Shown: positions 1-64,000 of the stretch, in pieces
Layout: each line of letters opens with the position of its first letter
How positions within the stretch are numbered: the stretch's first letter is position 1
NCBI GenBank assembly: GCA_950097015.1
Contig: CATNEN010000038.1
Span: forward strand, 8,680,001-8,744,000
Length of the DNA: 64,000 bases
Reading direction: 5' to 3'
Source of the DNA: Macrostomum hystrix
Lineage: Eukaryota > Animalia > Platyhelminthes
Program-made: the position numbers and the translations under genes
The notes under the pieces: generated by a model
Told to the model about the DNA's origin: nothing
The model's input: the letters and a program-made list of their open reading frames with translations, nothing else
Databases searched by the model: none

Positions 1-341
1 ACGCATTCGAAAATGACAGCGTTGAACTCTGACAGCTGTGTATTAATACCAATAGTGTACGCTTTTCTGGTGCATTATTTATTCCTTATTGCAATGCCTA
101 CCGGCGCTTGCAAAACAATTGTCTGTCTAACACCGTGGCCGCTGATCATTTCCATTGGCTAGAATTGAAATGATTATTGTCATAGACAAAAAACGCCACG
201 CTGAAAAAATCTGGTGCACCCAAGTAGAAATTAATCATTTAGAAGAATCCATAGTCAATTGTAGATGTAGAGAATGGTAGATTTATGCTAGGCTTCCGAG
301 TGCCATAGACTATTTACGCACTAGGAAGCCTAGCATAAGTG

Positions 342-581
342 CATTGATTTATGACCAAGTGTGTGTGCGCAAGACCAGCTCCTTCGGCCCATAGACAATA
401 CCCGTCTGGGATTTACTGCATAGTAGCTCAGAAGAGGGATGGCACGAAGATCAAGTGGGGCAAGATTTACCGCACAGTTGCGGAATTTACTGCACACTTC
501 AATCTATTTCTTTGATGGCCTTTCGGCCATAAACTATACACGAGCTTGAGACGTTTACGCACACTTGGTTATATGTCAATG
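342..581. mobile_element. Small element bounded by imperfect inverted repeats (MITE-like)
   Basis: cattgatttatgaccaagtgtgtgt (342-366) is an imperfect reverse complement of acgcacacttggttatatgtcaatg (557-581). Confidence 0.5.
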
Positions 582-1227
582 GAAAATAGAGAATGGAAAG
601 TAGAGAGAATGAAAGAGTAGCAGAAATGTGACAGTACTGAGCCTCATTCAGCATTCGCAAGTATCAGCATTGAGTTTCACAAGAGGCATCTGATTCGAGT
701 GATGACTATGCTTTTTATCAATGTTGGGATGAAAAAGCTGGCTAAAGATATTATACGCACTGGAGAAAAACCAGGCAAGTGGCCAGCGGCTGTCAGCTTT
801 ACACCTAACTGCCGGGTTAATTCAACAAAACCTTCTCCTCGCTCAAATTCTCCAATAATCCGAGCTCTATCAGCGTTGCTGATCCTGTCGCTTTTTCGGT
901 GTTGTTGACAGTTTGGTTCGTCATTTTGAAAGTCATTAACACCGTAAGCATGTCTTTTTTAACTTATTCTAAGCCATGCCAGTCGCTTATAGCAAAACGT
1001 TTTGACCATAGAGCATTTCATAAGTTTTTACAAGGACAACTTAATAACTCAGGACCGGAAACGAGCCAATTCATGGCGAAAAAAGTATGAGGCTCGTTTA
1101 AAAGCATTGTTCTATGGCCCATCCAAAGCTACGAAAGCGAAGAAATCTGAGCTGAAAATTGAGTTCTTCGCATGCACTTGCAATTGAGAGAGAGAACTTT
1201 TATTCTTGCTAGCTGAAACTAAATATC

Positions 1228-4084
1228 ATGCCGAGAAAATGCAGCGTTATTTTCTGTTGTTCAAACTACAATAGTAACCGTGATCGGAATGTTACAGTAT
1301 TTTCGTTTCCTAAACATGCAACTGAACGAGAGGCTTGGCGACTGTCTCTGCCTAATCAACTGACGGTAAGACTTTCTTCAAATGTGCTTTGCTAATCAGA
1401 TTTAGCCTGGCCACATGAATTCATTAACAATTTTGTTGTTGTTTAGACCGTGACAGACTACATGGGCGTGTGTGCTAAGCACTGGCCTCAAGATGCCCCA
1501 ATGATAAAAAAGGGAAGAAATGAAAGGCCGCTACATCCACCATCAGTTTTCGACGGAGTCCCGCAGTCTTGCCTCGTTCAAACACAAGGTTTGTGAAGTT
1601 CTACTGCTTTAATTCAAATATTCGAGCGTATTTGTACTGCATCAAATAGGGTCGAAACGAACCACTAAGATGCGCGCTTGGATATTGCAGTGCGTGCCAG
1701 TCGACAGGCTGAGGGAAGAGGCGTGCTGTTGTCCGAACGATGCCTTTTCCAAGATGAACTAGTAGAATTTCGAGAGCGTGACACGCTGCCATCGTGGACT
1801 GAATTCCGAGCATCCATTCACTGTTCAGACGTCATCAAAGCACATCAGCTTATTGTTACCATTGTTCAAGAGGAGGTGTTTATCTTCTCGTTAAGCGCCA
1901 ATGCCGAAATGGTTCTGCGAGTTTTCGTTTCACCAAACTATTCCGTACGATGCTTTCGGTTACATTCACCAGTTGCGGTTCGAGATCTGCTTGGATTTCA
2001 ACCAACATTAAAGTATTGGTCGCAACTTGAAGCTATCATAAATCGTTGTAAAAACTCTACAGTGGACGTCGAAAGTGAGGTGAGGGCATTATCTAAGAAC
2101 GTTTCTATTGCCTTTAACCACGGTGGAGTTGTACCGGACACATCGGTTACATTTATCCTGAAGCTACTCGAGTTCGCCACAACGCACCCAAACAATCGAC
2201 GATACGACATTGCCACTATGCGCCAATCTGCTTTGCTTTACCTGATTAGCAGTTCTGCATACGCACATGCACAGACGCTCCTTCCTTTGCCCCACCAACG
2301 CACATTACGCACTCAGTTGGCTGGTCTAGGAGAGATTGGCACTGAAAATGATGCAAACGAGATCGTAAAGGTCACATTTGCTAAACTGAAACCACAGCAG
2401 AAGTATTGTGTGTTGATTTTCGATGAAATGTATGTCCAGCCATCAATTCGCTATCGGTGCCAACATCTGCTCGGCCAAGCGTCAGACAATCATAACAAAA
2501 CTGCTCGAACAGTGCTCGCAATAATGTTGAAGCCATTGTTCGGCGGTAAGCCATTTGTTCTAAGGCTGCTACCGATTTTTCTTCTTTCTGCCGACTATTT
2601 GTACCACCAGCTTCGAAAATGCATTCAACTCGTCAATCAACATGGAGGCCTCGTTGTGGCGCTTGTGTGTGACAACCATCCCACAAACAGAAAGTGCTTC
2701 TCGATGTTTTCTGCTCAACAGACGAAACCTTGGATCGGCAAATCTGAATCACAGGATTCTACTTTCTTTTTGCTCCATGATGTTGTGCACCTTGTAAAGT
2801 CAATTCGGAACAATTGGCAGTCTGAGTCTGATGGAATGCTAACCATTCGTTTGCCTGAGTCTACAACGGTCGTCACGGCTAAGTGGTTAGACATTGTAGA
2901 GCTGTATAAATCTGAAGCGTATCACATTGTTAAGCGTACAGGCATTACATACGAAGCGTGTTTCCCAACAAATGTCCAAAAGACTAAAGTCAATTTAGCT
3001 CTTCAAGTTTTCTGCGACAACGTTGCTGCCGCCCTAAAATGCGACGGGAAGAATGGAACAGCTGCATTCATTGAGGTTATTTCAAAATTCTGGAAAATTG
3101 TGAACTGCAAGAACCCGCATCTTCATGTTAGACTTAATGACCCAGACAGACGGGCTGTCTATTCAGTTCAAGATCCAAACATCAAGTTCCTGCGCGCGCT
3201 TTGCGAATCGATTGAGGAGATGCGCAGTGGAAAGGGAAGAACAAGACACCAATCTCTGACGTCAGAGACAAAGAGGTCATTAGCTTACACTATACATGCA
3301 ATCATAGAACTATGCGAACGACTGCTCTGCGAATCTGGTGCAACGTACATTCTCATAGCGGAATTGCAAAGTGATCCTCTGGAAGCAGAATTTGGTGTTT
3401 ATCGCCAAATGAGCGGAGGCAATTACTTTATTTCAGTAGAGCAAGTTCTTCTCAGCGCGCGACTCCGACGAATGAAGCTCTACACAGTGTTAGAGCTGGA
3501 TGGATTCGTGCACAACAAAGGACTTTGCTGCGACACGCCCCTTTCAGACGAAGAACTTTTGACGCTCGATGACTGCTATGTCAAAGCAGAGAGCCTATCA
3601 ATGGCCGAAAAGGCATCTGTTTATTATATTGCAGGTCAGGCATGCATTTGTGTTACTTAAACTTGGATGGAAATAACGATTGCTGAGGTGAAAACTGAGG
3701 CATAATAATAACATTTCAGGCTACATAACGTTTAAGGAGAAAATTGCCGGTGAAGATCCTGCCGATAATTTAAACACCTCACTCTGTGAATTCACTGAAA
3801 TGATTTCCCGGGGAAAGTTGAAGCACCCGCCAAAGTGGCTCTTCAATTTTGCTTGCCTCTGTTTCGGATGCTTCATTTCGCTGCGATCACCGTCATGTGC
3901 TTTGCGAGTGCGGAAATTGTTTGCTGCCGTTGGCGAGTTTTACTTCCCTAAAGCAGATGTTCTGGGATGCTGCGTGCGCCTCACCAACTGTTTCTTCAAG
4001 GGTTATGTTCAACGAGGAACAAAGAGCGCTCCTTCGCCTGATAAAGCGCACGATAGAAAAATACTGAAGCTGAGTGGACAGTGA
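1228..4084 (+). mobile_element. P-element-superfamily (THAP9-like) transposase, 4 exons, ~862 aa, apparently intact
   Basis: Exons 1228-1365, 1447-1588, ~1691-3634 and 3720-4084 join in frame via GT-AG; 1670 is an alternative in-frame acceptor for exon 3. N-terminal THAP finger MPRKCSVIFC...FSFPK...W...CAKHW. Catalytic motifs LIFDEM, VCDNHPTN, HDVVHLVKSIRNN and QSDPLEAEFGVYRQMSGGNY; C-terminal YYIAGYI...SRGKLKHP. TIRs/TSD not identified. Confidence 0.9.
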
Positions 4085-4406
4085 GCGAACCTGGAGCAAA
4101 CACTTTACTATTAATCATAGTCAGCTCTTGTCCCGTTATGTGACTGTTATTTTCCTCTCTGTTTGCAGTTCAGATGAAGAAAGAATCGTAAATTTTTCTC
4201 GAGTTTCCTTATACATGTGCTGCATGTACAGCTTTCCCATTGATTGAAATTACCGTGTTTCATTTGAAAGACAATTCGTTCTTATTGATTTTCTGCGAAC
4301 TTTCTAGCTGGCGAGATTTTGCCATAGACAAAAAAAGCCGAGTTTTGAATTGAACGGGCTCTGCTGCTTTTGAAAGGGTGCCTGTTTGTATTGATTTTCA
4401 GTAAGC

Positions 4407-5765
4407 GCTGTCCGAGCCTGGCCGCGCCTGAACGGGCCCTGCAGGGTGAGCAGCAGGACGTCCTGGGTGGGCTGGCGGCAGTAGCTCTCGGCCCGAATAA
4501 CCTGGCCCGCTAGTCGAGGTCGCCGCTGGCGAAGGGTGGTGGACGGGCGTTGCAGCTGGGCTCTCTCGTACAGAGCCTCGGTCCCGACGCTCTCGTCAGA
4601 TTGAAAGGCCGCACGTAGCAGCCACGAGTGCGCCGAGTCCAGCTGCCGCTTCGTCGTAGCCGTCAGCGTCCACGACTCGGCGTTGTACAGCAGGACGGTC
4701 TGGACTACCGCCTGCCACAGCCGAGCCCTCTGGCGGTCAGGCAACGCTGTGGACTGGAGGACGGCCTGGATCGAACGGTAGGCCGCCCAGAGAACGGCAG
4801 GTCCTCTGCACCGCCGGATGTCCTCTTCCACGTTGGGCACCAGACCGCCGAGATAGTGAACCGCTGGCATGTCAGGTCCGCTGGAATGTCGGCCGGCAAG
4901 GTCAGCACCTCGGTCTTATGCGTGTTGATCACTAGGCCGACGCTTGATGCCACCTCAGCCAACCTGTCAATCTGGCGCTGGGCACATTCGACAGTCGAGG
5001 ACAGGAGGGCGAGGTTGTCGGCGTAGCCAAGCACGCTGAGGCGCTTCTCATCGTGGTGGCGACCGATGCGTCTGCGCAGCAGGAAGCCGTCTTCAGCCGA
5101 GGGGAGCGCAGTCCGAAGCACCCAGTCCAGGAGAAGCACGAAGAGGAACGGGGCCAGCGTGTCGCCCTGCAGCACTCCTGACGAGGTGGCAAACAGGTCG
5201 GACAGGCCGTCCGCCGTAACAACAGCAGCGCGCGTGTCGCGATATAGCGACATGACAGCTGCGACTAGCTGCTCCGGGACCCGGTAGGCACGAAGGACGA
5301 GGGGGAGCGCGGCTCTCGACACCGAGTCAAACGCCTTGCGGAAATCGACAAACACGACGATCAGCGTTGACTGGCGGATGCGCGCCTCCTCGATGACACG
5401 GCGGAGTAGATCTGGGTCACTGTACCGCGCTGCGGCCGAAACCCGTTCGGCTCGTAACGGAGGTACGAGTCCTTCTCTCCGTGATCTTCTTTCCGCGTTG
5501 TGCGCCTCGATTGGAACCTCGTCGGGACAGAGCGCCTTGCCGCCAGATGTTCTCCGAGCGAACCGCACAGCATCCTCCACGGTGACTGGGCTGGTGCGAA
5601 AATCCTCCTCAGCTGGCAGGGCAGTGCGAAACTGGCTGGCAGCGGGGGCGAGGGCACGTTCACAATGCCGGCGAAGAAGTCGCGCAATTCATTCCTGCGC
5701 TCCTCCGGAGTGTCGCCGGTCAGATTTAGCGCCACACGCCTCTTGCGCCCCGTCAGGGTCCGAAC
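4407..5765 (-). pseudogene. Degenerate non-LTR retrotransposon (RTE-like LINE) reverse transcriptase fragment
   Basis: RT motifs VFVDFRKAFDSVSR, GVLQGDTLAPFLF and LGYADN (catalytic YADD mutated), split across three frames. C-terminal LLYNAESWTL...LRQRRPRLAGQVIR as in RTE-type LINEs. Truncated at both ends. Confidence 0.85.
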
Positions 5766-6057
5766 GGATATAAATGGTAATATGGTAATATAGAATATGT
5801 GGCTCATAGTGTCGGAATTAAATTTCCGCTAGCTTTTCAGAACTGGAATTTGATCAAAGTTGAGGGTGAAAAGGTGTAATTGCCATAGAGAAAATCGCAA
5901 TGACTCAGTTGCTTAGTAAAAGACCTAATTTGTTTCTTAACGTACAAAACTATCTGCTAATCAAACTGAGCATTGATTAAACTGATTTGTGTCTATTGTG
6001 TATATTGCCTGATCACATACCAATTAAGAGCACATTTTGAAATCAAATCCATAAATA

Positions 6058-7516
6058 ATGAGCAATTCCGATGGGAGACATCCGACTCAAACTTTCACTG
6101 CTGCGGCGGATAAGGCTACGGTGAGCTTGTTGCTTTTATTAAGCACAAACAGCACTAAGTATCACTTAGTATTGCTTACAATCCTGTTGCTGCTAAATCA
6201 CGCTTCGAACTCCTACAATTCACTGAAAAGGCCAGAAACGGTCGGAAAGGGACCGTAGCGGCGGGCAACGTGAAGGTAGCACAAGACGCTGATGACCTTG
6301 ACGCACTTGACTGCAGTCCTCTGAATGGCGCCCATCCGCTAAGTCAGGAGATCGCGTCGGTGTGCCAGGGGCACTGGGACAGCTGGGGCGCCTCCACTGC
6401 CGACATGGAGCTGCTGGAGTCCGACGGGCCGCTGCGGGTTTATCGAAGACGAGTGGACAACGAAGGTGAGCTGTGAATTTCCTCTCGCACTGATAAATAT
6501 TCCGGTCTAGAATTGCATGGCAAGCAAGGAGTCAGCTTTGCCGTCATTCGAACAGACAAACGCACCATTGATTGATGAAAATCTCGCGAGTGATACCGAT
6601 AACTCTCAGTGGCGTCAGCGTCAGCGATCGTCAGCGATCTTTTGAAGACAAATAGGAGGCGATGTTTATTTGATGCACAGTATCTTAACTGAGAAACCGG
6701 ATTGAGAAATGGATCTGGATCCAGGTGGTTAAGCCAGTGCCGAATAGTTAGCTTAAGCGATTTTCGTGTCTATGAGTCCAACACTGAGCCGCGAAGCATG
6801 GCCGCATCATTCAGATCGTCATCGTTGTGATCTCCGCGTCATTTTCCTGCCAACTTTTTCAGTTATAGTACGCTGGGCCTAAGCATAATTAACTCTAAAT
6901 GAGGTTTAGATGTTGCGATGGAAAGTACGCTCCTAATTTCGTAAATAATTGGTCTACAATATCAGGAACTCATACAGGGGCTGCACTAGACCCCATCCTG
7001 GCGATGCACACTGTCACCGGAGTGTCAGCTCGCGAGGTAGCCGAGATCTTCTGGAACCTGCAGTATCGCCTCGACTGGGAGCATACGCTGGACTCGGCCC
7101 CCACTGTGCTAGACACCCTGGCCTCGGACACCCTGCTGCTGCACCAGATCTACAAGCGGTTGTGGCCGACAGCTCAGCGCGACTCAGTGTTCTGGTCTCA
7201 CATCCGTCACGCGGAGCAGCGCACAATGGTCGTGAACTGCAGCACGGAGATCGGCGCGCCGCGTTTGGTCTCCGGTCGGCAGCGAATGCAGCTGAATGTC
7301 AGCCTGATCTGCGAGACGGAGATGCCGGAGGGCCGGCTGCCGACAGAGCGCAGCCAGTTGCGCTGCCGCCTGCAGTACTCGGCCACGGTGCACCCTGGCG
7401 GCTGGGTGCCCATGGCGGTGCTCCGTCAGGTCGCCAAGCGCGAGTATCCGAAGTTCTTGCGCAGGTTCACGGCCTACTGCATCGATCGAGTCAAGCACAT
7501 GCCTGTACAGCTGTGA
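6058..7516 (+). CDS. START-domain lipid transfer protein, CERT/STARD11-like START domain only, ~278 aa
   Basis: Exons 6058-6120, 6231-6465 and 6978-7516 in frame. LDPILAMHTVTGVSAREV..FW..RLDWE, YKRLWPTAQRD and VHPGGWVPMAVLRQVAKREYPKFLRRFT match the CERT START domain. No PH domain or FFAT motif seen. Exon 1 is the least certain. Confidence 0.85.
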
Positions 7517-8358
7517 TAGCTGTGTGTTGCCATGGCAATGCCTGGCTTGTTCTGCTGGTCATGAATTCTAAGAACTGCTCTCAATTTTGCTCTTTCAATT
7601 TCCGGATCAATTGCTTGATAGTAGTTTTGCTGTTTTATGTGCAGTTGAGACAACTCAACCACAGCCAAGCAAAGTGTGTGTGTTCGGCGTGCGTGATATC
7701 AGTTATTTTATTTTAACTATTAATTTTAGCAAAATTAATTTTTCGTCAATATTTTTTTGTTTTTAAATGCACTGACTGTCTGATTGTGTCTGATAAAATA
7801 CAACTTCTATTTTCAGCCTCTTGGTCATTTACTGCCGTGGTCGTTTGCTCTTTTAGAAGACACAGAATAATTTAACCGAAAACAATTCTTATTAGTAATG
7901 AATCAAAGTGTTAATTATTTTCTTTCTTTGCCTAATTGCCTAATTAGTAAAATTTATTAGATTATTATTTCACCGTCAGAGAAGCATTTTAACACAACTA
8001 TTTAATAAGCTAGCAGACGTTTTATTGGAATCAAAATGGAAGAATGAGTAATGAGGCCTAGCTGTTGATACTATGGAAAAAATCAACTAATATATAGTGG
8101 ACTCTTGTGACTATTGGGTAATGAGAGATTTTGATTAAATAAAATGATGATCAATGAGTAAGTGCTATTGGGATTTTTTTAAACTAGGCCCTTTATATGG
8201 TAATTCTAGTGGCTAAGATTAAGCTTAGTATTGGTTAATATGGATGTTTCTGTCAGGTCAGGGCGGCATGAGCTGTATCATGATAATCGCTCATGCCGCT
8301 ATTGTTGTTAGCCTTATCAAACGCCGAAGACATTCATTGCCGGCATCAGCTGGTCCGA

Positions 8359-11300
8359 TCAGGGCTCGATGATGGCCTCGGGAGCGCCGTTCTCGACGCT
8401 GGGGTCGGCGATGACCTCCACCGGCTGCTCGGAGTAGGCGCCCTTCAGCTCGTTGGAGTTGAATGACACGACGAACTTGCGTGGACCAGCCCTGGCCGGG
8501 TTCAGCGTCAGCGAATAGCTGGCCGTCTGGCCCGGAGCCAAATCGCTGCGGGGGTTCGGGGATTTACCTAGTATTTGTTGCCCGCTGCAGAATGCTCATT
8601 GTGCATCATTTGTGCTAAACATGCTCTGCAAATGCTGTAAAATCAAGGACCACTAGTAGCCACTTCTAATCTAGAATCCCTGTGTAAATTATCTCTACAT
8701 CGTGGCTGGTGAGGCCTCGCCGCGTATTCGAGCTCATGGATTTCTGGTGTTGAATGGGTTACAGTTCCCTACTTATGCCTGCCCCCACCAAGCTGTGTTC
8801 CTGTTGAGAGAGCATCACAGCTGAGACTGACAGTGCCAGTCACCCAGGCTCACCTCACGGGGAAGTCGGTCAGCTGGCCGCGGAGTCCGGGACCATCAAC
8901 GGAGAAGGCGCAGCCAGTCAGGGTAATTGGCAACGGATTCACGAAGGCGCAGCGCAGGTCGAACTCCTTGTTCTTCTCCACCGGGCCGCTGACCTGGTTT
9001 GGTGTGTATTTTAGTACGTGAATCGCTTTGTCTAATAATAATAATAGTTAATATTAATAATAATAATAATAGTACTTTTCACCGCTTTCATTAGGCCAGA
9101 TGTACAGCCGACAGCACAGCCGCAGTTATCGCGTGGCGTATCTGAAGACTGCGTACGGCTGAGCAGTCCATGGACTGGGGGGACGCCACACCCACCCTCA
9201 ATTACCTTAACTAATGCATGGTACCGATTTAACAGCTGGGTGAACTGATGCAATGCAGAGTTAAGGATATTGCTAAAGGACACAAATTATTCCAGTGGAG
9301 TCCAGTGGGTCGAACCCACGACCTTTAAGTCGTGAGTCAGATGCTCTGACTACTAGACCATGACCCACAAAGATATTTCGTATCTTCAGTAGCGATTGCT
9401 AGCTAAATCTCTCACCTCGCTTAAGCATCCAGCAACATACAGCTAGGCCCAAAGATTAAGCCGAATATCCAAAGCACAGATTGCGTGAGCGACACAACTT
9501 TCACCTTAACATGCGAGGTCTGCGAACTGATTATTGATAACTCGACAAATAAAAAATTGAAAAAACTCCCAGGTGACACCCTCAGGACACCCCGGGACCC
9601 CGTAACGACATCTGTTGATTCACTGGTAAATCCTTTTAGGCAACTCACCTCGATCTGCACACCCGGCCGCGTCACGTGAATAATCGATTGGGCCACCTGC
9701 TTGTGCCCGTCTGGATCCATCATCACCACGACGATCTCGAAGCCGAACTCCTCGGTGCCGCAGGTCTGGGTGTATTCATCGGCGGGCAGTGAGAGCTTCA
9801 CAGTCTTGGCTGCAGGGCGGGGAGCAGAAATTATTTTATTATTTAGCCAGAAATGATAGACTTGTCAGAAAGAAACTAGTTCTACGAATCTCGTGAATCA
9901 GATGTTTTCTCACCAGATCCAGCTCGCATTTCAAGCGCATCCTTCTGTTGCCTGACGGTGCTCATGATGTGGCCATTGTACTTCTTGATTGCCACAGTCG
10001 CTGTGTAATCGAAGCGCATGTTTTCGCGCGTGCAGTTGCTCATTTCCAGGCCGATATCCAGGGCAGCGCCAAACACGCATGTGCTGGGAGCCTTGACACT
10101 CAGCCGGATGTCGTGATCCTTTGCGGCGTCGTTTGTGCGATCGCAGGCGGAGACATTCAGCTGGCTCTCGGCGCACTTGAAGGCTGCTTCCTCCTCAGGC
10201 GAGCCCTCGGTGTACTTGTACTGGTGCGTCACGTCCTGCCTCTCGTCTGAGCCAACAGCCTTGGTGCTGATGAACTGGCCGACTTTTCGCGGGTCCGAGA
10301 AGATCTCTTTGCGGCTGCCGTCGGCGCCAATGGCCCAGTGCTTGATGCAAGCGTTCACCTCGGCGAAGACAAACTTGCCGTCGAACAGTAGATTCACCAG
10401 ACCGCGCTTGATAGCGTTCAGCGAGCAGGGCCCGGTCTGATAGACGTCCTCACTTGTCTCCTGTGGCGTGGCGTCGATGGCCTGCCAGCCGTCGAACTCG
10501 CCGCTGTTGTCCAGGTCGGGCCGGCGCATCCACAGATCGTTCCACACGTGGAAGTTCCTGGATTTGTAAGCAAATGCAGACGAAAATGTATATGATGAAG
10601 TAAATCACAAGTCAAACGGGAGGGGCAAGCATACGACAGGTCGAATTAAACTGACCAGATAGAATCCGAGTTTCTATCCGTGATTGGCATGTAGGAGCCG
10701 TCGAAGTAGTTGTCAATTGTTAGGTTGGCGTCGGTGTCGTGCGCGGAGTCAAAGTTGGTCACGCTGCGGCAGGGAATGCCCAGAGAGCGAGCCACTGAAA
10801 TTTTAGGCGATATAGCTATGCATCTTGTTGCTTGCATTTGCTAGGGTTACAAGTTTGATTGAACAGACTCACGCGAAGTCATGCAGCCGGAGAAGACCCA
10901 GCACTGGCCGAACTGCACCGGAGTCTGGGTCCGGAAGTACTCCTCAATGATGCGCAGGCTGCCCTTCCACTCTGTGGGTGCAACGCCGCCTTTGTAATTG
11001 CCAGACCAATTGCCAACGAGCAGCCCGTCGTCATCAGCATTGTTGACCATGGCGGAAAGGGTGCGCGCCACCAGCACCGGGTTGCCCCAGTTCTCCCACT
11101 TCAGGCTGGACTTGGCCAGGAGGAGAAGGGCACACGGCAGCACCGGGTTCTCGAACTACGAGGAACGAGAGGGAATGAATTCCTCACTTGCGTTGGCACG
11201 GTGTCTCAGAGATCCAGAGACATTATGGCACTCCTGGCCTTAATGACCCTGGTCTTAATGACCCTGGTCTTAATGACCCTGGTCTTAATGACCCTGTTCT

Positions 11301-13421
11301 TAATGACCCTGGTCTTAATGACCCTGGTCTTAATGACCCTGGTCTTAATGACCCTGGTCTTAATGATCCTGGTCTTAATGACCCTGGTCTTAATGACCCT
11401 GGTCTTAATGACCCTGGTCTTAATGACCCCGGTCTTAACTTCGAGTAACAGATAAACTAGCTGTGTGTCAAAGTGACAAAAAGAGAGTCAGACGCTACAG
11501 AGTACTGATAGAAGTGTTGGAATATTTTCGTAAAACCTGCAAGCTCGCTATCTGTCAGAGCACTCACTGCAAGCTACAAATTCGCTAGGCTAAAAAACAA
11601 TTACCTTTCTTGCCCAGCTTATCAGGCTTACTCACCTGAGCATAGTACCACGGTCGACTGCCAATGTTCCGAGACGAGCCAAAGTAGACCCGGCCTTGGT
11701 CCTGCAGCACGTACTCCTGGCGCTCGTCCTCATTGGCCATGTAGACGAGGTCGTCTGAAAGGGTTCGAGTGGCTAGACGCTTGACTTTAACAGTGGAAAG
11801 AGCACGCGACGGTTTTTCAAATACCAGAACACGATCTGAAGTTTTTCGCTCTATCCGCTGAAAAGACTTCCAGAATCACAAAACATCGGCATCGTCGAGA
11901 TATTCAACGATTCGCTTCTGGGTGTCTGGTGGCGAAAACCGCCCATAATTTTTCCGCTCACCTAGTTTGACAATGTAACCATGACGGCTATTATTGCTGT
12001 ATATTTTGTATTCATAGTATTATTAATTATTATATAATTGAACTAATATGGAGCAATCGTTCGAGCAATCGTATCGTCCTTATCGCTTTAGGGTCTTCGA
12101 CATCTCGAAATTCCAATATCTCGACGATGCTGACGTCGGACGGCTTCGAAAGATAGCTCATCGTAAAGGACTGCAAATTTTGATCCGCATGGCGGACTTT
12201 CCCGGAAATCGGTCATTCGGTTTGGGGTCTATCGTGAAGTAGGCTGTAGGTATTTAAATACCACCGTGACCTTTCTATAGGGGGAAATGGCGTGGTCTTT
12301 CTACTGTGAAAGGTTTTAAAGATTACCAACTATTGTTTGATAAAGGTGAGTGGTACCTTAGGCAAGTGAGGCGCATGATGAATATTGCCTTTTTAGCAAT
12401 TTCTCTTAAAAATCCAAGAACTCGTATCTCACCCTCATGAAACGGGTTGAACACCAGGTAGATCGGGAAGTTGATCTCAGTGGAGAAGTACTCATTGCGG
12501 CTGCGCCAGACGCTCACGCCGGTGATGTTGTACTTGGAGACCACGGCGGTGACCCGGCTAAAGAAGATCACAGTCACCGTGCGCTTGTCGGCCTTTTGAA
12601 TTACCTGTTTCGATTCGGGATTTAGTCGAACTATATGGGAATTCAGCACAGTTTTGCTGCAAGGACTTAGTGGTATTATTTTCTGCAATTAACTAGACAA
12701 AAACAGCACACTTTAAGCCGGTAAGCTCACGCGGAAGATTTGAATCGGAGCCGAACCCGAGTCGTCTAGCAGGAACTTGCGGGGGCTCTGCAAACGAAAA
12801 GAATGAATGCTTTGATGAGAGAGAATTTATGCCTTATTATCTTCGAGTTATTTATACGAAGTGTGAGTCGTCGTACTGATTAAGAATGTCCCATCTCAAA
12901 CAACGTAGAAAATTGTCTGTCTCAAAGTTGCACGAATAAAGTGCATCACAATGCACTGACTAGCTAAAAATTAATATGTGATTACTGCCTCACCTCCTTG
13001 ACCTTCCACTGGAACTTCAGGTGATCAGCCCCGTAATCCTCGGCAGCCAGGTGAACAGTCAGCAGGTCATAGTCGTCAATGTCGTTGTCGAAGCGAAAGT
13101 CCAACCTGAAAGGGGCGCCACGGCGGACCACAAGACCGCTGTGCTCCGTGTTGATGTCGTACTGCTCGGTGTAGTGGTGGAAGCCGTTATGCCGAAAGTG
13201 AGGGTTCACGCCCAGTAGCTTGATGGGCTTGTCGGCTGGATAAATTTGCGGTTTAAGAATGTGTCTGTTTGAGAACTGATTTGTGAAAACCATGGCACAG
13301 GTCAACAGGACATCAAAAAATGGCTAGTGTTAAAGTCCAATTTTAAACCCTTGTCTTGGTTCCAATTGCATTACTTACCAATTAGGGGATCAACCTGGGG
13401 AGCCCTGCAGCTGAGTATCAT
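8359..13421 (-). CDS. Protein-glutamine gamma-glutamyltransferase (transglutaminase), 11 exons, ~728 aa
   Basis: Exons 13421-13379, 13235-12994, 12787-12731, 12604-12433, 11754-11636, 11155-10873, 10794-10656, 10557-9914, 9809-9649, 8993-8854, 8545-8359; all phases compatible. N-domain LVVRRGAPF, catalytic GQCWVF, NFHVWND and GWQAIDATPQE (Cys-His-Asp triad intact), C-terminal Ig-like barrels. Confidence 0.95.
9032..9366 (-). mobile_element. tRNA-derived SINE with CORE-like central domain and (ATT)n tail (family 2)
   Basis: Head with A-box (tggtctagtagt) and B-box (ggttcgaccc), then tgtgtcctttagcaatatccttaactctgcattgcatcagttcacccagctgttaaatcgg (CORE-like), ending in attattatt. A second, partial copy lies at 44695-44840. 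Confidence 0.7.
11238..11438. repeat. 15-bp minisatellite (cttaatgaccctggt), ~13 copies, in a transglutaminase intron
   Basis: Direct reading of tandem units. Confidence 0.95.
11791..12306. mobile_element. ~515-bp non-autonomous DNA transposon (MITE family A), TTAA-type target
   Basis: TIRs cagtggaaagagcacgc / gcgtggtctttctactg, flanked by TTAA and TGAA. Internal gtcgagatattcaacg and cggtcattcggtttggg blocks are shared with the other copies. Confidence 0.75.
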
Positions 13422-13611
13422 TGTCAAGACTGTTCGATTCTTTTAATTTCAGTAGCTTTAGGCACAAAAATTGAGCAGACGAACAATGACTCGAAAGTGT
13501 GAGAAATTTAAGAGAGGGGGGAATATGGCTGGCTAAAAGTCAACCAATATTTATGGTTTTGGTAATAGCGACTCCTTTTTATTATAGTAGTTGTTGTTGG
13601 TGACGGTAAAG

Positions 13612-14263
13612 ATGTGGTTTCTGCGGCGCTTGGTCAGGCTGTATGCGGCTCGGCTTCGGATCGTCATGCGGCAGTCTTTGTTCGGAAAAAGGATCAACGA
13701 GAAGCTGGGCAAGGAGCTGTCAAAGCTGCCACTAAACTGGGCTGGTGCAGGGAACGCTTCTGTACTGAGCGGAGGACCAAAGTACTCGGCCTTGTTTCCA
13801 ACCAGTGAATGGCTTGGACCGTCACTAAAACTGAAATTTCGCTTAGCGGTGAGACGTTGAGACGCGGCTGGCTTTTATCCTCAATAAATGAGTCGGCGGT
13901 AGCTCACGTGACACAATCAGAAGAATAATATTTACTCTATAATCGCTTAAGATAGGAGTTCTCTTTCACGAAGTTAATTTTGCTTTATCAGTTTTTTTTG
14001 GAGGGTGACTTGCTTTAAGGAGCCAGATTGACTTCTTATCAGAGGGCCCGAAACTGCCATATAAATATTTTTTGCGCCTACAGGCCACAAGAAAGGAAGT
14101 GGCTATCGCACATGCTAGCAGTGGTTTAGGCACCTATGAAAACCTGTTCCGAACCAGAACTCGTAGGTCTGAACCAGAGCTGGGCACGTGTTTGCGATAC
14201 AATTGTGATAACAAAACTCACGGCACCTGCAACTGCGGCAATGGAATGCACCCATTGCACTGA
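13612..14263 (+). CDS. Putative two-exon orphan protein (~138 aa), head-to-head with the transglutaminase
   Basis: Exon 13612-13848 (ATG to GCG|gtgaga) and exon 14084-14263 (ttttgcgcctacag|GCC) join in phase 0. Exon 1 has coding-like codon use and an Arg/Leu-rich N-terminus. No recognisable domain. Confidence 0.4.
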
Positions 14264-15769
14264 GCCAAGTGCGAATCTCGCAAATCACATGACACTGCCA
14301 CTAGTGATTTACTCGCTTAGATTAGGATTCCACCTGACTTTCAATTAAAGCACTTGCGTGAATGACAACCACACATTCCAACAGCTTAATGATGTACTTG
14401 GATTCTTTATCAACTGAATCCAAATGCAGATGCAGAAACCTGTCAGTCTGGACAATGTCACTCACCTGCTGGCATCTTGTTTTATCAATTATTTACCGTC
14501 AAGTAAATCGAGAAATTTATTTAAAAAGCTGAATTGTCCTTTACAATCGACTGTCAGATTTCCCTGGGCGTCAGTGCCTTCTCAAACCCTGCCTGGCAGC
14601 CTATGATATAGGTGAGCACCTGGCGATGCAGACTAGAGGCAGCTGGGACTGCCCATTGTTGTGAGACTGTGCAAAAAGGCAGTCGAGTGGGTTGACCACT
14701 GCACTGCTGCGTGTCTACTGCATGACATGCTTGGCTGCTTTCGGTAAATGAAATCATCCTATAGACAGACAAAGAGAGAATGCGATCGCCAGGTGTAGGA
14801 CTTGAAAGAAGCTCAACTTAGACTCTCTCCCTGCTCTTCTCTCTCTTCGTTATTGTTTCTGTTCAACCGCTCAACATTTTGTAAGCGACTATAGGAGACT
14901 TTAGCACAGACAGCTTCGGCACTGGACCCTCTCCCGGCAGTCTACAGTCACCATTTTTTGTTAATATTTTTTCTATTCGCCTCTGCGACTGTACTCTCGC
15001 GTGGCGCACAATACGCAGCACAAGGGGCCGAACTGCGATTCACAATGCCGCACGTGTCACCGACCTAGGGCGAAATTTTCAGAGCCGAGACAGGCTGGAA
15101 AACAAAGCTAATTTGCAGACCCAGTTAACTTGTAAAGTAACCAGCGAGGTAGATAAGAATAAATTCCATAGTCTGAAAATCTCATTGCGCAGGTGTAGCA
15201 ATGTATAGTATTAACCCGATTATAAAAACTATTTTAAATACCTTTGCCACTATTTAAAGTCAGTAGTCTAGTAAGCACACCTTTAAAAGCGTACATTCTA
15301 ACTTAAAAGAGTGAGTAAGTCTGAAACACATTTATGGATGAAAGATACGTATGACTGCACTGGTGTTATGTGTATTTCGATACTTTTAACAATCAACGAT
15401 AGATAGTGTAGCGAGCAGTGCAGGTTATCTACTATAATAGTGCATTTAACATCAGACTAAGAAGTGTTCGAAAAGATCAAATTCTTCCGTCGCGCCACTG
15501 AGGAGTGCAGAAAACTTCCAAAGAGGTTTGGAAAGAAAAATAACTACAGGGCAGACGAGATGTGCAGTCGGCGGTGCGGCTGTGACGGGTTGCGAAAATG
15601 GCTGCAGTGATCCAAGTAATCATTAACTATAGGATTAAATAAGAAACGTTTGCTGATTTCACAACAACTACGAGGAGGGTGTTACTTTTACTTGTTGAAT
15701 TCGTCTAGTGGCTCGCATTGACATAAATTTAGTGTCGTTTAACAAAAGAAAGATCACGGGGGTGTTTCA

Positions 15770-15990
15770 GATACTCATCATCTGGGTCTTCGACGAGAGT
15801 CGCTGAATATCTCGCCGATGTTGACTTTGTACGGCTTTGAAAACTAACTCATCGTAAAGGGCGAAAAGTTTGATTCATATGGCGGACTTTCACGAAAATC
15901 GGTCATTCGGTTTGGGAGCCATCATGAAGTAAGGCAGTGGGTATTTGAAATACCTCAGGGAAAAATAGCGTGGTCCTCTTCTTTAACTGA
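15770..15990. mobile_element. Partial MITE family A copy
   Basis: Shares ggcggactttc..gaaaatcggtcattcggtttggg..atc.tgaagta and gcgtggtc with 12180-12306. Confidence 0.65.
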
Positions 15991-16689
15991 TTTAAACCGT
16001 ACATATCTCAATTATCCAGACAGGTAAACGTCTAGCTGCGACAGGTAAAAATAACGTTACTTTCCGGACACCTCTCGTACTCGTAGTAGTAAGCGCAGTA
16101 AATATTGACACCGAAAAGGAAGCTTGGCATGCGAGGACACTAAACACTTTAAAATGAGTTTGATAATTAAAGTTCTAGAAAAAATGATTTTTTACTAGTA
16201 ACAACTTTTTGAAGGGTTAGTGAAATAACTAAAAAACGTTTTTTGCCTCTCTTTTTAACATAAATGAGTGACAGATGACGCGAAATGATAAAGAGCAAAA
16301 AAACGAATTTTTCTTTCCCGTTCTCGATGTGATTATTTAAACAAAAACTCGACTTGACAGCCATCAAAAACACTCCTCGGGGTGTAGCTTAGAGAGAACT
16401 GTGGAGAATTTCAAAGAGAAGCTGAAAATTGAAACAGGAATCATCGAAATCAGTGCGCTCCAATTGTTTCAGACTCGTTGCTCCGATGAAGTGAGCACAC
16501 GCACGGACAACAATTTAGTGCACAGCGAAATTGCAAAATTTGCAGGTAAGGAGAATTAAAAATAATGCACTACATTTAGACAAATCCTAGCCAAGTCCTG
16601 CTAAATATTCCGTTTGTTAGGAAAATTGTTTGTGTTTTCACCCAGAGTGAGGTCTTAAGAGTGTTAATTTCTCTCCGCGACTACCACCT

Positions 16690-16780
16690 AAATGAATGCG
16701 GCCTCACCGTGGAATCGAGCTCAGGGACCTTGGTCCGAGAGGCAAGCACATTGGACAGCTCTATCACTCACAACCCCCGA
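16690..16780 (-). mobile_element. SINE family 1 head fragment
   Basis: gcggcctcaccgtggaatcgagctcagggaccttggtccgagaggcaa matches the head of the copy at 47315-47650. Confidence 0.6.
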
Positions 16781-17042
16781 GTCGCGTTACTACTGGTTTG
16801 ACAGTCGCACAATGATGCGCCTGTGCCTACGAGCCGCTGAGAGTAGTTAAATAATAATTATTCCCTGACAAGGTATCACCAAACCGAGGCACATTGCGTC
16901 GGTCAGAAAATCCGCTAAACAGGTGTGAAAAAATGTCTTGTTTAATAGTTACTAAGGTTCATCAAACTGATTTGCCCAGCTAAATGTATTTTTTCACAGG
17001 AAACATACGTTGTTTAAATAAGCCGGAAAGCACTTTTAACAG

Positions 17043-18911
17043 TCACCGCCGCCGAAGCTGCTGGGATTGGCTCCCATGCCTGGCCAGCAGAGCAGCTCCG
17101 GCAGCCGCCATCGAAACCAGCCGTCCAATCACGCGACTCAGGGGCTCTACTCGTTTCAGGCACCGACGCCACTCCAGTTGGCCCTGCCGCACGCACCTGT
17201 CCAGGTTGGACTCCACGCAGCTGAACGCGGACGTCAAGGCCAGGTGGAGCAGGTACACGGCCGCCAGAAGGCACCCGATACCAACTGAGCAGACCGTTGT
17301 TCTTAAAAGCGTCATCAAGCACAGCGGCCGTGTGAACAGTTGAGCTGACAAAGTGAGCAGCACGACTGACGCCATCAGAACCGTCAACTTCTCGCGCGGA
17401 GAGGCCTGCTCACGCGACATGGAATCAGTTTTCAATTGCAGACGCTTTTGTTGAACAAACCGCCACGACTGCAAGCCGCAGCCTCCGGATCGCTCGGTGA
17501 AGCCGCATCGATGCAGACTCTGTCCGAGCAGCGCGCTTGGCGGCGCTCCTGCTGTGACCACGTAAAGTCGGCGATGCAGGCGCTGCAGCTCGATCCAGAC
17601 TGTGCGCGGCGCCTGCAGGGCGCTTCGCTGGCTGAGAAATCCGGCAAGAGCTGGCGGCCGCTGTCCGAGTTCGCGACCCTGAAATATCGCCGCTAGTCGA
17701 AGATCCTCGGCGGTGACAAGGCGCGGCGAGAGACGCATGGTTTCAACGCGGCAGCCTCTGGTGATACCCGTGGTGAGAAGGGCCTCTCGGAGGAATTCCA
17801 GGTGAGGCAGCAGTGCCGCCTCTTCGCAGAAGCACACGATCGCCAAGCGCAGTGGACGCTCAGATTCGGACAGAGCGGCGACAACAGCCACTAAATCGCG
17901 CCAGCTGTCAGCACCGTGAAAGTGGAGAGTCCAGGCCTTCGAAAAGGTTTACATCAGTTTGTAGAATGATTTTCTCGGCAGAGTGAATGTCTTGCAAAAT
18001 TAATTTTTTTGGCCTTTTAGAGGCTTATAAGCCTTATAGGCTACAACTAAGCTCATACAGAGAAAAGTTAGTGGTCCTTGTCACCAGGGTTTTCGACAGG
18101 AATCGCTAAATATCTCAACGATGCTGTCATCGGACGGCTTTGAAAGTTTGTTCATCCACGAAATGACTTTCAGGAGGTTTTCACGACTTTCTCGAAAATC
18201 GGTCATTCGGTTTGGGGCTATCGTGAAGTAGGCCGTTGGTATTCGAAATGCTCCGGTGGTCTCTAGCGTGGTCTTTCTACTGTTAAAGCTGCAGAGTCGC
18301 CCTCACATTATCGCCCTATAATGTCCTTTTATAAAAATAAATATGGAGATTCAGTTCCTCACCATTTCTTTGGTGCCGGTGTCCCGTCTGCTTTCATTTT
18401 CGAATTCAGGTTCACAGAAGTCACCAGCAAGATCCGCTGCCTTCAGAGCCAGGTAGGCGCGTGTAACGTCTGGACGGAAATGCTGTCTCAGGTGCCGAAG
18501 AGTCAGCTCGTTGCAGCACCCATTGCTACCGTTTCCATTCCTGTTGTTTTTTCCTTTGCCGTTACTTCCGTGGCCTCCAGTGGGACACCAGCGCAGAGAG
18601 TTGACGTATCGGCGAAGGGTTTCAGCGTCCGGAGCTGTGCAGCTGCCAGGCTTCCATGCGGCCAGTTCGTCGTCATCCGTTTCTTCCTCGGAGCTGCGGT
18701 AGTCGCGATGACGCTTTCCTTTCAACCCGGCGGAGCCATTGTTGTTCAACATCAGCAAGAGCTGATCAAGACGCGCCTCGATGCTGGTGGCCAGGCTATC
18801 GATCAGGTCCAGCCCACAGCCGGAGTTCGGGTTGGCAGACGATCGAGCCAGCCGGGACAATGGCGGTGACGGGGTTGCTGACCAGTTGCGAGTCAGGTTC
18901 AACTGCAGCAT
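17043..18911 (-). CDS. Two-exon orphan protein (~480 aa) with C-terminal hydrophobic (likely TM) segments
   Basis: Exon 18911-18363 (...GTKEM|gtgagg) splices in phase 0 to 17936-17043 (cgaag|AWTLHF...). Both exons are long, GC-rich and stop-free. Hydrophobic stretches LTVLMASVVLLTLSAQLF and VCSVGIGCLLAAVYLLHLAL. No recognised family. Confidence 0.7.
18070..18282. mobile_element. Partial MITE family A copy in an intron
   Basis: Ends gcgtggtctttctactg|TTAA and shares the internal blocks. Confidence 0.7.
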
Positions 18912-19554
18912 GATGCTGGTTGGTTGGTGCAGCGCTGGTGACGGGTATAAAGAGTCGTTTGTTTTCAACTGTATCTAAACTGTTATTCGCAAAATAAAAA
19001 TAAAACGACACCCGATTTCACATAGTTTACTCACATTAGAGGTATTGATAAAAAGTTAATAATTCTTTGCGAAAATCGAGCTAGTTATAAGAACCTGACA
19101 AAATTTCCAGAAATCAGTGAATAGAAAGACATGAACACTTTGCAATGGCTTACCCTTACACTTTGCGTTTGGCGTTTTTGGGTTGAGTTAGTAGTAAGAC
19201 GTAGCTTATGAGAGCTTGCCCGACAATGCCCCCAGTCTTTACTTTTGCTGGGGTCTGTCCAGACCAAGACAGTATTTCGCTGTCTGGTCCCAGCTACCCC
19301 AGCCGATCAAAGCCAGAAGAATTGAATTGTGCTGCAGATATCTTGCGGACTGTAGACCAATGCAAAATTGTAAAAAAAACTTGTCTGTAGCTAGAACTGC
19401 GGTCTCTGTCCACTTTCTCTGCCAACAGCGCGGGCTGGCCTCTCGCTTTTTACAACTGCAAACGGCAGCACTGCAAAAATCGATTTTTTTCGGGAAACAC
19501 ACAATCAGGGGAAGAGCGTGAGAAGGTGCGCTCAAAATATTTTTGTGCTACTGT

Positions 19555-19578
19555 ACTCTCTCTCTCTCTCTCTCTCTC
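19555..19578. repeat. (TC)n microsatellite
   Basis: Direct reading. Confidence 0.9.
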
Positions 19579-22360
19579 GCGTGAGTGTGAGAGGTTGGCG
19601 GCGATTAAAATCGATAATTGGAAAGACAAACTTACCGATTCCATTATGGGATCGAAATCTTACTGTACTGCGCGAGTTATAAACTAGCTCTACGACGTTG
19701 CCATCGCATATACAAAGGGTGCCTGAAGTAGCCTAATAGTACGGCTGGTTGAATGCTAGAGATATTCTCGTACATGTAAGAATTGTAACTTTTCCAAAGT
19801 TATTCATCCAAGATAATGAGCAATTCATGTGTTTGGCTTCAAAAATGCAAGTGCACAGCAATTAAGTAGATTATATTGAAAAAAAAATATGCTTTATAAA
19901 AAGGCTTCATTGCGCGCTTCAATGAGTATTTCCATTTTTAGAATTCCATCGTGCATAAGTTTTTTTTTATTTAATACGATCATGAGTCATATCTCATATG
20001 TAGTCGAGAAATGTAGTCGATGTGTCCAAACTCGATCCCAAGCCCTTGCGGTATAATTTTACTATTCTTATCCCCATTACCTGCCAGTTTCCCCTATAGT
20101 ATTGGGGAAATCCCCATCCCCATTGTAAGGGAGCCTTGAGGCCAGCCTGGTTGGTCGAAGCACGTGACTGCACGGATGAGTCATCACCTTGATCCCTTAG
20201 ACCCTTAAAACGCCCACCCAACCTCTGCTTCACATGTTCAGGCTCACTCAAACGTGACGAGAACTTAACCTTAAAATGTGCTCTTAATTTACGCGAATCC
20301 CCTAGTAATTTTTCCGAATGTAATGTGAATTTATCAATCTCCCTAATGTAAGCTTTAAGACAAGTATTTTCATTAGTAATTTAGATTATTAATAATTAGT
20401 AAATATATAGTTATAATTAATTAGCTGTTGCGCAACTGTTTCATAATATCACCCGCCCCACCCTCTCCCCAAGCATAATGTACAACGTCGGGCTAATCAG
20501 AGCGCGGCAGGGCTCGGTTGTACACTGCGCAGGGTCAAGGCTGGGTCAATAGAGACTTCCGTCCCGATTCATGCGCGTGATATGTGAAATAATTACCAGT
20601 GTGGAGCCATTGCTCGTGGGTGTTAGAATTGTTAAATCGAATACTTATCTTTGTTTTCCCTGCTCATTTAAGCATGTAGGCTTGTGAGTAGAATGTAGTT
20701 ATGGAGTCTAGAACAGCAAGGTGTGGGACCTTGGCCGTAATCGGACCACAAAAACAGCTACCATGCAATCATCACTATAGTAGTAGGGCGCGGGTGCCAC
20801 TGGGGAAGTAAGGCCTGATCCCCTTCCACCTAATTGGGATCAGCACCGTGGGATTTTCAGCGCTCGCATCGAGCCATCCTCAGATACACGCATATCTGAA
20901 AGGAAGAAAATGGCCAGAATTTTTTGTTACATTTAGTTCATTAGTAGGTATGCTCGCACTATGTATTTTTTATTTCAGATTTATTGGTAAACTTAAGTTT
21001 TATTATGTCAAAGGTCTATGCAATTGAAGTATTATAAATCAATGCTTTTCGTGTTGATTGTTGATCGTTTCGTAAATCACTTGTTTTACCCCCACTAACA
21101 GCACAAAACAAGATCATATTTATAAAAAGATATCGGCATAAAACTGCGAAAAAAATACGATATATTATCTATAATGATGTTCAAGTGCAGAACAGAAGTA
21201 TAATCGGTTTTGTGCAATGTTCAATGACAAAAATACATACAGAGAATTATTACTTTATACTTCTTACAGAAAACTTTATAACTTCTTAACGACCCGAGCT
21301 GACATTACATTTCCAAGAAATATGCAGGGTTTAAACAGCAATTTTGTAATGAAATTATTGGTCGGTGGTCGCCATTTAAAATAAATTGTAAATCGTTTTG
21401 AAGGGCTGCAGCTTAATGTAATATAATTAGTAATATAATTAGTGATAGGGCCTACTTCTGTTATATAAATTACGCCGCTTTGCTGACGCACGCGCTTACA
21501 ATATAGAGCAAGATTAGTTAAAGGTGGTTATATTAATTACAATCTAATGTTCGAATATTCTACTTATCTAAACTTAGTGGCTAATCCCGATGCGCGCGCG
21601 CGGGTCAGAAAACCGGTTGCAACTGGTGTCACTTTATATTTAACTTGTCAAGCGTAGTTTAAACAAATACTGAATACATAATTAATACAAACATCCGTAC
21701 GAAAATACCGGTTATATGAGAAGATGATTAGCATAAATTTAGTTGTAATAACAGTACACAAGAAATATTTTGATTTTACTAACAATTTAAAATGGACGAA
21801 TTATTTCATTACAATTTCTTCGGAATTTACTAATACCGCGCTTGATAGCGAAAACCGTCAACTCCGAGGTTAACTTCACCCGCCATCACCATTTTCATCA
21901 TATAAAAGTATATTTACTGTATTACTTTACTCTTTTGTTTCTGCGACGTCACACTTTTTTGTGGCCTATGTCTTTGATTGTTTAAGCAAAGCGAATATTG
22001 AATAGCCCTACTAGATTTGCATGAAGCTAATGATGGATTCATGTGATCATAATTAATTTAACAAAGTGCATATGGCTATATGTATTACAGAGGCCATTAT
22101 TTACTAATGTTGGCTCATGTTACTCATTATTGTTACATTCAGTCTACATTTAGTGTAGATATATAAAATCATTCATTATGCTATAAGCTATTACATTTAG
22201 ATTTTTTAGTTATCACAACTTTTTAAAGTGTCTTCTTTTAAAAACTTAGTTTTGTATTAGTGGCCTCAATTCTTATTGTACAAATATTTTTGTTAGGGCC
22301 TAATTAATACAAAAAACTTTGGTTAATTTAAATATTGGCATTTAAATATTGGTAATTTAA

Positions 22361-23067
22361 ATAGCCATTTGATTATTTGTCCGGTTAACCGAGTTATAAT
22401 TTATAACTAAGTTGTAAGGGGTTGTAGTGCTACCACGAGAACCTCTATCATTTGTAAGATAAAATAATTAGCAAGCTGCAAAAGGACAGTCATTCAGATT
22501 TGAAGTTTGTATCTCAAATTATTTTCGCTTATCAGCTAATTAAAAAAATTATAACCTTTTCCAGAAATTTGGTTGTTTCAGGGACTAACTTAGTTCCTAG
22601 GTATAGTTTAGTCTTTGTGAGGTCAAGACTCAAGATGGCTCTCAGCAAGGCAGGAGTGGTCTTTAGGAGGATCGTTGCTCCTGCTTGTTGAAAGGGGAGA
22701 AATTAAGTCCTTGGGTGGTCATACATGCGCAACACTTGGCCGAACCGGCCGGGTGAAACGAGGGCCAAGCAAGGTAAGTCGCAAAAACCAATCGACCAAG
22801 CGCAAAAAAATCAAAGGGGGGACCAAGGGACAAAAAAGGAAGGCGTGAAGAAAAGGAAAAAGGGGAGAGAAAAAGAGAGCAAATGAGAGCAAACAAAGTC
22901 GTAAATAGAGCAATGAAACGAACTAAGTCGCAAATGAGAGCAAAACTAAGTCGCACGGCCGGCTAAGATTTGGGAGGTTGTGCATGTATGTGGGTGGTTA
23001 ACTGGTTAACCAGACAAATAATCAAAAGGCTATTTGTCTGGTTAACTGGACAAATAACGACTACCTT
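22361..23067. mobile_element. TIR element hosting a nested MITE
   Basis: aatagccatttgattatttgtccggttaacc (22361-22390) is inverted relative to ggttaaccagacaaataatcaaaaggctatt (23004-23034). A second copy of the motif ends in gactacc-ttaa. Confidence 0.55.
22720..22990. mobile_element. MITE family B copy 1 (hAT/P-type, 8-bp TSD)
   Basis: TIR catacatgcgcaac ... gttgtgcatgtatg; perfect TSD tgggtggt at 22712-22719 and 22991-22998. Confidence 0.9.
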
Positions 23068-23510
23068 AAATATTAGCTACTTTACTAAACTCTAAAGCCA
23101 GGTATATTGCCTCTTATTAACTCCCACAATAATGGTCTCTTTCCAAATCAACTGATCACCAAAATGACTGGCTTTATAGTCTGGAAATAGTAGCAAGTAA
23201 CATTGGAGTAGGCCTATAGTTTTACAAGTTGAAAATAAATAAAACTATATTTAAAAAAACTAAAATTGACAATGGGGCTGTCTCCCTTTAAATTTGCTAA
23301 ATATAATTTAACAAAAGTGAAGCATGTTACTGATGTATAACTAATAGCTAGCTATATAAATATTGCATATTCCAACTTACTGACTTGGCACTGCTTGTAG
23401 CAAATAAAATATTTTAATTTGCCTTTTTTAATTAGCTATAGCTGTTATGCTATATTATATATTTTATTAACTTTGGACTAGATGAAGGGGTTTTGGAAAT
23501 TACTTTTTAT

Positions 23511-23762
23511 CATACATGCGCAACACCCGGCCGACCCGGCTGAACTGGCCAGGTGAAACGAGGGCCAAGCAAGGTAAGTCGCAAAAACCAATTGACCAAG
23601 TGCAAAAAAATCAAAGGGGGGACTAAGGGACAAAAAAGGAAGGCGTGAAGAAATAGAAAAAGGGGAGAGAAAAAGAGAGCAAATGAGAGCAAACTAAGTC
23701 GTAAATGAGAGCAAAAACTAAGTTGCACGGCCAGCTAAGATTTGGGAGGTTGCGCATGTATG
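23511..23762. mobile_element. MITE family B copy 2 (hAT/P-type, 8-bp TSD)
   Basis: TIR catacatgcgcaac ... gttgcgcatgtatg; perfect TSD ctttttat at 23503-23510 and 23763-23770. Confidence 0.9.
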
Positions 23763-24384
23763 CTTTTTATCATGTCCCATATATCCCAATATATATTTAT
23801 TGGGGATATTTCCATCCAAATTTTATATTTGTGATATAAATATGCTCATATATATTTTTATATGCCTTACACTATGTATATGGCTAATTGTTAAGAAATA
23901 TGTGCTTCGTTTCTAACTTCAATTCAAAGTAAATTTAGGAGTAAAATCAGTACATTCACTTTTGCACATAACCTGTGCTAATATCTTTTCACTTTTTTAG
24001 CATAGTAAGCACTAACAATATGCTTCATTTTGTATGACTGAACTTAAACCTAATTAAGATAATATGGCAATATGTAGGATAGGCCAGGCTAGTTAATTTC
24101 ATTTGACCTTTTTCTGTAGCTATTCTTTAAGAAAACGTTAAGACTTTCTTGTCTTAATAAATTCCATGAGACAAAAACGTTTTAGTTATATTGCCAAGTC
24201 AGTGTATTTTGGTTTTCCCACCACACACTGTTTTAGAGTTTTCCACTTTATGTATTTAAGCCCCAAGTCTTTTACATTCTTCAAACTCCATGATCAGATA
24301 GAGCTGTGCAGAAAAAATAGTTTTTTAATTTAAAAAATCTCAATTTTTTCTTTAGCATTGCCCTAGGAACTAATTTTCATCAAG

Positions 24385-27300
24385 ATGATCCCAGCACAAC
24401 AGCAGCAGCAACAGCGACGGTCGATCATTGTCCGGGCCACTCCTGCCTACCTGCCAGGCTCCTCGTCAGCTACCAGCAACAGCCAGCAGGCTGCCGTTGG
24501 CTCTGCTGTGCCTAATGTCTCCATAATGTCTGTGCCTGTGGCTTCCAGCCTACAGCCTGCCTCCTCTACGGCCTCAGCAGCTGCTAGTGCCGCCGCCGCC
24601 TCCGCAGCCAAGCGTCGTCGAGTTGGCGGTGGAGCCGGCGGCTCCGCTGCGTCCGCAGCCGTCCAGCTGTCCGACAAGGCCGTCCGGTTGGCACCAGAGT
24701 GCGGCGCCTATCGCGAGCTGTCCCGCCTTGAGCAGCGACTAGACGAAGCCATCACGGCGCGCCGGCTGGCCCTGCAGGAGGCTCAGCGCCGGCCGGGCCA
24801 ACCGCGCCCACGGCGTCGACTTCGTCTGCAGCTCAGCAGCCACTTCGGAGCCTACGGACCCGCCGGCGAGCCTGGCTGGGAACTGCGCATCGAAGGTCAG
24901 CGCCTATTTTAATCTGTGGCTTTTTTAGGAGAATCTGATTAAATTCTAGAAGAGTGTGACATTAAAATTTAGAATTTGCTCATTAAATATTCTGTTGTGG
25001 AATTTGAGCATCTGCTCATCAAAGACTGGGATTCGAAGACCTGCTCATAGGGGAATGAGTTGCGTGTCTGCTTATCTAGTAGATCTCAGAACCTAATTCT
25101 AGAGGAGTGTATTGCGGTATTTTATATAGTCGACTAAAGATACGAGAATCTGCTGATAAACGACTGTAGGATTCAAGAGATTTCTCATGAACTACTGTGA
25201 GGATTTAAGAATCTGGGGTTTGAGAATAGCGGGGTTTGAGAATCTGCTCATTGTGAGGTTTGAGAATCTGCTCATAGCGGGGTTTGAGAATCTGCTCATT
25301 GTGGGGTTTGATAATCTGCTCATTGTGTGGTTTGAGAATCTGCTCATAGTGGGGTTTGAGAATCTTCTCATTGTGGGGTTTGAGAATCTGCTCATAGCGG
25401 GGTTTGAGAATCTGCTCATTGTGGGGTTTGAGAATCTGCTCATTGTGGGGTCTAAGAATCTGCTCATTGTGGGGTTTGAGAATCTGCTCATTGTGGGGTT
25501 TGAGAATCTGCTCATAGCGGGGTTTGAGAATCTGCTCATAGCGGGGTTTGTGAATCTGCTCATTGTGGGGTTTGAGAATCTGCTCATTGTGGGGTTTGAG
25601 AATCTGCTCATCGATGAGAGAACTAATTTGTGAAGATGATCACACTAGGTATGGTATAATATTATTTAATGGTGTCCGTAAGCTTCTAGGTTTTTGAGGT
25701 AGAGAACAATGGCATACTCGCTCCTATAATAGGTCGCGCCCTTGACGACGCTGTTTCCGCAACGTCGTCGGGCGCTGGCGGCCTAACCTCCACGCTGACA
25801 ATGAGCTCCTCGACTGTGTCAGCGGCGACACTCATGCAGTCGGCACCGTCTGGCAGCTCGGCCAGCCTGTCTGGCGGCGGAGGTGGCGGCGACGCCTCGA
25901 TGGGAGCCAGCGGCGGCGTTGGTTCCCGGCGTCGGTTCACCAGCTACCTGAGCAGCGTATTGGTTGAGCTTGACCGGAGCCTGTACGGTCCCGACCAGCA
26001 CCTGGCCGAGTGGAGCCGAGCCGACGGCTTGCCTGACACCGATGGCTTTGTGGTGAGCCGCTAGAACCATTGTTGGTTGATTTTACTATTAATTAATGTT
26101 GGATGTGTCTTTTTTACCCGAAAAACTCATAGTCAACCGGTTACGCTCGTCAATTGTCTCCCACAAGTAATAGTTCTTTTGTTTAATCAAGAAACTTTAT
26201 TAGTTCCGTGAAGCTATTTATAAAAATGGTAGTCCCTGTAATTAGGCCATTTTACCTTCCTATTGTAACTGGTAACTGGCGTATGACGCAACTATAAAAT
26301 AAATAATCTGTTGACTTTCACTGCCACTAATACCTTACGTAGAAACGCACTTACACTGGGGTTCACACTGCCTGTACCTTGGGGGTTGGTCCTCATGTGC
26401 GTAATTTCTCCGTATCTACACCCAAAAAATTTTTTTTTGCTAGATCCGTCGAGCCGGCGAGTCTCCGGTGCCGCTGACGGTGCTGCTAACGCCGGAGCAG
26501 CGGCCGCCCCGCTACCGCCTGCAGCCGCAGCTGGCTCGCCTGCTAGGTCTGCACACGGGCACCCAGGCGCAGGTGGCGCACGCATTCTGGCGCTACGTTG
26601 GCGCCAAATCGCTGCTGGATCCGCAGAACCGGGCCTGCCTGGTGCTGGACGCAGCCCTCGGCGACCTGTTCAGACCGGAAGGCCAGTCAGCCAAGGAGCC
26701 GGTAAGGATTCCGGCTGCCGATGTACCAAGGAGGCTCTCCCAGCTGCTGCTGCCAACGGAGCCGCTGGTGTTGCATTATCTGGTGTCGGCGGAGGCCGGG
26801 GTTAAGCGCTGTGTCAACTACGAGCTGGAGCTCGACGCCGAGGACTCCTCGGTTGGGACAGTTGCGCCAGAGTTTGCCATGAGCGGTGCCGCTCTGCAGG
26901 TTTGTTATAGTTGGCTTTCATTGACGGAGAATTCTAAGAAATTCTAAGAGAGACGTAAGGTTGATATTATGGTTTGTTTGTAGGTAAATTCGTTGGGTTT
27001 ATCATTTTTTGACTGACTGACGGTATGTTTGTTAGATTGTAAGATTGTAGGTTGGTAGCACGTACGGTAGTTTCTTGGATTAGTAGGATAGTATTACAGT
27101 GGGATAATAGTTATAACAACAATTGCAGGAGGGCTGCAGGCAATGGCACATAATTTGGTTGCACTAGACCCGCAGCCAGCGAGGAGGCAATTCTGCCCAT
27201 TTCGCTGACTCCTGGGCACACACGCACACAGATACCGTACGCAGGCATACGCTCACGCAGGTGTGTACATCTGCCCTGAATTTCTCATCGTCAGGCAGTG

Positions 27301-29425
27301 TACATTTTTCACTGTGTCTTGCAGGTTGGCCCTCAAGGGCGTAAATTGCCCCAAGCCTTCTCCCCGCGGCTGCGCCCCAAAATTAATGTGGCCTCGCCGC
27401 ATAATTGAACTTAGGGAACTTGGTGCAATTGGTAGGATAGTAGTTAGTTTGATCGATTGTTAGGATGGTAGGTTGGTAGAATAGTAGTTTGATCGATTTG
27501 GTAGGATGGTAGGTTGGTAGAATAGTAGTTTGATCGATTTGGTAGGATGGTAGGTTGGTAGAATAGTAGTTTGATTGATTGGTAGGATGGTAGGTTGGTA
27601 GAAAAGTAGTTTGATCGATTTGGTAGGATGGTAGGTTGGTAGAATAGTAGTTTGATCGATTTGGTAGGATGGTAGGTTGGTAGAATAGTAGTTTGATTGA
27701 TTTGGTAGGATGGTAGGTTGGTAGAATAGTAGTTAGTTTGATCGATTTGGTAGGATGGTAGGTTGGTAGAATAGTAGTTTGATCGATTTGGTAGGATGGT
27801 AGGTTGGTAGAATAGTAGTTTGATTGATTGGTAGGATGGTAGGTTGGTAGAAAAGTAGTTTGATCGATTTGGTAGGATGGTAGGTTGGTAGAATAGTAGT
27901 TTGATCGATTTGGTAGGATGGTAGGTTGGTAGAATAGTAGTTTGATCGATTTGGTAGGATGGTAGGTTGGTAGAATAGTAGTTAGTTTGATTGATTGGTA
28001 GGATGGTAGGTTGGTAGAATAGTAGTTAGTTTGATTGATTGGTAGGATGGTAGGTTGGTAGAATAGTAGTTTGATTGATTTGGTAGGATGGTAGGTTGGT
28101 AGAATAGCAGTTTGATTGATTTGGTAGGATGGTAGGTTGGTAGAATAGTAGTTTGATCGATTTGGTAGGATGGTAGGTTGGTAGAATAGTAGTTTGATCG
28201 ATTTGGTAGGATGGTAGGTTGGTAGAATAGTAGTTTGATCGATTTGGTAGGATGGTAGGTTGGTAGAATAGTAGTTTGATTGATTGGTAGGATGGTAGGT
28301 TGGTAGAAAAGTAGTTTGATCGATTTGGTAGGATGGTAGGTTGGTAGAATAGTAGTTTGATCGATTTGGTAGGATGGTAGGTTGGTAGAATAGTAGTTTG
28401 ATCGATTTGGTAGGATGGTAGGTTGGTAGAATAGTAGTTTGATTGATTGGTAGAATGGTAGGTTGGTAGAATAGTAGTTTGATCGATTTGGTAGGATGGT
28501 AGGTTGGTAGAATAGTAGTTTGATTGATTGGTAGAATGGTAGGTTGGTAGAATAGTAGTTTGATTGATTGGTAGGATGGTAGGTTGGTAGAATAGTAGTT
28601 TGATTGATTTGGTAGGATGGTAGGTTGGTAGAATAGTAGTTTGATCGATTTGGTAGGATGGTAGGTTGGTAGAATAGTAGTTTGATCGATTTGGTAGGAT
28701 GGTAGGTTGGTAGACTAGTAGGATCGTATGTTGCTAGGATGTTATGTTAGCAGCACGGAAAGTAAGTTGGTAGAAAAGTTGTCTAGTAGGTTGATTGATA
28801 AGTAGTTTAGAAGCTTATTGAATTTGTTCGTTGGCCTTCTATAATGCGGAGCTCGACAGGACCTCTGTAAGATATAATTGTTATAATTTAGTAAGAAGTA
28901 GGTCGATGCTTGACAAAGAATTTTTTAAAGCGGTAAATCAAATTCTTTTGTTCCCACCAGGAGCTGAGCGCCACGGAGGGTCGCATCGCGGACACCGTGG
29001 ACCAGATGAACTCGGCTGCCCAGCAGGCCGAATTCTTTGCCGATTTCGCCTCTGATCCGCAGCAGTTCCTGACCAGCGCCTTGCTAAAGAGCAGCTTTGG
29101 CTCCTCGCAGCAACAGCAGCCACAATCTCGAGCTCAGCAGTTGCAACAGCCAGATCCTGATGAGGAGCGTCGGGCCGCATTCTTTCAGGGCGGCTGGCTG
29201 CCCGAGGCCACGGCCAAGTATTTCGCTGACAAGGTCAGAAAAAGACTCAGTTTTCGGGTTTCTATTTCGCTTTTTGTTTCTTTCAAAGCCATTTTTATTG
29301 CCTGCCTGTCTCTTTGCTATTCTTCTTTTCTTATAATTCCAGAGACAGTTTGTGATTTTTTGTTGCTTTAATTTCAGATCGACCAGCGCCGAGAAGAGCT
29401 TGAGGAGCTGCTAGGCATTCATTGA
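24385..29425 (+). CDS. SMARCD: SWI/SNF subunit SMARCD/BAF60-like (SWIB domain), 5 coding exons, ~535 aa
   Basis: Exons 24385-24895, 25733-26052, 26444-26899, 28961-29233, 29378-29425 in frame. PECGAYRELSRLEQRLD, WELRIEGR, VELDRSLYGPDQHLAEW, TDGFV, SWIB domain LARLLGLHTGT..V..AFWRYV, FASDPQQF and EERRAAFF..W match BAF60 motifs. Confidence 0.9.
25226..25611. repeat. 24-bp minisatellite (gtttgagaatctgctcattgtggg), ~16 copies, SMARCD intron
   Basis: Direct reading. Confidence 0.95.
27115..27425 (-). mobile_element. tRNA-derived SINE family 1
   Basis: Reverse complement of the body shared with 42307-42647 (cctgacgatgagaaattcagggcagatgtacac...ggagtcagcgaaatgggcagaattgcctcctcgc). Confidence 0.85.
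27431..28718. repeat. ~41-bp G/T-rich minisatellite (ggtaggatggtaggttggtagaatagtagtttgatcgattt), ~31 copies, SMARCD intron
   Basis: Direct reading. Confidence 0.95.
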
Positions 29426-29894
29426 AAACCAGTGTTTCTGAATCTGTTGTTGACTTGCATTTCCTTAGTCAAATTTCTGTCCGTCTAAACAATATATCGC
29501 CTCTTACGATCGTATGTCTAACGAAAACATTTTTGTTTGTGTATCAAACTGAGTGTATTGACATTGTGTCGTTTTTATGTAAATAAAAATTTACTAATAA
29601 TCTTGCAGCTTCTCCTGTACTAGCCGATGAGCACTCATACAGTTTCTTGCTCTAATGTCTGAAACTGCAAAAAACCACAATGCAAAAATAGTTGAATGTT
29701 ATTTTCCGTCAACAGTTTTACAATTGTTCCATTAATATCTTAGCACGCTTAATATCTTAGTTGGCATATCTTAGCACGCACGACTTCAAGCTAAAAAAAT
29801 ATTGCTCAGTTTGGTTGAAAAATAAGCAAATAACTAAACCGATAACTAAACGGCAGGAAAAATACTTGCAAGCAGAGCACGACTACGAAAATTC

Positions 29895-30065
29895 AACGGA
29901 ACCAATTGGAGCCGAAGGTTCCAATTTCAAATTAATGGATTGCCTATTGAATTGATTATCGGGGGGGTTTGTATGTGGATCAACCTGTTCTCAAATTCCT
30001 AAATTATTAATACAATTCGCTTCCAACTGGTAGTACAGCATAAAGATTTGGGAATACGTAAGTGT
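29895..30065 (+). promoter_or_regulatory. Putative promoter / non-coding first exon of the RNF38-like gene
   Basis: Two CCAAT motifs near 29902-29925 and a strong donor tac|gtaagt at ~30057. An acceptor ccag|gtg at 32093 precedes the ATG at 32108. Confidence 0.35.
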
Positions 30066-30519
30066 TGGTATTTGCTGTTTTTTGAACAAGAAAAACAATC
30101 GAATGTTTATGCTCCGCGAATAAAGTCATAGTAATAAAACAAAGCATTTTATGTGCGGAGCGTTAAATTTAAGAACTACAAGTAATTGTCGCACGATAAA
30201 GAATCTGCAAAATTCCTTTTCTAAAATTACTTTATGAGTACAAAATTCTCGAAATCGATTGTTAACAAAGAAAACTGTTTAACTTGATTTAATATTTTTG
30301 TGGGTATTCGCTGACCCCTACCCACCTATCATGATAACAAATATTTAATACTTTTCAATCGAGAAATTGAATTGTCCATGCAAAAATGTGTGCATAAAAA
30401 TATAATACTAAAATCCCAGTGTTATGACTGTCTTGTATTTGCTTGGATTGAAGGCCTCTTTTAATGCCCTGTCCTTAATAACATATATATTATTAATATA
30501 TAAAAGGTTATATAAAATA

Positions 30520-31161
30520 GGGTAATGTATCATCAACCGAACAGTGTATCTTCAAAACCGAACAAGAATTTTGACTCCTTCCTTGGTCTCGTGCAAGACA
30601 GAAACAAGCTATTGTGTTTCACAGAACAACTAATTTGAAAGTTGAAGAAATTATCTACATGCTGAGGCATAATGTGCAATGAAGCATAAAGAGGAAAGAA
30701 AGATATAGATGTTTCAGTAGAATTTTTTATTGCAAAAGCATACTTTTTAACAACATTTTTTCAGTATGTACTTTAGACAAAGATTGTATGTGGTTGCTTG
30801 CCAATTAAATGACCATAAATGTAGTTATTTATAGAACATGAAAAATGCTTTCAAATGACATAATTCATGATAGTTCACTCCTTAAAATAAGATTAAACCA
30901 CTCACTCAAATTATAAAACCAAACATCAAATTCTCTGTTTGGTTTGAAGATACATGAAAATCATTGTTCGGTTTTAGATAAAAAGCAGGAATAACTTTTT
31001 TCTATTTGACAAAATAGCAAAAGCAGATACTTTTTAGAAAGATGTAACTGTTTTCTAGAACTTGGCTTTTGATTTATCATCATATCTTAAATAGAAAATC
31101 TGTAGCTTAAGTTTGAAGTTAAAAAAATACACATTCTTGTTTGGTTGATGATACATTACCC
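30520..31161. mobile_element. MITE family C, TA target (Tc1/mariner/pogo-type non-autonomous)
   Basis: TA|gggtaatgtatcatcaaccgaaca ... tgtttggttgatgatacattaccc|TA. Confidence 0.85.
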
Positions 31162-32107
31162 TAGCTATATTAGGCTATCTATTTCCTTTCCTGGTTTAGG
31201 CGCCAATCAAGCAACAGATTTTGCTATGAAGATTGCACAATTAATGTACTTTAAGCTTTCTTCTAATAACAAAAATCTGCTTGATATCTAGCTGCCTGTT
31301 TGTACAATTGTGCTAATTTATTTTAAAATATAGCCAGCCTACTTTTATTGACTTTTGAATTTTAATGACCCATTTGATATTGTTAAAGCAAAGATTTATA
31401 GATTTAGCAACAGGATAGCTAGGCAAAGACAAATTAGATAGATAATCAAAAATACTTCTAGGCCTTAATAATGAATTTGTTATAAAAGTGTTCTCAAAGT
31501 AAGTGGCCATTAGACCAACATGTTCTATGGAATCTATAGGCTGTACAACATATTGATAATTTAAAGAGGAAAAAGAGGGTGCTGAATGAAGAGCATCATT
31601 TTTTTGTATTTTTGTTAAAAAATATTTTAATGTATTGTTGGCTAACTATTGGCTTATGCCTTCATTGGCTTGTGGGCTAGTATAATTTTAGTGCATAAAT
31701 TGTTCTAAAAAGTTATATATGCTTTTGCTTTTGGCATGGTGAATTAAACTGGCTAATATTACAACATTCTCTTAAACTATTCAGTCAGACATTGCATTGA
31801 AAACTTTTAATATAGTTTGATTTTGCTTGACTAGCTTTTCTGGCTAATAATCATGTATAGTAAAAGCTCTAATTATCACAACCTAAAGTTTTGACTTTGA
31901 CTAGCTAGCTTTAGGAAACCTCTAAAGAGGCCTGCCTAGCTAAAAGTATAGTTTCATTTTTCTGTGATAAGAGACTCATTTTTATATATATAAGAGGGAT
32001 TTTTGGTGTTGGTAATTTTCTGTCCAGTTTATTTGAATATAAGGCCCTATATAATTATACAAGGTAAGCTAACTCATACTTGATGCAAGCCAGGTGTGTG
32101 CAACAGT

Positions 32108-34572
32108 ATGCGTCCATCAAGAGAGAGTCGCTCTGCAGCTGCTGCCAGCAACTGCTGTGCTGCACATCAAAAGTCGCCATCTAACTCACCAACACCTGAC
32201 TCTGTGTCCACTGTCCAACAGCAGCAACTTGCATCCAATGGTGGCACCCGCTTCAGCACGCATAGTCCACCACTGATTCAGCTGAGTCCAGCTTTAAGTC
32301 CACCACCCTATGATCTCAGAGAAAGACCACGCAGGCGCCAGATCTCTAGTCTGGGTGAGGCTTTAAAGAATCTTGAGATTTAAAACTTGTATTCGGAAAA
32401 TATGTCAAGGTATCCAGATATTTGCAATCCACTGCGTTTTATGTCTCCTATATACTTCATTTGCCCATTTTATATTGCTACAGTGCATGAGCATACTGTA
32501 GCAAATCGGATGAATTTCAGTTCGGATTTAGTACAGTGGACTAGCAACTTTACCCCCTCGCTTAAGGTGGGAGGAAAATACGACAAAATATTGTTTCTCG
32601 CAATATTCTCTAGCCCCACATTGACGTACCTTACTGCAGAGTTGGCCAACGACTTCGTGCATCGACTGACATCAGCACCTGGCAGTCCGGACGATTTCTT
32701 AGCTAAGGTTTGCAATTCTGGATTGACTGCTGCTTTTGTAAACTTAGTATTAGCATTTCGAGCAGTAGTTTAGTTCTTTGTTGACAGAAACGGTACAGTT
32801 TGATAATTATAGTGGCTCAAACGACTGTAACGCCCAAATACCTCTGTAACGTCGCAAGCAACTTTTTAACCATCTTAGCGCTGTTAGCGACCTTCTTTTG
32901 TTACCACAATTAGGTGCATGTTGCAAATACTTCTACATGACACAATTCTGTAACATTTAGACTCCGCCACCGCCGCCAAGGAAGCGTCGCCGAATTTCTG
33001 CGGCATCTTCAGCGAGCTCTTCGTCCACCGTGAACGCTGCCGCCGCTGGAGAGGCTGCCGCGTCCGCTGCTGCTGCTGCTCCTGCAGCCGCTTTCGTCAG
33101 ACCCGAATCTAGTTACGGACGATCTCTATGGCACCATCGTGCTCAGCAGCAGCAGCAGCAAATGCTCGCTTCAGCTAGCGCGGCAGCTTCGTGGCGACCT
33201 GTTGCGACGGCGTATAGCGTCAACGCCAACGTTGGCAACGTTTCTTCGCAACGACAGTCCAACAGGTGAGGGATTGGGAATGATTTTGCTTTTTATGCTA
33301 GTTTTATTTATATTAGTATACAGATGTCGTGATGATAAGATCATTTTTTGCTCCACCATTGTTTTAATAAATGATGCCCCAAATAAAAATTATTGTAACG
33401 ACTTCATAAATTAATTGAGTCTTCTCAGTAAGAGCCAGTATTTACGGCACTGTACGAATGGAAAAGCGGCAGGCGGAAGCCAGAGGGTAAGAGCTGAAAA
33501 GGAGGGGGTGGGGAAAGAGAGAGGAACAGCTAGCCAATCAGAGACGAGACTAGGGTTAGCTAAGTAGTTGAACAGATAGATGGAGAGTGCAGTGCGCGCA
33601 AGCTCAAACAAACACAGAGAGAAGGGGCAGTAATAACAATACTTTCTGGCGACAGTCGACCCTCGGCCAGAGAGGAGGCAGTTAATTAGCTTATTTGCCC
33701 AGATCTGTACAACTACCCAGGCTTTCTCACTTGTGCCTTAAGGGTTGGCCCTAAAGGGCGTATCAATTGCACGACAAACCGTTGAAAATCTTGAGCTGCG
33801 GATTTGTGGTCAGGTGGTTTAGTACCTGAGTCTGCTTAGCCATTTTAAGCGGCTAATTTAGCCTGCGTTTAAACCTAATTGCAGCCTCAGCCATCAAGAA
33901 GGCGGATCTCCGCCGCTGCCACCGCCACTGCAGCCGCTGCAGCCTCAGTCCTCCAGTCAGCTGCCGCCTCTGCTGCCGATAGCTTACTCTTACAGCGAAT
34001 ACGGTCCTACATCCAATGCCGGCCGCTTCTTGTACGCAGCTCAGTTTCAGCACAGGCCAGCAGCTTATCACCACCTGTCCAACAGCTATGACCTGCCGGC
34101 CTACCTTGACCAGTATGCATCAGCGCCACCGCAGCCTCAGCAGCATCAGCCCGTCCTAATCTCTCTGCTAGGAGAAGAATCAGATTATCAGCTGTTCCAG
34201 CTGCACCAGCAGCAGCTTCAGCAGCAGCAGCCCAGCAACCTAGACAGCTTGTTGCATCTGGCCGCACAGGTAGGCGTTGTCGGTGTCAGCGCCGGCATGA
34301 CCGGCGGAATTCGCGGCGCCGATCGTCAGGAGCTGGACAGCCGCCTGCCGGCCTACCGCTTTGTGCCTGGCGACGGTCGCCGACGAATCTCTGGCAGCCA
34401 CTGCGTTGTCTGCCTCGCTGACTTCGAGGCCCGGCAGCAGCTGCGCGGCCTGGCCTGCGGCCACGAGTTCCACTCGCGCTGCGTCGACCGCTGGCTGAAG
34501 CAGAACCGCACCTGCCCGATCTGCCGGGCCGATGCTGTGACCGGCAGGCCGCAACAACTGCAGCATCCGTAA
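32108..34572 (+). CDS. RING-H2 E3 ubiquitin ligase, RNF38/RNF44-like, 4 coding exons, ~435 aa
   Basis: Exons 32108-32354, 32640-32707, 32961-33265, 33885-34572 in frame. NLS-like PPRKRRR. SLLHLAAQVG...LPAYRF...CVVCLADFEARQQLRGLACGHEFHSRCVDRWLKQNRTCPICRADA matches the RNF38/44 C-terminus. Confidence 0.88.
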
Positions 34573-34631
34573 CTACTGACACCTGACCTGCGGGAGGAAA
34601 TGCGCTTGTATTCCTGAATGGAGAGAGTGGA

Positions 34632-34865
34632 AAGTCAGCTGAAGGTCTGGCAGACTAGGGTGGACAGTCAGCTGAAGGTCTGGTAGGCTTTGGTGGGCAG
34701 TGAGCTGAAGGTCTGGTAGGCTAGGGTGTACAGTCAGCTGAAGGTCTGTTAGACTAGGGTGTACAGTCAGCTGAAGGTCTGTCAGACTAGGGTGTACAGT
34801 CAGCTGAAGGTCTGGTAGGCTAGGGTGTACAGTCAGCGGAAGGTCTGGTAGGCTAGGGTGCACAG
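34632..34865. repeat. 33-bp minisatellite, ~7 copies, just after the RNF38-like stop codon (probable 3'UTR)
   Basis: Unit acagtcagctgaaggtctggtaggctagggtgt. Confidence 0.9.
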
Positions 34866-35926
34866 TAAATTTTGATATTCATCTTGACGTACGCTTCGTC
34901 GGGCGAACTAAAATTTTGTTTAATTTTTCTCAAACAAGGCTTACTGCTCAGAACTTTTAATTGTCAAAATGCTTTGATTAAATCGATTAAACTTACATTT
35001 AATTTACCTAGGCTTCCAACATTTAATTATATCGGAGCTGTCATCAACTTGACGTTTTCTTAATACCATGTGCATGCCCAAAATGTAAGCAGTTTTTTCG
35101 AGACTCGCTTCTCACTTCTCGTCCTACTGCGAGTAGCGTGCGTGTAAGAAAGCCTTGTATGCTAGTATGGTTTCACAGTTGAGCTTGGTGCAATTATTCA
35201 ATCCATTATCGCCTTGTACAGACTTGGTATGAATAAAGATTTTTGGCCTCCTAAATTTCGCCTTACTTTTTGTTTTATAGCTTACAGATTTTTTTCCGGC
35301 CTGATAAGATTTTATTGTTTATTAAATAAGCCCCTTTTTTGCCTGTATGACAAAAGGACTTTGTTGTGAATTCTCTTTTACGCCCTTCACTCTTTCAGGT
35401 GAAGCACTAAATCAATTATTCGCCTATTTATTTATTCGCAATAGAGGTGTCGCCGATTTTTTAGTAACAACCATTGTCTTATGCTTGGGATTTTTTGTTA
35501 CGATTAACCAACCAATGAGTCCCAACTGATCCCAGGCCGTGCAGTACAGTGAATCCCCTCCCGTGCGAGTATTGTGAATATTTCTTTTCAATATTTTAAG
35601 GACTCAATCCACACCCAAGTCGAGCTGGCGCTGTACATTCATGGCTTCAGATGCCCCTACCCCTGCTCAGTGAGGACTCGACTGCTACTCAAAGTTCACG
35701 ATATTTTTTGGTGTTTGCATTAGTCAGTGCTTTTCCAGTCACTGTTCCTACTACCCGCACGAGCAGTATGTTTTCATTGTCCGATTTCTTTTACATATTT
35801 CTTTAGTAGAATATATTTATGACGTTTTATAAGCGCTGAAACTTCGTGTTAACCGCATGTTAAGAAGCAACTCACATCGTTGAGTCTTTGGCTTCAATTC
35901 GCCACTGTTTCTATGATGACCTCAAA

Positions 35927-37037
35927 TACGAGGGTTGTGTCATAAATTCGCTGACACTGCAGATATCAAAGAAACAAAACAAAGACCAGCTAATTGTCAA
36001 CATTGCACTTCTCAACATAGTCACCCCCAAGCTGCACACATTTGTGCCATCTCTCTGGCAGCTTGCTGATGCACTGGGCGAAGAATTCGGTGGGGGTCCC
36101 TCGTACCCACTGGCTGATGGCCGAGCTGAGTGCAGAAAGGCTTCCATAGCGATGGCCACGAAGAGGCTCTTTCATTTTAGGGGGCCAGGTCAGGAGAATA
36201 GGCAGGGTGAGGCAGCAACTTGAAGCCTAGTCTCCTGATGACATCCATAGTTGCATTGCAGGTATGCGGCCTGGCGTTGTCCTGCTGCAGCACAATGCCC
36301 CTGGTGATCCTTCCCCGGCGCTCACTCTTGATCTTCTCACGCAGTCGTTCCAATATTTCACAGTAGTACTGGGCATTGATGGTTCTGCCTTCAGGTAGCT
36401 ACTCGATCAGCAAGATGCCTTCTCTGTCCCAGAACACGGTGGCCATGCGCTTACCTGCTGACTGCGCCGCCTTGGCCTTGACCGGTGGGGGTTCGTGAGT
36501 AGCCTTACAGACGCTGCTCTGCCGTTTCGTTTCTGGTTCGTAGAAGTGAAACCACGTTTCATCACCAGTCACCAGGTGGCCAAGAAAGTCGGGCTCGTTT
36601 TGATAGGCGTTGAGTAGGTGGCGGCACATCTGGACCCTCTCTTGCAGTTGGACAGGAGTCAGCAGTTTAGGGACCCATCGTGCAACAACTCGTGTCAAAT
36701 GCAGATGGTCGGAGATGATGCGATGAATGCTCTTCATTGGTATCTCCAACAAGTCCTCTAACTGCCTCAGGGTTGCTCCACGATCATCGTCCAGGGCATG
36801 CTGCACACGCTGGATGTTGTCACTGGAAGTGGATGACCGCGGTGCACCTGGGCGTGGAGCATCATCAACTGTTTCCCAGCCGTCCTCAAAGCGCTGCACC
36901 CACTTTGACACAGTTTGTTTCGAAGGTGCATCCTCGCTAAAGATTTGTAGCAGCTCGCGGTAAATATCAGCCTGCTTCTTCTGCTGCTTCCACAACGAAC
37001 AAATGACAGTGCGCTTGGTAGCTTCACTTTTCTCCAT
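35927..37037 (-). pseudogene. Mariner (DD34D) transposase pseudogene with one surviving TIR
   Basis: WVPKLL, VTGDETW, QDNARPH, HPAYSPDLAP. In-frame TAG at 36399-36401; a frameshifting deletion after YSPDLAP removes the third catalytic Asp. TA-cgagggttgtgtcataaatt terminus at 35927; opposite TIR not found. Confidence 0.9.
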
Positions 37038-37218
37038 ACTGGATAAAAGGGTGGTTTGAATCCCACTCGATTTCTGCCTTGTCTCAAAAGCCAGAGGGAA
37101 GATGATTACTCGTAGTAGTTGATTCATAGCAAATCTATGCATCTACAGGAGTAAACAGGTCAAATATCGATTGTTCATACAGCAAGATGCATATAGGTCT
37201 ATATACTCGTATTAATAA

Positions 37219-37753
37219 GAGTTGAAAGACCAGTGGCGGCAAATGCCCACATTTTCATTTTTTCTGTATCTCCATAAGTCTTCAACCCATCACCATTAAT
37301 ACGAGGATCTAAAACACGGGCAAAAAGTTTCCGCTCTATTCGTTGAAAAAACCTCCAGTATCACAAAAGTCGGCATCGTCGAGATTTTCAACGATTCTCG
37401 CCGGGCCTCTGGTTGCAAAAACCACCGACAAATCAAAATTTTTGCACTTACAAGTTTTCATGTGTATCAATGTTAGGTATTAGTGTTGATATTGTACTTA
37501 TTATTTTATTGAATCAATATAGGTTACACAGAGGTTTATACTGAGCGATATTACTTGTCCTTGTCACCGGGATCTTCAGCGATAATCGTTGAAAACCTAG
37601 ACGATGCTCACTCAGACGGCTTTGAAAGTTAGTTTATCTTATCTTATGCAGCGGAAAATTTTGATTCAGATGGTGGAATTCCAGGGAAATCGGTCATTTA
37701 GTTTGGGAGCTATCGTGTCCCTGCAAAGGGGAAACAGCGTGGAATTTTAACTG
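37219..37753. mobile_element. MITE family A copy
   Basis: gagttgaaagacca ... gcgtggaattttaactg, with the same internal blocks as 11791-12306. Confidence 0.7.
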
Positions 37754-38028
37754 TTGATCGATCGATACAGACAATACAATATTAAGAAAACTTATCTAGA
37801 GCCGCGTCAAGATGTAGTTTTATACATTTATTAGCTCTTTAACAACTATTTTGTATTTGGCGAAGGTAAAATGGCAAAGAAGCTATAGGCTAACTCAGAG
37901 CCTTTGTTAATGAGCGGATTAAAATATGTTAGCGCGACTGCCAAAAGTAAGTTTTATTCTACTACATTTGATCAATACATGAGTTTACTGCAAGTTTTTT
38001 ATGAACTTTACGCAAACTGAATTGTCGG

Positions 38029-41000
38029 TTACCATAGAAACGGGCTGGTGACATCACCAGGCGATGCGGGGTTGGTGGTGGTGAAGTTTCCAGCAGCCTC
38101 TGTACTGTTAGACCATCTGTGGTGCACTTCTGGTTCGGGCACCGTCACTCGGATCACCACGGCCAGGATAATGTACACAATAAGCAGGATGGCTGCCGGG
38201 ATCTTAGACTTCAGCACTCGCCACACTGAGATTCTCTTGCTGTCTGAGGCTGAGCCCACCACGATGGAGCTTTCAGGCACCAGTTGGTCAAAGGTGCGCT
38301 GTGAGCGGCCCGCCAGGATGGCTATGAGAGGCGGATGTTAAATTTAAAGTTCAAAATTCTTCTAAGCACTTTAAGTTGTAATTTCGATTCAAATAAGAAA
38401 GTCACGGTGAGTACATCAAGTTCTTTAGCAGCCACTTGCTTCGCTAACAATCAACTCACGCCTGGTCTCGTCGTGCGTCATGAAGCCCTCGATGTCCGTC
38501 TCTCTCTCAGCGGAGCCGGAGACTTTCTTGGAAACGCCGGTCCAGTCCAGCCTCACGGCGATGACCAAGCCGAGAACATTCCAGGCGACGGAAGCAATGA
38601 GGTAGCCAGACCATAGGCCCAGAACTCCCAGATTAGCGGCGAAGGTCAGGCTGAGGCCGATGGGGTGCCCGATGAACCACAGGGACACCAGAGCGATCAC
38701 CACGCACGTGTTGTGGTAGTTGCAGCCGCGCAGCGCTGCGATGTGGCCCCACGCTGACGCGATGACGAACACGTAGGGAATCACGAAGTAGATGATTGTG
38801 CCAAACACTTCAGTTGTCTCTTCGTCTGCAGAGAAGATCTTCGGAATGATATCTTTGAGGCCCAGCAGGACTAGAGCTTCGATGAGACCGATAAGGCCTG
38901 AAAATGTGTGTCATGCTTTCTTTGTTAATTTGAGCCACAATCACGTACTTTAGTCGAAAGAAAAACGATTGAAAATCCTTTTGAATTAGTTTTCGGGCGG
39001 TTCAAATTAGTGATTCAGAAACACCAGTTTAACGGAAAAGCTTCAACGCGTCTCGTATAATGCGTAAGCAATTCTGTAAGAAGAGGCGCTGCAGAGTCGT
39101 TACAGAATCGCTTCTGCCGCTGGAGGGACATTCAAATCGTTAGAGAAACGTTTGAGTTACTATTTTTAAGAGAAGCAGTGAGAAACCCAATTTATGGAGA
39201 CTATACCATTACGACCAGTCTGAATAGTACAATAAAATATACTTAGACAATTAGCAAATAGTAAGTTCTAACTGGTAAAGCAAGCACGTTAAGGCACACG
39301 AAAATGTCAATAATGTGTCCGCATACAGCATATTTACGAAACAACATATTTGTCAGATCAACTTCAGTGAGTTGCAGGAGCTGTTGCTAAGAGTCAATTC
39401 TAGACGAGAATTTTCCAAAGGGAATTTATCTATAAAAATATTCCCATTGAAATCTTACAGTTAACATTTTGTTAAACTGTTTTTTTATCTGTAGGAATTT
39501 TCGAGCTCCCGTGAAAGCTCACATAAACTTGTCATGTCTTTGATCCTCACCCAGGAGTGCCAGAATGACTCGGTAAACCTGCTTGCCCTTGACATAGTTG
39601 GCGGCGCCCATGTAGCGCCCGATGCGGGTGATGGCCGCTGAGCCTGCGCCGACGCACGGCTGCAGGGTGACGATGAACAGCTGGAACACGATGCCCTGAG
39701 CAGCCAGCTCGGCCTTGCCCAGCGAGCCGGCAACGAAGGTGCCCATCTCAGAGGAGGAGACAAACACCAGCTGGTTAGCAATGGACGGGAACAGGTTGAA
39801 GTAGTACTCGCGCCACTGCAGGAAGCACCGCATGGACCAGCCTTGGGTTGATAAAAGTTTTTTGAGTAAGAATCAGAAAGTTATACAGAGTGCTATAACG
39901 AGTACTATAAAGGTAATAGTACTGACAAAGTTGTAAACCCTCACCTGGCCAGGTGTCCTTGTGAACCTTGCTTATCAGCATATAAGACGTCATCATGATA
40001 GGAAGGAGGCACAGCGAGCAACAGAGACCCACAGCAGCTCCGCTGAGAAAAAAATTATCATTTAAGCTGAAGCTAGTAACTTGTATACGTAAGAGGGTGG
40101 GTGCCTCTCGCGCCAAGGTCCCTGAGCTCGATTCCGCGGCGAGGCCATATTTATTTAGGGCGCAGCCGCCGAAAGAATGGCTTGTCGTGCAATTTACGCC
40201 GTTGGGGGCCAGCCACCAAGGCAATAGTGAAGGTGTATACAGTGCCTGACGATAAGAAATTCAGGGCAGATGTACACACCTCTGTGAGCGTGTGCCTGTG
40301 TACAGTATCTGTGCCATTGCCCACAGCCCTCCTGCGAATAATAACATTATTATTGTTATAAAAATGTATGATAATTAAATCATTTAAATTTTCGGAAATA
40401 AATCTGTCCTCACTTCACACCGAGTCCCATCTGGAAGACGAACAAGGCCTCCAGTCCCAGACAGACCAGCAGGGCAGTCAGGTGCATGAACAGGGTAGGG
40501 AACACGCGCTGCATGCAGTCCATGTAGGCCATCTGTACTCTGTAGATAAGGATGCACAGGCAGCCGGGCATCAGAATGGTGATGAAGGTCTGGGAGCCAC
40601 TGGAGGTGCAAAGGGGTAAAGGCAATTTTTTATCTGATCAAGTCTGTCGAGCTGTAATGACAAGTCGGCGTGGCGTCTCTTAATAACAATGTAACTAACA
40701 AGGGGGAATTCTCCCTGACAATTTTTGTGCTGCACACGAACGGAGCAACGCAAGCACACGAAACTCAAGAACACGGGCCAACTTTCTGCTGCGCATCTAC
40801 TGAAACAAGAATCAAGTTGCCAGCCCTTCAGCCGTCGAGATATTCAACGGTCCTGGCCGAAGGTATGATTTTTCCCATAAGAGCTTGTGTTCTCGTATTT
40901 CACACAGACGCAGCAGCTCCGTCTGGATTAAGGTAGGTGATCACCGAAGTCGGAGATGATGCAGGCACATTCGGGCGACGTGCTTATAAGTTTAAAGGCC

Positions 41001-43585
41001 TGGCAAGTATAGGGCCTTCGGCCAGAACTGCTGAATATCTCGATTGTCTGAAGGGCTGGCGACTTGGTTATTATTCAGAAGTTGTGTAACAAAAATTTGG
41101 CCCTTGTTCTTGAGTTTCATGCGCTTGCCTTGCTACGTTCGGGTGCACCCTTGATAAAAAAACGGGCGTCAAAATGGCTTGGTAGTCCTACTTTTAAAAG
41201 CGAACGCATGGTTCTTCGTCTCTGTTACTCACAGAGCAATCTCGGGATCCTGTCCGATGAGTACCAGCAGCTTGGCGCAGTTGATGGCCAGTCCGCAGCT
41301 GATTATCCACATGCACACGGCCGCCGTGAGGGCTGCGTTGGGTAAGTGTTTCAACTGTGTACTCTGGTTCAAATAAGGACGTGTTGTCGAGTTTGGTTGC
41401 GACTCAGTTTTCGGCGTTCGTTTAAATTTAAATTCTGGTTTCGGGTTTGGTCTGCGCTTTAGGTTTGATTTCGGCTGTGCTTTCGGGTTTGGTTTCGGCT
41501 GTGTTTTCGGGTTTGGTTTCGGTTGTGCTTTCGGGTTTGGTTTCGGCTGTGTTTTCGGGTTTGGTTTCGGCTGTGCTTTCGGGTTTGGTTTCGGCTGTGT
41601 TTTCGGGTTTGGTTTCGGCTGTGTTTTCGGGTTTGGTTTCGGCTGTGTTTTCGGGTTTGGTTTCGGCTGTGCTTTCGGGTTTGGTTTCGGCTGTGTTTTC
41701 GGGTTTGGTTTCGGCTGTGTTTTCGGGTTTGGTTTCGGCTGTGTTTTCGGGTTTGACTTCGGCATTTTCGGGGTGGCCAAAAACTTTAAATCGATTTAAA
41801 TGGATTTCGCTATTAGTTATTTCATCTGTTCCTATTGATTCCTCGGATAGCTTTGAGTCGTTGCCATTAGGTCTGGAGCTTACATCTCTGCACAATGATG
41901 CCTGCCCGTTGCTTCTTGGTACTGCCCAGCGCCTGGGAGAGAAACGTCAAGCAGGACCAGCGAAGACCGTTCTCAACTGGCACCACCACGAGTTGGAACA
42001 CCTGCGCGGTTTTACGGGAGAATTTCAAATTGTGCCTGTTCTAGGAAATCTTTAAGGTTGGCGGCCAACGCTGCAAGTCCACTCTGCACTAATATTTCAG
42101 TATCATCTTACGCTATTGTACCACAATGTGTTCTTATTCTAGGTTTTCATCAGCGCCGACTCACCGAGACTGCCAGGCTAGCAATGTCGAGCGCTTCAAT
42201 GCCAAGAGTGCCGCAGAAGGCCAGGGTGGCAGGGTACATCAGTGCGTAGAACAGCACAGACACGGACTGCGAGATGAGGTGGGGAGGACATGTTAAGGGT
42301 CAGCCAGGGGGCCGGTGGCAGAGTGGTTAACGCTTTTGCCTCTCGTACCATGGTCCACGGCGAGGCCACATTTATTTGGGGCCCAGCCTCCGAGAAAAGG
42401 CTTGGAGGCATGTCGTGCAATTTACGTCCTTGAGGCCCAACCTCCAAGGCACAGTGAAGCGTACACTGCCTGACAATGAGAAATTCAGGGCAGATGTACA
42501 CACCTGTGTGAGCGTGTGCCTGCGTACAGTATCTGTGTGCGTGTGTGCTCAGGAGTCAGCGAAATGGGCAGAACTGCCTCCTCGCTGACTGCGAGTCTAT
42601 TGTCACCAAATGATGTGCCACTGCCTGCAGCCCTCCTGCAGGCAATATAAGGGTCAGCCATTATTAATGCTAGACCTTGGACTAATTGATTAACAGTTGA
42701 AAGACGACACCATTTCCCCCACCAGGGAAAAATTTCCGCCCTTTACGATGCGGACTTTCAAGCCGTCCGACGTCATCATCGTCGTAATGTTCATCAATTC
42801 TTGTCGAAGATCATGGTGACAAGGACAACTGACATCGTTCTGTATAAACCACTGCCTCTATGGTAGTGGTAGTGGAATCCATATTGGTTAAATAATATAG
42901 TTATTATAAATACAAGTGTATAATCAATACAATTTATTCATCAATATTAGCCGACATGGCCGACATTTCATTAGATGATGAAACCTGTGAGCAGAAAGGT
43001 TATTTCTATATTAGTGGTTTTTGCCACCTGACAAAAATCATTGAATATCATGACGATGCCAATGATTTGTGATTCTGGAAGGTTTTTCCTTGAATATTGT
43101 GAAAAATTCTAGCCTTTGTTCTGATTTTTCATGGCGATTGGTTGAATATTTGAGTAAATACAGAAAAATGTGGCTATTTGACTACCCCGCAGTCTTTCTA
43201 CTTTTAAATACCTGAAGACAAGCCCATTGCTAGTGTCTATAATTTCGACTTTCGATCTCAAAATCCTAAATAGATGTACCGTGTCATTTAAGTGAGCCTG
43301 TGGCTAAATTGTTTAGAGCTTTGAACTTTATCTCTGACCGAGAGGTCACGAGTTCGAATCCCACATGATGAATTTCACGCACTGAAAGCGCACACTTCTA
43401 AAAATCTTCACACTAGCCATGGCTGTACAAACGTCCTTAGTCAGCTTGGTGTATTTTTTACTAATTTATAGAACTGCTAAGTGTGGAGATATCTCTATGT
43501 GGCGATGTTAATTACTCACCATAGGCCATCCGAGTTTGAGCAGAGTGATCAGCTCAAACTTGTATTCGCTCCAATCGACTCCCAT
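38029..43585 (-). CDS. MATE/SLC47A-like multidrug and toxin extrusion transporter, paralog A, 9 exons, ~563 aa
   Basis: Exons 43585-43520, 42266-42165, 42001-41884, 41332-41233, 40599-40414, 40042-39945, 39841-39551, 38897-38460, 38321-38029; all phases compatible. ELITLLKLGWPM, LVLIGQDPEIA, TWPGWSMRCFLQW, LGKAELAAQ, RIGRYMGAAN, GLWSG, plus an extra C-terminal TM helix as in SLC47A. Confidence 0.93.
40097..40357 (+). mobile_element. tRNA-derived SINE family 1 (internally deleted)
   Basis: Shared body and ataataac tail. Confidence 0.8.
40813..41066. mobile_element. ~250-bp foldback MITE in a MATE-A intron
   Basis: ~50-bp imperfect inverted arms caagttgccagcccttcagccgtcgagatattcaacggtcctggccgaagg / ccttcggccagaactgctgaatatctcgattgtctgaagggctggcgacttg. 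Confidence 0.75.
41465..41772. repeat. 24-bp minisatellite (tttcggctgtgttttcgggtttgg), ~12 copies, MATE-A intron 3
   Basis: Direct reading. Confidence 0.95.
42307..42647 (+). mobile_element. tRNA-derived SINE family 1 with 13-bp TSD
   Basis: A-box tggcagagtgg; TSD taagggtcagcca at 42294-42306 and 42648-42660. Confidence 0.9.
42694..43203. mobile_element. MITE family A copy (inverted), TTAA on both sides
   Basis: TTAA|cagttgaaagac ... gtctttctactt|TTAA. Confidence 0.7.
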
Positions 43586-44357
43586 CGCGCTGAGGACCTG
43601 TTTAACTTGGAGTTCTTCGTGTTCTCTGTGTCTAGTTGGATTCAACTCACCTTTGAGCAACAGTCGCAGGTAGCTCTCTGATCCGGTTAAGGCCCGTTAA
43701 AAACTGGACACAGCAGCTACAAGACTGACGCCATTCAGCTGCAGCTGTTATCGGAGCGGCGCTGACACACGCTTGTCTCCGTGTACATTAGCCTAGTGAG
43801 AGTGAAGCCTGCCGATAAGGCCGCTAGCTATTTTTACATTCCAAACTTAATTATGAAATAAATGAACGCACGCCTGTGTTTTCATATTTTGAAAATTTCT
43901 ATCTAGGCGTAAATTTGAAGAGTAAATACTTTTCTCGCTCGTGCAGTACACTCAATGTGCAACTACGTAAATCTAGTCGACCCAATCAACATACCCCCCA
44001 TGGCGCTATTCAGCTAATGTACTTTGGACTGACACCAACATCTAGTGCCCCAGCGAGTTCATTTCAATCTTTATTTAAATTAATATTAAAAAGAAATAAA
44101 CAATATAACAATAGCCCGCCCATTGTTTAAAATAAATTATACCTGAAAGATGTCTCGGAAGCATTATTTCTGAAGACTATCTGCAAACTTCTCGATACTC
44201 GAGAAGTTGCTTTTCGATACCACTCATAGCTAAGTTTATCATCTAAATAAGTTTTGACGAATCATTTTAAAACCGTTTAAAACAATGGACTGTGCAGGAT
44301 AACTCTGACGTTTGGCTTTAGAAGCCGCTACTTTGCTGACTACCACAGCAACGCGTT

Positions 44358-47300
44358 TCATCTGGCGAAGGGCGTGAAGCCTCCATCAGACTCAGTGCTG
44401 TTCGAGCCGCCATGGTGCATCTCGGGTTCCGGCACCGTCACCCTGATCACCACCGCCAGAATAATGTACGCTAGCAGCAGGACGACTGCCGGAATCTTGG
44501 ACTTCAACACTCGCAGCACTGAAATTCGCTTGCCATCAGAGGCCAGACCTTCGTCGGCTGTGGCCTCCGGCACCAGCTCCTCCACCGGAGGTCTACTCAT
44601 GATGGCTGAGGGAGAAAACGTGTTAGTTCACTTTTAGAACTTAACTTAGCCTCTCATAATTCAAGCTGCGATGTTTTGTACAGTCCTTTAAACATGGAGT
44701 GTCGGACTCACGACTGAAAGGTCGGGTGTTCGATCCCCCGACTCACCTGGAACAATTTTTTCCTTTAGCGAGACACTTTAGCTCTGCATGGCTTAAGTTC
44801 ACGCCCAACAGTTAAATGGGTTCCAGCATTAGCTAGGGTATGTATTTGGTCATTGTATGCGACGACTGCTACAGTAGAAGTGCACAATGTTCTGGATTCA
44901 TCCGAAAACTGTTAAAGGTAGCTTTTTATTCTTATCCGTCCATTATGAGCCATAAACCAGCTACAGTTTTACTACTTCAGTATGTCATGCAGGTGAGGTT
45001 GTTCTGTTTGATAGAAGAATTATTTTTTAATCATTTTAGAGACCATAATCAGTGCTCTCATATCTCATATCTCATAATAGATAAATTAGGATAATAAACA
45101 TCTATTGTACTACTATCTCTACTGATAGTAGCACTTGTTTTCCTGATGCACTATTCTAAACGCAATATGCCAGCACTCACGCCTAGCCTCGTCCAGGGTC
45201 ATGAAGCCTTCCACGTCGGTCTCCATTTCAGCGGAGCCGGAGACTTTCTTGGAAACGCCAGTCCAGTCCAGCCTCACGGCGATCACGAAGCTGATCAAGT
45301 TCCAAGCAGCAGACCCGATCAGGTAGCCAGACCACAGGCCCACCATGCCCAGACCAGCGGCGAAGGTCATGCTGAGGCCGATGGGGTGCCCGATGCACCA
45401 CAGGGACACCACGGCGATCACCACGCAGGTATTGTGGTAGTTGCAGCCACGCAGGGTGGCGATGTGGCCCCAGGATGAGGCAAAGACAAACACGTAGGGA
45501 ATCACGAAGTAGATGATTGTGCCGAACACTTCAGTTGTCTCTGCATCTGCTGAGAAGATCTTTGGAATGACGTCTTTGAAACCGAGCAGCAGTAGGGCTT
45601 CAATGACGCCGACGAAAGCTGAAGTTTGGCAGATATTGCGCTGCTCAAGTGACTTTTTTTATACCAATCAGATAGTCCGATTGACACACTATCAACTCAC
45701 CCAGCAGGGAAAGAATGACTCGATAGACCTGCTTGGCCTTCAAATAGTTGGCGGCGCCCATGTAGCGCCCGATGCGAGCGACGGCCGCTGAGCCACCGCC
45801 GACGCACGGCTGCATAGTGACGATGAACATCTGGAAGATGATGCCCTGAGCAGCCAGCTCGGCCTTGCCCAGTGCGCCGGCAACGAAGGTGCCCAGCTCA
45901 GAGGAGGAGACAAACACCAGCTGGTTAGCAATGGACGGGAACAGGTTGAAGTAGAACTCGCGCCACTGCAGGAAGCACCGCATGGACCAGCCTGTCAGAT
46001 GCGGTAAAATTCATGGCGTTCTTTAGTTTAGAATAGTGAAACTCGATGACTCTGAGAAAACGGCTCAGAAGAATGCAGTTTGAGAAGCTGAATTTAAGCA
46101 CCTAAATGCGCAACACTGACCTGGCCAGGTGTCTTTGTAAACCTTGCTGATTAGCATGTACGCGATCATCATGATGGGTAAGAGGCACAGTGAGCAGCAG
46201 AGACCCACAGCCGCTCCGCTGATGGAAAAGATTAAGGAGCAAATGAAACAAATTAATCCCAAAGTCTATGATCCCAAAGTCTCTGATCCCAAGGTCTCTG
46301 ATCCCAAGGTCTCTGATCCCAAGGTCTCTGATCCCAAGGTCTCTGATCCCAAGGTCTCTGATCCCAAGGTCTCTGATCCCAAGGTCTCTGATCCCAAGGT
46401 CTCTGATCCCAAGGTCTCTGATCCCAAGGTCTCTGATCCCAAGGTCTCTGATCCCAAGGTCTCTGATCCCAAGGTCTCTGATCCCAAGGTCTCTGATCCC
46501 AAGGTCTCTGATCCCAAGGTCTCTGATCCCAAGGTCTCTGATCCCAAGGTCTCTGATCCCAAGGTCTCTGATCCCAAGGTCTCTGATCCCAAGGTCTCTG
46601 ATCCCAAGGTCTCTGATCCCAAGGTCTCTGATCCCAAGGTCTCTGATCCCAAGGTCTCTGATCCCAAGGTCTCTGATCCCAAGGTCTCTGATCCCAAGGT
46701 CTCTGATCCCAAGGTCTCTGATCCCAAGGTCTCTGATCCCAAGGTCTCTGATCCCAAGGTCTCTGATCCCAAGGTCTCTGATCCCAAGGTCTCTGATCCC
46801 AAGGTCTCTGATCCCAAGGTCTCTGATCCCAAGGTCTCTGATCCCAAGGTCTCTGATCCCAAGGTCTCTGATCCCAAGGTCTCTGATCCCAAGGTCTCTG
46901 ATCCCAAGGTCTCTGATCCCAAGGTCTCTGATCCCAAGGTCTCTGATCCCAAGGTCTCTGATCCCAAGGTCTCTGATCCCAAGGTCTCTGATCCCAAGGT
47001 CTCTGATCCCAAGGTCTCTGATCCCAAGGTCTCTGATCCCTTCGCTCACTTGACGCCGAGTCCCATCTGTAGCACGAACAATGCCTGCAGCCCCAGGCAG
47101 ACGAGAAGGGAAGCCAGGTGCATGAACAGGGTGGGGAAGACGCGCTGCAAGCAGTCTGTGTAGGCCACCAGCACTCGGTAGACCAGTACACACAGGCAGC
47201 CGGGCATCAGGATTGTGATGAAGGTCTGAGAACCGCTGGACAGGTGGTATTCGAAAAGTTGACCGGTACGAAGGCATTATGATAGTAAAATGCATGCTCC

Positions 47301-50300
47301 GAGAGGACAATAATACAAATAATAATTGCAGCAGGGCTGCGAGCAATGCGACATAATTTGGTGACACTTGACCTGCAGCCAGAGAGGAGGCCATTCTGCC
47401 CATTTCGCTGACTCCTGAGCACACACGCACACACAGGTGTATAGTACATCTGCTCCTGACTTTCTAATCGTCTGGCACTGTATACACCTTCACTATTGCC
47501 TTTGAGGTTGGCCCTCAAGGGCGTAAATTACACGTCAAGCCATTCTTTCCGCGGATTCGCCCTAAATAAATGTGGCCTCGCCACGGAATCGAGCTCAGGG
47601 ACCTTGGTTCGAGAGGCAAACGCGTTAAACCGCTCTGCCACCGACCCCCATGAACCGAAAGGAGGCATGTAGACCATGGAGCCATGTCACTGACTCACAG
47701 AGCAATCTCGGGATCCTGTCCGATGAGTACCAGCAGCTTGGCGCAGTTGATGGCCAGTCCGCAGCTGATTATCCACATGCACACGGCCGCCGTGAGGGCT
47801 GCGTTGGGTAATAATCTATTTAATTAAGCGAAAAGCTAAGAGTGAAAATGAAAAAACACAAGCATCCTTCATTTGCAAACAGGCAAAACTGCTCACAACT
47901 TACATCTCTGCACAATGATACCAGCTCGCTGCTTCTTTGAGCTGCCCAGCGCCTGCGATAAAAAAGTCAGGCAGGACCATCGAAGACCGTTCTCTATGGG
48001 CACTATGACCAGTTGAAATACCTGTGAAGTGGCGATATGAGCTTTGCGTGTCTGATAATTCGTCACATCATTTTGATTCGATACCTCCACCACAATGACC
48101 TGATCATCCGCTTCCTCCACCATAATGATCTGATCATCTGCTACCTCCACCACAGTGACCTGATCATCCGCTACCTCCACCACAGTGACCTGATCATCTG
48201 CTACCCCCACCACAGTGACCTGATCATCCGCTACCTCCACCACAATGATCTGATCATCTGCTACCTCCACCACAATGACCTGATCATCCGCTACCTCCAC
48301 CACAATGATCTGATCATCCGCTACTTCCACCTCAATGATGTGATCATCTGCTACCTCCACCTCAATGATGTGATCATCTGCTACCTCCACCACAATGATC
48401 TGGTCATCCGCTACCTCCACCACAATGACCTGATCATCCGCTACCTCCACCACAATGATCTGATCATCCGCTACTTCCACCTCAATGATGTGAGCATCTG
48501 CTACCTCCACCTCAATGATGTGATCATCTGCTACCTCCACCTCAATGATGTGATCATCTGCTACCTCCACCTCAATGATGTGATCATCTGCTACCTCCAC
48601 CACAATGATCTGGTCATCCGCTACCTCCACCACCATGATCTGATCATCTGCTACCTCCACCACAATGACCTGATCATCCGCTACCTCCACCACAATGATC
48701 TGATCATCCGCTACTTCCACCTCAATGATGTGATCATCTGCTACCTCCACCTCAATGATGTGATCATCTGCTACCTCCACCACAATGATCTGGTCATCCG
48801 CTACCTCCACCACAATGACCTGATCATCCGCTACCTCCACCACAATGATCTGATCATCCGCTACTTCCACCTCAATGATGTGAGCATCTGCTACCTCCAC
48901 CTCAATGATGTGATCATCTGCTACCTCCACCTCAATGATGTGATCATCTGCTACCTCCACCTCAATGATGTGATCATCTGCTACCTCCACCACAATGATC
49001 TGATCATCCGCTACCTCCACCACAATGATCGGATCATCCGCTACCTCCACCACAATGATCGGATCATCCGCTACCTCCACCAAAATGACCTGATCATCCG
49101 CTACCTCCACCAAAATGACCGGATCATCCGCTACCTCCATCACAATGATCTGATCATCCGCTACCTCCACCACAATGATTTGATCATCCGCTACCTCCAC
49201 CACAATGATTTGATCATCCGCTACCTCCACCACAATGATGTGATCATCTGCTACCTCCACCTCAATGATGTGATCATCTGCTACCTCCATCACAATGATC
49301 TGATCATATGCTACCTCCACCACAATGATCGGATCATCCGCTACCTCCATCACAATGATCTGATCATCCGCTACCTCCACCACAATGATCGGATCATCCG
49401 CTACCTCCATCACAATGATCTGATCATCCGCTACCTCCACCGCAATGATTTGATCATCCGCTACCTCCACCACAATGATCGGATCATCCGCTACCTCCAC
49501 CACAATGATCGGATCATCCGCTACCTCCACCAAAATGACCTGATCATCCGCTACCTCCACCAAAATGACCGGATCATCCGCTACCTCCATCACAATGATC
49601 TGATCATCCGCTACCTCCACCGCAATGATTTGATCATCCGCTACCTCCACCACAATGATTTGATCATCCGCTACCTCCACCACAATGATCGGATCATCCG
49701 CTACCTCCACCAAAATGACCTGATCATCCGCTACCTCCACCAAAATGACCGGATCATCCGCTACCTCCATCACAATGATCTGATCATCCGCTACCTCCAC
49801 CACAATGATTTGATCATCCGCTACCTCCACCACAATGATCGGATCATCCGCTACCTCCACCAAAATGACCTGATCATCCGCTACCTCCATCTCAATGATC
49901 TGATCATCCGCTACCTCCATCACAATGAGTTGGTGTTTTTTTCGATCGGTAGTTTTAAGCAGGGGGGGGTCAGTGGCAGAGCGGTTTATGCGTCTGCCTC
50001 TCGCACCAAGCTCGAGGCCACATTAAATAAGGGCGCAGCCTATAATTTAGGAGAGAAGGCTTGGGGGCTTGTCGTGCAATTTAAGCCCTTGAGGGCCAAC
50101 CTGCAAGGCACAGTGAAGTGTACACTGCCTGACGATGAGAAATTCAGTGCAGATGTACACACCGTGTGAGAGTTTGCCTGCGTACAGTATCTGTGTACAT
50201 GTGTGCTCAGGAGTCAGCGAAATGGGCAGAATTGCCTCCTCGCTGGCTGCAGGTCTAGTGTCAGCAATTTTTGCCTGCAGCCCTCCTGCAATTATTATTT

Positions 50301-50564
50301 TTCGATAGACAAGCACTCACCGAGACAGCCAGACTAGCAATGTCGAGCGCTTCAATGCCGAGAGTACCACAGAAGGCCAAAGTGGCAGGGTACATCAGTG
50401 CGTAGAACAGCACAGACACGGACTGTCGGAGAGGAAGGGAGACTTGACCTTGTAATAATGTGCCCCTATAAGCAGGAGAGGATTTGCTTTTAACTCACCA
50501 TCGGCCACGCAAGTTTGAGCAGCGTAATCAGCTCAAACTTGTAATCGCTCCAGTCGACTCCCAT
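44358..50564 (-). CDS. MATE/SLC47A-like transporter, paralog B, 9 exons, ~548 aa
   Basis: Exons 50564-50499, 50422-50321, 48021-47904, 47798-47699, 47235-47050, 46218-46121, 45991-45701, 45618-45181, 44605-44358. Exons 1-8 have the same lengths as in paralog A. Confidence 0.93.
44695..44840 (+). mobile_element. Partial CORE-like SINE (family 2)
   Basis: gactcacgactgaaaggtcgggtgttcgatcc...cctttagcgagacactttagctctgc...cagttaaatggg is similar to 9032-9366. Confidence 0.65.
46256..47040. repeat. Near-perfect 15-bp minisatellite (atcccaaggtctctg), ~52 copies, filling MATE-B intron 5
   Basis: Direct reading; donor at 47049, acceptor at 46219. Confidence 0.97.
47315..47650 (-). mobile_element. tRNA-derived SINE family 1, full length
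   Basis: Head ggtggcagagcggtttaacgc...gagctcgattcc (A and B boxes), shared body, attatt tail. Confidence 0.9.
48081..49929. repeat. 30-bp minisatellite (ctacctccaccacaatgatctgatcatccg), ~61 copies, MATE-B intron 2
   Basis: Direct reading; 390-bp higher-order duplication. Confidence 0.97.
49962..50300 (+). mobile_element. tRNA-derived SINE family 1
   Basis: Shared head and body, caattattattt tail. Confidence 0.88.
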
Positions 50565-52020
50565 GCTGAATTTCAAACTCCAGCAAGCAATATAAAAGTG
50601 AAAGCTGTTCTCTAAAAAATTGAAGACCACTTTTAATTTTACCGGTATATATACCTTTCCTGTATAGCGCGAATTCTTGTTGGCATTGAAACTGCACAAT
50701 GCACACTGGCTTTTTTCTCCCTGACCTTGCATGCTGTCCCAATGTACTTTTCTATCGCGACAATCAAGCATTTTTATTTAATGAGATCAACTGCAGATAA
50801 GACATTTTTCTTTTTCGAAAAATTATAGAACAAATTTTATTAAGCACAGAGTTAGTTTGTCCTCAGTTCGCTGTACAGAAAGTGTTTCACATTCTTTGTG
50901 CAACAGATCAGTGAATATCGCCATGCCCAGACTGTGGTGCAACCAGGTCTGCCGTTTTTTTTGTTTAACCGAACTCTGAATGAACTTGCAATATCAAGCT
51001 TTCAAGATTTAACGCTAAATTTCCTACATTAGAAACAATTGAAACTATAGAAGCCAAACCGTAAATTGTAAAACCAGTAGTCGTAAATATGGTTGCAAAA
51101 AACGCACAATAAACAATAATAAGCACAATTTTGACCCGTTGCGAGCCTGAATAGCAAATTAAAGTTTAGACTATCACGCATGCTGTGCGTGCCTCAAGGC
51201 CGCGAGCTGCCATTGGCTGGAAACCAATAATTTATGGTGAATGCAGTAGTCAGCCAAGACTTTTTACTCCTTAACTAGTTAATTAACTCTTTTGTTAAGA
51301 ACAACAGTATTGATAAGCTCTTCGTCATGTTTCTCTTCCTAATCCTGCAGGCATTGGCCTGATATTTTGTTTGACTTTTTAAGTACCTATGAGTGCAGTT
51401 CTCTGAAAAATTTCCCACGTATCCGTATGCCGGTAACTCAGCCTCTAGTGTCAAGTCCGATGAAATTAACTAAGACAGGGGGATGGAAACACGGCCTAAC
51501 TGCTGAAGTGAGTGACAAATGCCAGGCTTCACTATGAATATTCACCTGTTTCGAAAGACACAAGACAGGTTTGAATCAATTGCTTTTGTGATGTGCTCTT
51601 CATACAGTTCTGAAATTCATGTCAACATTATTTATTGACAGAATAGCAATTCTGCCAACGGAGTGGCAAAATTCTTAAAAGTACATACTGAGGAGAAACT
51701 GAGAATAGTCGTTAAGAAATACAAAGGTTTAAAATTGAAATAAATTGACGCCTTTCAGCATCGATGTGTTGCCAGCGATTTCCAGGAAACATTTTCCCGT
51801 ACACCTGAAGACTTACACCAGATAAATTGTCGCATTAGTTCGCTTTTATTATTTTCGTCATTGTGATTACTTTCGTCGCAACTAACACCATTCAACCTGT
51901 AAAGAAATATTTTGTTTTTGGTTAGGCAATTAAATTGTTAAATAATGGAATTCTGCTCATCTAAAAAAGCACAACGCAAGCAAGAAAAATGGCTCGAAAC
52001 ACGTTTGATATCCGCTCCTA

Positions 52021-53299
52021 TCTGACTCTACGAATCTGACACCCCCTACAGTCTGACCCTACAAATCTGACACACCCTACAGCCTGACTCTACAAATCTG
52101 GCACACCCTACAGCCTGACTCTACAAATCTGACACACCCTACAGCCTGACTCTACAAATCTGACACCTCCTACAGCCTGACTCTACAAATCTGACACCTC
52201 CTACAGCCTGACTATACAAATCTGACACCTCTTACAGCCTGACTATACAAATCTGACACCTCTTTCTGCCTGACTATACAAACCTGACACCCTCCACAGC
52301 CTGACTATACAAACCTGACACCCTCCACAGCCTGACTCTACAAATCTGACACCTCATACAGCCTGAGTCTACAAAACTGACACCTCCTACAGCCTGACTA
52401 TACAAATCTGACACCTCCTACAGCCTGACTCTACAAATCTGACACATCCTACAGCCTGACTATACAAATCTGACACCTCCTACAGCCTGACCATACAAAT
52501 CTAACACCTCCTACAGCCTGACTCTACAAATCTGACACCTCCTACAGCCTGACTATACAAATCTGACACCTTCTACAGCCTGACTCTACAAATCTGACTC
52601 CTACAGCCTGACTCTACAAACCTGACACCTCTTACTGCCTGACTATACAAACCTGACACCCTCTACAGCCTGACTCTACAAATCTGACACCTCCTACAGC
52701 CTGACTATACAAATCTGACTCCTACAGCCTGACTCTACAAACCTGACACCTCTTACTGCCTGACTGTACAAATCTGACACCTCCTACAGCCTGACCATAC
52801 AAATCTGACACCTCCTACAGCCTGACTCTACAAATCTGACACCTCCTACAGCCTGACTCTACAAATCTGACACCTCTTACTGCCTGACTCTACAAATCTG
52901 ACTCCTACAGCCTGACCATACAAATATGACACCTCCTACAGCCTGACTATACAAATCTGACACCTCTTACTGCCTGACTCTACAAATCTGACTCCTACAG
53001 CCTGACTATACAAACCTGACACCTCTTACTGCCTGACTATACAAACCTGACACCCTCTACAGCCTGACTCTACAAATCTGACACCTCCTACAGCCTGACT
53101 ATACAAATCTGACACCTCTTACTGCCTGACTCTACAAATCTGACTCCTACAGCCTGACTCTACAAATCTGACACCTCCTACAGCCTGACTATACAAATCT
53201 GACACCTCTTACTGCCTGACTCTACAAATCTGACACCTCCTACAGCCTGACTATACAAATCTGACACCTCTTACTGCCTGACTCTACAAATCTGACACC
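52021..53299. repeat. ~31-bp minisatellite (cctacagcctgactctacaaatctgacacct), ~41 copies
   Basis: Direct reading; its edge lies ~80 bp downstream of the stop codon at 53378. Confidence 0.95.
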
Positions 53300-53377
53300 C
53301 GCTTCTGAATGACTAAGCATCAAAGCATTTCTCGGTGGCATTTATCAAGGGCAGCTCGTCCTATTTTGCTCAGTCAT

Positions 53378-55305
53378 TCAGCAGAAGTCGTGCAGCTGCA
53401 GGAACTCAGCCGGACTGAGCTCAGTGCCGGCTAGGGCCAGGCAGAGGATGCGGCCAGTCAGGCTGAAGCGGGAGTCGCTGGTGTAGCCGATTCGCAGCTC
53501 GCTGACCAGGATTGGGGAGCCGGCCATCTCGCTGGAGTTGCTGCCCGGCCGCTCGCTACCGTTGATGAAGATTCGAAAGCCGCCCGTGCCAACGTAGCTG
53601 AAACCGACGCTGCCGACGAAGCCGGTGTACGATGGCAGGGCGCCGGTTTCCGAGGATTTGAATCGAAACTGGGACACTGACGACAGCGGGTGGGTCACGA
53701 CCAGTCGATCGGTGTCCTGCCCGGTGAATCAGCGACAGAAGCAGTTCGCTATCTCTACCGTAACTTAACTTCGATTCCCGATCCTCCAGTAAACCAAACC
53801 AAACCCTAGCCCACACATGGGTGCACGTCTGCCCTGATTATCATGTAACGTAAATGAATATGGCCTCGCCACCGAATCGAACTCAGGGAGCCTTAGTTAG
53901 TCCGCTCTGCCACTCACCAGCTTAAGCCACCGTTACCATATTTTGTAGCAGTTAGACCCGCAGCAAGTGAGAGCCAGTTCTGCCTGACTGACACTGACAC
54001 TCACACACACGCAGGGTATGTTAATCTGCCCTGACTTTCTCATCGTCACGCGATTTACACTCTCAGTGTGCCTTGAGACCCCATGGGCTTGAATTGCATA
54101 ACAAGCCCCCCTCTCCACGGATTTATGCATGATTTGGGAATTTTTTGCGAAAGTCAGACGTTGCCGCTATGGAGTTGAGTGGCAGAGTGGACTAACGCGT
54201 TTGCCTCTCGCACCAAGGTCCCTTGCTCGATTCCACGGCAAGGCCACATTTATTTGGGGCAAGGAAAAGGCTTGGGGGCTTTTCGTGCAATTTACGCCCC
54301 TCAGGGCCAACCTCCAAGGCACAGTGAGAGTGTACACTGCCTGACATCAGGGCAGATTTACACACCTGTGTGGGGGTTTGCCTGCGTACAGTATCTGCGT
54401 GCATGTGAACTATTGTGTCAGGGAAATAGGCAGAATTGCCTCGTCGCTGGCTGTCACCAAATGATGTGCCATTGCCCACAGCCCTCCTGTAATTATAATT
54501 ATTACCTGGTACATGATGAACCTATCCGCTGTGCTGCTATTCGCTCTGTCTGCCTCCGCATCATAGGCAACCAGAAAGTCCGAGTTTGAGTCGCCATACT
54601 TTTCCAGCTTGAGCAGCACGGAGATGGCGCTGCCGTTTTTCAGCAGAGACGCCAGGTTGCCACCGGGAATGCCGATGCGGACGTGCGGGCCGCTGCCGAT
54701 GCTGTCGGGATTTGGCTTCACGTGGAGGCCCGTGGAATTGCGCGCTGCGCCGACGGACTGCACCTGGAGGTTTCGTTTTGTTGGATTACCGTAGAAAATG
54801 TTCATTAAGGAATGAACGAAATTGTACATTTGAGAAGATGAAAGTGCAGTGACCACCCAACCAAGCATACCTTGAAAGTGGTCCGATTGACCAGGTTCTC
54901 GAAGCCGTACCGGTAGCAGTGCAGCAGCAGCAGCCTGCTGGCCAGCGCTGGTGGCGGTGACGGCAGCCGTAAGTGCACCTCCGCGGCTGCACAATCGGAA
55001 GTGCTGCCACTGGAAGGCAACCAGGAGTTCCGCCATCGCATCTCCGTAGCCAGCAAGCACTTTCCATCTTTGAAGGCAACGGCGGAACAATTAGCACCGA
55101 CTGTGCATTCGACTTGGCAGGTGCGAATGGAGGAAACGCCGCTGAGTTTGCGGAAGCCGCTGTCCACTGCCGTCGAGGTCCAGTCTGCAGCTGGCGCGCA
55201 CAGATCCGGAGCTGACACGAAACTGAAACTCGAGGCTTCAGCAAGCGTTTTCGTGCTCAAGGTAAGTAATAGAAAACCAGCGATTACGCTTAGCTTGATC
55301 TCCAT
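53378..55305 (-). CDS. Secreted protein with PAN/Apple-like and ConA/LamG(pentraxin)-like domains, 3 exons, ~343 aa
   Basis: Exons 55305-54871, 54763-54506, 53716-53378, all phase 0. Signal peptide MEIKLSVIAGFLLLTLS; SIRTCQVECTVGANCSAVAFKDGKCLL (PAN Cys pattern); RIFING...LRIG...LTGRILCL.....ELSPAEF (LamG-like end). Confidence 0.8.
54172..54505 (+). mobile_element. tRNA-derived SINE family 1
   Basis: gtggcagagtggactaacgc...gctcgattcc head and shared body; the tail abuts a splice donor. Older degenerate pieces lie at 53815-54115. Confidence 0.88.
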
Positions 55306-56324
55306 TAAAAATTGTCAGTATAATTGTGTCTATTCTGAAATGTAAAATGCAGGCGATCAGTCACAGATGGCAGCTTTGCTTGTTTTATCGCCCAGGTTTA
55401 GCGAGCTTGTTGCCATAGCAACGGAGATGAGTAGGGCTCAACAGGCTACATTCAGGCCTCCCATTTACTGATTGCTATGAGCCAATGGCGAGCGCCTGTT
55501 GAATGCGAAACACACAGAATCTGTGATGCCTCCCAAATGCATTGGATCGGTTTCGGCAAACAAAAGTTAAAACTATTTCATTGACATTTTTACCCGTGAT
55601 AGAAAGTGAGACTTTCCATCAACCAGAAATACCATTGTTGATGGATATTGCTATCTCAACCTGAAAACTGCATAATTCTCCTGCTAATGGTGAACCTGTC
55701 CAAAAAATCTTTTGACTTGAGTAATTTTTGTCGCACAAAGAAGTCACGGATTGGGGGGCTCTGCACTGAAACCCAGTGAGAGGTTGCAGCATCTCAACAA
55801 TGAGTGCCTGTGCACCCAGAAATGCAACGTTCTTGGGTTGAGCAGTTTTGAATGGGTGATTTTGCAGGTGGATTTTTATCAAATTAGACAATGCATGTTA
55901 AGGATTGCGAAATGTCGCCATCTTGTGCTCAGCTCTCATGAAAATTTGTTAAAACAATTGGCCAGACAAATTCGGAACAATATTGCTAGGATTTTGTCTA
56001 CATTTCTGATAAATCCCTTCCCGATTTCACATTGCTGGCAAACCTGCTGCAAATCTAATATTCCAATGCACTTTCTGGGGCAGTACAAGTAGTCCCTTAT
56101 TTCCTCATCAAACAGCATTTTACCAGCATTGAAATTCCTCTGTCTGGGTTGACAAGCCAGAAACAGACGGACTCAGCACAGGCTGCAAAATTTATGAGTT
56201 CTGAGTTTCTTCTTCTCACCTGCGGGGCAGGGCAAAACTTCTGTCAGACTTACGACTTTTTGTTTATTGTCCAGCAACAATTCAAGCCTTTCATTAGAGC
56301 TTTATGCTTGTGGAAAATCATCAG

Positions 56325-57597
56325 TGTCTCATCTCTCCCGTGTCTCACCTCTCCCGTGTCTCATCTCTCCCGTGTCTCACCTCTCCCGTGTCTCATCTCT
56401 CACGTGTCTCATCTCTCCCGTGTCTCATCTCTCCCGTGTCTCATCTCTCCCGTGTCTCATCTCTCCCGTGTCTCATCTCTCCCGTGTCTCATCTCTCACG
56501 TGTCTCATCTCTCCCGTGTCTCATCTCTCACGTGTCTCATCTCTCCCGTGTCTCATCTCTCCCGTGTCTCATCTCTCCCGTGTCTTATCTCTCCCGTGTC
56601 TCATCTCTCACGTGTCTCATCTCTCCCGTGTCTCATCTCTCCCGTGTCTCATCTCTCCCGTGTCTCATCTCTCCCGTGTCTCATCTCTCCCGTGTCTCAT
56701 CTCTCCCGTGTCTCATCTCTCCCGTGTCTCATCTCTCCCGTGTCTCATCTCTCCCGTGTCTCATCTCTCCCGTGTCTCATCTCTCCCGTGTCTCATCTCT
56801 CCCGTGTCTCATCTCTCCCGTGTCTCATCTCTCCCGTGTCTAATCTCTCCCGTGTCTCATCTCTCCCGTGTCTCATCTCTCACGTGTCTCATCTCTCCCG
56901 TGTCTCATCTCTCCCGTGTCTCATCTCTCCCGTGTCTCATCTCTCCCGTGTCTCATCTCTCCCGTGTCTCATCTCTCCCGTGTCTCATCTCTCCCGTGTC
57001 TCATCTCTCCCGTGTCTCATCTCTCCCGTGTCTCATCTCTCCCGTGTCTCATCTCTCCCGTGTCTCATCTCTCCCGTGTCTCATCTCTCCCGTGTCTCAT
57101 CTCTCCCGTGTCTCATCTCTCCCGTGTCTCATCTCTCCCGTGTCTCATCTCTCCCGTGTCTCATCTCTCCCGTGTCTCATCTCTCCCGTGTCTCATCTCT
57201 CACGTGTCTCATCTCTCCCGTGTCTCATCTCTCCCGTGTCTCATCTCTCCCGTGTCTCATCTCTCCCGTGTCTCATCTCTCCCGTGTCTCATCTCTCCCG
57301 TGTCTCATCTCTCCCGTGTCTAATCTCTCCCGTGTCTCATCTCTCCCGTGTCTCATCTCTCACGTGTCTCATCTCTCCCGTGTCTCATCTCTCCCGTGTC
57401 TCATCTCTCCCGTGTCTCATCTCTCCCGTGTCTCATCTCTCCCGTGTCTCATCTCTCCCGTGTCTCATCTCTCCCGTGTCTCATCTCTCCCGTGTCTCAT
57501 CTCTCCCGTGTCTCATCTCTCCCGTGTCTCATCTCTCCCGTGTCTCATCTCTCCCGTGTCTCATCTCTCCCGTGTCTCATCTCTCCCGTGTCTCATC
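56325..57597. repeat. 16-bp minisatellite (ctctcccgtgtctcat), ~79 copies, intergenic
   Basis: Direct reading. Confidence 0.97.
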
Positions 57598-58356
57598 ATC
57601 TCTGAGCGTTACATTAAGCTGGCCATTGTGCCTTGGACTGTCTCCTTGTCGAGGCGTTTTAGTTTCTGGATTTGTGAGGGCTAAACTGTTGCTATTTTTA
57701 GAAACCCAATCTTTGGGAAACCTCCTTTTAGCTTTCATAAGTCAGTCACATGACTGGCCTCATCCAATCAAAAATGGGCGTTCGATTGCGTCATTCTGTT
57801 AAAGATGTCCTTTATTATGGCAAAAACAACAAGCAGATCTGCCGGGCTGAAACATCAAGCGGCTGTAAACTGTACATACCAATCGTAAGTTAATCTAAGA
57901 AAAACGGAATTTAATGTCGAAAGCCGTATCATATAAAGTTAGCAAATATTAGGCCTCTGTTAGATCAAATATAACAAATTTTCGGAATTCGGTGGGAGAA
58001 ACAGAAGAAGTTAGTATTTTTCATGGCTATAGAACACACATGACTGCTGGTTAAAAAATTATAGCAATTAACAGCACAAAATGAAAAGTCATGTTCTTTG
58101 TTTTGCTTCTTAGATATTACGAGCTACAATTTGAATTAAAATATTTTTGAAGGGTTTATACGAGTACTTCAATCACTAGTTTGAGTGCTTATCTCAGACA
58201 TATACCTAAGAGAAAAAACTTGGCAAAGTCCTAAAATCCTTCGTTATGGTAAAAAATATGTTGAAAATACTTTTGGCATCTACAGAAATATCTTGGCATC
58301 GAATAACAAGTTCCTTGGCAGCATTTCTAAGAAGTCGCAGCTCCGATGCAGACTTC

Positions 58357-61300
58357 TCATGGTCTGTTCGGCCGCATGCCCAATGAAGGGAAACTCAACG
58401 ACCTTCGAATGGACAGCTCACAGGAGGGCACCTGGTTGCCGTCGCTGCTCTGTCTAACCTTGTTAACGAGCTTCGGAATAATGTCCGTGAACGCCTCATT
58501 ATCCTGATGGAAGTCTTCCGCCACGACCTCGCACAGCATGCGCGTGAACAATCCACCCGTGGCCGGGTCTCGGCTGCTCATCCTTCCGCGCGAGGTGCTG
58601 TAAAAGTACATGCAGTCCTCCAGGGGTCCGCTTTCAATCGGCTCTAGCCTACGAACAATCCCTTGTCCATCGCGGCAGGCTTGGACGAAGAAAATCTTCG
58701 GCTTGTCCAGCAGCTGCTCGCAGATGCGGAATCGCGAGTAGATCTGCTCCAGAGACGTCTGGAATCCGTCGTGCGCGTAGATGAAATCCAGGCCTCCGTG
58801 GCTCATGAGGCACACGATTATCGCCTGGGAGTTGTTTAGCTCCTCCTCCGAGCAGATGTTCATCGGCAGCTGCTCGAAAAACTTGCGATTCACATTCTGA
58901 ACAGATCTGCACTCGAAGCCGAGAGTTGTGAAGCAGCGGTACAGGTTGCCTTCGGCCATGTCTACCATTGAGCCCTCCCGGCGCTGCAGGTCCAAACCTA
59001 CGAAGTCGTGGATGTTGATCACCAGGGCGATGCCTCGGTGACTGCCGTGCATCGGATACGACAGGCTCGTGAGTGCGTTCTCGCCGCCATCGCCGCCGCC
59101 GCCTACGGCGCCTTCCTCCCGACTTGCATTATTGGAGCCTCCACTGCCGCCGCCATTGCCGCCAGGTCCGCCAGTTGGCGGCTGGCCTCCCGAGCTGCCG
59201 CCGTGATCGTCCCCGCCAGAGTGCTCCAGGTTGACACCGTGCTCTGACAGATTGGCCAGTTGCCGAATGCTGAAATGCGGGCGGTATTTGAGTTCCAAGT
59301 CAGCTACGATATGGCGAATTGTTATTATTCGAGCTAACGGTTTTGAAACGACTTTCAAATAAGTTACTGATTACTTCAGCATATTAATCAGCCTAATCAA
59401 GAAGAAGTCTAAATGTTGCAGAAATATTCAAGCTACGCTTTCCAGCTTGCCTCTTCTCCACAAAGGCCGCGCACTGGATGTGCTCGCAGTACTTCGCCCA
59501 CTCCTGCGCGTTCATGCTTCGCTCGCCTTTCTTTCTCCAGTGATCCAGGTCCTCCGCACCACCTAGGCGCTCACCCAGGGCCAGAAGAACACCCTCATGG
59601 CCGCATCGGGCAGCCCAGATCAGCGGGCTGTTGCCTGAGAAGTCTGCCAGCTTCAGATTGGCGCCGAGGTCGCACAACTTGCGCACGGTGTCCGAAAATC
59701 CGAGCTTCGCAGCGTAAATGACGGCCGAGAAGTTCATCATGTCCTGCAGGAGTGTGAGTTATACGGCACCATAATAGTACTTGTACATGACAGTTAATGA
59801 GTAACAGAGATTATAACGTGTCTTTAACGCCACTTAGGTCCCAGAGCTCGAATCCGCGGGAGGCCACATTTTTATTTAGGGAGGACTTACACTGCCGGAC
59901 AAACAGAAAGTAGTAAATGTGCGCTTTCGAAAGCTGAAAAGTCTCTTGCTGGCTGCGGGTCGACTGCCACCAAAAGATGCGCCAGGGCCCACATTCCTCC
60001 TGCAAATACTACTGTTATTACGCGTACGAGTGCATCAGTAATACGTCAATGTTGTCTACTTTTCCATACTAATTGGAATTGAAATCCCCATTGGCGTTTC
60101 TGCCACTCCATTGGTGACACCGAATCTCAATAGCTCAGTATATCTATAAGACCGAAATCGCATAAAACCGACAGGTGTTGCAATAGTTTGTGGCATTTCA
60201 GTCTCACTGCGGCAAGAGATTGAGTGTCTAAATAACTCGGAGCCCATACCTGGCAATCTATTTCGGCTCCCATTTTGACCAGTAGTTCAAGAATGCCAGT
60301 CTGATGATTCTTGGCCGCTAGAATGAGCGGCGTCTGTCGCAGGTTGTCGGCCCTGTTTACCTCCACTTCCAGAGCTGTCGGGTCATTTTTGAACGCGTTC
60401 TGAAACTCCTTCAAGACGCTTTCGTGTCCGTTGTGGGCAGCCCAGCAGAGAGCCGTTCTGCCCAGCACGTCCTGCGCGCCAAGAATGGAAGGTTGCAGCT
60501 TCCTCTGCAGCAGCTGGCTGACGAAATCATTCCTGCCTCTGGCAGCGGCGATAATTAGTAGCGTCTGATCCATCGATCCGAACGTCATGGAGATCTTCTC
60601 AGCCGAGGCGCACTGTTTGGAGAGCTGCTGGTCGGACCACTTTTCTGGAGACGACGGACTGAAATGCATTCGATGTTTTAACAGTTTGATGCATGATTCC
60701 GGTTTTGTGCAAACGAAATTGGTAAAAAACTCACAGCACTTCAGACAAAAACAAGAAAAACTTCTTAGTCAGGGTCGAAACGGCGGAAGCGGAACTGCCA
60801 AATCTTTCAGCTCCCTTTTTCAGCTCGGGCAGTCCGAGTCGCTTGTTGACCTCAGAAACAATGCTCTCAATGTGTTCCTGGCGAAACTGCTCATCGTGGA
60901 GAACTTCGCACAGAGCTTGAACTAGAGACTTGCCGCTCATCTCGCCACCACCACTGCAGAGCAAAAAATCATTTTCTCGGATGTAGAACGAGGACTCCTC
61001 GAGCGAGCAGACCTCCAGATACTCATTCTGCTGTTTGCATGCTTGAAAGAAGAATAACTTCGGTTTGTTTTTAAGACCTGGACACTGGTTAGCCCGGAAC
61101 CTGGCCACAACGTCCCTGACTTCAATCTCATCTCCGTCGCTGGCAAAGATACTGCCACTAGATCCGTATCCCAGGATGAAGCACACAAAGCTGCCATGGT
61201 CTGACAGCTCCGGCGATGTCGCGATGCTGTCGATCAGTTGCCAGAACTCGATGCCGTTTGGACTGCTGTTAGTTTCAACAATGAAGCCAAGCTTCTGAAA

Positions 61301-62719
61301 ATTGTCTGCGACTTTTGCAGCCTCCTGCTGCTGATTTGGTCTGGCTGGAAATCTTGAGCTGTCGGTGTACATTTCAATGTTGATTACAATGCAACGGCCA
61401 TTGACTGGGGAGTTAGAGTTGTCGTATGTACCACTCCCAATTGTTCTAAAACAGTTCGGGGAGCAAATATTAATTTTCAGTTGTTTAAATGCTTTCTTAA
61501 CATCGTCTTCAAAATTGATTCAAGCAGTCTTACACTGCATCCTGTGACAACCCGTCTGCACCGGAACATTCCACATTCTCAGCTCGCAGATCAGTACCAG
61601 CTTCTGTCGGACCCATGAGAGCTATAAATTTGGAAGTTTAGCGATTACGTAAGCAAATGACTGTATATACTGCACATTTGGTAACACAGCTGCCTGTAAT
61701 GATTTCAAAGGCAATTAAGCAATTGAGCAGACATAAGCAGTGGGAACAAAAGTTATTAAAGGAAATTTCATTTGACTGTCTGAGTCATTTTGACAAAAAA
61801 TGCAGTATTTTTCGGGTATTTTTCATGCCTGAAAGGTGCCGTAAGGAAATCACTGACCGCAAATTCCGAAGAATCCTGTCAACCTTCCAACTCGGAAATC
61901 ACAAACTCGAAGCGTTCAGAGCTGCAAGACCTAATTAAGTCTCATATAAAAGCTAAGTATGCCTAAAGTGCAGAATAGAAGTAAAAAGCGTAACTCATTT
62001 TCATTTTAAATGCAGTGTAATATGGAAATCCCGTTAAATATTGATTTAATTAATAAATCACAAACATTCTACTTCTTAATTTCATTTCGCCTCTTCAATC
62101 CTCGTTACCTTAAGTTTCTTTTGTAATCACTTTTCCATAAAAGAAAGAAAACTTGGGTCCAGTAAAAAGATCTGCACTCTATTAATAAACAAAATAATAA
62201 TAATATTGAAACCTACCACGAGCATTTAGGAATGGATGCTGCAGAAGCTGCACAGCAGTCTTTCTCTCGCATCTATGCTTAGCTGTGCAACTGGCGTAGA
62301 AATCCTTCAAGACATCGAGACAGTCATCTGGCAGCCTCGGCGCCCCCAGTTTGTTCACCCTCCGAACAATGGCCAGCATGTTCTTGCAGTCTCCGTGAGG
62401 CCGGTTGCCCGTCAGCATCTGGTAGATCACGCAGCCGAAGGCCCAGATGTCGGAGGCGCAGCTGTAGGGAGTGTCCTCTGTCTCTTCCGACAGAAACAGC
62501 TCCGGTGCCATGAACCAAGGGTCACCCTTTGGATTTCCCGTTATGTGGTCAGTAGCCGACTCAACCAGTTGGACGGCCAGTCCGAAGTCAATCAGCTTTA
62601 CCACCCTGTCCTCAGACACCATGATTGTGCGGCAGTTGATGTCCCGATGAACAATGGCCCTTGGCTTCAGAGTGTGCAGGTACTGCATAGCACGGCAGAT
62701 CTGCAATGCATAAGAAGCC
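58357..62719 (-). CDS. Multidomain kinase - pseudocaspase - ankyrin repeats - caspase protein (5' part outside the window)
   Basis: Exons 62719-62217 (kinase C-lobe: HRD, DFG, APE, SDIWAFG), 61621-61534 (linker), 61445-60735 (caspase fold, LGYG/QACKQ), 60658-60250 and 59743-59451 (ankyrin repeats GRTALCWAA, RQTPLILAA, GNSPLIWAA), 59269-58357 (Gly linker and caspase with LMSHG/QACRD). Phases match at all five junctions: 2917 nt = 1 + 972 codons including the stop. Confidence 0.85.
59822..60020 (-). mobile_element. Degenerate SINE family 1 copy in the intron between the ankyrin exons
   Basis: ggtcccagagctcgaatccgcgggaggccacatttttatttagg and gctggctgcgggtc blocks of the family; these read in the same orientation as the + copies, so the strand call is tentative. 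Confidence 0.5.
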
Positions 62720-62756
62720 CTGGTTTGTCTATGATGCCGCATATTTCTACGAGTTA

Positions 62757-64000
62757 GGATTACCGATCCAAGGAATTACCGATCCAATGAATTACCGATC
62801 CAAGGAATTACCGATCCAATGAATTACCGATCTTAGGAATTACCGATCCAATGAATTACCGATTCAATTAATTACCGATCCAAGGAATTACCGATTCAAT
62901 GAATTACCGATCCAAGGAATTACCGATCCAATGAATTACCGATCCAAGGAATTACCGATTCAATGAATTACCGATCCAAGGAATTACCGATCCAATGAAT
63001 TACCGATTCAATTAATTACCGATCCAAGGAATTACCGATTCAATGAATTACCGATCCAAGGAATTACCGATCCAATGAATTACCGATCCAAGGAATTACC
63101 GATTCAATGAATTACCGATCCAAGGAATTACCGATCCAATGAATTACCGATTCAATTAATTACCGATCCAAGGAATTACCGATCCAATGAATTACCGATT
63201 CAATTAATTACCGATCCAAGGAATTACCGATCCAATGAATTACCGATTCAATTAATTACCGATCCAAGGAATTACCGATTCAATGAATTACCGATTCAAT
63301 TAATTACCGATCCAAGGAATTACCGATTCAAGGAATTACCGATCCAAGGAATTACCGATTCAATGAATTACCGATCCAAGGAATTACCGATCCAATGAAT
63401 TACCGATCCAAGGAATTATCGATCCAATGAATTACCGATCTTAGGAATTACCGATCCAATGAATTACCGATTCAATTAATTACCGATCCAAGGAATTACC
63501 GATTCAATGAATTACCGATCCAAGGAATTACCGATCCAATGAATTACCGATCCAAGGAATTACCGATTCAATGAATTACCGATCCAAGGAATTACCGATC
63601 CAATGAATTACCGATTCAATTAATTACCGATCCAAGGAATTACCGATTCAATGAATTACCGATCCAAGGAATTACCGATCCAATGAATTACCGATCCAAG
63701 GAATTACCGATTCAATGAATTACCGATCCAAGGAATTACCGATCCAATGAATTACCGATCCAAGGAATTACCGATCCAAGGAATTACCGATCCAATGAAT
63801 TACCGATTCAATTAATTACCGATCCAAGGAATTACCGATCCAATGAATTACCGATTCAATTAATTACCGATCCAAGGAATTACCGATTCAATGAATTACC
63901 GATTCAATTAATTACCGATCCAAGGAATTACCGATTCAATGAATTACCGATCCAAGGAATTACCGATCCAATGAATTACCGATCCAAGGAATTACCGAGT
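62757..64000. repeat. 16-bp minisatellite (gaattaccgatccaag/t), >75 copies, in the intron splitting the kinase domain
   Basis: Direct reading; runs off the window end. Confidence 0.97.

Follow-up and report, generated by a model that had tools for sequence, protein, structure and literature searches.

The window analysed here, a stretch of 64,000 nucleotides from the platyhelminth Macrostomum hystrix (contig CATNEN010000038.1, positions 8,680,001 to 8,744,000), carries on its minus strand a gene whose kinase N-lobe exon and putative first coding exon are located beyond the window. The gene was confirmed to be real and expressed, its single mRNA encoding two caspase folds, the first dead and the second intact, together with a kinase-like fold, ankyrin repeats and a Gly-rich spacer. 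Exon arithmetic gives a coding length of about 1,094 codons, of which 965 are in the window, and the coding exons number eight. The features are given below in the order of transcription, positions being those of the window unless a contig is named.

G000:C38:8746056-8746063 (L005 2063-2056), minus strand: first coding exon ATGGATAA, placed solely by phase, by the length of the contig and by the N-terminal end of the orthologue in M. lignano
G000:C38:8744651-8745029 (L005 651-1029), minus strand: kinase N-lobe exon, just outside the window, placed from the loose contig end
62701..64000, minus strand: 3' portion of the intron that separates the kinase exons (Tandem Repeats Finder; contig exit at 62703)
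62217..62700, minus strand: kinase C-lobe exon (Pkinase 2e-32; the RNA contig covers 62217-62703)
61534..61621, minus strand: acidic 88-nt linker exon between kinase and caspase fold 1 (phase; joints 61445/61534 and 61621/62217 in X3 and X4)
60735..61445, minus strand: exon of caspase fold 1, the pseudocaspase (Peptidase_C14 1e-23)
60250..60658, minus strand: ankyrin exon 1, about 3 repeats (Ank_2 5e-21; RNA joints)
59451..59743, minus strand: ankyrin exon 2, about 2-3 repeats including a capping repeat, with a GC donor end (Pfam Ank/Ank_2 3e-7)
58360..59269, minus strand: last coding exon, Gly/Ser-rich spacer and intact caspase domain (Peptidase_C14 3e-31)
58357-58359, minus strand: stop codon
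57800..58356, minus strand: 3' untranslated region, minimum extent (X3 and X4 contigs unbroken over 57800-59269)

All five proposed introns were crossed by one spliced contig of 4.0 kb in each of runs X3 and X4 (RNA-derived contigs of 4,042 and 4,032 nt, respectively, without mismatches). The stretches skipped exactly by these contigs were 59270-59450 (GC..AG), 59744-60249, 60659-60734, 61446-61533 and 61622-62216; contig depth was even and intron depth ranged from 0 to 2.6. The stretch 59270-59450 is a GC-AG intron, an unusual type, and its joint 59269/59451 was present in X3, X4 and X2. Runs X1 and X2, which belong to a separate study, showed one joint each (61621/62217 and 59269/59451, respectively). 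Phase arithmetic across the splice sites proposed in an earlier note on this DNA placed all exons in phase without a stop, and the frame check of the gene revealed neither a stop nor a start context between domains. The claim of that note that a single gene in a single frame extends over five introns, for which it had suggested looking for reads across the junctions, was thus borne out by in-phase exons and by contigs in which all five introns, including the GC-AG intron, are spliced. The X3 and X4 contigs are assemblies of short reads, so that minor isoforms are possible. They extend 43 nt past position 57800 and leave the genome at 62703, the loose end matching the 3' end of the upstream kinase N-lobe exon; this exon was found beyond position 64000, as had been expected. 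The 971-residue frame initially drawn from 62719 is open, but its start and length had to be revised, since the acceptor ttgcag/ATC at 62700 leads to 965 codons. An acceptor ctcgtag at 62748 and a start ATG at 62742 were both ruled out for the kinase exon because the frame fits ttgcag/ATC at 62700 only and because of the contig exit. The intron between the kinase exons harbours a 16/32-bp satellite (62759-63998, plus 560 bp past the window, 1.8 kb in total; Tandem Repeats Finder).

Searches were performed with single exons, or with full-length proteins from Macrostomum lignano, as queries. On the minus strand, Pfam assigned a Pkinase C-lobe (2e-32), a Peptidase_C14 domain (1e-23), Ank_2 (5e-21), Ank (3e-7) and a second Peptidase_C14 domain (3e-31), matching the domain order that had been read from the DNA beforehand. 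The protein is laid out as a kinase-like domain, a dead caspase fold, five to six ankyrin repeats, a Gly-rich tether and an intact caspase. No RHIM, DD, DED or CARD was found by Pfam in the exon pieces and the M. lignano orthologue.

The kinase fold contains the beta3 Lys (CVTKTI), the alphaC Glu (FKNEKQL), the HRD Asp, DFG and APE. Its Gly loop is degenerate (ARGSHS) and, when the catalytic loop HRDINCRT is aligned to HRDIKGQN of TNIK, the metal-binding Asn is replaced by Thr and the catalytic-loop Lys by Asn. The M. lignano orthologue has an HRDVNCRT loop, and the state of both its Gly loop and its catalytic loop is the same. Conservation of this odd residue state suggests that the fold is most likely a pseudokinase, or an atypical kinase, serving as a regulatory surface, and that it is probably not an ordinary active enzyme. 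Activity, as in kinases of the CASK type, is nonetheless conceivable, since most catalytic residues are retained. The best solved relatives of the domain were TNIK, MST, SLK and BRAF and, for the M. lignano orthologue, WNK. These relatives, together with the lack of RHIM and death-fold domains in the Pfam searches, do not agree with the comparison to RIPKs drawn in the earlier note. The RIPK4/ANKK1 layout cited there does not apply either, since the ankyrin block comes after the dead caspase and not after the kinase. RIPK4 and ANKK1 likewise carry a kinase fold and ankyrin repeats on a single chain, but in the M. hystrix protein the two are separated by a caspase fold, and its kinase has substitutions at the catalytic-loop Asn and Lys.

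Alignment to caspase-3 and a motif table showed that, in caspase fold 1, the catalytic His is replaced by Tyr (GYG), the Cys (QACK) and the S1 Arg are kept, and the L3 substrate loop is deleted, its Arg included. Judging from these residues, fold 1 is a pseudocaspase, a caspase fold predicted to be devoid of a working catalytic site; the earlier note had named it so, and the His replacement and the loop deletion agree with this, although the Cys is nonetheless kept. The dead fold of M. lignano shows the opposite state, the His being kept and the Cys and S1 Arg lost. According to the motif table, the L3-loop deletion is common to all sequences of the first caspase fold, whereas the dyad residues lost differ among them. 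Inactivation of fold 1 would predate the split of M. hystrix and M. lignano. The last strand of this fold is conserved (SAVSTLTKKF against SAVTSLTKKF).

The C-terminal caspase reached 109.5 bits for Peptidase_C14, against a cut-off of 21.4 (E 2.8e-31, Pfam). Its motifs RREGS, SHG, QACRD and SSR align with caspase-7 and other caspases and comprise the His, the Cys and both S1 arginines, so that the active site is complete; the intersubunit linker is short. A spacer rich in Gly and Ser, about 65 residues long, precedes the domain (Gly accounts for 23 of the first 70 residues), and this Gly-rich tether is conserved. As far as residues can tell, the C-terminal domain is the only one of the enzyme folds of this protein with a complete catalytic apparatus, and the gene product is a long-pro-domain caspase with predicted Asp-directed activity.

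Two paralogues, B and C, with the same domain order were found 28-40 kb off, in the region G000:C38:8772294-8783828. Their frames are open and they are dead in all three enzyme domains: the kinase displays HRN for HRD, as well as NFG, caspase fold 1 is dead, and in the second caspase fold the Cys is replaced by Asp or Gly and the L3 Arg is lost. B-like and C-like lineages were also recovered from M. lignano in the tree. The loss of the catalytic Cys from the second caspase fold of B and C suggests that proteolysis is not obligatory across the family.

The same Pfam order was observed in the M. lignano proteins A0A1I8GZ94, A0A1I8FVW6 and A0A1I8JG37 (P0001 cluster) and PAA89054.1 (P0003), which are 1,072-1,084 aa long and are named only 'protein kinase domain-containing protein'. 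The tree identified the P0001 cluster as the orthologue, with a dead first caspase, a live second one and an HRDxNCRT loop. Identity to P0001 was 75% for the kinase C-lobe, 58% for the pseudocaspase, 55-67% for the ankyrin exons and 58% for the live caspase exon (64% for its core in the best alignment); with 58% each, the pseudocaspase is about as conserved as the live caspase. Three further M. lignano models (P0002, P0180 and P0005) terminate after the ankyrin block. A homologue search with residues 290-800 of P0001 yielded mostly ankyrin proteins, three M. lignano family members being among the matches listed, and the family looks confined to Macrostomum. No study of the P0001/P0003 proteins was found in the literature and, besides PMC11463336, nothing relevant was found there on Macrostomum caspases. 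Each of the component parts is known from elsewhere, but the complete set is so far represented solely by an unstudied Macrostomum entry in the databases. The architecture had been presented as unknown among characterised proteins and it is indeed uncharacterised, but its Pfam order exists in public M. lignano predictions and dead-plus-live caspases have been published from coral.

The tree comprised 33 rows, sequences from parasitic species and from coral being left out. Caspase fold 1 was placed among Macrostomum Ank-, kinase- and Ras-caspases and grouped with the M. lignano Ank-caspase P0010 (95/91), and the live fold formed its own long-stemmed clade (100/99). A fusion of a kinase-caspase gene with an ANK-caspase gene, the latter contributing the live fold, found no support in this tree, as it is the dead fold that has these Macrostomum caspases for neighbours. 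Nor did the tree support an origin of both folds by tandem duplication of a single domain within the gene, the two being separate clades on opposite sides, though the stem of the second fold is long.

Complex prediction of fold 1 with fold 2 gave a score of 0.64, against 0.00 for the best of three controls, a value that may partly or wholly be memory of solved caspase dimers and that is blind to pairing within versus between chains and to heterodimers versus fold-2 homodimers. Among solved complexes, 51 of 78 attained the score mark for this prediction, as did 2 of 108 mismatched pairs. The runs shared at least 60% of contacts, with a partner pLDDT of at least 75 (75-77 for caspase fold 1), and the predicted interface consisted of the last strand and the preceding helix of both folds, i.e. 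the canonical dimer interface. In the light of this model, the dead fold could plausibly pair with the live one in the manner of cFLIP. Of the earlier proposal that the pseudocaspase is a built-in regulator of the live caspase, the pairing is retained as plausible, and the comparison with a ripoptosome or with RIPKs is not.

In cFLIP-L/procaspase-8 (PDB 3H11), a pseudocaspase pairs with and tunes a live caspase, as proposed here, and caspase-8 chains, including 3H11_B, were among the solved relatives of both M. hystrix caspase folds. However, cFLIP and caspase-8 are separate proteins joined via DED domains, and no DED was found in the M. hystrix exons or the M. lignano orthologue; the tandem DED located ahead of the pseudocaspase in the cFLIP family was absent from the same sequences (Pfam). 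In caspase-X from the coral Acropora millepora, a single chain bears an inactive caspase domain at its N-terminus and an active one at its C-terminus; the dead domain damps killing in HeLa cells, and cFLIP/procaspase-8 served as the template for modelling the two as a pair joined by their beta6 strands (PMC4715348). It is a dead-plus-live single chain, as here, with the same interface elements as those predicted here, but it lacks both the kinase fold and the ankyrin block that separates the two folds of the M. hystrix protein. As the family is seemingly restricted to Macrostomum, convergence with caspase-X is more likely. In 2024, one M. lignano caspase was reported to have a pro-domain resembling a kinase and to be sister to flatworm ANK caspases, and platyhelminths were described as lacking FADD and DED caspases through loss (PMC11463336). 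This caspase has a kinase fold ahead of the caspase and comes from the same genus as the present protein; neither a second caspase fold nor ankyrin repeats are mentioned for it, and the protein could equally be of the Ank-kinase-caspase type (P0017). Platyhelminth ANK caspases (Schistosoma and others), according to the same paper, carry ankyrin repeats directly N-terminal to the live caspase, as here (60658-59451), whereas the M. hystrix ankyrin block is internal and follows a kinase fold and a dead caspase.

The best overall explanation, and one that we hold to be reasonably likely, is an expressed long-pro-domain caspase with a pseudokinase-like fold and a built-in pseudocaspase that pairs with the live caspase. 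The pseudocaspase would do so via the usual dimer interface, comparably to cFLIP-L/procaspase-8 and coral caspase-X, and the ankyrin block together with the Gly-rich tether would supply the reach for pairing inside one chain. The ankyrin and kinase-like modules would provide recruitment or regulation, and activity would be set by the pro-domain and not by homodimerisation alone. What we infer is the pairing, be it within a chain or from one chain to another, how far the kinase is active, and any part played in cell death or immunity.

Recruitment-driven homodimerisation is the general rule for long-pro-domain caspases. The gene may follow it and encode a conventional initiator-like caspase, whose live domain homodimerises once the pro-domain is recruited to a platform and whose dead fold is an unpaired spacer or docking surface. 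The short intersubunit linker and complete active site of the live domain are consistent with such a caspase, and the pairing score could reflect memory of caspase dimers in general. This account is possible, if on the whole unlikely, given that conservation of the dead fold equals that of the live fold (58% each), that the dead fold keeps its interface strand while active-site residues are lost, that the flexible tether is conserved and that the dead domain of coral caspase-X modulates the live one (PMC4715348). Built-in pairing would also be compatible with a network of regulators in which the all-dead B and C are cFLIP-like decoys or activators that pair in trans with the product of this gene, the sole member predicted to be catalytically competent. 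Their open frames with the full domain order, their HRN kinases, dead first folds, Cys replacements (Asp/Gly) and L3 Arg losses in the second fold, and the occurrence of both lineages in M. lignano all fit; B and C could, however, be decaying duplicates, and the network appears rather unlikely to us, as does its extension to M. lignano, where P0002, P0180 and P0005, which end after the ankyrins, would play the same role.

The notion of a 'ripoptosome in one chain', with ankyrins as sensor and an active RIPK-type kinase that either signals to the caspase fused to it or is cleaved by that caspase, is highly improbable. A single chain does combine the kinase fold with a pseudocaspase and a caspase (Pfam), and the HRD Asp, DFG and beta3 Lys are present, but the nearest solved kinases are STE20-type, BRAF and WNK and not RIPKs, neither RHIM nor death-fold domains were found by Pfam, other residues stand in for the catalytic-loop Asn and Lys in the orthologue as well, and the paralogue kinases are plainly dead (HRN, NFG). 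An identical domain order in three paralogues and in M. lignano gene models, a frame open over every joint with neither stop nor start context between domains, and recovery of the same contig from two runs, with even depth and an intron depth of 0 to 2.6, all contradict an artefact by which at least two neighbouring genes were joined through read-through or chimeric contig assembly. The contigs do come from short reads, and a contig over two genes proves no single transcript; such an artefact is nevertheless scarcely credible and has already been largely refuted.

Textbook caspases are activated via death-fold pro-domains (CARD, DED). The present gene, in the preferred reading of a caspase with a built-in pseudocaspase partner, offers an RNA-supported caspase whose pro-domain would consist of two pseudo-enzymes and a repeat platform, a design conserved at least for the age of the genus Macrostomum and accompanied by sister copies predicted to lack any catalysis. 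A broader and quite doubtful reading is that of a Macrostomum one-chain death or defence switch replacing the lost FADD/DED route, in which a pseudokinase and ankyrin platform would control a pseudocaspase/caspase heterodimer and the all-dead neighbours would act as cFLIP-like decoys; by analogy with MLKL-type pseudokinases, the pseudokinase might perhaps be read out by phosphorylation or ligand binding. If true, this switch would be a self-contained caspase activation module without need of a death-fold adaptor. The gene may also represent a compact natural system for the tuning of a live caspase fold by a dead one in cis, for the contribution of the kinase-like fold and for the rebuilding of caspase control after adaptor loss. 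RNAi is functional in M. lignano, which carries the orthologue, so that these questions are testable in that species.

Pfam scanning of the five open frames of the locus on the minus strand returned the domain order of the earlier note: kinase C-lobe, caspase, ankyrin, caspase. With the splice sites proposed in that note, the six in-window exons formed a single frame with zero stops, the last intron of the gene having a GC donor.

Pfam domains and exons of the gene in the window
62185-62742, minus, Pkinase C-lobe (E 2e-32)
60734-61372, minus, first Peptidase_C14 (1e-23)
60130-60669, minus, ankyrin repeats, first block (5e-21)
59396-59740, minus, ankyrin repeats, second block (3e-7)
58360-59358, minus, second Peptidase_C14 (3e-31)
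62700-62217, minus, exon, kinase C-lobe
61621-61534, minus, exon, 88-nt linker
61445-60735, minus, exon, caspase fold 1
60658-60250, minus, exon, ankyrin 1
59743-59451, minus, exon, ankyrin 2
59269-58360, minus, exon, Gly-rich spacer and caspase fold 2

RNA data came from four runs (X1 to X4) of two studies, each covering parts of the window. X3 and X4 each yielded one assembled contig (4,042 nt at depth 38.8 and 4,032 nt at depth 32) aligning with zero mismatches to blocks 57800-59269, 59451-59742, 60249-60658, 60735-61445, 61534-61621 and 62217-62703. The five introns by which the earlier note had joined its fragments, including the GC-AG one, were precisely absent from both contigs, so that all five junctions were spanned, and intron read depth was 0 to 2.6. 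One joint was confirmed by X1 and one by X2, from the separate study. A retrocopy does not account for the spliced form, since the genome holds a single full-identity copy of these exons. RNA thus settles that the kinase-like, dead caspase, ankyrin and caspase segments belong to one gene. A 153-nt X3 contig (59970-60122, depth 2.6) within the 506-nt intron may represent either precursor RNA still to be spliced or a short transcript of its own. Further contigs from three runs matched, with 3 mismatches, the 36 nt coding the KIFFVQAC region (58671-58706), and are probably paralogous caspase messages.

The X3 and X4 contigs extended 541 nt past 62703, and the first 30 of these letters were the reverse complement of the end of a kinase N-lobe exon, found 2 kb upstream in the DNA just past the window end (L005 651-1029 = G000:C38:8744651-8745029), where the earlier note had suggested looking. 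Its phase 0 donor (gctagacag|gt) matches the acceptor ttgcag|ATC at 62700, the junction reading ...ISHLARQ|ICRAMQYLH; the start of the frame first proposed was therefore 19 nt too far upstream. No in-frame ATG precedes the kinase core in the N-lobe exon. Upstream, ATGGATAA|gtaagt (L005 2063-2056) is in the right phase and suits the remaining 165 nt of contig; it is inferred to be the putative first coding exon. With it, total exon length is 3,282 nt (1,094 codons), compared with 1,072-1,084 aa in the Macrostomum lignano relatives.

The kinase-like domain retains the beta3 Lys, alphaC Glu, HRD Asp, DFG and APE, and its Gly loop reads ARGSHS. Alignment of its catalytic loop (HRDINCRT) with that of TNIK (HRDIKGQN) shows that neither the Lys nor the metal-binding Asn is kept. 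Caspase fold 1 retains the first S1 Arg and the Cys (QACK), but its catalytic His is replaced by Tyr (GYG versus SHG) and the L3 loop is deleted with its Arg. Five to six ankyrin repeats follow, then a spacer with 23 Gly in the first 70 residues of the last exon. Caspase fold 2 has both arginines, SHG, QACRD and a short intersubunit linker; the C-terminal caspase is predicted to be the sole competent enzyme of the protein. The closest solved kinase relatives were STE20-type kinases and BRAF, with WNK for the M. lignano orthologue; no RIPK was among the best solved relatives of either. The notion of a single-chain ripoptosome stood as regards a kinase fold, pseudocaspase, ankyrins and caspase in one protein, but the analogy to the ripoptosome and RIPK is not supported: Pfam showed neither RHIM nor death domain, and a caspase fold separates the kinase from the ankyrins.

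Database searches took individual exons or whole M. lignano proteins as queries. An exhaustive HMMER search with caspase fold 1 over 1.84 billion representatives gave only three matches below 1e-30, all from M. lignano; the nearest relatives thus mark the source as a Macrostomum-type flatworm. In proteins P0001 and P0003 of that species, Pkinase is followed by C14, Ank and a second C14. The P0001 cluster (A0A1I8GZ94, A0A1I8FVW6, A0A1I8JG37) is the orthologue of this gene, with identities of 75% (kinase C-lobe), 58% (caspase fold 1), 55-67% (ankyrin exons) and 58% (caspase fold 2); its loop reads HRDVNCRT and its second caspase is intact. Its first fold retains the His and lacks the Cys and S1 Arg, whereas here Cys and Arg are kept and His is lost. 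The L3 deletion is common to all first folds while the dyad residues lost differ; caspase fold 1 had therefore already lost catalysis when the two species diverged. Its conservation nevertheless equals that of the live domain, and its last strand is nearly invariant. Although its catalytic loop is odd, the kinase-like C-lobe is more conserved than any other part of the protein, which points to retained binding or an atypical function.

Two further genes of the same domain order, the paralogues whose count the earlier note had asked for, lie head to head 28-40 kb from the live-caspase gene. Their frames are open and their kinase and both caspase folds all catalytically dead; they may be decoys or partners.

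Paralogues on the contig holding the window
G000:C38:8772294-8777530, minus, paralogue B: kinase HRN, NFG replacing DFG; caspase fold 1 without His or Cys; caspase fold 2 Cys to Asp, L3 Arg lost
G000:C38:8778594-8783828, plus, paralogue C: kinase HRN; caspase fold 1 without His or Cys; caspase fold 2 Cys to Gly, L3 Arg lost

On another contig (G000:C24:2967540-2969024; L020 7540-9024, minus), a kinase C-lobe (HRN, no DFG) precedes a caspase with SHG; this is a further kinase-caspase gene, of a different type, perhaps the Ank-kinase-caspase kind of M. lignano P0017.

In a 33-row maximum-likelihood tree, all first folds formed one clade (support 96/99) nested with Macrostomum Ank-, kinase- and Ras-caspases (95/91), and all second folds a separate, long-stemmed clade (100/99) on the opposite side. 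This separation speaks against a recent internal duplication of one caspase domain, with the reservation that the stem of the second-fold clade is long. Complex prediction for the dead and live folds scored 0.64, against 0.00 for the best of three controls (51 of 78 solved complexes reached the mark for this score, as did 2 of 108 mismatched pairs), a value which may reflect memory of solved caspase dimers and is blind to cis versus trans and heterodimer versus homodimer. The runs shared at least 60% of contacts, with partner pLDDT at least 75. Both folds contribute their last strand and the helix before it to the predicted interface, which is the canonical one of caspase dimers. The prediction supports a possible binding of the dead fold to the live caspase. 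The dead fold would fold back on the live caspase within one chain via a flexible tether; the conserved tether, the conserved interface strand and the precedent of coral caspase-X, in which removal of the dead domain increased killing (PMC4715348), all fit such an arrangement. Caspase-X is an experimentally tested single-chain dead-plus-live caspase.

Shrimp, amphioxus, Daphnia, mites and insects also have proteins with several caspase domains. For M. lignano, a caspase whose pro-domain is kinase-like was reported as sister to flatworm ANK caspases (PMC11463336); the text gives it no accession and mentions neither a second caspase fold nor ankyrins. The same paper restricts ANK caspases to parasitic platyhelminths and gives flatworms only one unusual pro-domain. 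Free-living M. lignano carries Ank-caspase, Ras/Roc-caspase and Ank-kinase-caspase proteins (P0010, P0004, P0017). The earlier note did not know the architecture from characterised proteins: no described protein joining kinase fold, internal ankyrin block and dead/live pair was found, but the same order already exists in unnamed M. lignano predictions in UniProt and GenBank. The gene is a lineage-restricted variant of the long-pro-domain caspase and of the single-chain pseudocaspase/caspase, with orthologues already in databases and as yet unstudied.

Satellites in and next to the gene
62759-63998 and on into L005 1-560, 16/32-bp satellite, unit ATTACCGATCCAAGGA / ...CCAATGA, 90-92% matches
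56324-57602, second 16-bp minisatellite, GTGTCTCATCTCTCCC, 80 copies, 98% matches, just downstream of the 3' UTR

The former contributes about 1.8 kb and fills most of the intron separating the kinase exons; splicing across it still works. Owing to the GTGTCTCATCTCTCCC array, three frames carry long spurious ORFs and the GC/AT skew is strong. Upstream neighbours are a 151-aa ORF (L005 6302-6757, plus), which may be a transposase remnant, and a 332-aa ORF with many hydrophobic stretches (L005 7835-8833, plus), possibly a multi-pass membrane receptor.
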